64,000 nucleotides of DNA from a virus: positions 1 to 64,000 of IMG/VR virus record IMGVR_UViG_3300020395_000002; one strand, given 5' to 3'. Numbering within the stretch: the stretch's first letter is position 1; every line of letters starts with the position of its first letter. This document shows, piece after piece, positions 1 to 64,000 of the stretch. The position numbers and the translations under genes were made by a program. The notes under the pieces are model-generated. The model saw only the letters and a list, made by a program, of their open reading frames with translations, made no database searches and had not been told where the DNA came from.

Positions 1-708
1 GCCTATATGGGTAGACAGTGGGAACTATCATACCGTTTAGGTATGCGTCCTTGGATCTGTGTTGCATATTCTGCACCAGTTTCAGCAGCATTCGCTGTAT
101 TCTTAGTGTATCCTTTCGGTCAGGGATCTTTCTCAGACGGTATGCCTCTAGGTATCTCAGGTACATTTAACTTTATGTTTGTATTCCAAGCAGAGCACAA
201 CATTCTTATGCACCCCTTCCATATGGCAGGTGTAGCAGGTATGTTTGGAGGAGCACTCTTCTCAGCAATGCACGGATCACTTGTTACATCTTCTCTAATC
301 AGAGAGACAACAGGTTTAGATTCACAAAACTATGGTTATAAGTTTGGACAAGAAGAAGAGACATACAACATCGTTGCTGCCCACGGGTACTTCGGTCGTC
401 TTATCTTCCAGTATGCTTCATTCAACAACTCAAGAAGTCTTCACTTCTTCCTTGCATCATTCCCAGTTGTATGTGTATGGTTAACCTCAATGGGTATCTG
501 TACAATGGCATTCAACCTTAACGGTTTCAACTTCAACCAGTCTGTCGTAGACGCATCTGGTAAGGTTGTTCCTACTTGGGGTGACGTTCTTAACAGAGCA
601 AACCTAGGTATGGAAGTAATGCACGAGCGTAACGCTCACAACTTCCCACTTGACTTGGCTACTGCTGAAACATCAGAGGTTGCACTTATTGCTCCTTCTG
701 TTGGTTGA
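1..708 (+). CDS. psbA: Photosystem II D1 protein, 5'-truncated by the window
   Basis: Unmistakable D1 sequence ([38 protein letters not shown]); frame open from nt 1. Confidence 0.99.
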
Positions 709-732
709 TTTATCCAAATCATTTGTTATAAT
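705..732 (+). promoter_or_regulatory. sigma70-type promoter candidate
   Basis: TTGATT (705-710), 16-nt spacer, TGt-TATAAT (727-732). Confidence 0.5.
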
Positions 733-761
733 AAGGGGGTCTTTACAGACCCTCTTTTTTT
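733..761 (+). terminator. Rho-independent terminator after psbA
   Basis: aagggggtct-ttac-agaccctctt stem-loop followed by T run. Confidence 0.8.
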
Positions 762-1259
762 ATGAACATTTTTGTCACTGATCCCGACCCTGTTGCTTCA
801 GCACAGTGTCTGCCTGACAAACACGTCGTCAAGATGCCATTAGAGACCTGTCAAATGCTTTCTATTGTTGCATCTCATCAATGGGGTCACGGTTACGGTG
901 ACCTACCTAAGAAAGATACTGGTTTCTACAGCACAGACAAGGGTGCGTTTCGCAATCATCCCTGTACTATCTGGGCACAGTGGAACTTTCGTTGGTTGAT
1001 TGAGCACGGTCTAGCATTGTGTGCTGAGTATACACATCGCTACAACAAGACTCATAGCTGTCAGTTTACTTTAGAATATGCTGACATTATATTTCCTTCC
1101 ATCGAATGCCCAACTCCCTTTGTACGAGCGATGCCTGACGAGTTTAAGAAGAATACTCGTATCGATACTATGACAGCATATAAACAATACATTGCATCTA
1201 AACCTTGGGTTGCAGATAACTATCTTCGTGACCCATCACGTAAACCTGCTTGGATCTAA
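762..1259 (+). CDS. Pyrimidine-dimer DNA glycosylase/endonuclease V-like protein
   Basis: MNIFVTDPDP...DKHVVKMPLETCQMLS and NHPCTIW motifs typical of this family. Confidence 0.75.
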   Translation: MNIFVTDPDPVASAQCLPDKHVVKMPLETCQMLSIVASHQWGHGYGDLPKKDTGFYSTDKGAFRNHPCTIWAQWNFRWLIEHGLALCAEYTHRYNKTHSCQFTLEYADIIFPSIECPTPFVRAMPDEFKKNTRIDTMTAYKQYIASKPWVADNYLRDPSRKPAWI

Positions 1260-1882
1260 TGAGACTAGGAATTATGTGTTCTGGTAACGGAACCAACTTC
1301 GAGAACATCCTACGCACCTGCACAAGGGATGAAGTGGTATTGATGATCCACAACAAGGAAAATTGTGGAGCAGTAAAGAGAGCAGAAAAATTTGGAATCC
1401 CTCACTGTCACATCAGTCATAAGAGGGAAGATGATATGGTTAAGTTGTTTGAAGCGTGGAGAGTAGACCTGATTGTATTAGCAGGATATATGAGAGTGAT
1501 TAAAAATCCTGATGCTTTTACTGCTCCTATAATTAATGTACATCCATCACTACTACCAAAGTATAAAGGACTCCACGCAGTAGAACAAGCGTTAGCATCT
1601 GATGACACAGAGACAGGGTGTACTGTCCATTATGTCAATGAGGAACTAGATGGTGGAGAGATTATACTACAAGGCAGAGTTCCTATTGAACCTGATGACA
1701 CCCTAGATACTCTTACCACTAAGATACAAAGGCAAGAGTATGCTATACTACCCTCAGCAATTGAATTTGTAAAACGTGGAAAAATTAACGAAGGAGGAGA
1801 TAGGATACAAAACCACAGACAAACTAATGAAGATGTGGCTATTGAATCCTCACGATCATCACTTCTTATATCAGAGGGATGA
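1259..1882 (+). CDS. purN: Phosphoribosylglycinamide formyltransferase
   Basis: SGNGTN, LAGYMR, INVHPSLLPKYKG, TGCTVHYV, LDGG motifs; ATG at 1259 overlaps the upstream TAA. Confidence 0.95.
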   Translation: MRLGIMCSGNGTNFENILRTCTRDEVVLMIHNKENCGAVKRAEKFGIPHCHISHKREDDMVKLFEAWRVDLIVLAGYMRVIKNPDAFTAPIINVHPSLLPKYKGLHAVEQALASDDTETGCTVHYVNEELDGGEIILQGRVPIEPDDTLDTLTTKIQRQEYAILPSAIEFVKRGKINEGGDRIQNHRQTNEDVAIESSRSSLLISEG

Positions 1883-2105
1883 TGGTTCTTTCTATGGGTT
1901 TACTCATATGAAAGGAGAAGATCCTGAAGAGTGGTTCTGGCAAGCACACGGTATACAACTTGAATTGTTTCCACCTGAACCACCTAAGAAGATTACATTC
2001 ACTCAAGAGCAACTTGATCGTGCTCCCCATCATAATATTCTAGAAAAATATTATGGTAAAGATTGGACACCTGTACCACAAGAAGGACTGGAGGATCATT
2101 TTTAA
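1776..2105 (+). CDS. Hypothetical protein
   Basis: 109-aa ORF (GTG start, or ATG at 1827) overlapping the purN tail and abutting the next gene. Confidence 0.65.
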   Translation: MEKLTKEEIGYKTTDKLMKMWLLNPHDHHFLYQRDDGSFYGFTHMKGEDPEEWFWQAHGIQLELFPPEPPKKITFTQEQLDRAPHHNILEKYYGKDWTPVPQEGLEDHF

Positions 2106-2369
2106 ATGGTATTTCTTATTTCAATTATGTCATTTGCAAACTTTGTATTCTATCCATTAGTGATAGGATTCTTTGTTGCATTGATAATAGAACAGATCTT
2201 TAGAGCACAAGACAAAGCACCACAAGTACTTAGATCTATGGCAGTACGAAAGTATTTCTGGAGACAAGCGTGGTTGTTTAATATCATATGGTTTGTATGC
2301 TATGCCATATTATTATTTGTAATGAGACCAGGCCAGTCAGCAATGCCTGATCTAATTTGGCAAGGTTGA
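2106..2369 (+). CDS. Small membrane protein
   Basis: Two hydrophobic segments in 87 aa. Confidence 0.7.
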   Translation: MVFLISIMSFANFVFYPLVIGFFVALIIEQIFRAQDKAPQVLRSMAVRKYFWRQAWLFNIIWFVCYAILLFVMRPGQSAMPDLIWQG

Positions 2370-2385
2370 TAACTTATGCTAATAT
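2357..2385 (+). promoter_or_regulatory. sigma70-type promoter candidate
   Basis: TTGGCA-17-TAATAT with extended -10 TG. Confidence 0.45.
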
Positions 2386-2404
2386 GTTAGAAAGAGATCT
2401 ACCT

Positions 2405-2575
2405 ATGGACGAAAACCCATTCTGGGGTGAACCTACTCCCACTGATCTGTGGGATGATATGGATAAACTCAATGAACTATACGAAGAACTTGGATGGGAT
2501 CATATTGATTACCTAGAGTTTGCTATTGAAGGTAACCATATAACTATTAGAAATAAATCGAGGGAAGGCAGATGA
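2405..2575 (+). CDS. Small acidic hypothetical protein
   Basis: MDENPFWGEPTPTDLWDDMDKLN...; likely ATG at 2405, downstream of the promoter candidate. Confidence 0.7.
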   Translation: MDENPFWGEPTPTDLWDDMDKLNELYEELGWDHIDYLEFAIEGNHITIRNKSREGR

Positions 2576-2808
2576 ACATCGTGTATACTATGACAGATTG
2601 TAAGTACTGCACCCTAGCTAAAGAACTGATGGCAAGAGCAAAGGTAGAGTATAAAGAGATCCTAGTTGACAGGGACATTACTAGGGAACAGGTCAAACTT
2701 GATCTCAACAAGGAGGTTGTCACATTTCCACAAGTAGTGTATAATGGTGACAACTTAGGAGGACTAGTAGAGACAGCACGACATTTTAAATCCATTGGGT
2801 TGGTCTAA
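2572..2808 (+). CDS. nrdC: Glutaredoxin (NrdC-like)
   Basis: CKYC active site, TFPQV cis-Pro motif, LGG. Confidence 0.9.
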   Translation: MNIVYTMTDCKYCTLAKELMARAKVEYKEILVDRDITREQVKLDLNKEVVTFPQVVYNGDNLGGLVETARHFKSIGLV

Positions 2809-2811
2809 ATA
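2805..2811 (+). promoter_or_regulatory. T4-type late promoter variant CTAAATA
   Basis: Resembles the T4 late consensus TATAAATA; the same motif recurs at 3056, 4125, 8741, 12319, 18899, 24195, 43915 and 58673, mostly just upstream of ORF starts. Confidence 0.6.
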
Positions 2812-2819
2812 GAAACGAA

Positions 2820-3059
2820 TTGAGGATTATAATTATGCCTGAGATGCTTTATTTCAGTGCTGTTACCAGTCTAATTTTCTTTATTCTAGGAGGTATCATT
2901 GGATGGATAGGAAACGATGTTGTATACGCTACTACTACAAAGGAAGAACCACCTGCTAGTTATGACCACCCAGAAATGTATGATGCTAATGGCAATGCCT
3001 ATTCTGGAGACCTTCTACACGTTCGCTTCCACGAACAAGAGGTAGAAGATGAGGACTAA
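2820..3059 (+). CDS. Hypothetical single-TM protein
   Basis: N-terminal hydrophobic helix, HPEMYD motif, acidic tail. Confidence 0.7.
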   Translation: MRIIIMPEMLYFSAVTSLIFFILGGIIGWIGNDVVYATTTKEEPPASYDHPEMYDANGNAYSGDLLHVRFHEQEVEDED

Positions 3060-3079
3060 ATACTAAAAACCTGATTATT

Positions 3080-3631
3080 ATGGCTGAATCATTATTAATT
3101 TCTGAAGTGCTGCAAAAGGTTAGCAATGCCAAGACTAAGGCAGCAAAGATTAATCTTTTACGGGAGCATAATAGTAATGCTCTCAGGAAAGTTTTGATTA
3201 TGAACTTCGATCCTAGTATCGAATCTGCTTTGCCCGAAGGTGCTGTACCATATAAACCTAATGAAGCACCTCCAGGAACAGAGCATTCTCAACTCAGCAC
3301 AGAACATAGAATTCTTCACTACTTTGTGAAGGGTGGTGCTGATGATCTCTCTAGTCTTAAGAGAGAAACAATGTTCGTAGGTCTTCTAGAAGGGTTACAC
3401 GAATCTGAGGCAGAGGTAGTCTGTCTAGTTAAAGACAAGAATCTTAAGAAGAAGTACAGGATTACTGAGAATGTAATCAAGGAGGCATTCCCTCAAATAA
3501 AATGGGGTAATAGAACTACACCACCTAAACCACAAGGTAAAGGATGGTCATCACCAGGCGAGAGAGCAACACAGGGAGTACCACTTCCTTCTATGGCTGT
3601 CAATCCTAATGAGACATCCTACGGAGGTTAA
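3080..3631 (+). CDS. Conserved T4-like cyanophage hypothetical protein
   Basis: LPEGAVPY...KRETMFVGLLEGLHESEA motif; preceded by CTAAATA at 3056. Confidence 0.8.
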   Translation: MAESLLISEVLQKVSNAKTKAAKINLLREHNSNALRKVLIMNFDPSIESALPEGAVPYKPNEAPPGTEHSQLSTEHRILHYFVKGGADDLSSLKRETMFVGLLEGLHESEAEVVCLVKDKNLKKKYRITENVIKEAFPQIKWGNRTTPPKPQGKGWSSPGERATQGVPLPSMAVNPNETSYGG

Positions 3632-3644
3632 GACTTCCTTAAAT

Positions 3645-3660
3645 TGTATCAGTCGATACA
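3645..3660. promoter_or_regulatory. NtcA-binding site
   Basis: TGTATCAGTCGATACA = TGTA-N8-TACA, the NtcA consensus, in an intergenic region. Confidence 0.75.
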
Positions 3661-3667
3661 AAACTAC

Positions 3668-3696
3668 TTGACTATATAATATAACTGTGTTATTAT
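3668..3696 (+). promoter_or_regulatory. sigma70 promoter for the riboswitch leader
   Basis: TTGACT-17-TATTAT with extended TG; predicted start near 3703, just before aptamer 1. Confidence 0.75.
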
Positions 3697-3703
3697 TAAC
3701 ACA

Positions 3704-3748
3704 ATCGTTCAACCCAAAAGGGTCGCAAGTAAGCCGACACGGAACGGA
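3704..3748 (+). ncRNA. Glutamine riboswitch-like aptamer 1 (glnA/Downstream-peptide class)
   Basis: CGTTCA-[ACCC aaaa GGGT]-CGCA-agtaagccgacac-GGAACGG; P1 CGTTC/GAACG. Confidence 0.8.
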
Positions 3749-3750
3749 TA

Positions 3751-3935
3751 CGTTCATCCCAGTATGTTTCATCTAGCAGTTATTGCATCTACCTTCTCTT
3801 GTATGGACGCTCAACTTCTTATCGATAAGATGTATGAGTTTAATATAGAGGATGAGACACGAGCAGAAATGATTCTGGTTGTGATAGAAGAAACACCTGA
3901 ATGCTGGGACGCAAATGCCGACTGAAGGAACGGGG
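3751..3935 (+). ncRNA. Glutamine riboswitch-like aptamer 2 with a ~135-nt P2 loop
   Basis: CGTTCA-TCCCAGTAT(3757-65)...ATGCTGGGA(3901-09)-CGCA-aatgccgactgaa-GGAACGGGG. Confidence 0.7.
3764..3925 (+). CDS. 53-aa peptide inside aptamer 2 (not in the ORF track)
   Basis: MFHLAVIASTFSCMDAQLLIDKMYEFNIEDETRAEMILVVIEETPECWDANAD*; ATG 3764, TGA 3923-25. Confidence 0.65.
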   Translation: MFHLAVIASTFSCMDAQLLIDKMYEFNIEDETRAEMILVVIEETPECWDANAD

Positions 3936-3966
3936 ATTAAACCACCCTACTTTCAGGAGAAAGCAA

Positions 3967-4110
3967 ATGACAACAGTCACTTATCGTGGAATCAAGTACG
4001 ATTCTGAAGAGTACAACGCAAGAGTGCTTGCAGAAGCATCAAAGCGTAACAGACACGATCTAATGTATCGTGGACTCAAGGTTAACAGCAAGGCAAAACC
4101 TTGTAGCTAA
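3967..4110 (+). CDS. DUF4278-family small protein
   Basis: MTTVTYRGIKY...LMYRGLKV (two YRG motifs); RBS AGGAGA at 3955-60; family is associated with glutamine riboswitches. Confidence 0.85.
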   Translation: MTTVTYRGIKYDSEEYNARVLAEASKRNRHDLMYRGLKVNSKAKPCS

Positions 4111-4114
4111 CACC

Positions 4115-4144
4115 AAAGAGACCCCTAAATAGGGGTCTTTTTTT
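4115..4144 (+). terminator. Rho-independent terminator, with CTAAATA across its loop
   Basis: agacccct-aaat-aggggtct followed by T run. Confidence 0.85.
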
Positions 4145-4173
4145 ATGGCCTACATAATTAAAGTGGGAACTAA

Positions 4174-4344
4174 ATGGACAAGGCAAAACTTAAAACAGTA
4201 GTAAAGGACTTGAAATCTTTATTAACTGTGCTAGAATCAGAAGTGTATTCTGATGTGGATGCTTATACAGCTAACCAACCTAGGAATACATTAATAAAAT
4301 CTACATACCTAAATCTCCAAGATGATGACGGCTACACTGACTGA
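4174..4344 (+). CDS. 56-aa hypothetical protein (not in the ORF track)
   Basis: MDKAKLKTVVKDLKSLLTVLESEVYSDVDAY...DDDGYTD*. Confidence 0.7.
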   Translation: MDKAKLKTVVKDLKSLLTVLESEVYSDVDAYTANQPRNTLIKSTYLNLQDDDGYTD

Positions 4345-4543
4345 TGAACAACTAGTATTGAGACAGCAAGTACTTGTGAAACTTCTTCATTCATTTGGTA
4401 CCACTTGCACATCCAAAGCAATCTATGATTGTGCGGATGAGTGGATAGCAAAGGGACATAAGATCACCAATGGTGTTGTTCCGTACTTTAGAGCGTACTA
4501 TGAAGGACAAGAAAGCAGCAAAGTTAATTATCAAAAGGAGTAA
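4322..4543 (+). CDS. Hypothetical protein
   Basis: 73-aa ORF in a tight overlapping gene string. Confidence 0.6.
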   Translation: MMTATLTDEQLVLRQQVLVKLLHSFGTTCTSKAIYDCADEWIAKGHKITNGVVPYFRAYYEGQESSKVNYQKE

Positions 4544-4661
4544 AGAACATCCAGGATGGTATACAGAACAAGAAGTATACTATGCTAAAATGATTAAGAA
4601 AAGAATCAAAGCAAACAAACTTCGTAATGTAAAAGATGAGAGTGGAAGCGGAACTAGTTGA
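4500..4661 (+). CDS. Small basic hypothetical protein
   Basis: MKDKKAAKLIIKRSKEHPGWYTEQEVYYAK; ATG at 4500. Confidence 0.65.
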   Translation: MKDKKAAKLIIKRSKEHPGWYTEQEVYYAKMIKKRIKANKLRNVKDESGSGTS

Positions 4662-5304
4662 ACCTATCTTTCCTTTGCCATTAGCATACTATAAGTATCC
4701 TGATGACAAACATAAGGAACTGTTAGACGCAACTCGACAAGCAATTAAAAAGGTGCAACCTGGCTTTGCAGAAGGTAAGGCAGGTGCGTTAACGCATTTT
4801 TATCAGCATCAAAAAGAACATTTGTTATACGATAATGAAGATGAAATCTTCCAGCACTTTCACGACTGGTTGGAGGAATGTTATGCTGACTATGTGACTA
4901 ACGTACAAGGTTGGAAGATGACAGATAAAACATTCATCACCGACTGTTGGGTTAACGTTACTAAGGAGGGTGGTAATCAGGTACTACATTCACACGCTAA
5001 TGCATTTGTGTCTGGTACATACTATCTGCGTATGGAAGATGGTTCTGGACAGATAATGTATATCAATCCTTGTGCAATGGCTAACAGACCTTACTTTGGA
5101 TTTGATAACTGTAAAGCTACACCTTACAATGAGGCACAACACTTTGGTAACTGTCAAGAACAGTATCTTATTTTGTGGCCAAGTAATCTATCTCATATGA
5201 CCACACCTACTGAGAAAAATGCCACTAGAGTTTCTATCTCTATGAACTTTATGCCACAGGAATTCCTAGCTGGTGCTTATAATTTTAAGGTGACTAAGAA
5301 GTGA
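4636..5304 (+). CDS. Putative 2OG-Fe(II) oxygenase (TIGR02466-like)
   Basis: WVN...HSH...SGTYY...WPSNLSH...RVSISMN double-stranded beta-helix motifs. Confidence 0.85.
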   Translation: MRVEAELVEPIFPLPLAYYKYPDDKHKELLDATRQAIKKVQPGFAEGKAGALTHFYQHQKEHLLYDNEDEIFQHFHDWLEECYADYVTNVQGWKMTDKTFITDCWVNVTKEGGNQVLHSHANAFVSGTYYLRMEDGSGQIMYINPCAMANRPYFGFDNCKATPYNEAQHFGNCQEQYLILWPSNLSHMTTPTEKNATRVSISMNFMPQEFLAGAYNFKVTKK

Positions 5305-5975
5305 GAATATCACCTAATAGAATTGACTTACGTAGTATGTTTGCTACACCTCTTGGCACATATAAAATGCCAGAGGATAAGCACGAAGAATTTAAGGTTG
5401 CTGTACGTGAATCAATAAAAAAATCTGACGTAAGAATTAATGATGCAGCACCATCTTTAAAACATTATTATCAGAAGAGTGCAGAGCATTTACTGTATGA
5501 TAATGATGAACCTATCTTTAAATATTTTCATAGGTGGTTGGAAGAATGTTATTGTGATTTTGTTATAGATGTACAAGGATATAATAGTTCACAAGATGTG
5601 TTTGTTACTGACTGTTGGGTTAACGTAGCAGCAGAGGGTGGTCATCAAGTGATGCACGCTCACGCTAACTCTTTGGTATCTGGTACGTACTACGTACATA
5701 TGGAAGGGCAGTGTGGTGATGTGGTGTTCTGTAACCCTTCAAATTCTGCTAACAAACCTTACCTACAACATATGATACTAAAGGACTCACCGTTTAGTGC
5801 TTCACAAGAGATAGGTAATGCAAGAGAAGGACATCTTATATTATGGCCAGGTCATTTAAACCATTACACCTTGCCAACTGGAGCAAATTCTGCTAGAGTA
5901 TCAGTCTCAATGAATTTTATGCCACAGGTACTTACGTATGGTGGATACAATTATAGGTTAACTAAGGATGAGTAG
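5301..5975 (+). CDS. Putative 2OG-Fe(II) oxygenase (paralog 2)
   Basis: TDCWVN, HAH, SGTYY, WPGHLNH, RVSVSMN. Confidence 0.85.
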   Translation: MRISPNRIDLRSMFATPLGTYKMPEDKHEEFKVAVRESIKKSDVRINDAAPSLKHYYQKSAEHLLYDNDEPIFKYFHRWLEECYCDFVIDVQGYNSSQDVFVTDCWVNVAAEGGHQVMHAHANSLVSGTYYVHMEGQCGDVVFCNPSNSANKPYLQHMILKDSPFSASQEIGNAREGHLILWPGHLNHYTLPTGANSARVSVSMNFMPQVLTYGGYNYRLTKDE

Positions 5976-6624
5976 AGAAAGAGTCATTGAAATGTTTCCT
6001 AAAGCATTAGGTGTTTATCGTTGGGATAATACTGATGGACATAAGCAACTTAAGGAGGCGGTGAGAGAAAAGATGAAGACCAAGGAGATCGATGGTTCTC
6101 CTGTGTCTAAAGATATATTTCACTTCTGGAATAAGAGTGGAGAGAATTTTCTAGATGAAGATGCACCTATCATCAAGGACTTTGAAAAGTTTTTGGGTGA
6201 GAGTTACCTAGATTTTATGAAGGATGTTAATAAGTGGGATGTGGTTGATGAGTATATTATTACTGACTGTTGGGTTAATGTTACACGTCAGGGAGGGTGG
6301 CAGTATAAGCACAGTCACGCTAACTGTGTTATCTCAGGCACTTACTACTTAAATTTTCCTGTTGGTGCTACTGGTATTACGTTCCACGCACAGACAAAGG
6401 AGAAGAGTGACCCGTACCTAGCATTAAATCCCAAAGACATATGTCAGTTTAACAGTGAGTCCTTGACTATGATGCCAGAGGAGGGTATACTCTTCCTATG
6501 GCCAAGTCAACTTACACACGAGTGTAAGATCCTGACCACTAACGTACGTAGGGTATCGATTTCTATGAACTTTGTACCTGCTGAGTTAGACACTGGCATT
6601 TATCGTTTACGTTTATCACGATGA
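5968..6624 (+). CDS. Putative 2OG-Fe(II) oxygenase (paralog 3)
   Basis: TDCWVN, HSH, SGTYY, WPSQLTH, RVSISMN. Confidence 0.85.
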   Translation: MSRERVIEMFPKALGVYRWDNTDGHKQLKEAVREKMKTKEIDGSPVSKDIFHFWNKSGENFLDEDAPIIKDFEKFLGESYLDFMKDVNKWDVVDEYIITDCWVNVTRQGGWQYKHSHANCVISGTYYLNFPVGATGITFHAQTKEKSDPYLALNPKDICQFNSESLTMMPEEGILFLWPSQLTHECKILTTNVRRVSISMNFVPAELDTGIYRLRLSR

Positions 6625-6791
6625 AAGTATCAAGAATGATCCGAAAGGCTCTTGAAAAACCTTGGTTATATACCACTGAGGAAATGGACAAGATGAATAT
6701 GTCTCTCAAAGAAATTGAAAGAGACAGAGAAATGGATGTCTGGATCCGTCGTACTAAGCAAGGATTCTATAACAAACCGAAACCAGAATGA
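6621..6791 (+). CDS. 56-aa hypothetical protein (not in the ORF track)
   Basis: MKVSRMIRKALEKPWLYTTEEMDKM...KPKPE*; ATGA overlaps at both ends. Confidence 0.7.
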   Translation: MKVSRMIRKALEKPWLYTTEEMDKMNMSLKEIERDREMDVWIRRTKQGFYNKPKPE

Positions 6792-7426
6792 ATGTAACAC
6801 TTGTTTCCGTCACTCCTGAAGCAGAGAAGACAATGGGTTACGTGGCGAGAGTCAGCAACCCTAACAACCAAGACAACCCTAAGGTCGCAGGACTTCTAGG
6901 GTATTGTATTAAGCACGGTCATTGGTCTGTATTTGAACAGGCACATATGACATTGGAGATTAACACTACACGTGGTCTTGCTGCTCAGATACTGAGGCAC
7001 CGTAGCTTCACATATCAAGAGTTCTCGCAACGCTATGCTGATAGTAGTTTGTTGGGTGATACCATTCCACTTCCTGAATTGCGTAAGCAAGACTTGAAGA
7101 ACCGTCAGAATTCTACTGATGATATGGATCAGAGGAAGGTGAATCATTATAATAGAAAGATGCAACAACATTTCAAAGAAGGTATGAAGTTGTATCAGAA
7201 TATGTTAAAGGATGGTGTTGCTAAGGAATGTGCACGGTTTGTACTACCTTTAGCTACCCCTACCCGACTCTTTATGACAGGTAGTGTTCGGTCTTGGATA
7301 CACTACATAGAATTGAGAAGTGGTCACGGTACACAGAAAGAGCATATGGATATTGCCAATGCTTGTAAGGATGTATTTCGTACACAGTTTCCTATAGTAT
7401 CGGAGGCATTAGGATGGACTGGTTGA
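6788..7426 (+). CDS. thyX: Flavin-dependent thymidylate synthase
   Basis: RHRSFTYQEFSQRY ThyX signature, HWSVFE, KECARFVLP. Confidence 0.97.
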   Translation: MNVTLVSVTPEAEKTMGYVARVSNPNNQDNPKVAGLLGYCIKHGHWSVFEQAHMTLEINTTRGLAAQILRHRSFTYQEFSQRYADSSLLGDTIPLPELRKQDLKNRQNSTDDMDQRKVNHYNRKMQQHFKEGMKLYQNMLKDGVAKECARFVLPLATPTRLFMTGSVRSWIHYIELRSGHGTQKEHMDIANACKDVFRTQFPIVSEALGWTG

Positions 7427-8061
7427 ATGATATTAAAGTATGGGATGATGTTCTAGATAAAAAAGCATTATCATCTGTCTTTAGATATCTTTCACAAGGT
7501 TTCTATTCATTGCAGCGAGCTAATGATGCTGATGCTTGCGATAAAGCAAGACACTTTCTAGCACAAGATAGAAGTGAAGAAGAGATAAACAATTTTAGAT
7601 CTGAATACATTCAGGATATGATGCAGCACGATCCAATGGATCCAATGCGTGCATCAGATTTATACTGGACACGTATTCATAAAGGTGATCCTAGTTGCGA
7701 CAAAGAAGACGAAGACTTATGCAAGGCATTGTATGAGGCACTTACAAAGGTCTGTAAGGTGCCACCATATGAATCCTTACCAAATGTATATACAAATCTT
7801 CTACGCTCTGGAGACCGTCCTAAGGCACACGTAGACAATGTGAGTCCTAAGAATCGTACGGTAATGTTTTATCTTAATGATGAATGGAACCGTGACTGGG
7901 GTGGTGAGACTATCTTCTATGATCTTAATGATGAGATCACTAAGGCAGTCCTACCTAAACCAGGTCGAGTAGTATCATTCGATGGAAGGATACCACACTC
8001 TGCTAGACCACCTCTTACAGCAGCACACAGACCTAGATACATTACAGTAATGAAATTCTGA
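7414..8061 (+). CDS. 2OG-Fe(II) oxygenase, prolyl-hydroxylase-like
   Basis: HVD...YLN...WGGET...FDGRIPH...R motifs. Confidence 0.85.
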   Translation: MDWLNDIKVWDDVLDKKALSSVFRYLSQGFYSLQRANDADACDKARHFLAQDRSEEEINNFRSEYIQDMMQHDPMDPMRASDLYWTRIHKGDPSCDKEDEDLCKALYEALTKVCKVPPYESLPNVYTNLLRSGDRPKAHVDNVSPKNRTVMFYLNDEWNRDWGGETIFYDLNDEITKAVLPKPGRVVSFDGRIPHSARPPLTAAHRPRYITVMKF

Positions 8062-8744
8062 TGCCCCTCTACGAATTTGCTAATAAAGATAATGAATCTG
8101 TTGGGGAATTGTTCTTGACGCTAGAGCAACGAGAAGATTTCCTAAGACAGAATCCTAATCTACACGTGGTACCAGGTAAGTTAAGGTATGCAGCACATAA
8201 ATCTGCTGAATCTTTCCCTAGCTATCCTGATATGGATAATGAAACTAAACCAGTAGAGGAGAGAGGTCAAAACTTTGAACCACCTGTTCCTGCATCTTGG
8301 AAGGACAGTGATGAAGATACTGGTAAGACTGGGTTCAAGATCACAGACAAACGTAAGGTGCAACGAAGTCATTTTGATGAAGATATTAAAAAGTATGGTA
8401 AGATAGTTGGAACTCCTAAGATGTTAGGAGATAGTTCGACTGACTTCCACATTGATAAGGTTGACTCAGACAAACCTATCACTCCACGTGAAGAGTATGA
8501 GTACAATCAAAAGATGGAGTCCGAGGATAAACAAGGTCAATTAGATCGAAGAGCAGGGATGAAAGGTCTTACCTCTGGTGATGCTATTCATCTCTCTGAC
8601 TCTCAAGAACTTATGCCTTGGGAACAAGGATTTTCTAAAGCAAACAAGAAAGTCTATGATGAAGCAGCAAACACCGATCAAAACCGTATCAAGGAGGACA
8701 AACATCGTGAACGTGTTAAACTTGGACTTGAGGATGAGGACTAA
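8061..8744 (+). CDS. Hypothetical protein with FmdB-like MPxY N-terminus and long charged tail
   Basis: N-terminal ~35 aa resemble the downstream 80-aa protein. Confidence 0.65.
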   Translation: MPLYEFANKDNESVGELFLTLEQREDFLRQNPNLHVVPGKLRYAAHKSAESFPSYPDMDNETKPVEERGQNFEPPVPASWKDSDEDTGKTGFKITDKRKVQRSHFDEDIKKYGKIVGTPKMLGDSSTDFHIDKVDSDKPITPREEYEYNQKMESEDKQGQLDRRAGMKGLTSGDAIHLSDSQELMPWEQGFSKANKKVYDEAANTDQNRIKEDKHRERVKLGLEDED

Positions 8745-8751
8745 ATAAATT

Positions 8752-8994
8752 ATGCCTACTTATCCTGTAAAAAATAGTAAGACTGGAGAGGAAAAGGAAC
8801 TCTCTATGTCTATGAAAGCCTACGCAGAGTGGAGAGAAGAGAACCCTGACTGGGATAAAGACTGGTCTAAGGGTTGTGCATCCGCAGGTGAAGTAGGTGA
8901 TTGGCGAATGAAAACCGATGGTGGATGGAACGAAGTCTTACATAAAGTAAGTCAAGAACCTGGTGCCAACGTTAAACCATACAAATACTACTAA
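8752..8994 (+). CDS. Conserved small protein (FmdB-like N-terminus) preceding phoH
   Basis: MPTYPVKNSKTGE...GWNEVLHKV...PGA. Confidence 0.75.
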   Translation: MPTYPVKNSKTGEEKELSMSMKAYAEWREENPDWDKDWSKGCASAGEVGDWRMKTDGGWNEVLHKVSQEPGANVKPYKYY

Positions 8995-9744
8995 ATGCCA
9001 CGTAAAAAATCCGTATCCACTCTGTCCACTAAGCAGATGAAACGTACTAAGCCTATTAATTCAGAACTATTAAAACCAATAGAACCTCTGACTCCTGCAC
9101 AAGAATCTTTGTGGGAACAGTACGCACTTGGAAAGAATCTAGTAGCTTATGGATGTGCTGGTACAGGTAAGACATTCTGCCTTTTGTATCAAGCATTGAA
9201 GGAGGTCTTGACAGAAAGCACTCCTTATGAGAAAATATACATTGTAAGGTCACTAGTTCCTACAAGGGAGATAGGGTTCTTACCTGGCACCCACGAGGAC
9301 AAATCATATTTGTATCAGATTCCTTACAGGAATATGGTCAAGCATATGTTCTCAATGTATACGGACAAAGAATTTGACTCGCTTTACGATGACCTCCAAA
9401 GACAGGAGACGATTAGTTTTTGGTCTACTTCTTTTCTACGGGGTACGACTCTTGATAATGCTATTATAATCGTGGATGAATTCGAGAACTTGAATTTTCA
9501 CGAGTTAGATAGTATAATGACAAGGGTTGGTGAGAACAGCAAGATTTTCTTTGCTGGTGACGCTAGCCAGTCTGACCTACTTAAGGTCACAGAACGCACT
9601 GGCATTCTAGATTTTATGCAGATCCTTAATGGTATGCCTGAATTCAGCAAGGTTGAATTCGGTCTTGAGGATATCGTGAGGTCTGGTCTGGTTAGATCGT
9701 ATCTGGTCTCCAAGATCAACCAAGGTTATGATGAAAACATTTGA
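8995..9744 (+). CDS. phoH: PhoH-family ATPase
   Basis: GCAGTGKT Walker A, IGFLPG, LRGTTL, IVDEFEN, GDASQSD. Confidence 0.95.
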   Translation: MPRKKSVSTLSTKQMKRTKPINSELLKPIEPLTPAQESLWEQYALGKNLVAYGCAGTGKTFCLLYQALKEVLTESTPYEKIYIVRSLVPTREIGFLPGTHEDKSYLYQIPYRNMVKHMFSMYTDKEFDSLYDDLQRQETISFWSTSFLRGTTLDNAIIIVDEFENLNFHELDSIMTRVGENSKIFFAGDASQSDLLKVTERTGILDFMQILNGMPEFSKVEFGLEDIVRSGLVRSYLVSKINQGYDENI

Positions 9745-10414
9745 TCATTCTGAACTAATTGAATCGGTAAACTTGAAGAGACAAATGGTGGAAGGCAAAC
9801 GCCTTTACGCTGTGGAGGATGAACATTATCCTTCAGTCACTACAGTACTATCTAATCAAAAGAAAAAGAAAGCCATCATTAACAAGTGGCGTAAGAAAGT
9901 TGGTAAAGAGGAAGCAGATCGTGTCACTAAGCGATCTTGTACCAGAGGTACCAACTTTCACGCTATCTGTGAAGATTACATTATGAATAGGTTAGACCTA
10001 GAGAATCATAAAGATTCTCCTCTACCTGTACAGATGTTTCGCACTTCACAGTCTGTTATAGATAGAATAGATAGACCTAGACTAGTCGAGTCTATGTTAT
10101 GGTCTCACACTTTAAAGATCGCAGGTCAGGTTGACATTATTGCTGAACTTGATGGAGTACTATCCGTCATTGATTTCAAGACATCAAAGTCACCTAAGAG
10201 ACAGAACATTCTGGATGGATACTTCACTCAGATGTGTGCCTATGGCTATATGTTCTATGAAATATATGGTATCGAGGTAGAACAGTTCGCTGTTCTTGTT
10301 GCTTGTGAAGATGGTGAGTGTCAGTTAGTTAAGACTACTGACAAAAGAACTCATTATCATAATCTTAAAGCGGCCATCGAAGAATATGGAATGAATTATG
10401 CCACAGCCACCTGA
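9728..10414 (+). CDS. PD-(D/E)XK exonuclease
   Basis: YPSVTTVL, RGTNFH, AGQVD...VIDFKTS, QMCAY. Confidence 0.85.
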   Translation: MMKTFDHSELIESVNLKRQMVEGKRLYAVEDEHYPSVTTVLSNQKKKKAIINKWRKKVGKEEADRVTKRSCTRGTNFHAICEDYIMNRLDLENHKDSPLPVQMFRTSQSVIDRIDRPRLVESMLWSHTLKIAGQVDIIAELDGVLSVIDFKTSKSPKRQNILDGYFTQMCAYGYMFYEIYGIEVEQFAVLVACEDGECQLVKTTDKRTHYHNLKAAIEEYGMNYATAT

Positions 10415-10652
10415 TGAAATTGAATCTAAATTTATGACTGCTACAAAATTTGCTGGCGAGATTGAAAAACTAGTTGCTGATAACAACGATATGAATTATA
10501 TCGATGCTATCATTCACTTCTGTGAAACAAATGGTATTGAGTTAGATACTATTAATAAACTAGTTTCTAAACCACTTAAAGAGAAACTTAAGTTCGATGC
10601 ACAGCGTCTGAACTTTATGAAAAGAACCTCCCGTGCTAAACTAACTTTTTGA
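10398..10652 (+). CDS. gp33: Late promoter transcription coactivator gp33
   Basis: YIDAIIHFCE...KPLKEKLKFDAQRLNF. Confidence 0.9.
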   Translation: MPQPPDEIESKFMTATKFAGEIEKLVADNNDMNYIDAIIHFCETNGIELDTINKLVSKPLKEKLKFDAQRLNFMKRTSRAKLTF

Positions 10653-10653
10653 T

Positions 10654-10992
10654 ATGAGCTTCCAAGATTCTGAATTTGTTCAACAAGAAATTAAATACAT
10701 TAATGGATTGCAAGATCGTCTAGCACAAATGACGATGGCATTTCCAGAACTTGATGCTGAAGAGAAGGAAGAGTACATTGATATAGTAGAGACACTTCTA
10801 AAGAAACAGAGAGTTCTTTGGGCACGTGTAGAATTGTGTAAGAAGGATGACCCTGTTGCAAAACAGATGGCTAGTGATGTTCGTAAGGTTATGAGTGCTG
10901 TCGGTATCCCTGACAACGTGAGTGTATCTGAGGTCTTTAATAATATTGATACAATGATCGTAGCACTAAAGAAAACGGTAGCGGAGATGTGA
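10654..10992 (+). CDS. DUF1825-family cyanobacterial-type protein
   Basis: SFQDSEFVQQE...KQRVLWARVEL..DDP pattern. Confidence 0.7.
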   Translation: MSFQDSEFVQQEIKYINGLQDRLAQMTMAFPELDAEEKEEYIDIVETLLKKQRVLWARVELCKKDDPVAKQMASDVRKVMSAVGIPDNVSVSEVFNNIDTMIVALKKTVAEM

Positions 10993-11207
10993 TGAGGGTT
11001 TGTACAGTATGTGGTGCAACGTGGATAGATGGACAACACTACTGGAAGACTGGTAAGGTCGGTGATCCCCACGACCTAGCAGGTTTGGTATGCAATACCC
11101 ACTTCGATAAGGATTGCATCAACCCCTGTCTTGGTAGCACTTCAGGACAAACTTGGGAGATCCGAAAGCAATTACTTGACAACTTGGGAGAAGAGTATTA
11201 TAATTAG
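10989..11207 (+). CDS. Small Cys-rich, putative metal-binding protein
   Basis: CTVC...DLAGLVCN...CINPC. Confidence 0.7.
   Translation: MMRVCTVCGATWIDGQHYWKTGKVGDPHDLAGLVCNTHFDKDCINPCLGSTSGQTWEIRKQLLDNLGEEYYN
11176..11204 (+). promoter_or_regulatory. Perfect sigma70 consensus promoter
   Basis: TTGACA (11176-81), 17 nt, TATAAT (11199-204). Confidence 0.85.
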
Positions 11208-11237
11208 TTTGTCGTTACCTGATAATTTATTTCTACG

Positions 11238-12317
11238 ATGACAATCGCACAATCCTTAGGGATTCCCCAGTCACAGGAAGATTTCCTATGTGACTACTGG
11301 AAGACTGAGTACTGTGACCCTGACAACTGGACATATCTTGCGTCCACTTACTTCACACCTGGTGTGCATTTGGTAGGTGATCCTAAGATGAGACTGTGGG
11401 AGGAATCTCCTAACAGTTGGAAGAATCCAGGTCGTTATAAGTTCAGTGCCTCACGTGTTCTAGATCTCGTAAGAGAAATTGAAACCAAAGGAATTGATCC
11501 TAAGATCGGTTCTTTTGTATACTATGACGTTGAAACAGGTGAAACTGTCAACGGTGAACATAGACGTGGTGCTTCTGACCCTCGCTACCTAGCCATACCA
11601 GGTTGGATGATGCAAGGGGTACGATTTGACAACGAGGCAGCAAAGATTAAATTTGCTACCAAGTCTAACAATCGTGTCGAAGTATTTCACACTAATACCT
11701 CTCCCGATGACGTTGAGTCAGCAGCGAGACAAATTGTTAACCTTGAAAGGATCTATACCTTTGATGGTATTAAAGATCTTGTTTCGGAGTTAGGTGCTCA
11801 TCTAACTTCTTACTATCACGACAAGATCGCTAGTAAAATATATGCTGAGTACACCTATAAGAATGGTGTTACTGATGGTGTAAGATACAGAACTTACAAT
11901 CAGCATACGGTTAACATCTACGTGGAATCTCGTCCTGATTTAGAATGGTTTGATTCATTCTATAACAATGATGATGAGTTATGTCTCTACGTTCAAGTGC
12001 AGCACTTTGAACCACGGATAGCATCTATTCTATCCTTGGCAGAGCGTGCACAAGAAGAGGACAAGCCAGTACACTTCCTCATTAGTTTGCCTATACCTCA
12101 GGGTAAAGCATCACTAGAGAGTAAGAGACTTTCTTTCTTCTCTACGCACTTGCAGAGTCTTGAGACTAGACTGATAAACATATCAAGTCTAGGAAGTAAG
12201 CATCGTGCTTTCTTCCCTTGGAATCACCCTGATTCAAAGCACAGGTTCCTTCCACAGGACACCGAAAATGAGGATATAAATTCATTAATTTATGTCCCAA
12301 ACAGGCAGTTCAACTAG
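11238..12317 (+). CDS. Hypothetical protein with ParB/Srx-like N-terminal motif
   Basis: LVREIETKGID...VNGEHRRGA; 359 aa with its own promoter. Confidence 0.6.
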   Translation: MTIAQSLGIPQSQEDFLCDYWKTEYCDPDNWTYLASTYFTPGVHLVGDPKMRLWEESPNSWKNPGRYKFSASRVLDLVREIETKGIDPKIGSFVYYDVETGETVNGEHRRGASDPRYLAIPGWMMQGVRFDNEAAKIKFATKSNNRVEVFHTNTSPDDVESAARQIVNLERIYTFDGIKDLVSELGAHLTSYYHDKIASKIYAEYTYKNGVTDGVRYRTYNQHTVNIYVESRPDLEWFDSFYNNDDELCLYVQVQHFEPRIASILSLAERAQEEDKPVHFLISLPIPQGKASLESKRLSFFSTHLQSLETRLINISSLGSKHRAFFPWNHPDSKHRFLPQDTENEDINSLIYVPNRQFN

Positions 12318-12318
12318 C

Positions 12319-12381
12319 CTAAATACTAGGGAGGACTTGTCCTCCCTTTTAAATCTAATCCAATTAATCTAACTAAATCTA
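12319..12381 (+). promoter_or_regulatory. gp32 leader: late promoter, hairpin and unstructured AATCT repeats
   Basis: CTAAATA at 12319; agggagga/tcctccct stem 12328-47; aaatctaatccaattaatctaactaaatcta before the ATG. Confidence 0.6.
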
Positions 12382-13257
12382 ATGTCATTTTCGACACTTA
12401 AGAAGCGTTCTGGTTCATCACTAGAGAGTCTAGTAAAAGAAGCAGAGAAGTTAAACAAGCAAGGTCCAGGTGCAGACGAGAGATTCTGGAAACCAGAACT
12501 CGATAAGTCTGGTAACGGTTACGCAGTAATTCGTTTCCTACCAGCACCAGATGGTGAAGACCTACCGTGGGCAAAGGTATACTCCCACGCATTTCAAGGT
12601 CCAGGAGGATGGTACATCGAAAACTCCTTGACCACAGTGAACAAGAAAGATCCAGTAGGTGAAGTCAATCGCAAGTTGTGGAACTCTGGTATCGATTCCG
12701 ACAAGGACATAGCACGTAAGCAGAAGCGTAAGCTATCTTACTACACTAACATCCAAGTCGTTCGTGATCCTGCACACCCTGAGAATGAGGGTAAGGTATT
12801 CTTATACAAATTCGGTAAGAAGATCTATGATAAGATCACTGCTGCAATGCAGCCTGAGTTTGAGGATGAGACACCAATCAATCCTTTTGATCTATGGGAA
12901 GGTGCTAACTTCAAGTTAAAAATTTGTAAGGTAGCAGGTTTCTGGAACTATGACAAGTCTGAGTTTGATAGTGTTAGTGCTCTTGATACAGATGATGCTA
13001 AACTTGAAGCCATCTGGAAAGAAGAGCATTCGTTAACTGCCTTTACTAATGAAGACCAGTTTAAAACTTATGAAGAGTTGCAGACTAGGTTGAATGAAGT
13101 ACTTGGTACTAACAAACGTGCTGCTGTACCAACAGTAGATGATGAAGAGTACGAACCTGTTGCAGCAGTTGCAGCATCGACTCCTACTCCAGCAACTAGA
13201 TCAGAAAGTAGTGACGATCAACTGTCATACTTTGCTAGACTGGCAGAGGAAGAGTAA
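12382..13257 (+). CDS. gp32: Single-stranded DNA-binding protein gp32
   Basis: DERFWKPELDKSGNGYAVIRFLP, GANFKLKI, NYDKSEF, acidic tail ending LSYFARLAEEE. Confidence 0.97.
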   Translation: MSFSTLKKRSGSSLESLVKEAEKLNKQGPGADERFWKPELDKSGNGYAVIRFLPAPDGEDLPWAKVYSHAFQGPGGWYIENSLTTVNKKDPVGEVNRKLWNSGIDSDKDIARKQKRKLSYYTNIQVVRDPAHPENEGKVFLYKFGKKIYDKITAAMQPEFEDETPINPFDLWEGANFKLKICKVAGFWNYDKSEFDSVSALDTDDAKLEAIWKEEHSLTAFTNEDQFKTYEELQTRLNEVLGTNKRAAVPTVDDEEYEPVAAVAASTPTPATRSESSDDQLSYFARLAEEE

Positions 13258-13277
13258 TTTAGTTTGTATATTACACG

Positions 13278-13308
13278 ATACCCCGAAAAAAATTCGGGGT
13301 ATTTTTTT
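13278..13308 (+). terminator. Terminator between convergent gp32 and gp53 (also a degenerate copy of the dispersed element)
   Basis: ataccccgaa-aaaaa-ttcggggtat followed by T run. Confidence 0.8.
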
Positions 13309-13322
13309 GTCTATAAGGTTTT

Positions 13323-15389
13323 TTATATTGCTGATCTCTTGAGTGTCCTACTAATAGTATCAGTAGCCTTTTTATATGGAAGTTGTTCTTTCATCTCTTC
13401 TATAAACTGACGCAGATATCTCGTACGTAAGATGTATATACTTCTCTTCTTATCATTTGCTCTTGTCTCGAACTCGTGGTGAGTAATAGGATCTACTATT
13501 GATGCACCTTGAAGTGTGACTAGTGATCCAGTTGGATCTCTGTATCTAAAACTATCTCTAATTAATTTCTCCCAACCTGATGTATTAGTCATTAGTCTGT
13601 TCAGTTTATATCTAAACTTGTTGCCATCTTTATCCATCCACGTTGGTTCTGTAAATGTAGAAGCATTGAAGTTAGTAACTGTAGCTTGAGCACTAGTATC
13701 AAACCCAGACAATAACATATCATTTGTCACTGGATTGTTGCTATCCCAAGAAGTTAATTTGATACCCATAGTGGTACCGTTGTAGCTAGTTACTTCTCCT
13801 GCTGCTCCATTGGTAAACGTTACTGCTTCCCCTACTGCAAAAGTGGTACTACTTTCGACTACTGGTATGCTAAAAGTTGCGTGTGTATCTGGCGTATCTG
13901 TAGTACCACTTTGACCTGCCATATAAAGATACCTAATAGACCCATACGATCCCTGATTGTTAACAGTAACAGAGTCGATACTAAGACCACGTACTACAGT
14001 AGCTACTGCACCACCACCAGTGCTATCATTTACATTGTTAGTAAAGGTAATACCACTAGCACCATATACTTTTGAGGTATCAATGAAGTTAATACTTGTG
14101 AAACCAAAGTGATCGTAAGGAGGACCACTATTTCCTGGTTGATACAACTGGAAGAATACATTAGGAACCTTAAGGTTCTCAGGTATCTCAAAGTCGTATG
14201 GTTCTAGGTTACCTGAACCTGTACCGTTAGGAACAGCTTCAATAACAACACCCAATGTAATCCAAGCACTGTGATCTGGATCTGTATCAGTTGTGATCTG
14301 ATATCTTAAACGAAGTTCTTCTACACCTGGAATGTCTGGTGTTTCACCACCATTACTACCATTACCACGGATAGCATACACCCGAACAGTATTGTAATTA
14401 GTCATATCAACTTTGTTGATGACTACACTTCTCTCACCCCAACTATCACCTAATCTTAGGTGAGTGCTGCCCACATCAAAACCACCCGACGGACCAACAC
14501 CAGAACCATTCGGTGCAATAGTTGCACCATCACCGAACTCGTGGATGTTAGATGCGTCCGTTGTGTCGTAAGATGTACCATCAAGACGTATGTCTATGAC
14601 CTGACCATATGTCATTGAGTTTACATCTTTATCAATGATAGCTGTAGCAGTTTCACCTGCCATACCACCAGTTAGTGTAACGTCAGGTGGATATGTGTAT
14701 GCTTCACCACCACTTTGAATATCAAATCTCTTAAGGTATCCTGTTGCACTCATCACTGGTGTAACAGTTGCACTTACTGTTGGGAAGTCACCGTTACTTG
14801 TTTGTGGACCTTCTACTAATAGGTTGGGAGGGAATTCATATCCTCTACCACCATTTAATACAGTAACTTCTTCTACTACTAACTTCCTTTGTATCTCTAC
14901 TTCAATAGCACTCTCAGGTTTTGGTGCGTCACCATCCATAGGATCATTATACTCTGTCCAGTATGGTGCTTTGTAAAAATCCTCACCAACTAACTGACCC
15001 GCAGGTAATACTACATCACCAGCAGTGTTCTTTACTTCATTAGTTTCGTAGTGCTTGACATCAAATGGTCTTTCATATTTTTTATTAATATAGTCCTGTA
15101 ACACAGGAGTAGGCATTGGCCAGTCAAAGTATGGATTGATTATATTATTTGATAGTAAGATAACCCAGTCGTAAGCAGAACTTCCGTAAACTTTTTGAGA
15201 GATTAGATCTGGACGGTCAGCATCTGTTATAGTATATTGTTTGTAGTATACTAGACTATCTAATGCTGCATCAGATATTTTAAATCTTCTGAATATATTC
15301 TTTGCCGTAACGTACTGTTGCTCAGACCACGGGAACTTGATGGGTCTAATAGCTAGAGATATGTTAGGTAGGGTCTCGAAATATGCCAT
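13323..15389 (-). CDS. gp53: Baseplate wedge gp53, expanded by inserted domains
   Basis: MAYFETLPNI, KNIFRR, RPDLISQKVYG..YDWVILLSNNIINPYFDWP, C-terminal NDKKRSIYILR; 688 aa. Confidence 0.85.
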   Translation of the reverse strand: MAYFETLPNISLAIRPIKFPWSEQQYVTAKNIFRRFKISDAALDSLVYYKQYTITDADRPDLISQKVYGSSAYDWVILLSNNIINPYFDWPMPTPVLQDYINKKYERPFDVKHYETNEVKNTAGDVVLPAGQLVGEDFYKAPYWTEYNDPMDGDAPKPESAIEVEIQRKLVVEEVTVLNGGRGYEFPPNLLVEGPQTSNGDFPTVSATVTPVMSATGYLKRFDIQSGGEAYTYPPDVTLTGGMAGETATAIIDKDVNSMTYGQVIDIRLDGTSYDTTDASNIHEFGDGATIAPNGSGVGPSGGFDVGSTHLRLGDSWGERSVVINKVDMTNYNTVRVYAIRGNGSNGGETPDIPGVEELRLRYQITTDTDPDHSAWITLGVVIEAVPNGTGSGNLEPYDFEIPENLKVPNVFFQLYQPGNSGPPYDHFGFTSINFIDTSKVYGASGITFTNNVNDSTGGGAVATVVRGLSIDSVTVNNQGSYGSIRYLYMAGQSGTTDTPDTHATFSIPVVESSTTFAVGEAVTFTNGAAGEVTSYNGTTMGIKLTSWDSNNPVTNDMLLSGFDTSAQATVTNFNASTFTEPTWMDKDGNKFRYKLNRLMTNTSGWEKLIRDSFRYRDPTGSLVTLQGASIVDPITHHEFETRANDKKRSIYILRTRYLRQFIEEMKEQLPYKKATDTISRTLKRSAI

Positions 15390-16312
15390 TAGTAATACTG
15401 TTCGGTGTAGCTGAATGAATCACCATAGTCTTCACTGATGATTGCTTTTAGTTCTTGGAAGTTCATTTGTAAACCCACAGCAGTAGGTGCTCCGTCCTCT
15501 AGTGTTGAATAAGAACCAGCAGCAGTGTAGTTAACATTTATATTTGTGAGAGCACACGCTTTCATCTTATTTAACCAGTGGTTGTCTTGACTACCAGTTT
15601 TGTATTGTATCTTAAAGACGTGTGGTACTGTTGTGAACCATCCACCTTGAGATAACTCTGGTGCGGATGCTTTCTTGAACTGCCAGATCATTTCTTTAAT
15701 GATCCTTGATTCTCTTTCGTTCCTAGGTACTAGAGTCCATCTGAACTGGAAGGATCTTAGTCCTACTTTACTAAAGAATACTTCTAAGTTAGGGTTAACT
15801 ACCTGACCTATCAAACCACCAGTGATTTGACCTTCACTTAAATTAGTACTCTTGGCTACTGCATTTGCAGCAACACCTCTTAATAATGCTGGAAGTATAG
15901 ATGTGTCACTCGTTACTTCATTCATTGCTTCCTGTGCACCAGTCCAGAACTGACCTGAACCTCCACCTCCTATCATTGAACCTGCTGCTCTCATTCCAGC
16001 TAGTGCAAGTGGTCCTACACTTGCTTCATTCCAATTTCTACTAGCACTTTGTCCTATATCCTCTGGCATATAGAGGACTATCTTTTTGTAGGTAGAAGAA
16101 TCAAATTCACCACCACCTAGTCCAGTTATGTCATACTCAGAATAATTACCACCATAATTGTTACCACTATTATCTCCCAAACACTTTGCCTTTCTAAATG
16201 GAGGACTGTATTTGTAGACAGTGAACATCATATAATCATCAGCAGTTTCTACTTTGTCGAGTGGAAACCTTAACGATGCGTTACTGGATGATAGTATCTC
16301 TGATAAATTCAT
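15389..16312 (-). CDS. gp48: Baseplate tail-tube cap gp48
   Basis: LYMP, VNPNLEVFF..VGLRSFQFRW.LVPRNERES, FQEL. Confidence 0.85.
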   Translation of the reverse strand: MNLSEILSSSNASLRFPLDKVETADDYMMFTVYKYSPPFRKAKCLGDNSGNNYGGNYSEYDITGLGGGEFDSSTYKKIVLYMPEDIGQSASRNWNEASVGPLALAGMRAAGSMIGGGGSGQFWTGAQEAMNEVTSDTSILPALLRGVAANAVAKSTNLSEGQITGGLIGQVVNPNLEVFFSKVGLRSFQFRWTLVPRNERESRIIKEMIWQFKKASAPELSQGGWFTTVPHVFKIQYKTGSQDNHWLNKMKACALTNINVNYTAAGSYSTLEDGAPTAVGLQMNFQELKAIISEDYGDSFSYTEQYY

Positions 16313-16902
16313 TGAATCTTACGTTTGGCACGGAACCTAAATTTTGTCGCAGGATCATTCTTAAACCATACCGATTTGGAACTGATAGGTAGCTCTATAT
16401 TCCCTTGAAACTTTACAAATCTTTCGAGAGGCATATAGATTGCAGAATCCCAGTCAGTCTCAGCAATTTCTATGTAGAGACCATTTTCTACATCTTCACG
16501 TTTGTATTTATGGATAACTTTTCTAGGTACATCTATCTTACCCTTCAATAGAGCAGCAAGTGTCTTCAATCTCTTCTTGGGACTGACATAATGTAGGTTA
16601 GCCATATAAAAATGATCTCTCTTTCTACTTAATATTATACCTACTGGTAACTGGTCGTAGAAGGGTAGGTATTTTTTAGTTGCCTTGGCATCGTACTCAA
16701 ACAGTACCATAGTACCTACTCGTGGTGTAAACCTGACACCATTACCATCGTCAGTATTTGATTGCTCTCTCACTATGATCTGTTCTTTAGTTGTCTCGCT
16801 GAAACTAGAACGCAATGCTATAGAAGCTGCCTTCTTCCACCAAGTCTCTGGTCTATCTTGACCATCCTGTGCTGCTTCTAGTTTTTCAAAAACGGAGTCC
16901 AA
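16309..16902 (-). CDS. gp2: DNA end protector gp2
   Basis: FEYDAK...LPFYDQLP, NLHY, HKY, YMPLERF; synteny with gp4. Confidence 0.85.
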   Translation of the reverse strand: MDSVFEKLEAAQDGQDRPETWWKKAASIALRSSFSETTKEQIIVREQSNTDDGNGVRFTPRVGTMVLFEYDAKATKKYLPFYDQLPVGIILSRKRDHFYMANLHYVSPKKRLKTLAALLKGKIDVPRKVIHKYKREDVENGLYIEIAETDWDSAIYMPLERFVKFQGNIELPISSKSVWFKNDPATKFRFRAKRKIQ

Positions 16903-17323
16903 GTTCTTTCTCTGTGAAGACTAAAAATTCTGCTTGTCTTTTTCTACAATACTTCTTAGCTGCGTCCCACTTCGCTTGGTTCTTAGCATAAGTGTGTGCT
17001 TCAAAGAGGTATCGTTTCTTAGACTTAGATTTGTCTGGAGGTTTGGTTTGTTTGATCGGTTTGATCTCAATAATATATTTCTTTAACCTACCTTCTTTAT
17101 CCTTCACTTTTATATAGAAGTCAGGGTAGTACCGACTAACTCTATTGGTTAAAGGATTCTTGTATGGTATCCATATCTCCTCACTTCCCCACTCCAGAAT
17201 GTAGGGGTGTGTATCACAGTACTTCATAAATTTCTGCTCCCAAGAGGAGCGAAAGAATATATTTCTGTGATCTCCACGGTACTTGTGGACGTTCTTCGGA
17301 ATATATACGCCTTGCTTGTACAT
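16886..17323 (-). CDS. gp4: Head completion nuclease gp4
   Basis: KYRGD, RSSWE, WGSEE, YYPDFY, IEIKP, NQAKW. Confidence 0.92.
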   Translation of the reverse strand: MYKQGVYIPKNVHKYRGDHRNIFFRSSWEQKFMKYCDTHPYILEWGSEEIWIPYKNPLTNRVSRYYPDFYIKVKDKEGRLKKYIIEIKPIKQTKPPDKSKSKKRYLFEAHTYAKNQAKWDAAKKYCRKRQAEFLVFTEKELGLRF

Positions 17324-17353
17324 AAATAAGATGTATTCCTTTAGCCTATTTAG
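17322..17353. promoter_or_regulatory. Pair of opposed late promoters for gp54 (+) and gp4 (-)
   Basis: ATAAATA at 17322-28 (+) and CTAAATA at 17347-53 (-). Confidence 0.7.
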
Positions 17354-18124
17354 ATGGCAAATCTTTATTCAAAGGTACAGGAGAAACTAGTACGGGGTGG
17401 TGGGATTGCAAAGTCCAACCAGTTTCGTGTTGTTTTCCCTGATCTAACAGGAGGAATCTTTAGCAGTGACTTCCCAGTTAATTTCGATCGAAGTACACTG
17501 GAGGTTCTTTGTAACAACGCATCATTACCTAGTGTTACTGCTGCTACGTCTCAAGTAAATGGTTACTACACAGGATCATCGTATAAATTTCCTACGATGA
17601 AAATGTATGGTGATCTAGGTCTCAGTTTTATTTGCGATGCAAATATGACTGCGTTCAAAGTAATGAACTCTTGGTTTGATAGAATATTTCAAGAGAAGAG
17701 TATGTTTGATCAGAAGGAAAGGATTCCGAATGAGATGACTCATTACCCTCAGCGTAATAGAAATCGTTTCACTCGTATGTCATATCCTGACGATTATATG
17801 AGGACAATCATAGTAGATAAGTTTGAACCTGGTCCAAGATATAATGAGCAAGGTAGAAGTATGAGGTACTTCTTTACCCACGCTTATCCATACTCTATTG
17901 ATGCAGTACCATTGGATGCTGGAACAGGAACCTTGATGACTGCTACTGTTAACTTCCACTACGAAAGGTTTGAGGTGCAGTATGAAGATGCTAGAAAGAA
18001 TCTCCTGAGTACCACCAATAACATTAAGAGTTCAAACAAAGCACCCACTTCCTTTGAAGGTGCGATAGATAATGTTAAGGATGCATTCTCAGAATTTACT
18101 GACACATTCAATAGCATATTCTAA
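17354..18124 (+). CDS. gp54: Baseplate tail-tube initiator gp54 (gp19-like fold)
   Basis: GGIAKSNQFRV, LCNNASLP, AYPYSI...TVNFHYE. Confidence 0.8.
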   Translation: MANLYSKVQEKLVRGGGIAKSNQFRVVFPDLTGGIFSSDFPVNFDRSTLEVLCNNASLPSVTAATSQVNGYYTGSSYKFPTMKMYGDLGLSFICDANMTAFKVMNSWFDRIFQEKSMFDQKERIPNEMTHYPQRNRNRFTRMSYPDDYMRTIIVDKFEPGPRYNEQGRSMRYFFTHAYPYSIDAVPLDAGTGTLMTATVNFHYERFEVQYEDARKNLLSTTNNIKSSNKAPTSFEGAIDNVKDAFSEFTDTFNSIF

Positions 18125-18130
18125 AAAAAC

Positions 18131-18173
18131 TGGAAAAAAAACTCGGCAAATTTTTTGACCCTTTAGATTTTTT
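18131..18173 (+). repeat. Dispersed intergenic element, copy B
   Basis: tggaaaaaaaactcggcaaattttttgaccctttagatttttt; near-identical to 41872-41907. Confidence 0.75.
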
Positions 18174-18902
18174 ATGTTTAATCTTGACTACTGTTTGGAT
18201 CTAGCTAGCGTTAAGAAGGAATCTCTTACGTCTGGTCTAGATCTTTTTGTTGTTCAATATGAACCTGATACTTACAAGTGTAAATTATATTTCATAAACA
18301 GAGAGAGGAACTGCCTTCACAAATACACTGGTGATAAGGTAACTCATCAGTATTTCGGTGACCGTACATCTAACTGGAGAAATGATGAACCAGATTACGG
18401 TAGCAACTTAAAGAAAGTAGCAGATCATCTCAACATTCCTATAAAACCTAGCTCTAAGGTCTTTATAGATGTCATAGAAGATGATGATTATTATATCAAC
18501 ATTCAAGCAGCAGATAGATTTACTGCTGGTATGGTGACTCGTGCTCTAATGGTAACGTATTTCATTGGAACTACTGAGGTACTAGAGACTCTTAATGATA
18601 TTAATGGTACTAACTGGAAGACAATAGAAGAAGCACTAGCTGTGGATGGTATGTTGGGGTTCAAGTTACCCTTCTATCCATCTAAGAATGCTGTTAAATT
18701 ATATTCCAAACCATTTCGTAAGAAGATAGGTGGCAACTTAGAGTTCGATGATGAGACACAAAAAGTATTGAATGGGATATATAATGGGAACTTTGATGCT
18801 AATCGTGATCATATAAATGCTGGTCTGGTCTTAGGTAAGGAACCTAGGAGTGGTAGGACTGTGATTTACTGTGCTAAGAATGCTTCCCGACATCCCGTCT
18901 AA
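18174..18902 (+). CDS. Hypothetical protein inserted between gp54 and gp26
   Basis: 242-aa ORF, no family recognised. Confidence 0.7.
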   Translation: MFNLDYCLDLASVKKESLTSGLDLFVVQYEPDTYKCKLYFINRERNCLHKYTGDKVTHQYFGDRTSNWRNDEPDYGSNLKKVADHLNIPIKPSSKVFIDVIEDDDYYINIQAADRFTAGMVTRALMVTYFIGTTEVLETLNDINGTNWKTIEEALAVDGMLGFKLPFYPSKNAVKLYSKPFRKKIGGNLEFDDETQKVLNGIYNGNFDANRDHINAGLVLGKEPRSGRTVIYCAKNASRHPV

Positions 18903-18927
18903 ATAAAGATACTGAACTGAACATACT

Positions 18928-19641
18928 ATGCCTTTACCAAAAATTGAGGTGCCGATTTATACCACTGAACTTCCTTCTACTGGTCAGACAATTAAGTTCC
19001 GTCCCTTCTTAGTTAAAGAAGAGAAGGTACTGTTGATGGCTATGGAGTCAGAGGATGAGAAACAGATTACTGATGCTGTATGTACTCTTCTTACTAATTG
19101 TATTCAGAGTAGATTAAAAGTCAGAAATATACCTATGTTTGATTTGGAATTTTTATTCCTACAAATCCGTGGTAAATCTGTTAGTGAGCAACTAGATCTT
19201 AAGATTACTTGTACTGATGACAATGAAACAGTAGTTGATGTATCCATTGACTTAGATGACGTGAAGGTTGTTAAACCTGAAGGCATCAGTGATATGGTAA
19301 AGATTACTGACACTATCACTGTCAAGATGAAGTATCCTCAACTAGATACCTTTGTCAAGAATAACTTTTCAACAAATCCCAAACCTGAAGAGGCATTTGA
19401 GGTGATCGCACAGTGTATCGATCAGATTATTGAAGGTGAAACAGTACACGAGGCTTCTGACGCAAGTAAGAAAGAACTTAGTGGGTTCCTAGATAGTTTA
19501 ACATCTAAACAATTTGAAAACCTACAGAAATTCTTTGCCAATATGCCTAAGTTATCTCACACTCTTACTGTGAAGAACCCTAACACTGGCGTTGATAACG
19601 AGTACACTATTGAGGGACTAGCCGCTTTTTTCGGCTCGTGA
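18928..19641 (+). CDS. gp26: Baseplate hub subunit gp26
   Basis: LPSTGQTIKFRPFLVKEEKVLL, FLQIRGKSV, MKYP, IEGLAAFF. Confidence 0.92.
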   Translation: MPLPKIEVPIYTTELPSTGQTIKFRPFLVKEEKVLLMAMESEDEKQITDAVCTLLTNCIQSRLKVRNIPMFDLEFLFLQIRGKSVSEQLDLKITCTDDNETVVDVSIDLDDVKVVKPEGISDMVKITDTITVKMKYPQLDTFVKNNFSTNPKPEEAFEVIAQCIDQIIEGETVHEASDASKKELSGFLDSLTSKQFENLQKFFANMPKLSHTLTVKNPNTGVDNEYTIEGLAAFFGS

Positions 19642-19820
19642 TGTCGTATAACAGTCTTGAAAACTATTTCAGGACTAACTTCTCTCTTATGCAACATCAT
19701 AAGTATTCTCTAACAGAACTAGAGAATCTACTTCCTTGGGAGCGAGAGATATATGTGACATTATTATTACAACATCTTGAAGAGGAAAAATTAAGACAGC
19801 AGAACCAATCTAATGGCTGA
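19638..19820 (+). CDS. gp51: Baseplate hub assembly protein (gp51-like)
   Basis: LENYFRTNFSLMQHHKYSLTELENLLPWEREIY. Confidence 0.8.
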   Translation: MMSYNSLENYFRTNFSLMQHHKYSLTELENLLPWEREIYVTLLLQHLEEEKLRQQNQSNG

Positions 19821-22584
19821 CATAACTAAAACTTTTGGTGGATCTGGAGACTCCAGTCGTATCAAAGCCGCAATCTTTGGTGGCGGTGGCGACGGGTCGA
19901 TTGCTGCTGCTCAATTGAAACAGCATATGATCACTAACAGTTTGCTTAGTGATTTGGTTAGGACTCAACGGGAACAATTAAAACTTGATTCTTCACGTCT
20001 TATATTAGAGAAGAAGATGATAAGCCTGCGTAAGATGCAGGACCAAGAGAATAAGATTGAAGAGCAAGGAGGATTTAATTTAGGTCAGAGACGTGGTGGT
20101 AGTGCTGGTGGTAGTGGTAGGTTTAATTTACCAGCAGTTAACCTAAGAAACTTAGGACTGTTAGGTTTATTGTTTGGTCCTGAGATACTTAGGAGACTCT
20201 CTAATCAGGTACTAAGTTCAAGACCTAATTTTAGTGAGCTTGATACTCGTCAGGGGGTGATGGGTTTCAACCAGATGTGGAAGCAAGACTGGAATAAGAC
20301 TAATGTATGGAGACAAGGACAGTGGGGTAGAAAGGGCTTTGATGCAACTAGATCTAGAGGTGGTCAGTTAATTAGAAACTTTGGTGATGATGTAGTAAAT
20401 GCTGGACAACGTTTAGGCACACCATTTGTTGGTCCTAAATTACCATTTGGATTCAGAGCTCAAGCAGGTTTAACTAACGCAAAGAATTTTATCAGTACGG
20501 GAGCAACTAATACTAGTAATTTTTGGGGTGGATTAACAGGTCAATTATCACCAGCACAACTAACTAACAAGTCATTACTTGAGGGTACTTCTGGACTGCC
20601 TAGGATGGGTAAGTTCAACCTAGCAGAACAGTTACGACTAGCTAGTAACCCTGCTCAACGGTCGGGTCAGAATATAAGAGCAACAATTCAAGGAGTTCCA
20701 GAACTATTAAAGGGATTACCTGGTAAGGCTTCTACTGCCATCCAAGGTATACTCAAGTCGATGAACAATTTGCTCAAGTCGATCAAGAGTATCAATCTTA
20801 ATACTATTACACAGTTTTTTACTAAGGGTCTAACTTCTTTTGGAAATTTCTTGAAAGGAATTGGTCCTGCCTTGAAGAACTTCTCTGCTAAGGGTTTGAC
20901 AGGACTAGGTAATATGATTAAGGGTATACCAGGTGCTCTTAGTGGTGTTACTACTGGTGGTGGTAATCTATTGACAAAAGCTGGTGGTATGGTAAAGAAT
21001 GCTAGAGCTGGACTGGGTAGGGTACCTATACTAGGATCACTTCTTAGTGCTGGCTTTGGTGCAATGGAAGCGAATGATGAAGAGATCGCTCGCTTGATGG
21101 AAGAAAATAATATGTCTAAGGAACAAGTTGTAGAAGGTTTAAGATCTGGTACTCTTCAAAAGGATAAGAACAAGATCATTAGTAGGTCTGCTGGTGCTGG
21201 TATAGGTGCTGGTGCTGGTACTGTACTTGGTTTCGCCGTTGCTGGTCCTATTGGTGCTGCACTTGGTGCTTGGTTAGGTGAGAACCTAGGTAAGTTCTTA
21301 GGTGAGGGTATTGGTTCTGTCTTTAAAGGATTTGATTGGGGTGAGACCTTCAGACCTGTGATGAATACTTGGAATGAAATGACTGAGGGTATAGGTAATG
21401 CATTGAATGGTATGGCTGAGTCCTTTGGTGTTGGAGGAGAAGGTGGTAAAGGTGGATTCATTACAGCACTAATTAATATTGGTAGAATTATTGGTATCAT
21501 TGCTAAGATATTGATTAAAGCTTTGGTACCAGTACTACAGATGGTATTCAAGACTATTCAATGGGTAGTACAGATTATAGGTAAAGTAGTTGAGGCTATA
21601 GTAACTGTAGTGAAAGGTATGATGAGTCTGGTAGGTAAGATAATAGATTGGGTACCTGATTGGGTACCTGGAGCCAAGCAGATGAAGGCGATGAAGAATA
21701 ATCTAGGTGAGATGGCGAGTGGTGATATTATAGGTAACATTAGTAATTTCGTTGACAATACTAACACTGCGTTCCCAACTGAAAAAGGTAATGAAGAACG
21801 TGAAGAAGCAACTGGTCAAGGTGGTGGTGCTTATGGTATGGGTGGTGGATATGGTGGTGATGGTACCATTAGTGCATCCCAAATTTCACCTGTACTTACG
21901 TCTGGGTTTAGGACAGAACACAGACCTAATCATAACGGTATAGACATAGGATTCAAGGGTGACATAGGTGGACAACCTATGTACCTACCTGATAAGGCTA
22001 AGATTACTAGTAATGGTTTTGATTCAGGGTATGGTAACTACGTTACCTTTACTACTCAGGATGATAACCTTACTCATTTGTATGGTCATATGCAAACCAA
22101 ATCTCCACTGGGAGTTGGTAAGATGTTCCCTGCTGGAGAATTTGTAGGTAATCTAGGTAATACAGGTACTTCTAGTGCACCACACTTACATTGGGAGGTT
22201 GGTAGTGTTGAGGCACACGTAGGACGTGGTGGTACAAGTCTTAAAGACCCAAGAGACTTTGGGTATGGGTTGAATGATCCATTTGTTAAGGCTGCTAGTA
22301 ACATTACTACCAGTACTAGTACCTCTGGTGACAATCTTACAAATGTATCTGGCACCACTACTACTAACAATGGTCAACAGATCACCGCAGGTACGGACTC
22401 AACTGAGTTGCTAGCCAACCAATTATCTAATGGATCAGGAACTGGTACAGGTACTGTAACAAATGGTGGTACTACTGATACTACAGGTAATGGTGGTAAC
22501 ACTGACGTTCCTGTTGCACGTGGATTTGTACTTGATACTGCTTCCCCCGTGACTGACGGTGGATTGGTCTTCACACACGCATAA
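19813..22584 (+). CDS. Tape-measure/hub-like protein with C-terminal M23 peptidase
   Basis: Long helical Gly/Ala/Leu-rich region; HNGID, GYGNYV, YGHM, GNTGTSSAPHLHWE. Confidence 0.8.
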   Translation: MADITKTFGGSGDSSRIKAAIFGGGGDGSIAAAQLKQHMITNSLLSDLVRTQREQLKLDSSRLILEKKMISLRKMQDQENKIEEQGGFNLGQRRGGSAGGSGRFNLPAVNLRNLGLLGLLFGPEILRRLSNQVLSSRPNFSELDTRQGVMGFNQMWKQDWNKTNVWRQGQWGRKGFDATRSRGGQLIRNFGDDVVNAGQRLGTPFVGPKLPFGFRAQAGLTNAKNFISTGATNTSNFWGGLTGQLSPAQLTNKSLLEGTSGLPRMGKFNLAEQLRLASNPAQRSGQNIRATIQGVPELLKGLPGKASTAIQGILKSMNNLLKSIKSINLNTITQFFTKGLTSFGNFLKGIGPALKNFSAKGLTGLGNMIKGIPGALSGVTTGGGNLLTKAGGMVKNARAGLGRVPILGSLLSAGFGAMEANDEEIARLMEENNMSKEQVVEGLRSGTLQKDKNKIISRSAGAGIGAGAGTVLGFAVAGPIGAALGAWLGENLGKFLGEGIGSVFKGFDWGETFRPVMNTWNEMTEGIGNALNGMAESFGVGGEGGKGGFITALINIGRIIGIIAKILIKALVPVLQMVFKTIQWVVQIIGKVVEAIVTVVKGMMSLVGKIIDWVPDWVPGAKQMKAMKNNLGEMASGDIIGNISNFVDNTNTAFPTEKGNEEREEATGQGGGAYGMGGGYGGDGTISASQISPVLTSGFRTEHRPNHNGIDIGFKGDIGGQPMYLPDKAKITSNGFDSGYGNYVTFTTQDDNLTHLYGHMQTKSPLGVGKMFPAGEFVGNLGNTGTSSAPHLHWEVGSVEAHVGRGGTSLKDPRDFGYGLNDPFVKAASNITTSTSTSGDNLTNVSGTTTTNNGQQITAGTDSTELLANQLSNGSGTGTGTVTNGGTTDTTGNGGNTDVPVARGFVLDTASPVTDGGLVFTHA

Positions 22585-22586
22585 GT

Positions 22587-23981
22587 ATGGCTGATACAGA
22601 GAACAAAGGTGCTGTTGATTGGCAGCTTAATAAGGCTACACTAACACATAAAAAGAATAAGACCTATGAGATTACTGCTGGTCTTATAAACTTTAGTTAC
22701 TATGAGAGTTTAGAGAATCTCAATCCTACAGCAACCATTGTGTTCAGTGATAACAAGACTGAAATGAACTGTAAGGATGGAGATAAGATTGAAATTAATT
22801 TAATGACTACAGCACACACTGATGATGATGAGTGGGTGCACGTATTTGATGTTGAACAGGTTGAGACTAAGACTGTTGATGGTGCTAAGATATACTCATT
22901 GCATTTGATAACACCTCATTCTATTAGACCTAGTACATATAATTATCAGAAGGCTCTTCAGGGTACTGCCAAGCAAATATTAACTAAAGTTTTTGATGAT
23001 GCGAAGGGTAAAACCGAGGCACTTCCTATAGTAACTGATGGTAACGAACCATTTAATAATTTCAAGTTTATGAAAGGGAAGAAGAAAGTCACTGATATTG
23101 TTCATAATATATGTACTGGATCTATACCTGCGTCTGGTAAGACTGCTAACACTGCTGGATATTTTTTATGGGGTACTAAGAAAGGTATCATAGGTAATAA
23201 AGATACTTATAATTTACATTTCAAATCTATCGATAGTCTCCTCTCTGTTGGAGGAGATCACGGTGGTGAGGATGCAGAGTATGAGTATTATGAAAGTAAC
23301 AACGCATCAACAGTAGATATTCCAGCACAATTAATCATTAGTAACTTTGAGGTTAGTAAGAGAGGTAATTGTAAGAAGATGTGTGATGATGGAGTCTTTA
23401 AAGCTAAAGTTATTCTTTATAATCTAGATAGTAAGAAGTATTCTAAGAGATCTTGGGATCTTAGAGACTATTGGGATGGTTGGGGTCATATTGCAAGGAC
23501 TCCTGGTACTGATCCTTGGGAATCATCTGAGATAGTTGAAGAATTTATGGATAGTGAGACTCCAGCTAAGACATTTATGCTTGAGATATCACACGAAAAG
23601 TTCCACGACGATAAAGATCCAGCAAAGCCAGGTCAGATAGGAGCAGGTGAAACTGATGAAGGTGAGAAAACTCAGTCTGCTACCTTCCAAGATTGGGATG
23701 AAGAAACAATCGTGCAATATCACGCTAGGTATGCTACAATGTTAATGTCTACGAGTAATATGACGATACCTGGCAACCAGTACTTACACGCAGGTGATAA
23801 AGTTAAAATTTATCTTCGTGACTCACGACCTGATGCTAAGACAGATGTCGATAGCTATGATAAGGAACTGAGTGGACATTACCTCATCTATAAGATGAGG
23901 CAGTACTATTCTATGGTACCAAAAAAGGAATGTTATTCCGCATTAACCCTCGTTAGAGATACACTAAACAAAAACTGCTAA
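22587..23981 (+). CDS. Baseplate hub protein (gp27-like)
   Basis: Position before gp5; C-terminal IPGN..L.AGD...SGHYLI...LTLVRD pattern. Confidence 0.6.
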   Translation: MADTENKGAVDWQLNKATLTHKKNKTYEITAGLINFSYYESLENLNPTATIVFSDNKTEMNCKDGDKIEINLMTTAHTDDDEWVHVFDVEQVETKTVDGAKIYSLHLITPHSIRPSTYNYQKALQGTAKQILTKVFDDAKGKTEALPIVTDGNEPFNNFKFMKGKKKVTDIVHNICTGSIPASGKTANTAGYFLWGTKKGIIGNKDTYNLHFKSIDSLLSVGGDHGGEDAEYEYYESNNASTVDIPAQLIISNFEVSKRGNCKKMCDDGVFKAKVILYNLDSKKYSKRSWDLRDYWDGWGHIARTPGTDPWESSEIVEEFMDSETPAKTFMLEISHEKFHDDKDPAKPGQIGAGETDEGEKTQSATFQDWDEETIVQYHARYATMLMSTSNMTIPGNQYLHAGDKVKIYLRDSRPDAKTDVDSYDKELSGHYLIYKMRQYYSMVPKKECYSALTLVRDTLNKNC

Positions 23982-24202
23982 TGGACACATCTTTTCTAGA
24001 CAACTATCCTCCTGAGTTAACTCAAGGTGCTTATAAGATCCTTGATAAGATCAAGACAGAAGAGGATGTAGATATGAGAGTCAAGTTGTATGGACAACTT
24101 GCTATGGTGCTTGAAAGACTCAAGCAAGAGTTAGATTCGTATGATTCTACTGACAAGAGTGGACAAACTGACGTAGAAGTCACTACAATAGGAACTAAAT
24201 AA
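23981..24202 (+). CDS. Hypothetical protein
   Basis: 73-aa ORF coupled by TAATG. Confidence 0.6.
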   Translation: MDTSFLDNYPPELTQGAYKILDKIKTEEDVDMRVKLYGQLAMVLERLKQELDSYDSTDKSGQTDVEVTTIGTK

Positions 24203-24223
24203 GTTTAACGGACGGTAAACTCT

Positions 24224-24451
24224 ATGAACACTATAGAAGAACACATCCAAAAGGATAAGGAGATCCTCGATGATCCCCAAACAAGTCCTGCTGCACGTAG
24301 GCATATTAAAGAAGAGTTGCACGAACTAGAAGTGTACGAAGAGCATCACCACGATGAGATAGTAGCAGGTGATCATCACGATCCCAATGCCATCGAACTA
24401 TTCTGTGAGATGCATCCAGATGAACCAGAGTGTCTAATATATGACGATTAA
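24224..24451 (+). CDS. cp12: Calvin-cycle inhibitor CP12
   Basis: C-terminal ELFCEMHPDEPECLIYDD; no N-terminal Cys pair; late motif at 24195. Confidence 0.92.
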   Translation: MNTIEEHIQKDKEILDDPQTSPAARRHIKEELHELEVYEEHHHDEIVAGDHHDPNAIELFCEMHPDEPECLIYDD

Positions 24452-27400
24452 AACCACTGCTAAAGAATCTTTCGATCTCTATGAAGGATACGTCGAAGAC
24501 ACCGCAGACCCGAAGAAATCTCAACGGGTCAAGGTGCGTGTCGTTGGTGTGCACGAGTACGAGGGTGAAGGGGAGAATAGAGTAGGTGTACCACCCACAG
24601 AAGACCTACCTTGGTTTTCTGTGATGATGCCTATCACCCATTCGGGTGGGGTTTTTACACAAGCTTCTTCTCATAACCTTAAGAAAGGCAATCTAGTAAT
24701 CGTTAAATTCATTGGCGGTGATACTACTAAAGGTATGGTTGTTGGTGTTGGACAGGCTGGTATTGCTTGTGCAACTGATGAGAAACCTGACTCTACAGGA
24801 TCTGAAGTTAAACCTTTAGAAGGTACAGTCATTACGAATGAAGAAGAAGGAAACATTCCTGATCCTGCAAACCACGTACCATCTGATACCCCCTGTGTTA
24901 ATGGAGGTGTTCTACCTCTTGGTCGATTAGGCACAGAACAATCCTCTGATAGTGGTAACGGTTTAAGGGAGGAGGCATCAGTTGCTAACCCTCAAGGTAC
25001 GTTTACAGTTACACGTGCTTCAGTTGATTGCCCAGAGAATCCATCTTCAGCAGTAGAGAATGTATTGGCAGAGTTCTTTGCTACACTACAACATACTAAC
25101 GGTAACATAGGATCATATTATGTTAGTAAGTTTAGTCGCAGAGTATTTGACCTTCAGTCTGTTGCTCAAGGATATATTACTAGAGTAAAGAAGATTATTG
25201 CTGCTGCACTGACTCGTATTGCTGGTGAGATGATGGCAATGCTACGTAAGGCAGTGAAAGCACTGATGAAAGCGATCCTTGCTCCTTTACCTGGCATACT
25301 GTCACCTGTTACTGAGTGGTTCAATCAAATGCTAGAACGCATTGGTTGTTCTATTATGGATATCAGTGGAAGGATGGAGAAGTTCGCAGAGAATATCTTG
25401 ATGGGATATGTTGGTAACATAGTCAACTGGTCTATGTGTCAAGTCAAGAGGTTCACTGATTCTATCTTTGGTAACATCCTTAATGAGATAACAGGGATGA
25501 TCAATAGTTTATTCGGTGGCATAGGTAAAGTACTTGGAGCTATTGGTGGTGCTTTAGATGTGATCGGTGGTGGACTAGCAGGTATTATGAAGATGCTAGG
25601 CATCTCTTGTAGTGGTAAGAAGAAGTGTGCTAACCCTAAGAAAAAGGATTCAAAGAGAGGTAGTTACGAAGGATTAAAGGGTGGGTTCAATACTCTTGAT
25701 GAATTACTAGCAGATTTAGAAGAAGGTAATCATCTCCCGATTGATTCTTATTGTGGTGATGCTACCACAGATCCAGAACCCAAGACTGAGGTTGGTATCT
25801 GGGGTCCAACAGTGCCCGATAGTGGTAGTGCTGGAGGTGATGGAGGGGATGTTGTTGATGGAGATATTAATGGTATAGATTACGAAGACATTGCTAAAGC
25901 AATATGTAATGCAAGAACATTTAAAGTATTAGATATCCCTGAGACTGAAGCGGTACACGAAGGAGATCCTGCGTACGTTAAGGTCGTTAGAGGAGGTGAT
26001 ACATCAACTACTAGTTCCTTTACCTATAGGACACAGGATGGAACTGCTAAGGCTACTGAAACTTATTGTCCTACCAACGGTTACATAGGATTTGGTATTG
26101 GAGAGACAGAAAAGATAATTGAAGTTAAGACTTTAAACAATGGAGTACGTGATGGATCTAAGTACTTCTTTATGAAGATACAACACGATGGTTGTGGTAA
26201 AGTACTCAAAGATGTAGCACGTATATGGATCAAGGATCCTCTCGCTATTAAAGATATCCCAACACTAACTGTACCTGACGTTGGTTTGGTATCATCTGCA
26301 CCTAATATATCAACAACTAATCCTGTATACTATTTGACTAGTGATAAAGAGGTAGTGTATGAAGGATCAGAAGTTACCTTCACACTAGAGACAGAGAATG
26401 TTTCTAATGGTGATGTAATTAACTATACTATTGGAAGAGAATCAACTGGTATTACATATGGAGATATCGAATATGTGATAGAGGATGGTGTAAAGAGTTG
26501 GGTTACAGGTGAGACAGATCTACAACGTAGCTTTACTATTAATGATAAGAAAGCACAGGTTACTATCAAGTTACTTGATGATGGTATCGTAGAGGATACT
26601 AATCAAGTAGCAGAACAATTATATATTGAGTTGAATAATCTTAGCACGACTAAGGGTGTTGCAGTACTAGATGCAATACAACAGGTTGCTGATCCCTCTG
26701 GTAGAAGTGTTACGATCACACCAGACAGAGCATCCGTACGAGAGGGTGGTTCTATTAAGTATCAGATTACGACTACTAACTTTGATCAAGGAGAACTACT
26801 AGCATATACTATCTTTGGTACTAATATAACTGCGAGTGATATTAAACAACCTCTTAATGGTAACTTATACATTGAAAATAATCAAGCAGAGATTGTTATC
26901 GATGTGTTAGAAGATAATACAATAGAGGATCAAGAGAATTTGATCTTCTCTATCGATGAGTATGGTGCACAGGCTACTGTTATCATTTCATTGGATCAAG
27001 AGACACCAGCAGAAGGTGAAACAGATATTCCTACTGTTGATGATGACCCAGAGTTTGACTTCCCAATCATAAATCCTGATACTGGTGGTATCATAGACAT
27101 TGAAGTTAAGAGATCTGGACGTAGATATATTGCTAAACCATTCATTACATTGGAGAGTAACGTAGGTTATGGTGCTTACGTTGAACCTATTCTTAACAGT
27201 CAGGGTTATCTGTCACGAGTAAGAGTTCTCAATGGTGGGTTTGGATATACTGGACAGACTAGACCATCCAACACTGTCTGTCAGTTAGTTAATATATTCC
27301 TCACTAATGTTGGTGGATTCTATACTGCACCACCTAGAGTACTAGTTGATGGTGTATCTGGCATCGCACGTGCTACAATAAGTGCACAAGGATGGGTTAC

Positions 27401-27581
27401 TGGTATTGAATTGATCCGTAAGGATATGCAGTATCCTTATGTACCTAAGGTAGAAATCTTTGGTAGCAATGGATTCGGTGCAAGGGCAATCGCTGATTTA
27501 CAGTGTGTTCCTGCTGAGGAGTCCAATCTTATTCTTCAGGGACTTGCTGCTGACCCTGCTAATTATGTTGACTGTCCCTAA
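24441..27581 (+). CDS. gp5-like baseplate hub protein, N-terminal part (OB-fold plus Calx-beta/Ig-like domains)
   Basis: VEDTADP...RVKVRVVGVH...DLPW OB-fold; VRGGDTS..YRTQDGTA Calx-beta; GxGY repeats. Confidence 0.75.
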   Translation: MTIKTTAKESFDLYEGYVEDTADPKKSQRVKVRVVGVHEYEGEGENRVGVPPTEDLPWFSVMMPITHSGGVFTQASSHNLKKGNLVIVKFIGGDTTKGMVVGVGQAGIACATDEKPDSTGSEVKPLEGTVITNEEEGNIPDPANHVPSDTPCVNGGVLPLGRLGTEQSSDSGNGLREEASVANPQGTFTVTRASVDCPENPSSAVENVLAEFFATLQHTNGNIGSYYVSKFSRRVFDLQSVAQGYITRVKKIIAAALTRIAGEMMAMLRKAVKALMKAILAPLPGILSPVTEWFNQMLERIGCSIMDISGRMEKFAENILMGYVGNIVNWSMCQVKRFTDSIFGNILNEITGMINSLFGGIGKVLGAIGGALDVIGGGLAGIMKMLGISCSGKKKCANPKKKDSKRGSYEGLKGGFNTLDELLADLEEGNHLPIDSYCGDATTDPEPKTEVGIWGPTVPDSGSAGGDGGDVVDGDINGIDYEDIAKAICNARTFKVLDIPETEAVHEGDPAYVKVVRGGDTSTTSSFTYRTQDGTAKATETYCPTNGYIGFGIGETEKIIEVKTLNNGVRDGSKYFFMKIQHDGCGKVLKDVARIWIKDPLAIKDIPTLTVPDVGLVSSAPNISTTNPVYYLTSDKEVVYEGSEVTFTLETENVSNGDVINYTIGRESTGITYGDIEYVIEDGVKSWVTGETDLQRSFTINDKKAQVTIKLLDDGIVEDTNQVAEQLYIELNNLSTTKGVAVLDAIQQVADPSGRSVTITPDRASVREGGSIKYQITTTNFDQGELLAYTIFGTNITASDIKQPLNGNLYIENNQAEIVIDVLEDNTIEDQENLIFSIDEYGAQATVIISLDQETPAEGETDIPTVDDDPEFDFPIINPDTGGIIDIEVKRSGRRYIAKPFITLESNVGYGAYVEPILNSQGYLSRVRVLNGGFGYTGQTRPSNTVCQLVNIFLTNVGGFYTAPPRVLVDGVSGIARATISAQGWVTGIELIRKDMQYPYVPKVEIFGSNGFGARAIADLQCVPAEESNLILQGLAADPANYVDCP

Positions 27582-28486
27582 TGGCATACGACCCGACAAT
27601 TACTGACACCCAGACTCAAATATCTGGTAGTGGTCATATTAAACAAGAATGTGATCACGTTGATGACGCATATATGATCATCAAGCACAAGGAAGGACAT
27701 CATATCTTCCTAGATGCCGATGGATCTGTTCAAATATGTGCAGTAAAGGTACCTGCTGACAATAAAAATGCAGGTAAATTGAAGGTTAGTGTCTGGGGTG
27801 ATGCTATGGTTAAGATTCGTCAAGACGCTGATATAGAAGTCGTTGGTGAAGCATCCGTAAAGGTTGATGGAGATATAAATGCACACACTCAGGGAGATTT
27901 TAAGATTGGTGCAGCAGGTAATGTAAAGATTGTAGCTGATAAGAACATAGAGTTACAAGCTGGACAAGCAATAGGTCTAGGTGCTAAGGCAAAATTAGCT
28001 ATAGACACTCCTAGGATAGAAGAGAACACAGATATGAAGAAGAGTACTGTTAGTGGTCCTGTTACTGATGAGATTCACGGTGAGAGAACTCTTGCTATGA
28101 CTGATACTAGAGGTACCTTCCACATTAAGAGTAAAGGTCATTTGGTAACTAATGTTCTTGGTGACTCTTATGAGATGATTACAGGTAAAAAGAATCTTAA
28201 AGTAATGGGTAATATATCTGCACCACCACTACCTGTTATGGCTGGTCAGAAAGCAGCATATGCAAGTATGATAGGTGTTGCAGGTGGTACAGGTAGAGAT
28301 GAAAAGATTATGATAGGTAATGATGTCACTACTGTTACGGTAGGTAACAAAGTGACTAACGTAGCAGCAGGTAACCTTGTCAATACAGCAGGTGCTGGTA
28401 CAATTACAATGGCAGCAGGAGTTAATGCTACTATAACAGCGTCCTCTAACGTAACTATTGCAGGAGCTACAGTTTTCTTGAATTAA
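27581..28486 (+). CDS. gp5 C-terminal beta-helix spike-like protein
   Basis: SGH start, VxG repeats, ends ...VFLN. Confidence 0.7.
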   Translation: MAYDPTITDTQTQISGSGHIKQECDHVDDAYMIIKHKEGHHIFLDADGSVQICAVKVPADNKNAGKLKVSVWGDAMVKIRQDADIEVVGEASVKVDGDINAHTQGDFKIGAAGNVKIVADKNIELQAGQAIGLGAKAKLAIDTPRIEENTDMKKSTVSGPVTDEIHGERTLAMTDTRGTFHIKSKGHLVTNVLGDSYEMITGKKNLKVMGNISAPPLPVMAGQKAAYASMIGVAGGTGRDEKIMIGNDVTTVTVGNKVTNVAAGNLVNTAGAGTITMAAGVNATITASSNVTIAGATVFLN

Positions 28487-28506
28487 GTTGACAACTATGC
28501 TATACT
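28478..28506 (+). promoter_or_regulatory. sigma70-type promoter
   Basis: TTGAAT-17-TATACT with extended TG. Confidence 0.65.
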
Positions 28507-28516
28507 GTGAACACGT

Positions 28517-28720
28517 ATGGGAAGGTCAGAGATGACTGAGGACTATCTGAACAAAGTTGTTGTAGATGTTGAATCACGTTGCGTCAGGATTTATTCTGAT
28601 GAAGGTGAGAGCAATACAATTGACTGTTCCGATGACTATGAAGCCTTTCTTCGAGTCGTAGAACTATGTCGCAACGAAGCGTCAGAGGAGACTGTCTACG
28701 CTCCACTCTCAGATAGCTAA
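28517..28720 (+). CDS. Conserved small acidic hypothetical protein
   Basis: YLNKVVVDVESR..RIYSDEG...F.RVVE. Confidence 0.7.
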   Translation: MGRSEMTEDYLNKVVVDVESRCVRIYSDEGESNTIDCSDDYEAFLRVVELCRNEASEETVYAPLSDS

Positions 28721-28758
28721 TCTGAGGGAAATTCGGGTTTCGATTCCCTGAAACTCGA

Positions 28759-28798
28759 CAAAAAAACTCAGGCGGTTTTTACCCCCTTTAGTTTTTTT
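28759..28798 (+). repeat. Dispersed intergenic element, copy C
   Basis: caaaaaaactcaggcggtttttaccccctttagttttttt. Confidence 0.6.
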
Positions 28799-28833
28799 AT
28801 GTTATACTATATACATCACCAGATTTCGTCGTT

Positions 28834-29679
28834 ATGGCTCAACAGACCAATAAACCAGACCAATACGGTTTATTTTCATTATTCCCGATGTTCGTCTATC
28901 GTGGAAAACTTCAAACACACGCAAAGTGGAAAGATTTAGTCGAACCGATACTTACTAGGAGATATAAGGAACAGAATTCAAATAGTAATACACGGGATAC
29001 TGGTGGTACAGCATCTTGGAATTGTGATTGCTATACAACATTTTTTGATGAAAGTATGGTAGATCATAGTAAGGATCCTGAGATTCCTTACGGTGATTTG
29101 CTTCAAGACTGTTCACAGAACATTCAAGAAGCTATCAAAATGGCAGAGTTTTATCCTCACGCATTTCTGGTCGCACAACAGTGGTTTAACGTATATGGTC
29201 CTGGACAAAATCAGGAACCCCATAATCACGTTCCTTCACATTTGTCTGGTGTCTATTATATGAAGTATGACAATGACATTCATAATTCGACCACATATAT
29301 GAATCCTAATAAGATGTTTTTCGAGGCACCTCGTTATAACAAGCATTATTACGATCCTGAGTTATGTGGCTATGGATGCTATAAAGAGGAAATGACTCTA
29401 CAAGTCGAGGAAGGAGATATTGTTATTTTCCCTTCTCAGTTGGAACATATGGTTCAAAGGCAACCTGGTATTGTCAAGAATCCTAATGGTGAATTGTATA
29501 TGTCATTCTCCTTTAATGTTGAATTGGTTACAGAAACTGAAGCACAGCAACGTCTAGGTGGTAACCCTAAGATGGAACAACAACCAGGTGATTATCCTAC
29601 GACATCCATTCCTACAGAAGGAGGTCCGCCAGCTCCAGAAGGCAACCAATCAGGTGAATGGTCATCTGACTGGTTCTAA
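28834..29679 (+). CDS. Putative 2OG-Fe(II) oxygenase (TIGR02466-like)
   Basis: WFN...HNH..SGVYY...FPSQLEH...SFSFN. Confidence 0.8.
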   Translation: MAQQTNKPDQYGLFSLFPMFVYRGKLQTHAKWKDLVEPILTRRYKEQNSNSNTRDTGGTASWNCDCYTTFFDESMVDHSKDPEIPYGDLLQDCSQNIQEAIKMAEFYPHAFLVAQQWFNVYGPGQNQEPHNHVPSHLSGVYYMKYDNDIHNSTTYMNPNKMFFEAPRYNKHYYDPELCGYGCYKEEMTLQVEEGDIVIFPSQLEHMVQRQPGIVKNPNGELYMSFSFNVELVTETEAQQRLGGNPKMEQQPGDYPTTSIPTEGGPPAPEGNQSGEWSSDWF

Positions 29680-29690
29680 TTTCAACACAC

Positions 29691-29717
29691 AGGGGGAGAC
29701 AAAAATCCCCCTTGTTT
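29691..29717 (+). terminator. Probable terminator hairpin
   Basis: aggggga/tccccct stem followed by tgttt. Confidence 0.55.
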
Positions 29718-29754
29718 GATAATATAATAAGTATAACTAATCTTATTACCTACA

Positions 29755-29919
29755 ATGAACGGCAGATTAGACAAAGTTGCAATGACCTCCAAACTTATGC
29801 AACTTAAAAGAGAGCTACACTACAAATGTGAAATTGGAGAAAAAGGAGAGTGGGAATGTAGAGGTGCAAATGAGTACCTAAACAGAACTCTCGATATATT
29901 GGACGAGTACCATCAATGA
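29755..29919 (+). CDS. 54-aa hypothetical protein (not in the ORF track)
   Basis: MNGRLDKVAMTSKLMQLKRELHYK...ANEYLNRTLDILDEYHQ*; ATGA overlap with the next gene. Confidence 0.7.
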   Translation: MNGRLDKVAMTSKLMQLKRELHYKCEIGEKGEWECRGANEYLNRTLDILDEYHQ

Positions 29920-30254
29920 CACCAAACATACACGACATACCTGGAATAGGTGCCTTCTACACTAAATCAGAAGTAGATGACCTGATCAAGGCTGCTGTGG
30001 ATGAAGCAAGGGCAATTGATGAAGAGTCGATGCGTAAACACAACCGAGACGCTACAATTATCTCTATGATACTCGGTTTTACCTGTTTAGCACTATTTGT
30101 AGACGGATTACTAAGAATTTTAGGTATTATACCTCCATTTGCAGGTCTTGATGTTAATATCATCGATCAGATTGTAGAAAAGGTGGAAAAGGACGTTTTG
30201 CCATTAGTTGAACCTACTTTACAGAAAGGACTTCAATACATACCTGGTAGATAA
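29916..30254 (+). CDS. Hypothetical membrane protein
   Basis: HNRDATIISMILGFTCLALFVDGLLRILGIIPP hydrophobic segment. Confidence 0.7.
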   Translation: MTPNIHDIPGIGAFYTKSEVDDLIKAAVDEARAIDEESMRKHNRDATIISMILGFTCLALFVDGLLRILGIIPPFAGLDVNIIDQIVEKVEKDVLPLVEPTLQKGLQYIPGR

Positions 30255-30262
30255 TATAAATA
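30255..30262 (+). promoter_or_regulatory. Late promoter (exact T4 consensus)
   Basis: TATAAATA 33 nt upstream of the large virion gene. Confidence 0.75.
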
Positions 30263-30295
30263 CCCAAAGGATATCCAAATACAGTATTATAGGTA

Positions 30296-33200
30296 ATGGC
30301 ACTTACCAGATTAGAGAATCTTATATCCAGTAAAACTGGACGTTTCGTCTACGTTTCTCCTGATGACTTTAACGCATCTGATGACGTAAACAACAGAGGT
30401 AATTCTCCCACCCGACCATTTAAGAGTATACAGCGTGCGTTTCTTGAAGTTTCACGCTTTTCATACAAATCAGGACCAGATAACGACAGGTTTGACGAGT
30501 TCACAGTCGTATTGTCTCCAGGAGATCATTATATTGATAACAGACCAGGTGTAGCTAGTGCCAGTCTTATACCTGATTTTAGTACCAATGTTAACTTTGA
30601 TTTAGGTAACTCTCAGAACGACCTATACAAGTTTAACCCATTAACAGGTGGTGTAATTGTCCCTAGAGGTACTTCTCTAGTGGGTATGGACTTAAGAAAG
30701 ACGAAAGTCCGTCCTTTGTATATCCCTAACCCTACTGATGATACTATACCAGAATCATCTATATTCAATGTAACTGGTGGATGCTATTTCTGGCAGTTCT
30801 CAATATTTGACGGTAAGCAGAAGGTATATTTCGACACTACAGGAAATAAGGCCAATCCTACATTCTCACACCATAAGATCACCAACTTTACTTTTGCTGA
30901 TGCAGAAGATCTAACTCTTTATTATGATAAGATTGGTGATGCCTATGTTAATATGGTCACCGACATTGACGTTGACGGTGCTATTGAGGAGACTGACCTA
31001 GAAAACAGAATTGTTGGTCCTCTATCAGATAAGAAGATTATTGAGTCGATTACACCTCAGACACTTGGTGGTAATGCGACAGAAATTAAAATTAAGACAA
31101 AAGCACCTCACGGTTATTTTGTAGGGCAGTTTGTTACGATTGATGACACTGGTCTAACGAATGACCTTCACGGTTCATTCCTAATTACACGTTTAGACCC
31201 TGCTGATAATACACTATTCTATTATCGTGTTAATGAGAGTATTACCTCTCTAATTTCAGGTACTACCTATACTACTGCATCTCTACCTCCTAACAGGTTG
31301 AATGAGAACGCTATTGTACAGGCAGAGATTGACACTGTTGACTCAGCGTCACCATATATGTTCAACCTGTCTATCAGATCCACTTGGGGTCTGTGTGGTA
31401 TGCACGCTGATGGATCTAAGGTTACTGGATTCAAATCTATGGTTTGTGCACAGTATACTGGTGTATCACTACAGAAAGATGACAGAGCATTTACTAAGTT
31501 TAACGAAGAGACAGCACAGTTTGACTCAGCGTGGAATGGCGTAGCTGTAACAGATCCAGAAGAATTATCTACTGGTTCATTCGCTACTACACCATATCAT
31601 ACTGATGGTAGAGCATACTTTAAGAATGAATGGCGTAACGCTCACGTTCGTCTATCTAATGATGCTTTCATTCAGGCAGTTTCGATCTTCGCTGTTGGTT
31701 TCGCAGATCACTTCCTAATTGAGTCTGGTGCTGACATTTCAATTACCAACAGTAACAGTAACTTTGGTAATACTGCTCTAGATGCTATTGGATACAAAGG
31801 ATATTCATTCTTCCAAGATAAGCACGGATATATTACTGATATTGTTCCTCCACAGACAGTTGATTTAGAAGATACCACAGAACCTCCATACTACGGTATC
31901 GATATTATTGCGTCTAAAGAACCTTCTGGTCAGACACGTGTTTACCTATCAGGTGAACCAGAAGAGATTTCGGATCCAGATAAGACACCAACATATATTC
32001 TACAAGACTATAAGATCGGTTCTAAGCGTGATGACAGAATATACTCTAAATTAGAACCAGATATCGCTGGTGGTGAGGCAGGTCCACAAGAGAAGTCTGC
32101 TGAACTATCACCTAGTGGTTTCGATACTTTCACTATAACAACTCTTTCTACTGCATCACAGTCAGAACAGAACGCACAAGGTGAAACGATTACATATCGT
32201 ACCACAATCTTCACTTGTCCTGAAGCACACGGTTTATATACAGGTACTCCAGTTCGTTTAGTACCGAAGAGAACTAGTAATACTATTGCTGATGAATTGG
32301 TACGTCTTCCTAAGGGATTGATACCTAATACTGTATACTACCTTATTTCTCCAGGTCGTCATACACAACCTGTACCACCAGATCAGACATTCCCCACAGA
32401 GGATCTAAACACATTCTTGTTGGCAGCATCTGAAGATGACGCTGCTGCTGGTAACGCTATCTACATTCCAGAAGGTTTAAACTCTGGTGTTCAGATACAG
32501 ATGTTCCAGTACATCTTTGATGTCATCCCAACACCTTACAAGTATAAGATCACTAATGCTGATCCTGCTACTAATGAGTTTACACTAGAGTCTCCACACG
32601 TATTTGATAAGGGTTTTGCAACTAAAGCAGCAACACCTGTATTCTTCCGTGCTAAGCCTGGATCTCAACTTCCTGGTGGACTTGATAAGAATAAGATGTA
32701 TTACGTCATCTATGACAATACTGACGCTAATACTAATAAGTTTAAGATTGCAGAGTCTGCTGCACTAGCTATCCAAGGTGGTGGTGTTCCGTTTAGTATC
32801 ACATCTAGTGGTACTGTTGGACAAGTAGGTCAAGATGAAATATTTGTCTTCTCCTGCAATAGTCGTCACCCACTAAGGTATGACCCAGAAATGACCGCAT
32901 CTCCTCTAAGGAGTGGTCATTGGTATATGAATGTACTTAATACAGGTACACAACCTAACACAATATATCAAAGAATTTCATCTCTCACGGAGTATACCAG
33001 TGAAGAAATTATCTCAACTTCAAATACATACATCAAACGTATCAACGATAGACGTAGGGAAGATGACCGTATCTATCGTCTCCGCTACGTCATCCCCAAG
33101 GAGGTTGATAACGTCAGGGAACCATTGCTCGGTTATGTCCTTAAGATCAGAACTGACGAGAATAGAAGACTAAGACCTCAGAAAGTTGTTCTTGAAGCAC

Positions 33201-36200
33201 TTGATGGTACTTCAGATTTACCGACATTCTATGGTGGATCTCCTACTATAGATGGTCTTGGTAATAACTTACCTATTCAGAATGACTTTAACTATGATCC
33301 ATATCTAACTGGTAATAGTAAGGCTCTAGTAACTGACTCTGGTATTAAGTTTACAATTGAATCAGCAAGACAGAAGACAATAACAGGTATTAATAGAATT
33401 GAATTAACTGTTGTAGATCATACTATCAACACTAACATAGCTGCTGGTACTGCACTAGCATCTGGTACTATACTTACAGAATTTAAACTAACCAGTGTTG
33501 CTGGTGGTGGATTTATAACTGGTAACTCAGTTGCTTGGTCTGGATTCTCAAGTAGTGCTCCTATTAGTGGTACACTTCCTACTGTACATAAACAGTATAC
33601 TGAAGGTGGAAACACATATGTTGTTGTAGCTAGTGACTTCTCACTACTACCTTATATTAAGTACAATGCTGGTACAAGTACTATACTTGCTAGTGGTAGT
33701 GGTACTGGTATATTGGCAGAGAAGCCAAATGGTGGTAGAGATGACTTTAAGAATTATGATGATGATCTTGGTAGACAGTATGTTATCCAGAATGCACCAG
33801 TATACACACTGACACCTGGCGATTTCGTTAGGGATGAAACTGACGGTAACCAGAAAGATTATAAGGTTGTATCTGTAGAAGATGTTGATGAGATTACAAA
33901 TACCTACTACATCTATCGTGTTAAGACTCTTCGTAAGAGAATTTACAATCAGCAAGATGGTATTTACTATCTAACTGCTCTACGTGGTGACTTTGCACCA
34001 TCTGTAAGTGAGTTTAACTCATTCAAGTTTGGTCATCCAACAGAGAGACTATATCCTGAATTATTTGCTGATGATCCACTATGGTTCGACCCTAATGGTG
34101 ACGGTTCTACTATTGCTGATGCTCCAGCAACTATCTCTGTTGCTGACAACTATGTTCACGGTCTTGTTGTTGCTGATGACAATAAGAATAGTATTACGAG
34201 GGAGGCTACAGAAAGCATCCTAGGAAATATCGGTAGATTTGGTTCTGGTGCTGCTAATCCTGTTACTCTCGGAGCAATGGAAGGTAAGGCAGTTGCTTCT
34301 CGTGAAGACAGAGTTATTGGTATTGAAGGTAATAGTACTGATGTTGCTGATCGTAGGTTCTATGTTGAACTTAGACGACCTTCACAGGCAAGATCTGGTA
34401 ACCATACCTTTGAATATACTGGTTTTGGTCCAGGTAACTACTCAACTGCATTCCCATCTAGACAGGAATACGTTCTATCTGATGATGAAGTCCTCTTCTC
34501 TCAGGCAAAACGTCAAGACGGTGGTGTTGTATTCTATTCTGGTCTAAACGCTAACGGTGATCTATTCGTTGGTAACCAAAGAATCAATGCTATCTCTGGT
34601 GAAGAGACTAAGATTGATGACTCTATTCTAAGGGTAGCTGGTGAGAACGTTGATGAGGAAGAGAATACTAATGACATCACGGTTGATACACTAACTGTTA
34701 ATAATAAAGTTAAGTTCAATCTATCAAATGACTTCCTAATATCTGCTCTTGGTGGTACTAAGTTTACCTCACCTGTTGAGATAGCTCTATCAGAAGATCC
34801 ATTTGCTAATAGTAGTGATGATCCTCCTGCATTAAAGATTAAGAGTGTTGGTAATATTAGTAACCCATCTGTTGATGCATTCCTGACTACAACAGATATG
34901 GAATTCAATCCAGTGTTCAAACCTAATAGTATTAAGTTTGCTCAATGGATAATTAACCCACGTAATGAAACTAGTGGACTTGAATATGCAATCAAGACTT
35001 CTGTAGATAAGGTTGTACCTGCTTCAGAAAGTTTCAAACAAGAAGGTACAATTGAACTTCGTGGTACTCAGACAGTTGGTGAAGCACATAGAATTGCTAA
35101 CGTCAACTATAACACTACACTAGGTTGGATATACACTCAGATTGGTGGATATCAAGGTGGTGAAACTCCTGAGTATGGATGGAGAGAATGGGGTGTAATT
35201 GGTGCTGATGCACTAACCACATATACTACAGGTGGTGGTTCTACTGCTAATGATCCTGGTAATGATATGAGGTTGGGTATTAACCTCAGAAACGTACGTA
35301 CTACTAATGCTAGTGTTATTCCAACACAGACATTAGATGTAGAAGGTTCTGGTATCTTCCGTAACTCTCTATGGGTTGGTGGTGATAACCTTAACCCAAC
35401 TGGACAACATACACTACGTGTATTTGATGATGATGGTAATGGTATAGGACGTGTACACGTTAACAGTGGTGAAACAACAGAGACACTGGCTAATATTGGT
35501 CTATGGGTTGGTGGTGACACTATCATTCGTGGATCTGGTGCTGGAACTGCTCCTGTTGAATCAGTTGGTGGTGGACAAGCACAAGGTAACTTGACTATTG
35601 ATGGTACCTTTACTGCTTTAAGTAATGGTTCTCACGAAATGGTGGGTGACCTAACAGTTACCAAGGACTTGTATGTCCGTGGTGGTAATATGAAGATGTA
35701 TCAGATAGATAGCGGTACTGATTTACGTATTGATGTACAACAAGCTAACACTGCTGCTTCTTCTAACTATATCTCTGCACACGGTCAGAACATTGTAGTT
35801 GGTGATGCCATCTATACTAACGATCATTTTGACGATGCATCAACTGCTAAGTTAGTTGCTCTCTCAGACGGATCTGCACGTATCGGTAATGCTAATAGTG
35901 GTATTCAGATGACTGATACCAGTATGGTTTCTATCGGTTCTGCTACACCTGACATTGCACAAAGACTATGGGTTAAAGGTTCTACTAAGATTGAACTTGA
36001 TAGTGCTGAACTATTCTCAGTATACAACCAGACTACTCCTAGACTTACAATGAATAAGGATGGGCGTATTGATCTAGTTGGTTCTGGTAGTCTTACTGAT
36101 CCTACTGGACGTTGGGATGCTAATGGTGCATTATCTATTGGTAATGACTTCCTAATTGGTAAGACACACATCAATGATGATGCAACTTATAGCATTGACT

Positions 36201-36805
36201 CACAGACTGGTAATACAGTTATTGGTAATGATACAGATAACTCTGGTACATTAACAGTTCATAGTAACACTAACTCATCATCTAAAGATACTGGTGCAGT
36301 TATAATTGCAGACGGTGGTCTTGGAGTTGAGGGTAACATCAATGCTGGTGGAGACATCAATGCTGGTGGAAATATATCCTCTGCTACTGGTGCACTTGAT
36401 ATCAACAATGGTGGATCTAATAACTTCAAGGTTAATACTGACGGTAGTATTGACATCAATCAAGTTACTGGATACTTTACACCTACAGGTGGACGTAAGT
36501 GGGTTGGAACTGGTGTAGACGCTACTCTAGAAGTTAATACTAACTACTATGTTACTACATTTGGTGCTGCTACATTAACGTTGACATTACCTTCTGCTCC
36601 TCAGAAAGGAGATGAGATACGTATTCTAGATACTACAGATGGATTGACTTATAATAAGTCTATCATTGTACAATCACCTCAGGGTGGTACCGTCGTTCCT
36701 GTTCAAGGAGACTCTCAAGGTCAACTTGTTATTCAGACACCAGGTGCTGGCTTGGGTCTTGTTTATCTTACTGCTTCAATCGGTTGGAGACTAATTGAAC
36801 TATAA
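30296..36805 (+). CDS. Large virion structural/tail fibre-type protein
   Basis: 2169 aa; N-terminal YVSP..ASD...RPFKSIQRA, beta-rich body, C-terminal LPSAPQKGDEIRILD...GWRL module. Confidence 0.8.
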   Translation: MALTRLENLISSKTGRFVYVSPDDFNASDDVNNRGNSPTRPFKSIQRAFLEVSRFSYKSGPDNDRFDEFTVVLSPGDHYIDNRPGVASASLIPDFSTNVNFDLGNSQNDLYKFNPLTGGVIVPRGTSLVGMDLRKTKVRPLYIPNPTDDTIPESSIFNVTGGCYFWQFSIFDGKQKVYFDTTGNKANPTFSHHKITNFTFADAEDLTLYYDKIGDAYVNMVTDIDVDGAIEETDLENRIVGPLSDKKIIESITPQTLGGNATEIKIKTKAPHGYFVGQFVTIDDTGLTNDLHGSFLITRLDPADNTLFYYRVNESITSLISGTTYTTASLPPNRLNENAIVQAEIDTVDSASPYMFNLSIRSTWGLCGMHADGSKVTGFKSMVCAQYTGVSLQKDDRAFTKFNEETAQFDSAWNGVAVTDPEELSTGSFATTPYHTDGRAYFKNEWRNAHVRLSNDAFIQAVSIFAVGFADHFLIESGADISITNSNSNFGNTALDAIGYKGYSFFQDKHGYITDIVPPQTVDLEDTTEPPYYGIDIIASKEPSGQTRVYLSGEPEEISDPDKTPTYILQDYKIGSKRDDRIYSKLEPDIAGGEAGPQEKSAELSPSGFDTFTITTLSTASQSEQNAQGETITYRTTIFTCPEAHGLYTGTPVRLVPKRTSNTIADELVRLPKGLIPNTVYYLISPGRHTQPVPPDQTFPTEDLNTFLLAASEDDAAAGNAIYIPEGLNSGVQIQMFQYIFDVIPTPYKYKITNADPATNEFTLESPHVFDKGFATKAATPVFFRAKPGSQLPGGLDKNKMYYVIYDNTDANTNKFKIAESAALAIQGGGVPFSITSSGTVGQVGQDEIFVFSCNSRHPLRYDPEMTASPLRSGHWYMNVLNTGTQPNTIYQRISSLTEYTSEEIISTSNTYIKRINDRRREDDRIYRLRYVIPKEVDNVREPLLGYVLKIRTDENRRLRPQKVVLEALDGTSDLPTFYGGSPTIDGLGNNLPIQNDFNYDPYLTGNSKALVTDSGIKFTIESARQKTITGINRIELTVVDHTINTNIAAGTALASGTILTEFKLTSVAGGGFITGNSVAWSGFSSSAPISGTLPTVHKQYTEGGNTYVVVASDFSLLPYIKYNAGTSTILASGSGTGILAEKPNGGRDDFKNYDDDLGRQYVIQNAPVYTLTPGDFVRDETDGNQKDYKVVSVEDVDEITNTYYIYRVKTLRKRIYNQQDGIYYLTALRGDFAPSVSEFNSFKFGHPTERLYPELFADDPLWFDPNGDGSTIADAPATISVADNYVHGLVVADDNKNSITREATESILGNIGRFGSGAANPVTLGAMEGKAVASREDRVIGIEGNSTDVADRRFYVELRRPSQARSGNHTFEYTGFGPGNYSTAFPSRQEYVLSDDEVLFSQAKRQDGGVVFYSGLNANGDLFVGNQRINAISGEETKIDDSILRVAGENVDEEENTNDITVDTLTVNNKVKFNLSNDFLISALGGTKFTSPVEIALSEDPFANSSDDPPALKIKSVGNISNPSVDAFLTTTDMEFNPVFKPNSIKFAQWIINPRNETSGLEYAIKTSVDKVVPASESFKQEGTIELRGTQTVGEAHRIANVNYNTTLGWIYTQIGGYQGGETPEYGWREWGVIGADALTTYTTGGGSTANDPGNDMRLGINLRNVRTTNASVIPTQTLDVEGSGIFRNSLWVGGDNLNPTGQHTLRVFDDDGNGIGRVHVNSGETTETLANIGLWVGGDTIIRGSGAGTAPVESVGGGQAQGNLTIDGTFTALSNGSHEMVGDLTVTKDLYVRGGNMKMYQIDSGTDLRIDVQQANTAASSNYISAHGQNIVVGDAIYTNDHFDDASTAKLVALSDGSARIGNANSGIQMTDTSMVSIGSATPDIAQRLWVKGSTKIELDSAELFSVYNQTTPRLTMNKDGRIDLVGSGSLTDPTGRWDANGALSIGNDFLIGKTHINDDATYSIDSQTGNTVIGNDTDNSGTLTVHSNTNSSSKDTGAVIIADGGLGVEGNINAGGDINAGGNISSATGALDINNGGSNNFKVNTDGSIDINQVTGYFTPTGGRKWVGTGVDATLEVNTNYYVTTFGAATLTLTLPSAPQKGDEIRILDTTDGLTYNKSIIVQSPQGGTVVPVQGDSQGQLVIQTPGAGLGLVYLTASIGWRLIEL

Positions 36806-37572
36806 TGAAGAATCTAGCGTCAATAAGAGGCTTCAAGAATGCCTCTATAGGTACAATAATGTCGTGGACTGGTACCACAGGTGATTTGCCAAAGGGTTGG
36901 CTAGCCTGTGATGGTACGACATATAATGATGCTGATTATCCTGCACTAGTATCCGTTATTGGATATACCTACGGTGGTAGTTCAGGATCATCTACTTTTG
37001 TTTTACCAAACTTAAATGGATCAAATAGAGTACCAGTTCATAAAGGATCTGCATATGCATCCTCAACAGGTGGATCTACAACAACAAATATTACATTGAA
37101 TGCTGAATGGCTTATATTAAATAGACCAAACACAACTGTATCGTTTTCACCTCCACAAGCTATACAATCTACTGGACCAGGTGGATGTATCTGGGAACAA
37201 GTAGCAACCATTCAACCAAGAACTTTACCTCACGATTGTTTACCAGCACACAACCACACATATACTATACAAAACTGTAATGACCAGAGAACTGGTACTC
37301 CTAGTGGTGAGTCTGGTGGTGATAATACTCCTGCGTGTGCAATAGGTCACTATCCTAAACCATTTGATACAGTTGGTAGTGGATCAGCTCATAGTCACGG
37401 AAGTGTTAAATATACTGTAGAGAGAGGAAGTATTCAAATAGCTCCTTATACTAGGGACTATGACTCTACTAATAGTACTGTTGCTCTAAATAATAATCCA
37501 GGTGTAGGTAACTCTCAACTGGCTATGAATCCTCCATATCAATCAGCAATATACATCATTAAAGCATTCTAA
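36805..37572 (+). CDS. Tail-collar-domain fibre protein
   Basis: IGTIMSW..LPKGWLACDG..YPAL..IGYTYGG..FVLPNL; HxH motifs. Confidence 0.85.
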   Translation: MKNLASIRGFKNASIGTIMSWTGTTGDLPKGWLACDGTTYNDADYPALVSVIGYTYGGSSGSSTFVLPNLNGSNRVPVHKGSAYASSTGGSTTTNITLNAEWLILNRPNTTVSFSPPQAIQSTGPGGCIWEQVATIQPRTLPHDCLPAHNHTYTIQNCNDQRTGTPSGESGGDNTPACAIGHYPKPFDTVGSGSAHSHGSVKYTVERGSIQIAPYTRDYDSTNSTVALNNNPGVGNSQLAMNPPYQSAIYIIKAF

Positions 37573-38501
37573 TGGCAAAGGTATACGCAGCAATTAAAGG
37601 AGCACAAGGTGTTGCACCAGGAGTTATTGTACCTTTTTCTAGAGAAGTGCAGAACAGTAGTCAGCAGATGAATCGTGTACCTGCTGGATATTTGAGATGT
37701 GATGGTACGACATATCAAGCACAAGATTATCCAGATCTTGCAAGAGTTTTAGGTGTAGGTTCTGCTGGTGGCAGTGGAATACCTGCGTGTAGATATCCAA
37801 CAGGACTTTCTGGCACTGCATTATTAAATCCTACACTAGATGCTAACGGTAATTTTACTGGTGGCACATTCTGTGTTCCTAATTTAGGATCAAAGCATTT
37901 ACAACCTAGTAATACAGCAGGTAGTCAGTATCTTGGCGATCCAGCAATGAGTGGTGGTGGTGTTGTAGAACGTGCTGGTATAGGATACAAAGCACAAATT
38001 CAAAATGCAGCATCCAGTTCTTATACAGGGATGATACGTGTTGAGGAGTATAAAGCTCCAGCAACAGGATCCCCAATACTAACAATAGATCAATCTGGTA
38101 ATGCTTCTGCTACCATATCTATTGCTCAGATAGAAGCACACGATCACGGTCTGACAGGTGCTAATGCACCAACTATGACACATATTACAGGTATAGGTTT
38201 TGACACCGACTTAACAGAGTTTGATAAGTATGGTGTTAACCTCTGGAAAGGTCCGTCTATTGGTGTAGGTGGAGTTAACTTTCCTGGTTTCTTTGAGATC
38301 GATCACACTGGTGCAGATGTAAACCACACTCACAGTTGTGGTGGTGGTGCTGCTTCTAATCAGTTGGAGTTTACTCAACCAGCTATAGATTTGTCATTCT
38401 CAGGTTCTACTGCCAGCTGTGGTTTAACTGCTGATAGTAGAGAACATCTAAATCACGTTACATCTCCATATATGATTATGGAATTCATCGTCAAGTACTA
38501 A
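37572..38501 (+). CDS. Tail-collar-domain fibre protein
   Basis: PGVIVPF..PAGYLRCDG..YPDLARVLG..FCVPNL; HxH motifs. Confidence 0.85.
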   Translation: MAKVYAAIKGAQGVAPGVIVPFSREVQNSSQQMNRVPAGYLRCDGTTYQAQDYPDLARVLGVGSAGGSGIPACRYPTGLSGTALLNPTLDANGNFTGGTFCVPNLGSKHLQPSNTAGSQYLGDPAMSGGGVVERAGIGYKAQIQNAASSSYTGMIRVEEYKAPATGSPILTIDQSGNASATISIAQIEAHDHGLTGANAPTMTHITGIGFDTDLTEFDKYGVNLWKGPSIGVGGVNFPGFFEIDHTGADVNHTHSCGGGAASNQLEFTQPAIDLSFSGSTASCGLTADSREHLNHVTSPYMIMEFIVKY

Positions 38502-41500
38502 TGCCAAAGTATTATTCCCAGACAGCACCTGATTGGACAGGTGTACAAGTAGGCACCATCTCAATGATGCCAAAGGATGATGCTGGTGCATATTATGCTC
38601 CTGATGGATGGATGGAGTGTAATGGTAGATCTATTAATCCTAACGAATACCTAGGTTTGTATCAAGTTATTCAAAATACATACGGAGGTAGTGCTAGTGG
38701 TGATTTTCCTAACATTAGTGGAGATTTTAAGGTACCAGATCTTAGAGACAGACGGGTTGTTGGTACGGGAAGACTCAGACCAGACGGGTCTAGTCCAGCA
38801 CTAGAAGGATTAGATGCTGGTACAGTTAACACGTGTGGAAGTTTTGGTGGTAAGAATAATATAACTTTAGCAGACGTATCTACAAGGGTACAACTTGTAA
38901 CTGGAAGTGTACAGAGTGTATTCAATACATCCAGAGTACAACAGTCTTCAACTCAATTTACTGATGGAACCGTAGATGTTAACAGTGGTTTCCTAGCTAA
39001 CCACACAATGCCTCACTGGCCAAGTCATAGTCACGGTAATTTCTGGGCAATTAATCCTGCTGGTACATTTACTGCTGACCGTACATCTCCTGGTGGCGGT
39101 GATACACAGGTTCAAGGTGGTGCTAGTTCAGGTCCAAACTCACACGATGGTTCTCAATGTCCAGCAGTAGGTGGTGCAGGTTCACCACACTCACACTGGA
39201 TTGGTTGGAATGTTTCAGGAAGTTCTTCGGGAACTGGGTTTGGTGACTCACAACCTGCTGATGGTGATCCAAATACAGCAGGTGTATATGATTCTAATGG
39301 TAATGCTTTAATTAAACCAACCGCAGCTATGATGCAGTGGAACGTTCAATATTCCCCTGTAGATGCTACACAAGTAACATTTGGTCTAGACGTTGACTTA
39401 GGATTAGATGGTACTCCAAATCTACAACCAGAGTATCAAGAGACATCATATATGATCTTTGCTGGAGTTAGTAGTTCTGCATACACTGCACCTCCTGTAC
39501 CTCCTGCTGGTGATACTGTTCCAGATCAGGTTGGTCCTTTCAATATTGGTGTTACATCAGCTTCTGGTGATGGAGTGGTAACCTTTGTTCTAAATGGTGT
39601 TAGTTCCAACTATAGTTTTGATGTAGAAGTAATAAAATCTGGTGGACAATCTGTTGGTGCAACACCTATTAACCTTAATGGTACTGGTAATGCAGTTAAC
39701 ACTGGATATGTAAACGGTGATACTATTTCTATGACACTAGAAGCACCTTCTAGTGGTGGTACCACAGCAAATTACGAGATTAGAGTTAAGTACAATACAG
39801 CCACACAGATGACTGCTGTTGCTAATATCACATACGAGGCAGCACCTACTGTTGACCTATCTGTATTACCAACAACAGTGACCTCTGGTTCTGCTATTAA
39901 TGTTACTTACGAGGCACCTGGAGCAACTTCTGTTGTCGCATCTAACTTCGGTGCTTCTGTACCAACTGGTGCTACAATTGTTCAGAACCCAACTGTCACA
40001 ACTACTTACACGATTACCTTAGGTAACACTTGGGGTGATACAACTGCTACTGCGGTATGTACTATAGCTGCTGCAAATGCTCCACAGATTAATATGAGTG
40101 CTACTCCAACATCCATAGATGCTGGATCCTCAGCAACTATATCCTATAGTTGTACTAATGCTGACACATTTGTAAGTTGTTCTTCTTCTCCTGTTGACAC
40201 TGCCTTTGATAGTGCTTGTGCAGCTGCTGGTAATATAGCATACTATACACAGACTGTATCTCCATCAGTAGACACAACCTATACCGTTACATTGAGCAAT
40301 GCAAATGGTCAAGCATCTCAGTCAGCAACTCTAACTGTTGTAGCAGTTGCTGCACCTACGGTCACATTAACTACTGATGTCACAGTCATTGAGCAAGGTA
40401 ACTATAATCCTAATGATGACACTGAAGCAACCTTAACTTGGTCTAGCACAGACGCTGACGATATTGGTGGAATTAGTGGAACATCAACACCAACATATAG
40501 TCAATGGAATCCTACCACAGACTCTGGTACCTTACCTGTTGGACCTCAAGAAGATACTACATTCACAATTACTGCTACTAACGCAAGTGGATCTGATTCT
40601 GCTAGTGTTAATATTCAGGTATTCTTTATGCCTGAGATTACGTTGACTGTTACCAGAGGATACACACCTTCAGGTGGTAGTGCATCATACTCATATATTT
40701 CAGGACAGAGTACTGCTGCTCTACCTTGGTTGTACTTCTGTTGTGAAGAGCAAGTAACTGTTGGATGGGCTATCACAGGAACGGCTACAACTGTAACTGG
40801 TGGAGTATTCTATGGTAACTTTGCTGATGATGGAACTAACCCAAGTGGAGATAGCACTAATAGTAACCTAGGTACAGTTAGTGGAAATGCAACCTCAGGT
40901 ACTTGGAGTAGTATTAAGATAGCTCCTAGTGAAAATGGTAGTGCTGCTGGTGGATCTAATGCTGTCTCAGCGAATAAGAGACAGGGTGCGATCTTGATCC
41001 AAGCATCTAACACAATGGGTCAAAGTGCTGCTGCTGCAATAAGATTTAAGATACTTACATTCCGTGTTGCTAGGTACAGTGACTATCAGGATATTGCATA
41101 CTTTAACCAGTCTGGATCTACCAGTAATGTTGGTATGTACTTCGATGGAACTGGTAACCTAATAACCACTGGTAGTGGATCTGCTCAAGTCGTATTAAAC
41201 TTCGGATGGAATGATCAACCCAACCAAGACGGTCAAGCACTTGGAAATTACTCTATCTCTGCTCTTGGTATATCATTCGATCAAGGAAATACAACTACAG
41301 GTAGTGACACTGCAACTGTTACAGTTACTGGTGGTACAACATATACTGCTGTTGTAACTGGTGCTGCTGGCGTTGGTGGATACCACGTTGAGAACTCTAG
41401 TACTGGTGGAGTCAATCAGAAGTTCTGTGTTTGGGATAGTGATGGCACTGACTGTAATGCTTGGGTAGAAGTCGCAAGCATAACACAACAGGGTGCTACA

Positions 41501-41854
41501 TTACAGTTTGGTCCTATCAGTACCAACGAGTCTTATGTTGATACATCACCAGCTACTATACCAGCAGGTTCAACTTGGAATTGCTCAAGTATTATATGTC
41601 ATATTGGTGCTGCAACAGGAGAACTATTTGGTAAGGTTACTAACGGTAAGTTTAGAGTTGAGGATATAACTGGTGCTGCCAGCGACAATGATTACTATGA
41701 CTTAACAGTTTCTTGTAACGTTGCTGACTTTACTGGTGCATCTACTAACGCTAACACTGCTGCTACAGGTAACTTTGCAATCGCACTACCAGCTGGAACG
41801 TTCACATCTTCTGACATCAACACATTATGGGAACCAGGTGACGGAAACCCATAG
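38501..41854 (+). CDS. Tail-collar-domain fibre protein with Ig-like repeats
   Basis: GWMECNG..FKVPDLR collar; repeated P.V.L..PT...TTYTIT..N..G Ig-like units. Confidence 0.85.
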   Translation: MPKYYSQTAPDWTGVQVGTISMMPKDDAGAYYAPDGWMECNGRSINPNEYLGLYQVIQNTYGGSASGDFPNISGDFKVPDLRDRRVVGTGRLRPDGSSPALEGLDAGTVNTCGSFGGKNNITLADVSTRVQLVTGSVQSVFNTSRVQQSSTQFTDGTVDVNSGFLANHTMPHWPSHSHGNFWAINPAGTFTADRTSPGGGDTQVQGGASSGPNSHDGSQCPAVGGAGSPHSHWIGWNVSGSSSGTGFGDSQPADGDPNTAGVYDSNGNALIKPTAAMMQWNVQYSPVDATQVTFGLDVDLGLDGTPNLQPEYQETSYMIFAGVSSSAYTAPPVPPAGDTVPDQVGPFNIGVTSASGDGVVTFVLNGVSSNYSFDVEVIKSGGQSVGATPINLNGTGNAVNTGYVNGDTISMTLEAPSSGGTTANYEIRVKYNTATQMTAVANITYEAAPTVDLSVLPTTVTSGSAINVTYEAPGATSVVASNFGASVPTGATIVQNPTVTTTYTITLGNTWGDTTATAVCTIAAANAPQINMSATPTSIDAGSSATISYSCTNADTFVSCSSSPVDTAFDSACAAAGNIAYYTQTVSPSVDTTYTVTLSNANGQASQSATLTVVAVAAPTVTLTTDVTVIEQGNYNPNDDTEATLTWSSTDADDIGGISGTSTPTYSQWNPTTDSGTLPVGPQEDTTFTITATNASGSDSASVNIQVFFMPEITLTVTRGYTPSGGSASYSYISGQSTAALPWLYFCCEEQVTVGWAITGTATTVTGGVFYGNFADDGTNPSGDSTNSNLGTVSGNATSGTWSSIKIAPSENGSAAGGSNAVSANKRQGAILIQASNTMGQSAAAAIRFKILTFRVARYSDYQDIAYFNQSGSTSNVGMYFDGTGNLITTGSGSAQVVLNFGWNDQPNQDGQALGNYSISALGISFDQGNTTTGSDTATVTVTGGTTYTAVVTGAAGVGGYHVENSSTGGVNQKFCVWDSDGTDCNAWVEVASITQQGATLQFGPISTNESYVDTSPATIPAGSTWNCSSIICHIGAATGELFGKVTNGKFRVEDITGAASDNDYYDLTVSCNVADFTGASTNANTAATGNFAIALPAGTFTSSDINTLWEPGDGNP

Positions 41855-41866
41855 ACGTGATATAAT
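41838..41866 (+). promoter_or_regulatory. sigma70-type promoter
   Basis: GTGACG-17-TATAAT with extended TG. Confidence 0.65.
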
Positions 41867-41871
41867 AAACT

Positions 41872-41907
41872 TGGAAAAAAACTCGGCAAAATTTTTGCTC
41901 TTTTAGA
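41872..41907 (+). repeat. Dispersed intergenic element, copy D
   Basis: tggaaaaaaactcggcaaaatttttgctcttttaga. Confidence 0.75.
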
Positions 41908-41914
41908 CTTCGTT

Positions 41915-42574
41915 ATGGCAGAGGACAACAATTTACCACCTATCAAGCCTCTAGAGTTGATGCTTGATGAAAATATAACAAAGGTTGATTTCTCAGACTT
42001 CATTGGAGTCTGGGATAATTTTATGCCAGAAAATGTTTGTAATAAGTTTATTGATTGGTATAAAGACCTTAAAAATACAGCAGCTATAACTCAACCTCAA
42101 GATGATGGGGGTGTAGGAGATGGTAGGTTTCAATTTCAAGATGGTAATTTAGGTAGGTATGATAAACAGATACTGATTAATCATAATAACTATGACTTGC
42201 AGAAATGTACAGTACAGTATATTAGAGCTTGTGTTGACCATTATATTTGGAAGTATCGGCAACTTGCATCACAACCATTGATGAGTACTGTGATTAAGTT
42301 TCAACATACTCCTCAAAGTGGTGGATACCATACGTGGCACTATGAAGCAATGGGTTTATCTTATGCTCATCGTGTATTGACTTGGATGATATATCTCAAT
42401 GAAGATTTTGAAGGAGGAGAAACAGAGTTTCTTGATCAGACAAGAAGAATTAAACCTACTACTGGTACATTGTTAATCTGGCCAGCAGGTTTCACGCATA
42501 CACATAAAGGGAACCTAGTTTTATCAGGTGATAAATACATATTGACAGGATGGTATCTATTAAATGGCTCGTAA
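41915..42574 (+). CDS. 2OG-Fe(II) oxygenase (prolyl-hydroxylase-like)
   Basis: GGYHTWHYE, WMIYLN..EGGETEF, WPAGFTHTHKG, KYILTGW. Confidence 0.88.
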   Translation: MAEDNNLPPIKPLELMLDENITKVDFSDFIGVWDNFMPENVCNKFIDWYKDLKNTAAITQPQDDGGVGDGRFQFQDGNLGRYDKQILINHNNYDLQKCTVQYIRACVDHYIWKYRQLASQPLMSTVIKFQHTPQSGGYHTWHYEAMGLSYAHRVLTWMIYLNEDFEGGETEFLDQTRRIKPTTGTLLIWPAGFTHTHKGNLVLSGDKYILTGWYLLNGS

Positions 42575-43241
42575 TTTTGCGGAAGCTGATTTTATCCTCT
42601 GGGTTCCCAGAAAAATTATCGGTGGTAAAAATCCAGATGGTACCCAACAGGGCTTTGAGATCTCTGATAGTGATTGGACTAATACTGTTCTACCTGCTAT
42701 CAACGGGACATTCCACGTTGCTGGTGTGGATGAACTAACAACCATACACTATTGGAAAGCAGATAACCCTCTTGGTGAACCCGTTTGGTACCTTGCAGAG
42801 AATCAGGATCTACGTGGTAATACAGCAATTACTACAAATGATTCATCTAAAGTTGATGAAGCAACGGTCTTATACGAAACTTTATCACCTCTTCGTACAC
42901 AGTACAAAGATGCTTATGATGCTGAACAACAAGCAGCGTTGGATAAAGCAAATCGTGAAAAATATTTTGTTGACAATCAAATTCCAGAGAACTTGGGATC
43001 ATTGCGTGCAATGAGAACTGATCTTCTTAAAGATACTGATTGGGTGATGTTAGAAGATGTTTGGGAAGCTGCTGCTGGTATGTCACTAGCTAGTGTCCCT
43101 GCTGCTGCTAAAGAGAAAGCTAACTGGAAGACCTATAGGCAAAGACTTAGGGATTTACCTGCACAACAGGCAGATCCGTATGAATATGCCAATTTCACTG
43201 GTTGGCCAGTTAATCCCGCACACGCTGATTTCGTTCCCTAA
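42564..43241 (+). CDS. Tail fibre assembly chaperone-like protein
   Basis: LRAMRTDLLKDTDW...WKTYRQRLRDLP...WP motif. Confidence 0.8.
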   Translation: MARNFAEADFILWVPRKIIGGKNPDGTQQGFEISDSDWTNTVLPAINGTFHVAGVDELTTIHYWKADNPLGEPVWYLAENQDLRGNTAITTNDSSKVDEATVLYETLSPLRTQYKDAYDAEQQAALDKANREKYFVDNQIPENLGSLRAMRTDLLKDTDWVMLEDVWEAAAGMSLASVPAAAKEKANWKTYRQRLRDLPAQQADPYEYANFTGWPVNPAHADFVP

Positions 43242-43243
43242 CT

Positions 43244-43918
43244 ATGTTTTTTCGTTATGAATTGCTGAACAATGTTAATCTTAAACACGTACAAGACTTC
43301 TACGACTTCTCTGAGTTCAATGATGGTGCACGCACTGGATCTGATGATAAGAGAATTAAGAATAACATTGAAATGCAAGTTGAGCAAGCAAATGCTGCTT
43401 GGAAGATAATTTGGGATAATTATCAAAAACACGAGATACCTATGTGGCAAATGTGGGTCTGTAATAGCACCACAGCTTTGTTTATTAGGTATACAGAAGG
43501 AATGCATTATGGATGGCACTGTGATTCGCCTATGATGGCAGGAGGAGTGCGATCCGATTTTAGTACTACAGTATTTTTAAATGATCCTTCAGAATATGAA
43601 GGAGGTGAACTTGTATTACAGTATGGTACAGAGACTATTGAGGTTAAATTACCTGCTGGATGGGCGTTTAGTTATCCTACTGGGACTAAACATATGGTGA
43701 AAGAAGTAACATCTGGAGTAAGGGATGTTGCAGTCTTTTGGAGTAAGTCAATGTTCAGATGTCAAGAAGACAGACGAGTTGCGACATATAATTATGAAAT
43801 AAAACAGGAGTTACTCAACCTTTATCCGAACGCAGAGGATCCTGATGATGATCATTATGGTATGACAAGAGGTCTTGATGAACAGTTACACTCGTTGATG
43901 CGTTCAAAAGCTTACTAA
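43244..43918 (+). CDS. PKHD-type (PiuC/YbiX-like) Fe(II)/2OG hydroxylase
   Basis: FNDGARTG..KNN, YGWHCD, RSDFSTTVFLNDPSEYEGGEL, HMVKEVTSGVR. Confidence 0.88.
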   Translation: MFFRYELLNNVNLKHVQDFYDFSEFNDGARTGSDDKRIKNNIEMQVEQANAAWKIIWDNYQKHEIPMWQMWVCNSTTALFIRYTEGMHYGWHCDSPMMAGGVRSDFSTTVFLNDPSEYEGGELVLQYGTETIEVKLPAGWAFSYPTGTKHMVKEVTSGVRDVAVFWSKSMFRCQEDRRVATYNYEIKQELLNLYPNAEDPDDDHYGMTRGLDEQLHSLMRSKAY

Positions 43919-43955
43919 ATAACCCTTAGGGAAAGTACCGTACCATTTTGGAATA

Positions 43956-46900
43956 ATGCAAATAGAGGAAGGCAGAATTATTGTCCAAGTCTCGAAAGAG
44001 ATAGAGGTCGCTACTGTCATTGAACGTGCAAAGCAACGTTTCACATCACTAGCTAACACACACGACCTGACAAGGTTCAAAACACTATTCCTAGATTTTC
44101 CATCAAGGGATCAGAATTTCATCACTATTTTAAAGAGTGACGAATTTCCAGAGGTTATTGGGGCACATTGGGATGCCAAAATGACCATTAAGAAACAAGA
44201 TTTACAAAACGAAGTCGGAGTAAAGCACGCTGATGCTTTCGAGATGGCAGAAGAGACGTATGATATATCAAATCCCCCAGCTGTTACCCCCAACGATCCC
44301 TCCCGTGAAGATGTTGCTACATATTCCTCTACCTCTAGTGACACTGCTTCTGCATTAACTGCACAGGTCAAACCATTTTCCTATGGTAGTGTAAGACCTT
44401 GGAACGGTAGTACTTCTACACTAACATACACAGGTATAGTTAACGTTGGTTCATATGGTCCTAAGTTAGCACTACTATCTGGTGGTGTGATATATGAGTC
44501 TATAGCATTAGACTATATGCTTCCTAACTTTACTATTGTCTTCAGTTTAGCAGATGCTAGTAATGCAGGATATAAGTGGTGCTTCTCTACCACACCAGAC
44601 GGTACAAATAATGGTGGTACAGAGTATACAACAGGTGTAACAAGAGTAGGTACTCCAGGAACTGCTGGTTCTTCTGTAAGTATAGCACTTTCAGCAACCA
44701 CACCATTGGAGTTGTATATCTATGAGGATACCACACCTACTATGGGTATGTCTGGATCTTACATACCTTCAACAACATATTCATTTAAAATAACTATCTT
44801 CAATAAGTGGCATCTACAAAGGATATCACAATCTACAGATAACCTAGGTTATGGTCTCTATTCACTGACTGAAGACGGAGAAAATTCAGATATTTACATC
44901 CTTGATACTGGTGTTCGTGGTGCATCCCGTCCAGCAGATACTGCTGGTGCTAATTTACACCCAGAATTATATCACCCAGATTATATAAGTGACTTCAATG
45001 GTACTACAGAACAGGCAAACTATCGTGTATATGAGGTACCAGGATATAACTCAGGTATCACATTAAATGGTGAAGCAAATAGTAATGAGGATGACGATGG
45101 TCACGGTACTCAGTGTGCTATCTGTGCTGCTGGTGTAACCTTTGGTGTAGCTAAGAAAGCACGTATCTTCGCAATGAAGGTATTTAATGAGACTGGTACT
45201 GAGTATACCACGTTTGCATCAAGATATATCAATTGTATGCTAGCTATTGCTAACCATAACGATTCTACTCACGCAAACTGGAAAGGTAATACCCGTCCAG
45301 CAATTGTTAATGCTTCATTAGGTGCTATTATACCTAACAGATACTGGCCATATGTTTATAAGAATGAGCCTGGATTTGATTCTGGTGCTGGTGAGAGTGA
45401 TACACTCTTTGATGACTATGAGAACTATCTTATAGAATCTGGTGTTATCTTTGTAAGATCTGCTGGTAATGGATTTACTGATGGCACTTGGGCTGGTACT
45501 TACGGTGGATATCAAGGTAAGTACTTGGTAGGTGTTAGGACTGCTGGTCCTAAGGACAACCTACACAATATGGAAATACCTGATGCTAGTGACAAAGGTA
45601 AGATTACTGTAGGTGCTACTGCACATAATAATAATTTCTCTGCATTCTCTAATTACGGTACGATTACTACCAGTGCTCCTGGTGAGTCAATCTATTGCCC
45701 TAGATGGTATTGGAACAGTGCTACACCATACAACCAGATAAGTTCTTCTTACTACACAAATATTGATGGTACTTCATTCTCTGGTCCTATAACTGCTGGT
45801 GTACTAGCACAGTGGGCTACAAAGATGACATACCAACAGGGTGTTACCTATGAAGGTAAACCTCTACCACAGTTGGCAAAAGAATGGTTACGTAGACCAT
45901 TAGATTGGGATTATATTCGTACATATAATGGTGCGACTGCATCACCTGTTAGCTATGAGTTTGGTGGTGCTAGTGTCCAAACATATCCATCTAATACTAT
46001 CGATGAAATCGTATTCGATGGATTGAATACAACAGTTTCAACTGGTGCTGCTAGTAACGTTCTTACATTCAATTTAGGATCAGAGTTTTCTAGATTAAAC
46101 CCTGTTCTTGGTGATCAGATACAGATACGTACACCTATTGGTATTATAGCACAAGATATAATCAGTGATGTATGGGTAACATCTGTAGCGTCACCTACTG
46201 CTGCATATCATAAAGAGGGTGGACTATTTAATGTTGTTAGTGATAATCATCCAGCTCCAGGTCTTTACGGTGTATTCCCTAAAGCTGGAACATCTGGATA
46301 TGTTTCTAACCTTACATTAAGTCAGCAAGGTTCTGGATACACTATAGCACCTGTTGTTTCATTCTCAGGTGGTGGTGGAACGGATGCTACTGCAACAGCT
46401 CAGATCACACTAACTGGTGGTGGTGTTACAGGTATTAACGTAGATCAGTCTGGTAGTGGATACACAGAGGCACCAACAGTCACAATTAGTGGTGATGGTA
46501 ACGGTGCAACTGCAACTGCAAACATCTCACTTACTGGTGGTGGAATACAAACTGTTACCGTAACTAACGGTGGTAATGGTTACAACCCATTAAACGTACC
46601 AGCTGTTGCCTTCTCAGGCGGTGGTGGAGGTGGTGCAGCTGCAACCGCAGTTGTTACTGATGGTATTGTTACTGGTGTTACTATTACTAATCCAGGTTCA
46701 GGATATACACAGGCACCTTCTGTAACTATTGCAGCTGCAAGTCCTCCAGTTCAAGGAACGACATTTGATATTGCTAATATGTTTGTATCAGGTGGTGGAT
46801 CTGTTACAACTGGATCTCTAAACATTGTTAACAATGCATTGACAACTGTTGCGGATAACTTACCACAACCTGCATTGTTTGGATCTTTCCCTAATGTCAA

Positions 46901-49900
46901 CAACCCTTGGTCAATCCTACCTAAGTCCTATAACCACACATTAACATATCGTGGTGGTAGAAACGTTTCTAAGACTGGAACTCCTGACTCTGCTTTAGGT
47001 GCTGCATACGGATTTGTAGCCCTTACACTTAATGGTGTTACAATACAAACCTATAACTGGGGTCTTAATACTAATCTTCCTGATGGTACTAACTGCCCAA
47101 CAGGATATAGTTTCGATCAAGTATACAACATTAATGCATTTGGTGGTGATAGTGGTAACGCTACTGTAGGATCTGATGGTGCATACTACTATACTAGTGG
47201 TAAGTTCTTCACTGAACTATGGAAAGGTTCCACAACAACTATGGTAGTTACTGTAGTCAATGTTGCTGGTTCAAACAAATACTTTATTGATACTACACAG
47301 ACACCTAACTTGCAGGTAACTGAAGGTAATACATACTACTTCGATCAGTCTGATTCTAGTAACACAGGATACCCATTTAAGATATCTGAATCACAAGATG
47401 GTATTCATATTCAAGGTGGTACTGAGTATATAACTGGTATTAGATACCAAGGTACTCCTGGTGATGGTCAAGCTGGTACTGGTACTTACATACAGGTACA
47501 ACCTGACTCACCAAACTTATTCTACTATTGCTCATTATATTCTGGATACGGTGCTGCTGCTTCTGTAACTACATTAGCAAATACTTCCGCACTTCCATCC
47601 AATACAAGTGCTGATATTATAAATGCGACTCATCACTCACCTATCATAGGTATTGCTAAGGATGGTTATCCTGTCTATGGTCCTGTAGGTTATGATAGTC
47701 CTGGATCTACAGCAAGTCTAGCTAGAATGCAATCTGGTTGGACATTAAGATCAACACGTACTGGTACACCTTATACTCCTCAAACATATACTTGGGGTGT
47801 TACTGCTGACGATAATTTAGATTTCGATTTTACAGGAGAAAGCACTGGATCTGATGTTACTATCAATGCTAATGTTGGTGACAACCTAGTATTCAATGTT
47901 AATGCACAGTATAGCACAGGTGGAGGTGGTGGATCCACTCCACAAACTTACAACTTAGTTGTAACTGCTTCAGGTGCTAGTGATTACACTGTATCTGGTT
48001 CTGACAGAAATGGTAACGTCAATGGTGCAGACCCTACACTAACTTTCTACGAAGGAGATACAGTTAACTTTACAGTCTCTGCTTCTGGGCATCCATTCCA
48101 CTTGAAGACTCAAGCTGGCACTGGTACTTCTAACCAAATACCTGGCGTAACTAATAATGGTACACAATCTGGTACTGTTACTTGGGTTATTGGTAGTACT
48201 GCTGCTGGTACATACTACTACCAGTGCGAATACCACAGTGGTATGGTTGGAACTATGACAGTTCAAACTTCTGGTGGTGGCGGTGGATCAACAATCACTC
48301 ATCCTTTCTGGATCCAGAAAGTTCCAGCTCCTTACAACCCTGCACAGGTAGTAGCTACGGTTGTTAACAATGGTAGTTACAACGCTACTGTATTATGGAA
48401 CACAGCAACTGCTGCTGCTGGTACTTACTACTATGTTTGTGAGATGCATCAAGCAATGACAGGTACTATCACCTTGACAGAACCTGTTGGTTTCTCACCA
48501 AACGTCAACACATATCCTATGGGATCGTTCATAGAAGACTATGAGTTTACAGATGCTGGTCATTTAGATAATCGTAACGGTAGATTCTGTATCACTCCTG
48601 ATTATCCAGGTGGTACATACGCATACTTTATGACATTTGATAACCAAGCGAATCCTCAATTCCCTTATGCTATTGGAAATAGATTCTATGGTGACGCAGT
48701 AGAGTATGGTGAAACTGCATCATCAAACCCAGTGTTTGAGGAACCAGCAGCTGCTGGATCATCTATTGGTACTCAAACTGGTGTTGTTGATAGTATAACA
48801 GTTGACACTCAGGGTGTTGGATATACAACTGCAACTGTAAGCTTTACTGGAGGAGGAGGTGTTGGTGCTGAGGCATCTGCAAGTCTATCTGTTCTTGATG
48901 GTTATGTCTCTGGATTAAATGTTACTGACGGTGGTACTGGATACTCAACTGCTCCTACTGTTACCATTGCTGCACCAAACGTAGCTGGTGGTGTACAAGC
49001 AACTGCTGTTTCATCTATCGCAATTACAGCTGGTAACCCAAATAGTATTGTTGACCAATCATTCGATCAAGACTTTAACTGGAGAGGTGGTACCAATTAT
49101 GGTGCTACAACCAATCCTCCTACACAGACACCACTACGTAGCGTTAAACCATATGCTATAACAACAACTGGTGTGTACATATATCATTATAGTAACGAGA
49201 GTGGACCAACTCCTGGTTGGACATTCAATGACGTTACTAACGAGAACTTAACTGGTGCTGACACATACGGTGGTTATCCTAATAGTCAAAATATATACGG
49301 ATACAACTCTAGTAAGTTGCTAGAAGCATATCAAACTTCTGATGTACGAAATGGTTCTAATTACATTGGTCTAACATACTATGACCTAGGATATCAGACT
49401 ATTACTTATGCAGTAACTGTTGCTGCTAAGACAGCAAGTAATAGCTACTACAACCAAGGTAGTACTGATTGTTACTACCTCCAACAGGCTGGTGGATCTG
49501 CACAGGAAGCACCTGCATTAGCATTCACTAGAGGTAACACATACATCTTTAATCAAGATAACTCTTCAAACGATGGACATCCATTGTATATTTCTACCAC
49601 TGAGGATGGAATACACAATGGTGGTGTTAGATACACTGCTGGTATAACATACAGACTTAATGGTGTTGCAGTTGATGCTGTTTCATACCTTTCATCATTT
49701 GATGCTTCAGTATTGAGATCAATTACTATCGTAGTTCCTCTTGATGCACCTGCTACATTATACTATGTTTCTGACGTAGGTATCAAAGAAGGTAAGGGTA
49801 TAACCACTAACGATAATATTCAAGGTGACTACAGACGACACGCTAATGGACACTCTAAGATCTTAGGTATAGCATTTGATGGTTATCCTATCTACGGACC

Positions 49901-52900
49901 TTATGGTTATTCTGATGAGATGAATGATAGTAGTTCTGTTATTCGTCTTAAGCCTGGCTATATGTTGAAACTAACAGGTAGAACACCTGATGGATATCTC
50001 AACCGTCCTTCTACTATTTCTTATCCATATAAGGCATTCGTTGAAGACTTTGAGTATCCTGGTAATGAGACAGATGATTTGACTACAACATTCTCAGTCT
50101 CTGTATCTACTGCTGTAAGTACTGGTAGTGGTGGTCGTTACTTCATTAGTGGTGGTGGACTAGATGGTACTCAAGAGAAACCATCATTCAACTTTAGAAA
50201 GGGTAGAAAGTATATCTTTAATCTATCTGATGCATCTCTAACTACTCACGCTATGCTCTTCTCCGTCTATGGTGACGGTACATCACAGGGCTGGCACGTT
50301 AGTGGACAGAATGCACAGGATGTAAATGCAGTATACACTGCTGGTATTGTTTATAAGTTAGAAGATGTTGAAGTAGATTATGCTGCATACACTGCTGGCT
50401 TTGATACTGCAACTTTAAGATCAGTAGAGATTACTCCAGCGAGTGATGCTCCACAATCAATATTCTATTTCTGCTATAACCATAGTAATATGGGTGAGAG
50501 GATTATTATTGGTGACCTAGACAAGAGAAATGGTCGCTACTGTAAGACTCCTGACTATCCAAATGGTACCTATGCATACTTCATTACTGAAGATGATAAC
50601 GGTGATCCTGCGTTCCCATATGTTATGGGTAGTGAGTATAAGTCAGATCCTTTATTCCCTGGTGATACAGCATACGAGAGTGACTCATTTGTATATGATG
50701 TTGGTGGTTTAGAATTAAATGTTCTACAAAATTCTTGGCATCAAATTACTGATGTAGATACTGCTAACACTAGCTTCCAGATCACAGCAAATGCTGCATC
50801 ATTTACAGCATCAACAAGTGAAACTGGTGGTAATCTATTGAAGGTTGCTAAAATTACTGGTACACACCAAGAAGGTGATGGTATTGCGAAATGGCAAGCA
50901 ATTAATCCTACAACTAACAAGTTGTGGTTCCAGACTGAACAGCAAGAGGATGCTGGTGCTGGTGAAGGATCACAGATAATGATCGTTCCAGTAGATACAA
51001 GTACAGATCATAATGCACCTGATCAACCTACATCTACAACTAGAGGTGTTATTACACCATACATTGATCTATTAACTACGTGGTACACACCAGCTGGTTC
51101 TCTAGGTACATTTAATATTGGTGAAACAGTTAACGTACAGTTAGGTGTATCATTCTTAAGAACATATGCTAATGAGACTATAGTTGATAGAGATTATACT
51201 ATTAGTTCTTCAGGACCATTTACTACCAGTGGATTGTCATTTGACACAAGTACTGGTGTATTCAGTGGTACCTTAACCAATACAGAAACGCTCGACCTAA
51301 CATTAACAGTCGAAGAAAATATTTCTGGCCAAACTCAGGAGTATACGATTCAACTAACCAACGTCACAACAACTGCTGCTGACCTTGAATTAGTTTATGA
51401 TGTAGGATCAAGAAACGTTGACTACAACTCAGTTAACAAGACCCACGGTCAACCAGATGATAATGTATCTTGGCTTACTGATAACTGGTACTCACGTCCT
51501 ATGTTCTACAAGTCATTGTCTATGATGTTGACTCAGAGTGCATATGACAATGATAGATTTGAGTATGTACCATTCTGGCAGATCTATGCTGACAAGGGTG
51601 CTGGTAGTACTTGGTATAACTTGAATGAGTATGCTAATGCTTCTAGTTGTGCATATGAAGATGATGATTTCTTCGATAACAACGTTGATAACAGAAATAC
51701 ACATTACTCATACGTTGAGAGATATGAGGATGTAACAGGACGTGAGATGGGATTTGCTCATCTAGTTCTTAACAAGTGGTGGAAATATGCTACTGCATTC
51801 TTCCGTTGCAAGATGCGTTTCAGACTTAACTTTGACCTTGTAGCAGTTGGTGCTGACTATCAGGTACAAATTAATGCTGGTGGTTCTACAGTGTATGAAG
51901 TACCTAAGGGAGCATTCTATCGATTTGATATTAGTGATGCATCTTGGGCTGGTAAAACACTAGAGTACAGACTATCAGCAAATGGACTAACATCTACTAC
52001 TAATGTACGTACTTATGGTACTCCAGGTCAAGCAGGTGCTTGGTCTGAGGTTTATATACCTGAGTCATATAGTGCAGCAAGTATCTTCTTTGGACAGTCT
52101 GGTGGTACTACATTTGCATCACAGCATTTAGACTTTACCACTACTTACACTGCTATTGTAAGTTCTACTGCACAGTTAACAGTTACTAACCTACCAGCAT
52201 TACCTGCACAGCCAGCATTGACTCTGTATAGTGGTGCTAATTCAATCACTGCTAACTTATTCTCTGCAAATACTGAGTATGGTGGAGAGACACATTATCC
52301 AAACACAGTTCCTTATCTAACTGCTGGTAAGTCACCTAAGGAAGGTCGTTTCCCTGTTGTCTTGACCTGTACTGACCAGAACATCGAGTACATTTGGTTT
52401 AGTAAGTCATTCTCTTATGATACTGCTGCTGGCACCAAGTCATTTGCTTGGAAGACACAGTACGAGACATATCCTGACTACATTCCTTTAAGTTCTCCAT
52501 ACTTTAAGTCTAGAAAGGATGCACGTAATAGTACTTCTACAGTATACGATTGTAACTTAGAAGGTAAAGGAATCTATGTAGGTAACTATATTAACACTAC
52601 TGAAGAGTTCCCAGTACGTAATGATTACGGTGGATATAATATTGAGATACCTATTCAAAACCCATCAGCTTTAGCACCACCTAAGGATGCTTCTGGTAAC
52701 GTTATGCGTGCCACTGACCTCCCTTGTAATGGTATACCAGCTGGTGTGAACGAACCATATTCATTCCAGTTGTATGTTTACAACGGAACATACTCATCAC
52801 TATCTAATGAGATTAGTGTTATCTCTAACCCACCTGAACTAGGTATGTGGTGGTATGAGTATTCTAATGGATGGACTGGTACTCTATCTAATGGATACCT

Positions 52901-53747
52901 ACGTCACGATCAGGGATTTGTAGATACTACATTAACCTGTGGTGATTACTTTGGTAATATCCTAGTAAGATCATTTGTTATTGACGTTGCTGGTGCACCA
53001 TTGAATGCACTACCATACATCGATATCAATACCTTACAGGTTCAGGACTACTATAAGGGTGCACAGAACTTTACTGTTACTGACAACCAGACACAGGACG
53101 TACAGGTATCATATACAATTGATGCTGGCCAGTTCACTTGGAGGTTACGTATCATTAATGAGTTCCCATATATGGAGACGAAAGATGGTGCTAATAGAAC
53201 TATCTTCACTCTTAATAATGCTACTCACGCTAATGGTCCTACAGTAGTTAACACTGGTGACTTTAGCACATATACTGGTCAGTTAGCAGCAGCTACTGGA
53301 CTCTTACGTGAGTGTCCCTTCCGTGGTGACACTAATATTAATATGCCAGTTGACTTCTCTGTTAAGAATGATATTCAACCTGCTATCTTCCCTGCACGTG
53401 GTACACAGAAGATGTATTCACTATGGGTAGAGTTAGTTGAGTCACCATTCACATTGACTGACTTGATTAACCTTACAGCAGTTGCTGATCCTTGTCAGGA
53501 TCATACATATGATTTCGCATACACCCAGAACGGTGCTTGCGTCACACCATCTAATGATTACTTCTGTAACTTCATCAAACCATTGAGAGATCGTAATCAT
53601 CCTGAACAACCTATTGTAGGTATGGATGGTATCGCACAGATCAAGGTAACTGATGGTATCACACCAAGAACACTGGACTTCCAAGTTCCAGCACCTTGGC
53701 CAATTCTTTATTCATACTTAGGTGATTGTAACCCCACTTGCTCATAA
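43956..53747 (+). CDS. Giant multidomain late protein: S8 subtilase, YHYH-like and cupredoxin-like domains
   Basis: YILDTG / GHGTQCA / DGTSFSGP triad; two HS..IG.A.DGYP.YGP...LD.RNGR..TPDYP.GTYAYF units; C-x2-H-x2-M motifs; late motif at 43915. Confidence 0.85.
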   Translation: MQIEEGRIIVQVSKEIEVATVIERAKQRFTSLANTHDLTRFKTLFLDFPSRDQNFITILKSDEFPEVIGAHWDAKMTIKKQDLQNEVGVKHADAFEMAEETYDISNPPAVTPNDPSREDVATYSSTSSDTASALTAQVKPFSYGSVRPWNGSTSTLTYTGIVNVGSYGPKLALLSGGVIYESIALDYMLPNFTIVFSLADASNAGYKWCFSTTPDGTNNGGTEYTTGVTRVGTPGTAGSSVSIALSATTPLELYIYEDTTPTMGMSGSYIPSTTYSFKITIFNKWHLQRISQSTDNLGYGLYSLTEDGENSDIYILDTGVRGASRPADTAGANLHPELYHPDYISDFNGTTEQANYRVYEVPGYNSGITLNGEANSNEDDDGHGTQCAICAAGVTFGVAKKARIFAMKVFNETGTEYTTFASRYINCMLAIANHNDSTHANWKGNTRPAIVNASLGAIIPNRYWPYVYKNEPGFDSGAGESDTLFDDYENYLIESGVIFVRSAGNGFTDGTWAGTYGGYQGKYLVGVRTAGPKDNLHNMEIPDASDKGKITVGATAHNNNFSAFSNYGTITTSAPGESIYCPRWYWNSATPYNQISSSYYTNIDGTSFSGPITAGVLAQWATKMTYQQGVTYEGKPLPQLAKEWLRRPLDWDYIRTYNGATASPVSYEFGGASVQTYPSNTIDEIVFDGLNTTVSTGAASNVLTFNLGSEFSRLNPVLGDQIQIRTPIGIIAQDIISDVWVTSVASPTAAYHKEGGLFNVVSDNHPAPGLYGVFPKAGTSGYVSNLTLSQQGSGYTIAPVVSFSGGGGTDATATAQITLTGGGVTGINVDQSGSGYTEAPTVTISGDGNGATATANISLTGGGIQTVTVTNGGNGYNPLNVPAVAFSGGGGGGAAATAVVTDGIVTGVTITNPGSGYTQAPSVTIAAASPPVQGTTFDIANMFVSGGGSVTTGSLNIVNNALTTVADNLPQPALFGSFPNVNNPWSILPKSYNHTLTYRGGRNVSKTGTPDSALGAAYGFVALTLNGVTIQTYNWGLNTNLPDGTNCPTGYSFDQVYNINAFGGDSGNATVGSDGAYYYTSGKFFTELWKGSTTTMVVTVVNVAGSNKYFIDTTQTPNLQVTEGNTYYFDQSDSSNTGYPFKISESQDGIHIQGGTEYITGIRYQGTPGDGQAGTGTYIQVQPDSPNLFYYCSLYSGYGAAASVTTLANTSALPSNTSADIINATHHSPIIGIAKDGYPVYGPVGYDSPGSTASLARMQSGWTLRSTRTGTPYTPQTYTWGVTADDNLDFDFTGESTGSDVTINANVGDNLVFNVNAQYSTGGGGGSTPQTYNLVVTASGASDYTVSGSDRNGNVNGADPTLTFYEGDTVNFTVSASGHPFHLKTQAGTGTSNQIPGVTNNGTQSGTVTWVIGSTAAGTYYYQCEYHSGMVGTMTVQTSGGGGGSTITHPFWIQKVPAPYNPAQVVATVVNNGSYNATVLWNTATAAAGTYYYVCEMHQAMTGTITLTEPVGFSPNVNTYPMGSFIEDYEFTDAGHLDNRNGRFCITPDYPGGTYAYFMTFDNQANPQFPYAIGNRFYGDAVEYGETASSNPVFEEPAAAGSSIGTQTGVVDSITVDTQGVGYTTATVSFTGGGGVGAEASASLSVLDGYVSGLNVTDGGTGYSTAPTVTIAAPNVAGGVQATAVSSIAITAGNPNSIVDQSFDQDFNWRGGTNYGATTNPPTQTPLRSVKPYAITTTGVYIYHYSNESGPTPGWTFNDVTNENLTGADTYGGYPNSQNIYGYNSSKLLEAYQTSDVRNGSNYIGLTYYDLGYQTITYAVTVAAKTASNSYYNQGSTDCYYLQQAGGSAQEAPALAFTRGNTYIFNQDNSSNDGHPLYISTTEDGIHNGGVRYTAGITYRLNGVAVDAVSYLSSFDASVLRSITIVVPLDAPATLYYVSDVGIKEGKGITTNDNIQGDYRRHANGHSKILGIAFDGYPIYGPYGYSDEMNDSSSVIRLKPGYMLKLTGRTPDGYLNRPSTISYPYKAFVEDFEYPGNETDDLTTTFSVSVSTAVSTGSGGRYFISGGGLDGTQEKPSFNFRKGRKYIFNLSDASLTTHAMLFSVYGDGTSQGWHVSGQNAQDVNAVYTAGIVYKLEDVEVDYAAYTAGFDTATLRSVEITPASDAPQSIFYFCYNHSNMGERIIIGDLDKRNGRYCKTPDYPNGTYAYFITEDDNGDPAFPYVMGSEYKSDPLFPGDTAYESDSFVYDVGGLELNVLQNSWHQITDVDTANTSFQITANAASFTASTSETGGNLLKVAKITGTHQEGDGIAKWQAINPTTNKLWFQTEQQEDAGAGEGSQIMIVPVDTSTDHNAPDQPTSTTRGVITPYIDLLTTWYTPAGSLGTFNIGETVNVQLGVSFLRTYANETIVDRDYTISSSGPFTTSGLSFDTSTGVFSGTLTNTETLDLTLTVEENISGQTQEYTIQLTNVTTTAADLELVYDVGSRNVDYNSVNKTHGQPDDNVSWLTDNWYSRPMFYKSLSMMLTQSAYDNDRFEYVPFWQIYADKGAGSTWYNLNEYANASSCAYEDDDFFDNNVDNRNTHYSYVERYEDVTGREMGFAHLVLNKWWKYATAFFRCKMRFRLNFDLVAVGADYQVQINAGGSTVYEVPKGAFYRFDISDASWAGKTLEYRLSANGLTSTTNVRTYGTPGQAGAWSEVYIPESYSAASIFFGQSGGTTFASQHLDFTTTYTAIVSSTAQLTVTNLPALPAQPALTLYSGANSITANLFSANTEYGGETHYPNTVPYLTAGKSPKEGRFPVVLTCTDQNIEYIWFSKSFSYDTAAGTKSFAWKTQYETYPDYIPLSSPYFKSRKDARNSTSTVYDCNLEGKGIYVGNYINTTEEFPVRNDYGGYNIEIPIQNPSALAPPKDASGNVMRATDLPCNGIPAGVNEPYSFQLYVYNGTYSSLSNEISVISNPPELGMWWYEYSNGWTGTLSNGYLRHDQGFVDTTLTCGDYFGNILVRSFVIDVAGAPLNALPYIDINTLQVQDYYKGAQNFTVTDNQTQDVQVSYTIDAGQFTWRLRIINEFPYMETKDGANRTIFTLNNATHANGPTVVNTGDFSTYTGQLAAATGLLRECPFRGDTNINMPVDFSVKNDIQPAIFPARGTQKMYSLWVELVESPFTLTDLINLTAVADPCQDHTYDFAYTQNGACVTPSNDYFCNFIKPLRDRNHPEQPIVGMDGIAQIKVTDGITPRTLDFQVPAPWPILYSYLGDCNPTCS

Positions 53748-53761
53748 AATAGACTAAACTA

Positions 53762-55726
53762 ATGGCACTAGTATTCCCACCAGCCTTGGGTAATATCCCT
53801 TCACCTAGTTCGTTAACACCTACGATTTTAGGTACTGCATTTTATGCAGTAACGACTGGTGGGGTTGCTCCTGGCACACATCAATCAACTGATTGGCAGA
53901 TCAATACCTCTAGTGGTTTTGAGTCTGCTAATTTTGTATACAACCAAAATGATACAGTTAATCTGACATTTATAACCATACCAGCATCAACACTGGTATT
54001 AAAAACCAAATATTATATACGTTTCCGTTTCCGTGATACGCTTGGTAATATATCTAACTGGTCTCAGACTGGTGAATTTAATACAGGATTGCAGATTGAA
54101 ACACCTTCAATCACTATAAGTTCTCCAACACAATTACAACCTATCATTTCATCATCTGCATATGTTGGTGTTAATACACACAGTAGAAGTGATTGGCAAG
54201 TATCCACTGATTATTATTTCAATACAATAAATCAACAACTGATAGATTCTCCATCATCACTGACTCAGTATTCTGAGGCTAGTGGGTTGTCATACAGTAC
54301 ATTATATTATGTACGTGTAAGATATAAAGATAATCTAGGTCAGTATTCTGAGTGGTCTACACCAGCATCATTCTATACTGATACATCAACTAATGTTAAC
54401 CCACAGATTGATAGACCATCTATCATCAATCCAGCTGATGCATCAAGCAACTCATCATTAACTCCTACATTGACTGGTGGAGCATTTAGTGGTAGTAATA
54501 ATGCTACTCACGTGTCATCTACGTGGCAGATAGCATTCTCACCTACATTTGGTAGTAGTTCAACTACTGCACCAGGTGCCACAGGTACTACATCATCACA
54601 GATAAGTAATACTAGTGGTCTAGTGTATGAAGCATTAAATGATATTAACAATAAGACAACTCTTACAATTAATCCTGGTATTTTAGAGGAAGGTAAGACA
54701 TATTATGTACGTGTGAGATACCAGTACGTTGATCTACAGAGTGTACAGTGGAATTCAGAATGGTCTGAACCTATCTACTTCACAACTGTTGATGTTCCTG
54801 GAGAGATACAGTGTCCATTTATCAGTAGTATTACAGAATCTACGATCTATGATAGAATGGACGTAGTTTCCTCAGCATATGTGGCTACACAGGCTGCTGG
54901 ACAATCACACGTTCATAGTGATTGGGAGGTATCAACTGATATTGGATTTACTAACGTTGTTATTACTGCACAAGCAGACACTACGAACAAAACTACATTC
55001 CCAATTCCAACTGACTCTATCCGTCCATCAACTAATTACTACGTTAGAACAAGGTATTATAATGGAAGTATCTGGTCTGCATACTCAGCAGGTTACTTAT
55101 TCCAGTCTCCTGCAACTTCAACTGGTACTCTACAGGACTTCACAAGAGTCCAGACGGATACGCTTGATGACTTGTCAGTCTCAACTAATAAAATTATTAA
55201 TCTATCAGTCACAAATGAGAAGTTAGCTGATAATACACTAACATCACAGAAGATGGCCATAGGTGGTATCGATGCTAATGCGTCACTTGCAGATGATTCT
55301 GTAACAGATACTAAGTTAAATAGTGGTACAGGTGTTGAAGCAGTAGTAACTAATACTATTCGTAACCTGAATGTCACAACTCCTAAGTTGGCTGATAATG
55401 CAGTGACATCAGATAAGATAGACATATCTGGTGCAGTAGATCCTTCTACTCCTATTAACGGACAGATCTTCTATAATACTGCTGAAGATACATTCAAAAC
55501 ATATAATGGTAGTAACTGGAAAGAGTCAGGTGATGCTGGTGATTACTACATCATTCAGAAACCAACTTCAGCTCAAACTAACCTGACTGTTATTAAGTCT
55601 GGTAGATCTACCAACGTATCATATGCTGAGTATTCAAACCCACTCAATACTCATCAATTCTTTGCACCTGCGGGTTTGCAATTCAATATAGATAGTAGTG
55701 GGCATCTCATCGTCACTGTAAGGTAA
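53762..55726 (+). CDS. Virion protein with FN3-like repeats
   Basis: Four H..SxWQ...YYVRVRY...S.WS repeats; C-terminal FNIDSSGHLIV. Confidence 0.75.
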   Translation: MALVFPPALGNIPSPSSLTPTILGTAFYAVTTGGVAPGTHQSTDWQINTSSGFESANFVYNQNDTVNLTFITIPASTLVLKTKYYIRFRFRDTLGNISNWSQTGEFNTGLQIETPSITISSPTQLQPIISSSAYVGVNTHSRSDWQVSTDYYFNTINQQLIDSPSSLTQYSEASGLSYSTLYYVRVRYKDNLGQYSEWSTPASFYTDTSTNVNPQIDRPSIINPADASSNSSLTPTLTGGAFSGSNNATHVSSTWQIAFSPTFGSSSTTAPGATGTTSSQISNTSGLVYEALNDINNKTTLTINPGILEEGKTYYVRVRYQYVDLQSVQWNSEWSEPIYFTTVDVPGEIQCPFISSITESTIYDRMDVVSSAYVATQAAGQSHVHSDWEVSTDIGFTNVVITAQADTTNKTTFPIPTDSIRPSTNYYVRTRYYNGSIWSAYSAGYLFQSPATSTGTLQDFTRVQTDTLDDLSVSTNKIINLSVTNEKLADNTLTSQKMAIGGIDANASLADDSVTDTKLNSGTGVEAVVTNTIRNLNVTTPKLADNAVTSDKIDISGAVDPSTPINGQIFYNTAEDTFKTYNGSNWKESGDAGDYYIIQKPTSAQTNLTVIKSGRSTNVSYAEYSNPLNTHQFFAPAGLQFNIDSSGHLIVTVR

Positions 55727-56982
55727 TGGCAGAATTTTTTATCGACGTAGGTAAGATTAAACTTACTTGGAAAGACCAATGGTCTAGTAGCGTTGACTAC
55801 GTAGCGGATGATCTTGTTCGACACGACGATGGATCAACTATTAGTTCATATATTGCTGTAGCTACCAGTACAAACCAAGCACCATCAACAACAGGTACAG
55901 TCAATACATCTTATTGGCAACTGTTTGCATCTGGTGGTCTTGCTGGTGGACTACAGCCAGGTGGTAATGCTAGTAATCAAGTACAGTGGAAGGATGGATT
56001 AGCACTGGGTGGTGATTCAACATTCACATATGATGATACAACAGATTTACTTACAGTTCCCTCAATTTCTGTATCAGGTACAAGTACAACGTACGACGTT
56101 GATGTAACTGGTACTGTACGTGCTACATCATACTATGAAGGTGCTAATCAACTAACATATAATATATCTGGAGCACAGATAACATCTGGTACTGTTGGTA
56201 ACTCATATCTACCAACAGATATATCAGTCACTAATCTTACAGCATCTACTGGTCTTAATATTAAGACAGGTGGATTGATATTTGATGACACTACAAATCG
56301 AGTTGGTGTTAATACAGCAGTACCTGGTACTTCTCTTGATGTCAAGGGAACATCAAGTGATGCTGATATAGTAGTTGGTAGGTTTAGAGCAGACCATACT
56401 ACTGCCAAAGGTACGTACATAGAGGTACAACCTAACAGTGCACAAGCACAGAAGTCTGGTGTACATCTACATAAGAATTCATTACGTACAGAACCATTTA
56501 CCATTGAGAATGATGGTGGTGCTGTAAGTATGCACAATTCTTCTGTAAGTGCACCTAGTATAGATTTAAAATTAAATGGTACTAGTACATTTAACTTAAC
56601 ACCAACTGTATCACATCTCACTAATTCATTGAGAATTGATGGATGCTTTGATGAAGCAGTTACTGCTGTGACTATTAGTGGTACTAACGTATTAAGCATA
56701 GATGCAACTGTTGCTTCAGTATTTACTGTAACACTAGATAATGCTATAACCACATATAATGTCACACTTCCTACATCGGCACGTTCAGTCACGTTGACAT
56801 TCTTGTTTACTAATACAACAGGTTCTAACCATACTATTAACTGGCCATCTAATACCAAATGGCCAGGTGGAACGTCACCTACAATGACATCGCTACAAAA
56901 TGCTACTGATATTATATCACTATCTACTGTTGATGGTGGTAGTTCTTGGTATGGATTCTTAGGCGGTGCGGAGTTTACCTAA
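55726..56982 (+). CDS. Tail fibre/adaptor protein 1
   Basis: IDVGKIK.W..Y..DD.V N-terminus; C-terminal WPGGTSPT...DIISL.T.DGG..YG. Confidence 0.75.
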   Translation: MAEFFIDVGKIKLTWKDQWSSSVDYVADDLVRHDDGSTISSYIAVATSTNQAPSTTGTVNTSYWQLFASGGLAGGLQPGGNASNQVQWKDGLALGGDSTFTYDDTTDLLTVPSISVSGTSTTYDVDVTGTVRATSYYEGANQLTYNISGAQITSGTVGNSYLPTDISVTNLTASTGLNIKTGGLIFDDTTNRVGVNTAVPGTSLDVKGTSSDADIVVGRFRADHTTAKGTYIEVQPNSAQAQKSGVHLHKNSLRTEPFTIENDGGAVSMHNSSVSAPSIDLKLNGTSTFNLTPTVSHLTNSLRIDGCFDEAVTAVTISGTNVLSIDATVASVFTVTLDNAITTYNVTLPTSARSVTLTFLFTNTTGSNHTINWPSNTKWPGGTSPTMTSLQNATDIISLSTVDGGSSWYGFLGGAEFT

Positions 56983-58670
56983 TGCCAATAGGATTCGCTA
57001 AAGCAATAACTACATCTGGTGGTGGAGGTTCTACTCTAGTAGCAGGCCAAACACATTTTGATGGTACCATTCACACTTATGATGGTGGTACTAGTACTTA
57101 CTGGTGGACTGTACCAGAAAATGTTTTCGCTGTCTCTGTACTTTGCATAGGTGGTGGTGGATCTGGTGGTGGAGGAGGAGACGGACACTGCGGAGGTGGT
57201 GGTGGAGGTCTCACGTGGGGTAATGATATTCCAGTGACTCCAGGTGAACAGATTTATATTTCAGTTGGATCTGGTGGTAATGCAAGTGGTACAAACTATG
57301 ACCACGGTAGGGACGGTGGTAGATCATATTTTAGGAACACAAGTACTATCTACGCTGATGGTGGTAGAGGTGGTGGTAATGGAAATAACAGCAACAACCT
57401 AACTTGGGGTGGTGGCTACGGCGGTGCTGGTGGTAATGGATATGGCACGTACGGAGCTGGCGGTGGTAATGGCGGTCAAGGAGGTACAAACTACACTGGT
57501 AGCCACGGTGACGAAAATGGTGGCGGTGGTGGAGGAGCTGGTGGATATACAGGTAATGGATTCCAAGGAAATAACAACACTAACACCTCAGGAGAATACT
57601 GTGCAGCAGGTGGTGGTGGAACAGGAATGTATGGAGGCACAGGAACAGGTGGTGGAGGTGGAGAACACGGAGCAAGTGGATGGAGAGGTGGTGGATTTGG
57701 AGCATCGGGTGGTGCAACAGCAACAAATATTCAAGGAAGTGGTAGCCAAGCTGGTGCTGGTGCTATCTACGGTGGTGGAGGAGGTGGAGGAGAAGAAACC
57801 GATAAAGCAAATAATGATGGTGCACCAGGCGTTGTAAGAATTATTTGGGGAGCAGGTAGAGCATATCCGAACACTGCCACAACTGATGTAGCTGATGGTT
57901 CTAGTGGACAAGCAACATATACAGCTGCTGGAACCTTCAATTGGATTGCTCCTAGTGGTGTTACCTCTGTATGTGTGGTAGCAGTTGGTGCTGGTGGTAA
58001 CGAAAGCACAGCAGCAGGAGATGGAGGTGGTGGACTTGGATGGAAGAATAATATCTCAGTATCACCAGGTCAGTCATACCAAGTTAAAGTTGGTGCTCGT
58101 ATAGGTGGTGCTCAAGGTCACGGTGATGAGTCGTGGTTTATAAACAATAGCACTGTTTGTGGTGAAGGTGGATATATGGGTGACAGTATCACTGGTGGAG
58201 CTGGTGGAGGATACACTGGAGACGGCGGTGGTAATGGTGGTACAGGTGGAGCAGCGAATGGAAATAGAGGAGGTGGCGGTGGAGCTGGTGGATATTCTGG
58301 AAATGGTGGAGCAGGTGGAGCTGGAGTAAATTCTGGGGCAAGTAATGGTAGCAATGGATCTGGTGGCGGTGGAGGAGGTGCTGGCGGTGCTTCTTGGGAA
58401 GGCGGTGCTGGAGGAGGCGTTGGTCTTCTAGGTGAAGGTTCCAATGGTCTAGGATGTCCTGGAACATATCAAGGTACTGCTGGTCAGGCATACGCACATT
58501 GTGGATTGGGTGGATCTGGTGGTCTACCACAATCGTGGGGTACCTTCATTGGTCTCGGACCTGGTTCAGGTGGAGGTGGAGGTAATGGTATATCTGGATC
58601 TATTGGGGCAGTAAGAATAATCTGGGGTCCTAATAGAGCATTCCCTAGCACAAATACAGGCGATCTGTAA
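56982..58670 (+). CDS. Glycine-rich adhesin-like protein (two tandem Gly-rich domains)
   Basis: ATG at 56982 coupled by TAATG; two W..P..V..V...GGG...VRIIWG..RA.P.T.T.D units. Confidence 0.75.
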   Translation: MPIGFAKAITTSGGGGSTLVAGQTHFDGTIHTYDGGTSTYWWTVPENVFAVSVLCIGGGGSGGGGGDGHCGGGGGGLTWGNDIPVTPGEQIYISVGSGGNASGTNYDHGRDGGRSYFRNTSTIYADGGRGGGNGNNSNNLTWGGGYGGAGGNGYGTYGAGGGNGGQGGTNYTGSHGDENGGGGGGAGGYTGNGFQGNNNTNTSGEYCAAGGGGTGMYGGTGTGGGGGEHGASGWRGGGFGASGGATATNIQGSGSQAGAGAIYGGGGGGGEETDKANNDGAPGVVRIIWGAGRAYPNTATTDVADGSSGQATYTAAGTFNWIAPSGVTSVCVVAVGAGGNESTAAGDGGGGLGWKNNISVSPGQSYQVKVGARIGGAQGHGDESWFINNSTVCGEGGYMGDSITGGAGGGYTGDGGGNGGTGGAANGNRGGGGGAGGYSGNGGAGGAGVNSGASNGSNGSGGGGGGAGGASWEGGAGGGVGLLGEGSNGLGCPGTYQGTAGQAYAHCGLGGSGGLPQSWGTFIGLGPGSGGGGGNGISGSIGAVRIIWGPNRAFPSTNTGDL

Positions 58671-58709
58671 GACTAAATAGGTAAAGAGAACAAGTATCTT
58701 CTGAGTTAA

Positions 58710-59627
58710 ATGGCACTCACAATTGATGTTGGTAAGATAAAAATCAAGTGGTTAGGCACGTACAATAGTGGTACTGCTTATGAACCTGATGATGCAGTTA
58801 GTTTCTATGATGGAGCAACCACGTCTGCATATATCTGTGTAGCTAACAGTACAGGGAACGACCCTGCAAACAATAACACACCACACGCAAGTTGGAATTA
58901 CTTGGCACGTGGTACAGAGTCAGCTTCAGGTGGTAGTGCTGACGGACAAGTCCAGTATAAAACTGGCACAGGTTTTGGTGGAGAGACAGGGTTCTCATAT
59001 GATGCTGCAACAGACACACTGACAGCACCTAATGCCACGATCACGGGTAATCTTACTGTACAAGGCACTCAGACCACAGTAAATACAACGAATACTACCA
59101 TCTCAGATAATACTATTGTTCTCAACTCTGGTGAAACTGGTGCTGGTATTCAACACGCAGATGGTGACTCTGGTATTGAAATTGAAAGAGGTACTGAACT
59201 CAACGCTAAGTTCTCATTTAAAGAGACAGAAGATTACTTTACTGCTGAAATAGGATCCAACCCTGCTAGACTACACGTACCTTCATACTCAGAGAAGGTT
59301 CAGAGTGAAAGTATATCATCTGGTAGTGTACCAATCGACCTTACACAGGCCGCTATTTTTATGGTCACACTCACCGAGAACATTACTGGGTTTGCTGTAA
59401 CTGGTGAGCAAGCAGCAGCATCAACTAGTTTTGTACTTGTTCTGACACAGGATGGTGTAGGTGGTAGGACTGTTGATCTAACTAACTTTGTAGGTCGTAC
59501 AGTTAAATGGGCTGGTGGTGTTGTACCAACAGTATCTACTAACCCTAACGCTATCGATATTTTCCTATTCACTACCTTTACAGGTGGTACAATTTACCAC
59601 GGATTTACATCTGGTCAAGAGTTCTAA
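58710..59627 (+). CDS. Tail fibre/adaptor protein 2 (paralog of 55726-56982)
   Basis: Same IDVGKIK N-terminus and KWAGG..PT...DIF.F.T..GG..G C-terminus. Confidence 0.75.
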   Translation: MALTIDVGKIKIKWLGTYNSGTAYEPDDAVSFYDGATTSAYICVANSTGNDPANNNTPHASWNYLARGTESASGGSADGQVQYKTGTGFGGETGFSYDAATDTLTAPNATITGNLTVQGTQTTVNTTNTTISDNTIVLNSGETGAGIQHADGDSGIEIERGTELNAKFSFKETEDYFTAEIGSNPARLHVPSYSEKVQSESISSGSVPIDLTQAAIFMVTLTENITGFAVTGEQAAASTSFVLVLTQDGVGGRTVDLTNFVGRTVKWAGGVVPTVSTNPNAIDIFLFTTFTGGTIYHGFTSGQEF

Positions 59628-59630
59628 ACA

Positions 59631-62600
59631 ATGGCATTATTCTCTGGAAAGATGATGGCCTCTGGTGCAGGAGGCAATTTCTATACATTACTAGAAGCTA
59701 AGCGTGCTACATTAAATGACGCTAGTTACCGTAAACCTACTGGAATGTTCGATGTAGCTACATCGAGTTCTGGTGAGGTTTATACTCTTAATGGAGAAAG
59801 AAACCCTTTAACTGGTTTATACAATGCAGTTATTGCTAAGATAGGATCCATTGGTGGTGTGTCGTGGCAATATACTATATCGTCAGCAAAGAACTGCTAC
59901 CCTTGTGCACTCGGATGTAATACAGCAGATAATAGTGTATACATTGTAGTAATGGAGACCACTGATCTTAGTGGTGCAAACAATTATAACGGTAAGAGAT
60001 CAGACGATTCAACTGCTGCTTGGCAAGATGGTACTAACGATGCGAGGTACCATTTCGTTAAGTTTAGTGCGTCAGGTACTAGAGTATGGGAGAATGAATA
60101 TGTTAGTTCAAATGCTACCAGTTATCCATCTGCAATAAGCAAAGTAGAAGGAGGAAATACTGCACACACATATAGTAATGTATTCTTTAATAGAAGTCTA
60201 TCACAAGCAGATGCAGCATTAATGGGTGCACCTGACCTTCAGTTGTTTAGAAATGTAGGTCATCCAGGTAGAAACCCAACAGATAATACTCCTTGGAATC
60301 ACATAATTTCTACAAGACCTAACAATGAAACATTTGCTACTCTTGGTGTAGATTGTCAGGATATAAGATCACACGACGTATATTCATTAGATGGTCCTCA
60401 CTTCGGTGGTAGACCACAGTCAACATCCAACATTGTAATGGATGTACCTAACTTGTGCTTCTACATACTGGTTGCTGCTAATGCTACTGGTACTGACTTC
60501 TCATTGTCTAAGAGCACAATGCATATCCTTAAGGTACCTTTTACTGGTGTCTCTATCAATGCTAGAGAGATAGTATATCCTGGTAGCTGGGATCAGAATG
60601 CTAAGATCACACTGGATAGTAGTGGACACCTATGTATACCTTGGACTAGTACAACTAAAGAGCGTAGATATCATAATTCAGCTGGTAGTGTAGGTGGTGC
60701 TGCTGGTAACCAGTGGTACTATATGTTCTGTGATACAGGAAATACTGCTAACCGTGACACTGAGAACTTAGGTGCTTACTTAAGGTATGATTTCAGTCAG
60801 TCAAATGACTTTGAACTAGTACGTTATGGTCAGTCAACTGAAGTTGTGGTACCTAAAGTATGTAAGGTAGAGAAAGAATGGGGTGCTGGTACAACCTATG
60901 AGTATGTTACCACTGCTGGACTATCACCTGCGTCAACATCTCAGATGGGTGGCACAGGTATGGGTAGAAGTAATAACTCAGAGTATGGAAAGTTTGGTAG
61001 ATACCATAACTTTGTAGGACTCCAGAAAGTAACCAAGGCAACAGGTGCATTTGAATGGGTTCGTAACTTCTTTGCTATCCCTAATGACCTTGTTAAGATG
61101 GGAGGTGGAGAAGGTTCAGACACTAGTAGTCATAGAAGGAGTGTAGGACTACCACAGATATCAGTTTCTGATAGTAAGGTATTTGCCAATGGAATATATT
61201 ATGTTGGCAATGTAGTGTATCAAACTCAAAAGATACCAACGAGTGCACCATATAGAAATCAGAATAGTTATATTGGATGGATAGCTAAGGTTAATTTTGA
61301 TGGATCCATAGACTATATCAGAGAGGTTAGAAGTTTAGTAGATAATATTCTAGAGTATACTAATAATAATGCAGGAGAGTTCCCTCCATATTATTATAAC
61401 TCAGAGCAGAATGGTGGTGTATTGTTAGATAGCATCAACTTCGATGCATTCAACAATATGATAGTCACTGCACGTCACGTTAGTGATAGTAATGTTGGAT
61501 CATCTGGTCATTTTGTTGATAATATGGTATTGAAACTACCTCACAATGGTGACTTGATTGGACCAATTGAGGTAAGAGATCTATTCCCACCAGTAGGAAC
61601 TACTGATCTTAGACTCAGGAGATTTACATACACTCCATCATCATTGATTAGATGTTGGGAAGAAATGTTATATGATAACAATGTAACTGCTAGTCAGTAC
61701 ACTGAGCCATATGGACTATTGAGACTATGTACTGGTTGGAACAACTATACAGGTCAGGAAGTAAATCCATCACAGATAGGTCCACAACAAAAGGATGCAA
61801 CATATCAAGCAACAACTGGTATTAGTCCTCTTAGACTAGCCACGTTAGATAATGGTACATATACTGGTAGATTCTTATGGCAGACACCAACACAGAATCT
61901 ACAGTTAGATACTACTAGCACTAGAGCGTGGGATAGAGCAGAGCGTCGTAGTTCTCAAGGTATATTCTTACAGACACTAGAAGAAACAACTGGTGTTAAT
62001 AAAGTAATTGAACCTAAGGCATCTTGCCCTGCTTGGGTGTTTGTTGATCAGACAGTTAATACTGACAACGCACAAACAGACTTTGATGCTGCTAGCTACA
62101 CTAAACTGATAGGTACTGGAGACCTAGAACCCTCAAGAATTAAGAAACAAGAGCATCCTAATGGTATTACTACTATATCACAGTATTGGGATGGAACAGG
62201 ATTACGCAAACAGATTCTCAGCCGTCACGGTCCAACTGGTGGTGTTGAGACTAGAATATATGATACAGGGTATAACACATATCCTAAAGATGTGGTAACA
62301 GATGAGGTAGGTAACATATACACAGTTGGTTGGACTGCTGATACAACTGGTAGTAACAACTATGGTGTAGGTTATATCGTTTGTTATGATAAGAATCTAT
62401 CATTCCAATGGGATTACAGATTTACTATCAATGATACAACATCACTAGTTGATGCAGTTGCTAACTCTCAGTTACACTGTGCAGCAGTCACAATGACTAG
62501 TGCCAACACTGCTAAACTATATGTTGGTGGACATTATACCTCAGTATCATCCACAGTACCAACACAACACGCAATAGTAACTGCTATTGCTTTGGACGTA

Positions 62601-63854
62601 GCTGGTAGTGGTGCATCTACATTAAACAACACATCATTTACTGGTGCTACTGTTGAGGTTGGTGGAGGTACATCAAACAACGCAATTGATGGTGTATTTG
62701 GTTTAGATGTTAAACAAACAGACTCAGATGATGGAAATAAATGTTACGTAGGATATGCAGGAGCACTCTATGACACGACAGGAGCTACTACTCGTGGAAT
62801 GTATGGTATTATTGAATATAATGGTACTGTTCCTAATGTCACATACCAATCATCTAACTCTTCAGGATATATCATCGGTGATGATCTTAAATTAAGTTCG
62901 TTTAGTTTCAGAAAGGCAGTTGATGCATATCAGGATACAAATAAGTATTCTAGTCAATGGGGTCATACATTTGCAGTTGGTGGAGAAGAAACACAGTCAA
63001 GTAAAACTAATGCTGTAGTTCTTATTGCTTCACAGGAACAGAATAGAGGTTCATACACAGTAACAGCACATAATAGTGCTAACTATTGGAATCATCCATT
63101 CTCACAGACATCATTTGTTATCAACAACTCTCAAGGTGCTGATATAGTTAAAGATCTACGATGGGGATTCATTGAAGTTCCTGGTACAGATGCTGCATAC
63201 TCTGATCTTGGTGGTAGTGTATACAACTATGGTGAACAGAGGTTCTTCCAACAAGGATGTTGGGAGGATAGACTATTTGTTCTCACCTCTATAACTAATC
63301 AGTTCTCACAACTTGATAGTTATATTGTTGAGGTCACATCAGGTCTATTAGGACACGATATTGGTAGTGGTGGTACACCATATAATAAAACACCTGACAA
63401 AGCTAATGTTACACGTATTGGTAAGATAAGCACATCAGGTATCACTGAACCTGCTGGTCTTGTTATCAATGGTCCTGAACACGGTACTATAATGACATCA
63501 TCTACTGCTGCTAACAGTGGTACTCCTAATGATCGTCAGTGCTTGACAACGAAGATCCCACTGGATATGAGTAAGCAAGATGCTAGCTACAGAGAAGTAG
63601 GATCGCAGTATGTTTACTGGTCTAAACCAGATACATCGATGGCAATCATAGCTCGTGGTACATTTAATGTAGAGTTTACTACTATTGACTCTAATACATC
63701 ATCATACCGTGATGGTACAAGATTCTGGTTTGCAGTAGACAGTGCTGTAACTGATCTAGGTGCTTGGACTGGATCTACTAATATGAATGATATTAGTGTT
63801 GCTGGTACATTCTCTATCGTAACTAAAGACCTACAACAGTTCAAACAGTCTTAA
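59631..63854 (+). CDS. Large beta-rich, probably beta-propeller, virion protein
   Basis: Repeats such as DVVTDEVGNIYTVGWT and IAKV..DG..W/Y; 1407 aa. Confidence 0.65.
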   Translation: MALFSGKMMASGAGGNFYTLLEAKRATLNDASYRKPTGMFDVATSSSGEVYTLNGERNPLTGLYNAVIAKIGSIGGVSWQYTISSAKNCYPCALGCNTADNSVYIVVMETTDLSGANNYNGKRSDDSTAAWQDGTNDARYHFVKFSASGTRVWENEYVSSNATSYPSAISKVEGGNTAHTYSNVFFNRSLSQADAALMGAPDLQLFRNVGHPGRNPTDNTPWNHIISTRPNNETFATLGVDCQDIRSHDVYSLDGPHFGGRPQSTSNIVMDVPNLCFYILVAANATGTDFSLSKSTMHILKVPFTGVSINAREIVYPGSWDQNAKITLDSSGHLCIPWTSTTKERRYHNSAGSVGGAAGNQWYYMFCDTGNTANRDTENLGAYLRYDFSQSNDFELVRYGQSTEVVVPKVCKVEKEWGAGTTYEYVTTAGLSPASTSQMGGTGMGRSNNSEYGKFGRYHNFVGLQKVTKATGAFEWVRNFFAIPNDLVKMGGGEGSDTSSHRRSVGLPQISVSDSKVFANGIYYVGNVVYQTQKIPTSAPYRNQNSYIGWIAKVNFDGSIDYIREVRSLVDNILEYTNNNAGEFPPYYYNSEQNGGVLLDSINFDAFNNMIVTARHVSDSNVGSSGHFVDNMVLKLPHNGDLIGPIEVRDLFPPVGTTDLRLRRFTYTPSSLIRCWEEMLYDNNVTASQYTEPYGLLRLCTGWNNYTGQEVNPSQIGPQQKDATYQATTGISPLRLATLDNGTYTGRFLWQTPTQNLQLDTTSTRAWDRAERRSSQGIFLQTLEETTGVNKVIEPKASCPAWVFVDQTVNTDNAQTDFDAASYTKLIGTGDLEPSRIKKQEHPNGITTISQYWDGTGLRKQILSRHGPTGGVETRIYDTGYNTYPKDVVTDEVGNIYTVGWTADTTGSNNYGVGYIVCYDKNLSFQWDYRFTINDTTSLVDAVANSQLHCAAVTMTSANTAKLYVGGHYTSVSSTVPTQHAIVTAIALDVAGSGASTLNNTSFTGATVEVGGGTSNNAIDGVFGLDVKQTDSDDGNKCYVGYAGALYDTTGATTRGMYGIIEYNGTVPNVTYQSSNSSGYIIGDDLKLSSFSFRKAVDAYQDTNKYSSQWGHTFAVGGEETQSSKTNAVVLIASQEQNRGSYTVTAHNSANYWNHPFSQTSFVINNSQGADIVKDLRWGFIEVPGTDAAYSDLGGSVYNYGEQRFFQQGCWEDRLFVLTSITNQFSQLDSYIVEVTSGLLGHDIGSGGTPYNKTPDKANVTRIGKISTSGITEPAGLVINGPEHGTIMTSSTAANSGTPNDRQCLTTKIPLDMSKQDASYREVGSQYVYWSKPDTSMAIIARGTFNVEFTTIDSNTSSYRDGTRFWFAVDSAVTDLGAWTGSTNMNDISVAGTFSIVTKDLQQFKQS

Positions 63855-63921
63855 GATAATATAAAATTGAGGTTAGACCTCATAAATATGTGTTAAGATC
63901 AACACAACTACGCAGGAACCA

Positions 63922-64000
63922 ATGGGAGCACATTCAAATCCATCATTACACACTCAGAATAGTACTGTTGACCTAACAGACCACCGTGATTTGGTGCTCA
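63922..64000 (+). CDS. Start of a further late ORF (truncated)
   Basis: ATAAATA at 63882, AGGA RBS, ATG 63922, open to the window end. Confidence 0.5.
   Translation, partial: MGAHSNPSLHTQNSTVDLTDHRDLVL

What the first reader, a model, noticed from the sequence alone, without database searches (positions are those of the whole stretch)
3751..3935. Protein-coding ORF nested inside a glutamine-riboswitch-like aptamer
Seen: aptamer 2 keeps the core CGTTCA...CGCA...GGAACGG. Its 9-bp P2 stem (TCCCAGTAT 3757-65 / ATGCTGGGA 3901-09, one G-U pair) closes a ~135-nt loop. A 53-codon ORF starts in the 5' arm of P2, reads through the loop, the 3' arm and CGCA, and stops (TGA 3923-25) just before the 3' P1 strand. 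Known: glnA and Downstream-peptide RNAs bind glutamine and occur in marine cyanobacteria and their phages. Inference: aptamer folding would sequester the AUG and a translating ribosome would melt the aptamer, so ligand sensing and translation could be mutually coupled and gate the downstream DUF4278 gene. The peptide (hydrophobic N-terminus, two Cys) has no Gln-rich tract, so it is not a simple attenuator leader.
Basis: partly seen in the sequence, partly recalled or inferred. Interest (0 to 1): 0.85.

Follow-up and report, generated by a model that had tools for sequence, protein, structure and literature searches.

The report
Gene nested inside cyanophage glutamine riboswitch
In this T4-like cyanophage, one hairpin of a glutamine-sensing RNA switch closes around a real 53-codon protein gene, so sensing the host's nitrogen state and translating that gene should compete on one mRNA.

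Summary
The leader 3704-3933 is a two-repeat glutamine (glnA-type) riboswitch upstream of a DUF4278 gene. The hairpin of repeat 2 (3757-65 / 3901-09, 9 bp) closes a 135-nt loop holding ORF 3764-3925.

This is not chance. All 94 insertion-bearing second repeats among 125 sampled phage matches carry an ORF that starts in the 5' arm. All 79 peptide-found relatives of the window's ORF lie in the same RNA context.

- The hairpin covaries across the ORF.
- The ORF is under purifying selection, dN/dS about 0.2.
- Synonymous sites that overlap the RNA core are frozen.
- An insertion-free near-twin leader hits Rfam Glutamine at E 2e-5.
- The ORF's stop codon lies in the strand that sequesters the DUF4278 Shine-Dalgarno.

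Competition between folding and translation follows from the anatomy. Its regulatory sign is untested.

This scan has noted the same layout before on other DNA (193 notes, at least 130 genomes). Six literature searches found no paper describing it.

The parts
3646..3659 (+). NtcA-like GTA-N8-TAC palindrome (GTATCAGTCGATAC) upstream of the promoter; context only
   Evidence: Pattern hit. The motif alone is common: 41 in the window against 29 expected. Its position is conserved in L027 and P-TIM68 (alignment A3). Also noted by the earlier scan note e1-6127092.
3668..3696 (+). Sigma-70-like promoter TTGACT-17-TATTAT with TG before the -10; the predicted start lies a few bases before repeat 1
   Evidence: 10 of 12 matches. 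Conserved in A3.
3704..3750 (+). Repeat 1 of the glutamine riboswitch: strand a1 CGTTC 3706-3710, hairpin ACCC-AAAA-GGGT 3712-3723, core CGCAAGTAAGCCGACAC 3724-3740, strand b1 GGAACGG 3741-3747
   Evidence: RF01739 at 32.6 bits, E 2e-5 and E 1.2e-6. This is below the gathering score of 35.
3751..3756 (+). Strand a2 (CGTTCA) of repeat 2; complementary to b1 (inner helix GAACG-GATA-CGTTC) and, in sequence, also to b2
   Evidence: The inner hairpin appears in the MFE fold. b1:a2 covariation in relatives: 12 of 12, with 0 uncompensated in IMG/VR.
3757..3765 (+). 5' arm of the repeat-2 hairpin (TCCCAGTAT); contains A and T of the start codon
3764..3925 (+). Nested ORF of 53 aa, two invariant Cys, phrog_504 family of unknown function; predicted helical hairpin
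   Evidence: dN/dS; pLDDT 81.8; 387 representatives.
3901..3909 (+). 3' arm of the repeat-2 hairpin (ATGCTGGGA); also encodes Cys-Trp-Asp
   Evidence: TGG GAC GCA are invariant in 68 of 68 unique subfamily sequences.
3910..3926 (+). Repeat-2 core CGCAAATGCCGACTGAA, read as Ala-Asn-Ala-Asp-stop by the nested ORF
   Evidence: The 3' half is identical in the insertion-free L027, which matches RF01739.
3927..3933 (+). Strand b2 (GGAACGG); probable partner of a1 (outer helix)
   Evidence: a1:b2 covariation CGTTTA/GAAACGG in 16 of 16 informative loci.
3922..3956 (+). Expression platform: CTGAAGG (3922-3928, contains stop TGA and the first GG of b2) pairs with CTTTCAG (3950-3956, overlaps the SD); small hairpin GGGG 3932-35 / CCCT 3945-48 lies inside
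   Evidence: The MFE shows this in 105 of 106 unique platforms. TTCAGG occurs only with TGA (21 cases). TAA occurs only with TTTAGG or TTTGG (38 of 38).
3955..3959 (+). Shine-Dalgarno AGGAG of the DUF4278 gene
3967..4110 (+). DUF4278 gene (47 aa), related to IF17-like glutamine synthetase inactivating factors
   Evidence: PF14105 at 25.4 bits against a cut-off of 25.3. phrog_5049 at E 2.2e-21. The link between DUF4278 and IF17 comes from PMC6212724 (passages).
4119..4145 (+). Hairpin AGACCCC...GGGGTCT followed by a run of T: terminator of the cassette
   Evidence: Sequence. The same hairpin is flagged by the scan, which listed it on the - strand.

Best explanation
Bases 3704-3959 form the leader of a two-gene mini-operon. 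The leader is a double glutamine riboswitch of the glnA type. Its two repeats are most likely interlocked: the 5' strand of repeat 1 pairs with the 3' strand of repeat 2 (outer helix), and the 3' strand of repeat 1 pairs with the 5' strand of repeat 2 (inner hairpin).

The peripheral hairpin of repeat 2 tolerates a large loop, and that loop has been colonised by a real gene for a 53-aa two-cysteine helical protein. The gene borrows RNA-core sequence. Its AUG is part of the hairpin's 5' arm. Its last five to six codons (W-D-A-N-A-D) and its UGA are the hairpin's 3' arm and the conserved core.

Shown here: conservation, covariation, coding selection and dual constraint.

Inferred: on any one mRNA molecule the folded, glutamine-bound RNA and a ribosome on the nested gene exclude each other.
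- With glutamine bound, the AUG is shut between the inner hairpin and the repeat-2 hairpin. Strand b2 is held in the outer helix, which frees the DUF4278 Shine-Dalgarno. The DUF4278 gene is then on and the nested gene off.
- Without glutamine, b2/CUGAAGG pairs with CUUUCAG over the Shine-Dalgarno, so DUF4278 is off. The weak long-range hairpin opens and the nested gene is translated.
- Each ribosome that terminates on the UGA inside the sequestering strand briefly opens that helix, which may leak or couple some DUF4278 translation.
For: Riboswitch identity:
- Repeat 1 matches RF01739 at E 2e-5.
- The insertion-free twin of repeat 2 in L027 matches at E 2.2e-5.
- The insertion maps exactly to the hairpin loop.

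Conservation:
- 94 of 94 insertion-bearing repeats have the ATG in the 5' arm.
- 88 of 94 stop at the TRA that abuts AGGAACGG.
- 79 of 79 peptide-found relatives lie in this context.

Hairpin selected across the ORF:
- Pairs 1-4 hold in 91-92 of 92 unique sequences and pair 5 in 83 of 92, with CG/TA/TG/AT alternation.
- Positions 3-5 are 0.964 paired, against a shuffled mean of 0.795; 0 of 2000 shuffles reach the observed value.

Coding:
- dN/dS is 0.22-0.26.
- Entropy by codon position is 1.38 / 1.00 / 1.64.
- AlphaFold2 gives pLDDT 81.8.
- 387 representative proteins match, and the 150 listed are all short.

Dual constraint: GAC and GCA codons over the core are invariant in 68 of 68 unique sequences, while other Asp, Ala and Cys codons vary.

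Expression platform: the helix appears in 105 of 106 unique platforms and covaries with the stop codon. An ON-switch model of this kind is proposed for gifB in PMC6212724 (passage).

Interlocking.

Exact-match metatranscriptome contigs run through both arm junctions.
Against: - No experiment bears on this: glutamine binding, translation of the ORF and any switching are all untested.
- Both Rfam matches lie below the gathering score (32.6 and 32.4 against 35), and repeat 2 itself gives no hit.
- The window's nested ORF has no clear Shine-Dalgarno. A GGAG-like linker occurs in 51 of 94 relatives, but the window's linker is ATA.
- Most relatives pair only the A of the AUG. Positions 6 and 7 pair in 48 and 43 of 92, so sequestration by base-pairing alone is weak.
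- The ribosome can load before the 3' half is transcribed, so first-round translation may escape control.
- A terminating ribosome would open the Shine-Dalgarno helix, which argues for co-expression rather than reciprocal expression.
- The covariation counts come from related sequences and reflect few independent events. The a1:b2 case may be one or two events.
- RNA-library contigs cannot exclude DNA carry-over.
Confidence: 0.6

Rival explanations
1. Positive coupling. The riboswitch, mainly repeat 1 and the inner hairpin, turns on translation of the nested gene when glutamine is high. Ribosomes that terminate on the UGA inside the sequestering strand are then what open the DUF4278 Shine-Dalgarno. 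The two proteins would be co-expressed, and the nested ORF would act as a coupling device as well as a gene.
For: The stop codon lies in the anti-SD strand in 88 of 94 cases. The stop is 41 nt from the next ATG. A GGAG-like linker just upstream occurs in 51 of 94 ORF-bearing leaders and in 0 of 28 plain ones. The inner hairpin b1:a2 lies directly 5' of the AUG.
Against: The same UGA/UAA triplet and the same helix exist in leaders without any ORF (23 of 24 plain platforms), so the platform works without coupling. In 5 of 94 the ORF stops earlier, in the hairpin arm. The frame relation to the downstream gene is random: 24 of 82 are in frame. The GGAG lies partly inside the inner hairpin, and its enrichment may be phylogenetic.
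Confidence: 0.25
2. Decayed aptamer. The gene insertion destroyed repeat 2 as a sensor. Its two halves persist only because the 5' half forms the inner hairpin and the 3' half is the anti-SD strand and C-terminal coding sequence. Only a single core, or none, senses glutamine.
For: No covariance-model hit for repeat 2. The 5-bp stem closing a loop of 135 nt or more is thermodynamically weak by itself. The core overlaps coding sequence, which could explain part of its conservation.
Against: Compensatory changes keep the hairpin paired across the ORF. Synonymous sites over the core are frozen while other codons for the same residues vary. The arrangement holds across 83 unique peptides, including some that differ widely from one another, and also occurs in repeat 1 (O-O 15, O-p 6).
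Confidence: 0.1
3. The insertion is a mobile or self-splicing element, or a non-coding structured domain. It would be removed from, or irrelevant to, the mature RNA, and the ORF would be an annotation artefact.
For: Plain and ORF-bearing forms coexist in closely related leaders (L027 against the window). A homing-endonuclease-like gene sits in another loop of the same RNA in 5 loci. The leader folds better than shuffles, z = -3.6.
Against: No intron or other RNA family is found. RNA-library contigs with 0 differences span both junctions: 3735-3885 and 3762-3934. The 'skipping' joints carry different loop letters, so they come from other genomes. Coding signatures are strong.
Confidence: 0.03

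Closest known systems
Type 1 glutamine riboswitch (glnA RNA, Rfam RF01739), for example the Synechocystis gifB/IF17 leader (PMC6212724)
   Same: The core sequences match (CGUUCA, hairpin, CGCAAG..., GGAACG). It is associated with a DUF4278/IF17-like gene. The expression platform has the 3' side of the aptamer pairing with the ribosome-binding region, which fits an ON switch.
   Different: The scores lie just under Rfam's gathering threshold. There are two repeats whose P1 strands appear swapped (interlocked). One hairpin loop holds a whole protein gene that shares its start, its last codons and its stop with the RNA. It is phage-encoded.
Tandem glnA RNAs (Weinberg et al. 2010, PMC2864571; review PMC10265488) and tandem glycine riboswitches
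   Same: Two ligand-sensing repeats lie in one leader. The published idea is more digital or cooperative control (passages).
   Different: The passages I read describe the tandem repeats as arranged in series. Here covariation supports an outer a1:b2 helix and an inner b1:a2 helix. I found no mention of genes inside the aptamers.
Type 2 glutamine riboswitch (Downstream-peptide motif, RF01704) with its small DUF4278 ORFs
   Same: The core is similar: repeat 1 scores 25.5 bits and the L027 repeat 2 scores 27.7 bits. The downstream gene is of the same kind.
   Different: In that motif the peptide gene lies downstream of the aptamer. Here an additional, unrelated gene lies inside it. Both scores are below the gathering score of 33.
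Group I introns with homing-endonuclease ORFs in peripheral loops, such as T4 td / I-TevI (recalled from memory; PMC3984707 seen only in a search listing)
   Same: A structured functional RNA hosts a protein gene in a peripheral loop, so ribosomes and RNA folding conflict. It also occurs in T4-like phages.
   Different: The host RNA here is a ligand-sensing aptamer, not a ribozyme. The nested gene is a tiny two-Cys protein, not an endonuclease. No splicing occurs. The gene shares codons with the conserved RNA core.
Leader-peptide attenuation (trp, his and similar operons; general knowledge)
   Same: A short upstream ORF is present whose translation alters downstream RNA pairing.
   Different: There is no run of regulatory codons (one Gln). 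The peptide sequence is conserved under purifying selection and has a predicted fold.

Membership tests
Glutamine riboswitch type 1 (RF01739) | Covariance-model score at or above Rfam's gathering score (35 bits) | tested here: not met
   Repeat 1 scores 32.6 bits, E 2e-5 and E 1.2e-6. Repeat 2 gives no hit. Its insertion-free twin in L027 scores 32.4 bits. These are significant E-values but lie under the curated cut-off.
Glutamine riboswitch type 1 (RF01739) | Conserved core: CGUUCA, hairpin, CGCA/CGGAAG..., GAAGGAACG | tested here: met
   Both repeats carry it. The 3' half of repeat 2 is identical to that of L027.
Glutamine riboswitch type 1 (RF01739) | Hairpin next to the 5' strand is a real helix (covariation) | tested here: met
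   Across 92 unique ORF-bearing repeats, pairs 1-5 are kept with compensatory changes. 0 of 2000 shuffles reach the observed pairing.
Glutamine riboswitch type 1 (RF01739) | P1 is formed by the 5' and 3' strands of the same repeat | tested here: not met
   In relatives the changes are compensated across repeats: b1 GCAACGG with a2 CGTTGA in 12 of 12, and a1 CGTTTA with b2 GAAACGG in 16 of 16 informative loci. There are 0 uncompensated cases. The window's own strands are canonical and uninformative.
Glutamine riboswitch type 1 (RF01739) | Binds L-glutamine selectively | not testable with these tools
   Needs in-line probing, ITC or NMR.
Glutamine riboswitch type 1 (RF01739) | Lies in the 5' leader of a nitrogen-related gene (DUF4278/IF17-like) | tested here: met
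   PF14105 at 25.4 against 25.3 bits for 3967-4107. The promoter lies just upstream.
DUF4278 (PF14105) | Pfam score at or above the gathering score | tested here: met
   25.4 bits against a cut-off of 25.3, a marginal pass. phrog_5049 at E 2.2e-21.
phrog_504 (nested two-Cys protein, function unknown) | Profile match over the whole length | tested here: met
   E 4.6e-11, residues 6-52 of 53. An HMM of 82 relatives finds 387 representatives.
Leader peptide of an attenuator | Run of codons for the sensed amino acid; peptide sequence itself not conserved | tested here: not met
   One Gln in 53 residues. dN/dS is 0.22-0.26. The predicted fold is confident.
Self-splicing intron with ORF | Intron RNA core; spliced product present in RNA | tested here: not met
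   No Rfam intron family is found. Exact RNA-library contigs cross both junctions unspliced. Contigs cannot rule out a rare spliced form.

The most novel reading that the evidence does not exclude
Cyanophages use an interlocked double glutamine aptamer as a scaffold whose hairpin loops carry protein genes. Translation of those genes and glutamine sensing then act on each other in both directions. This would give reciprocal, nitrogen-dependent expression of a two-Cys helical protein at low glutamine and an IF17-like DUF4278 protein at high glutamine from one short mRNA. It would be a class of 'coding riboswitch' that standard covariance-model scans miss.
Probability: 0.3. Interest if true: 0.9.

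Novelty: new variant of a known kind. Interest (0 to 1): 0.78.

Why it matters
Riboswitch aptamers are treated as compact non-coding sensors. Here a protein gene lives inside one and shares its start, its last codons and its stop with conserved RNA. The layout is kept in most of the phage leaders sampled: 94 of the 122 leaders whose second repeat could be classified (125 matches in all).

- It offers a natural system for studying how ribosomes and ligand-dependent RNA folding compete.
- It explains why riboswitch surveys reported almost no phage glutamine riboswitches. One survey found two aptamers in two cyanophages (PMC5473149). The covariance model does not see repeats with a gene in the loop.
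- It points to two unstudied small-protein families (phrog_504, phrog_6471) that phages express under host nitrogen control, next to a relative of the host's glutamine synthetase inhibitors.
- The swapped-strand architecture would also be a new way to build a tandem riboswitch.

Tried and rejected
- **Rfam at gathering threshold** over the whole window found nothing.
I used the natural insertion-free relative L027 instead.
I switched to DNA patterns and later to the single protein.
- **tblastn of the 53-aa ORF against the phage collection** gave no match at E <= 1e-3. The S-SSM4, S-SSM7 and P-SSM2 homologues (31-39% identity) were found through DNA similarity.
- **Function of the nested protein** stayed open. 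Foldseek against PDB gave nothing at E <= 1e-3, only generic helical hairpins. Pfam gave nothing for the nested ORFs. The protein atlas gave only unnamed viral clusters.
- **Host origin.** The peptide profile hit 1 of 401 genomes in the family of a Prochlorococcus single-cell assembly, and that hit is on a 194-kb phage-sized contig. Of 15 genome contigs pattern hits, 8 are phage-like leaders and 7 are chance matches. Wording is therefore 'not found in those searched'.
- **Read-through fusion with DUF4278**, suggested by the TGA=W-like predictions P0041 and P0146, is rejected. Only 24 of 82 leaders are in frame, about one third.
- **Intron or splicing** is rejected (see the rival explanations).
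- **RNA libraries.** The four runs laid show no cover of 3500-3634 or of 4094-4300. By the tool's own caution this proves nothing about transcript ends. Most cover comes from relatives' conserved halves.
- **Scans for other strand variants** gave 0 hits for b1 = GAAACGG and one chance hit for b2 = GCAACGG.
- **Papers not held.** Ames and Breaker 2011 (PMC3127080) and Ren et al. 2015 (PMC4690532) could not be read, so I cannot say whether they mention large hairpin insertions. What I say of Ren et al. comes from the passage in PMC6212724.
- **Supplements** were not opened. Those that may bear on this are Klahn 2018 Tables S1/S2 and Figure S3, and Weinberg 2010 Additional file 1.
- **The claim 'not in print'** rests on the searches only.
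Full report
**What is there.**
The window comes from a T4-like cyanomyovirus. Its neighbours in the phage collection are Synechococcus and Prochlorococcus myoviruses, and the record is a 90-kb viral contig.

Between a DUF6433 gene (3080-3631) and a hairpin-plus-T-run terminator (4119-4145) lies a compact cassette:
- an NtcA-like GTA-N8-TAC box at 3646-3659;
- a TTGACT-17-TATTAT promoter at 3668-3696;
- two glutamine-riboswitch repeats;
- a 47-aa DUF4278 gene at 3967-4110 (PF14105, 25.4 bits against a cut-off of 25.3).

**Check of the observation.**
- CGTTCA is at 3751-56.
- The arms 3757-65 and 3901-09 form 9 bp with one G-U pair.
- The loop is 135 nt.
- ATG is at 3764 and TGA at 3923-25.
- GGAACGG is at 3927-33.
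- The ORF encodes 53 aa.

Rfam finds nothing at gathering threshold. In E-value mode repeat 1 (3704-3750) matches the Glutamine family at 32.6 bits, E 2e-5. Repeat 2 is not found.

I could not submit a loop-deleted sequence, so I used nature's own. Contig L027 has an almost identical promoter, repeat 1 and repeat-2 halves, but a plain TTTAACGA loop. Its repeat 2 matches RF01739 at 32.4 bits, E 2.2e-5. Alignment A3 shows the window's extra DNA lying exactly in that loop. P-TIM68 is likewise plain.

**Is it chance?**
No. With four isolate loci and the window this made 125 matches:
- 28 were plain.
- 3 were cut by contig ends.
- 94 carried a 136-234-nt insertion.

All 94 insertions have an ATG in the 5' arm:
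- 88 run open to the TGA or TAA that abuts AGGAACGG. This is 85 plus 3 whose 5' strand is CGTTGA.
- 4 stop at a TAG in the 3' arm.
- 1 stops 28 nt early.
- 1 (L064) reads on for 37 nt.

The 85 ORFs give 83 unique peptides of 49-66 aa.

A second sample did not depend on the RNA motif. It consisted of 80 loci found with peptide patterns from the window's ORF. The ORF was recognised in 79 of 81 loci (the window included), and the other two are cut by contig ends. All 79 lie in the same RNA context.

The isolates S-SSM4, S-SSM7 and P-SSM2 have the layout. In S-SSM4 and S-SSM7 the ORF is annotated as a hypothetical protein.

**The hairpin is kept across the gene.**
In 92 unique ORF-bearing repeats, pairs 1-4 are standard in 91-92 and pair 5 in 83. 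Alternation is seen at pair 4 (CG 60, TA 16, TG 10, AT 5) and pair 5 (AT 68, TA 9, CG 4).

The paired fraction is 0.81, against 0.34-0.61 when the partner is slid by one to three positions. Dealing the 3' arms out at random gives 0.795 for positions 3-5 against 0.964 observed, and 0 of 2000 shuffles reach the observed value. Related sequences inflate such counts.

The usual stem is 5 bp. The window's 9 bp is supported inside its own subfamily by TCCCAGTAT/ATGCTGGGA against TCCCAACAT/ATGTTGGGA.

**The ORF is a gene.**
I analysed interior codons only, away from the arms and the core:
- dN/dS is 0.22 for 56 pairs at 70-90% amino-acid identity.
- dN/dS is 0.26 for 199 pairs at 50-70% identity.
- Entropy by codon position is 1.38 / 1.00 / 1.64.

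Two Cys are invariant. AlphaFold2 with 82 relatives gives pLDDT 81.8 and a helical hairpin with helices at 13-25 and 30-43.

A profile finds 387 representative proteins at E <= 1e-3. The best 150 listed are all 44-116 aa. The family is phrog_504, of unknown function. No fold or family gives a function.

The family was found in 1 of 401 genomes of the picocyanobacterial family searched, on a phage-sized contig.

**Dual coding.**
In 68 unique subfamily sequences the codons over the RNA core never vary: TGG, GAC and GCA in 68 of 68, and the final GAC in 67 of 68. Other Asp, Ala and Cys codons in the same ORF vary freely. The RNA core is therefore under its own constraint.

**Expression platform.**
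CUGAAGG (3922-28) contains the ORF's UGA and the first GG of the 3' strand. It pairs with CUUUCAG (3950-56), which overlaps the AGGAG Shine-Dalgarno.

- The MFE shows this helix in 105 of 106 unique platforms, plain and ORF-bearing alike.
- TAA goes only with TTTAGG or TTTGG (38 of 38), and TTCAGG goes only with TGA (21 cases).

This fits the ON-switch model proposed for gifB, in which glutamine binding melts a helix that blocks the ribosome-binding site (PMC6212724, passage). It also means that a ribosome terminating on the nested ORF must open that helix.

**Interlocked repeats.**
Name the strands a1 and b1 (repeat 1) and a2 and b2 (repeat 2). Earlier notes of this scan called the repeats interlocked, and I tested this:

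| Test | Result |
|---|---|
| b1 = GCAACGG in riboswitch context, a2 left free | 12 of 12 have a2 = CGTTGA, with four different linkers |
| b1 canonical with a2 = CGTTGA (uncompensated) | 0 in IMG/VR |
| b2 = GAAACGG (17 loci, 16 informative) | 16 of 16 have a1 = CGTTTA, including L261 whose b1/a2 are canonical |

Read in series these leaders would have mismatches in both P1 helices. Read crosswise, all pairs are standard. The outer helix is therefore a1:b2 and the inner one b1:a2. The inner hairpin also appears in the window's MFE fold.

These are few independent events, perhaps one or two for a1:b2. The window's own strands are canonical.

**Wider picture.**
Among 122 leaders the architectures are as follows, where p is a plain repeat and O an ORF-bearing one:

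| Architecture | Count |
|---|---|
| p-O (the window's layout) | 59 |
| p-p | 21 |
| O-O | 15 |
| O-p | 6 |
| O alone | 18 |
| other | 3 |

In some 'O alone' cases my pattern missed repeat 1.

ORFs nested in repeat 1 belong to phrog_6471 and related families. They also have two Cys, and they stop in the hairpin arm or in the CGCAAGUAAG core. A profile comparison with the window's family gives 79.7% probability, E 1.5e-5.

**RNA evidence.**
Exact-match contigs from metatranscriptome libraries of three studies cover 3735-3885, 3762-3934 and 3922-4071. This fits one unspliced transcript but does not prove transcription. Joints that skip the ORF carry other loop letters and stem from plain relatives.

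**Mechanism.**
The shown and inferred parts are set out under the best explanation. The physical exclusion between a ribosome on the ORF and the folded sensor follows from the overlaps. Its sign, reciprocal or coupled, is open.

**Novelty.**
The glutamine riboswitch, its tandem forms and its DUF4278 link are published (PMC2864571, PMC6212724, PMC10265488; passages). One survey found only two glutamine aptamers in cyanophages (PMC5473149, passage).

Six full-text searches found no description of a gene inside the aptamer or of swapped strands. Two key papers are not held, and supplements were not seen.

This scan has noted the layout before on other DNA: 193 notes in at least 130 genomes.

Noticed in passing
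L262:2256-2831 (also L264, L269, L270, L272): A 192-aa ORF with a GIY-YIG-like N-terminus is inserted in the linker between strands b1 and a2, that is, in the loop of the inner helix of the same riboswitch. It matches phrog_314 'homing endonuclease' at E 9.4e-9 and has no Pfam hit. b1 and a2 stay complementary across about 600 nt.
   Followed up: partly
L032:3509-3706, L039:5149-5349, L005:1960-2145 and 18 others: Repeat 1 can also host a gene. These are 61-75-aa two-Cys proteins (phrog_6471, E 1.6e-37). Their stop lies in the hairpin's 3' arm or in the CGCAAGTAAG core. Architectures O-O (15) and O-p (6) occur among 122 leaders.
   Followed up: partly
window 3646-3659: An NtcA-like GTATCAGTCGATAC box lies about 22 nt upstream of the -35 hexamer. 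It is conserved in L027 and P-TIM68 (A3). The bare motif is not rare in the window (41 against 29 expected).
   Followed up: partly
L025:8451-8615 and similar (L034, L051, L054, L079, L081): In part of the leaders the regulated gene is a different small protein (MNTL..IKKQIEK...YRG..) that matches DUF4278 only weakly, at E 0.044 and 14.6 bits.
   Followed up: partly
P0041, P0146 (database proteins): Some public gene calls read the nested ORF's TGA as Trp and fuse it to the DUF4278 protein. The frame relation across 82 leaders is random (24 in frame), so this looks like a gene-calling artefact.
   Followed up: yes
window 4636-5304 and 5301-5975: Two adjacent paralogous 222-aa and 224-aa genes both match the putative 2OG-Fe(II) oxygenase family PF13759 (E about 2e-18). 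They lie just downstream of the cassette.
   Followed up: partly
window 2572-2808: A 78-aa glutaredoxin (PF00462, E 4.3e-11) lies about 1 kb upstream of the two-Cys nested gene. No link between them was tested.
   Followed up: no
window 3703-3975: The whole leader folds better than shuffles (-80 kcal/mol, z -3.6, 0 of 200 shuffles as good). The ORF interior is itself predicted to be a compact branched domain.
   Followed up: no
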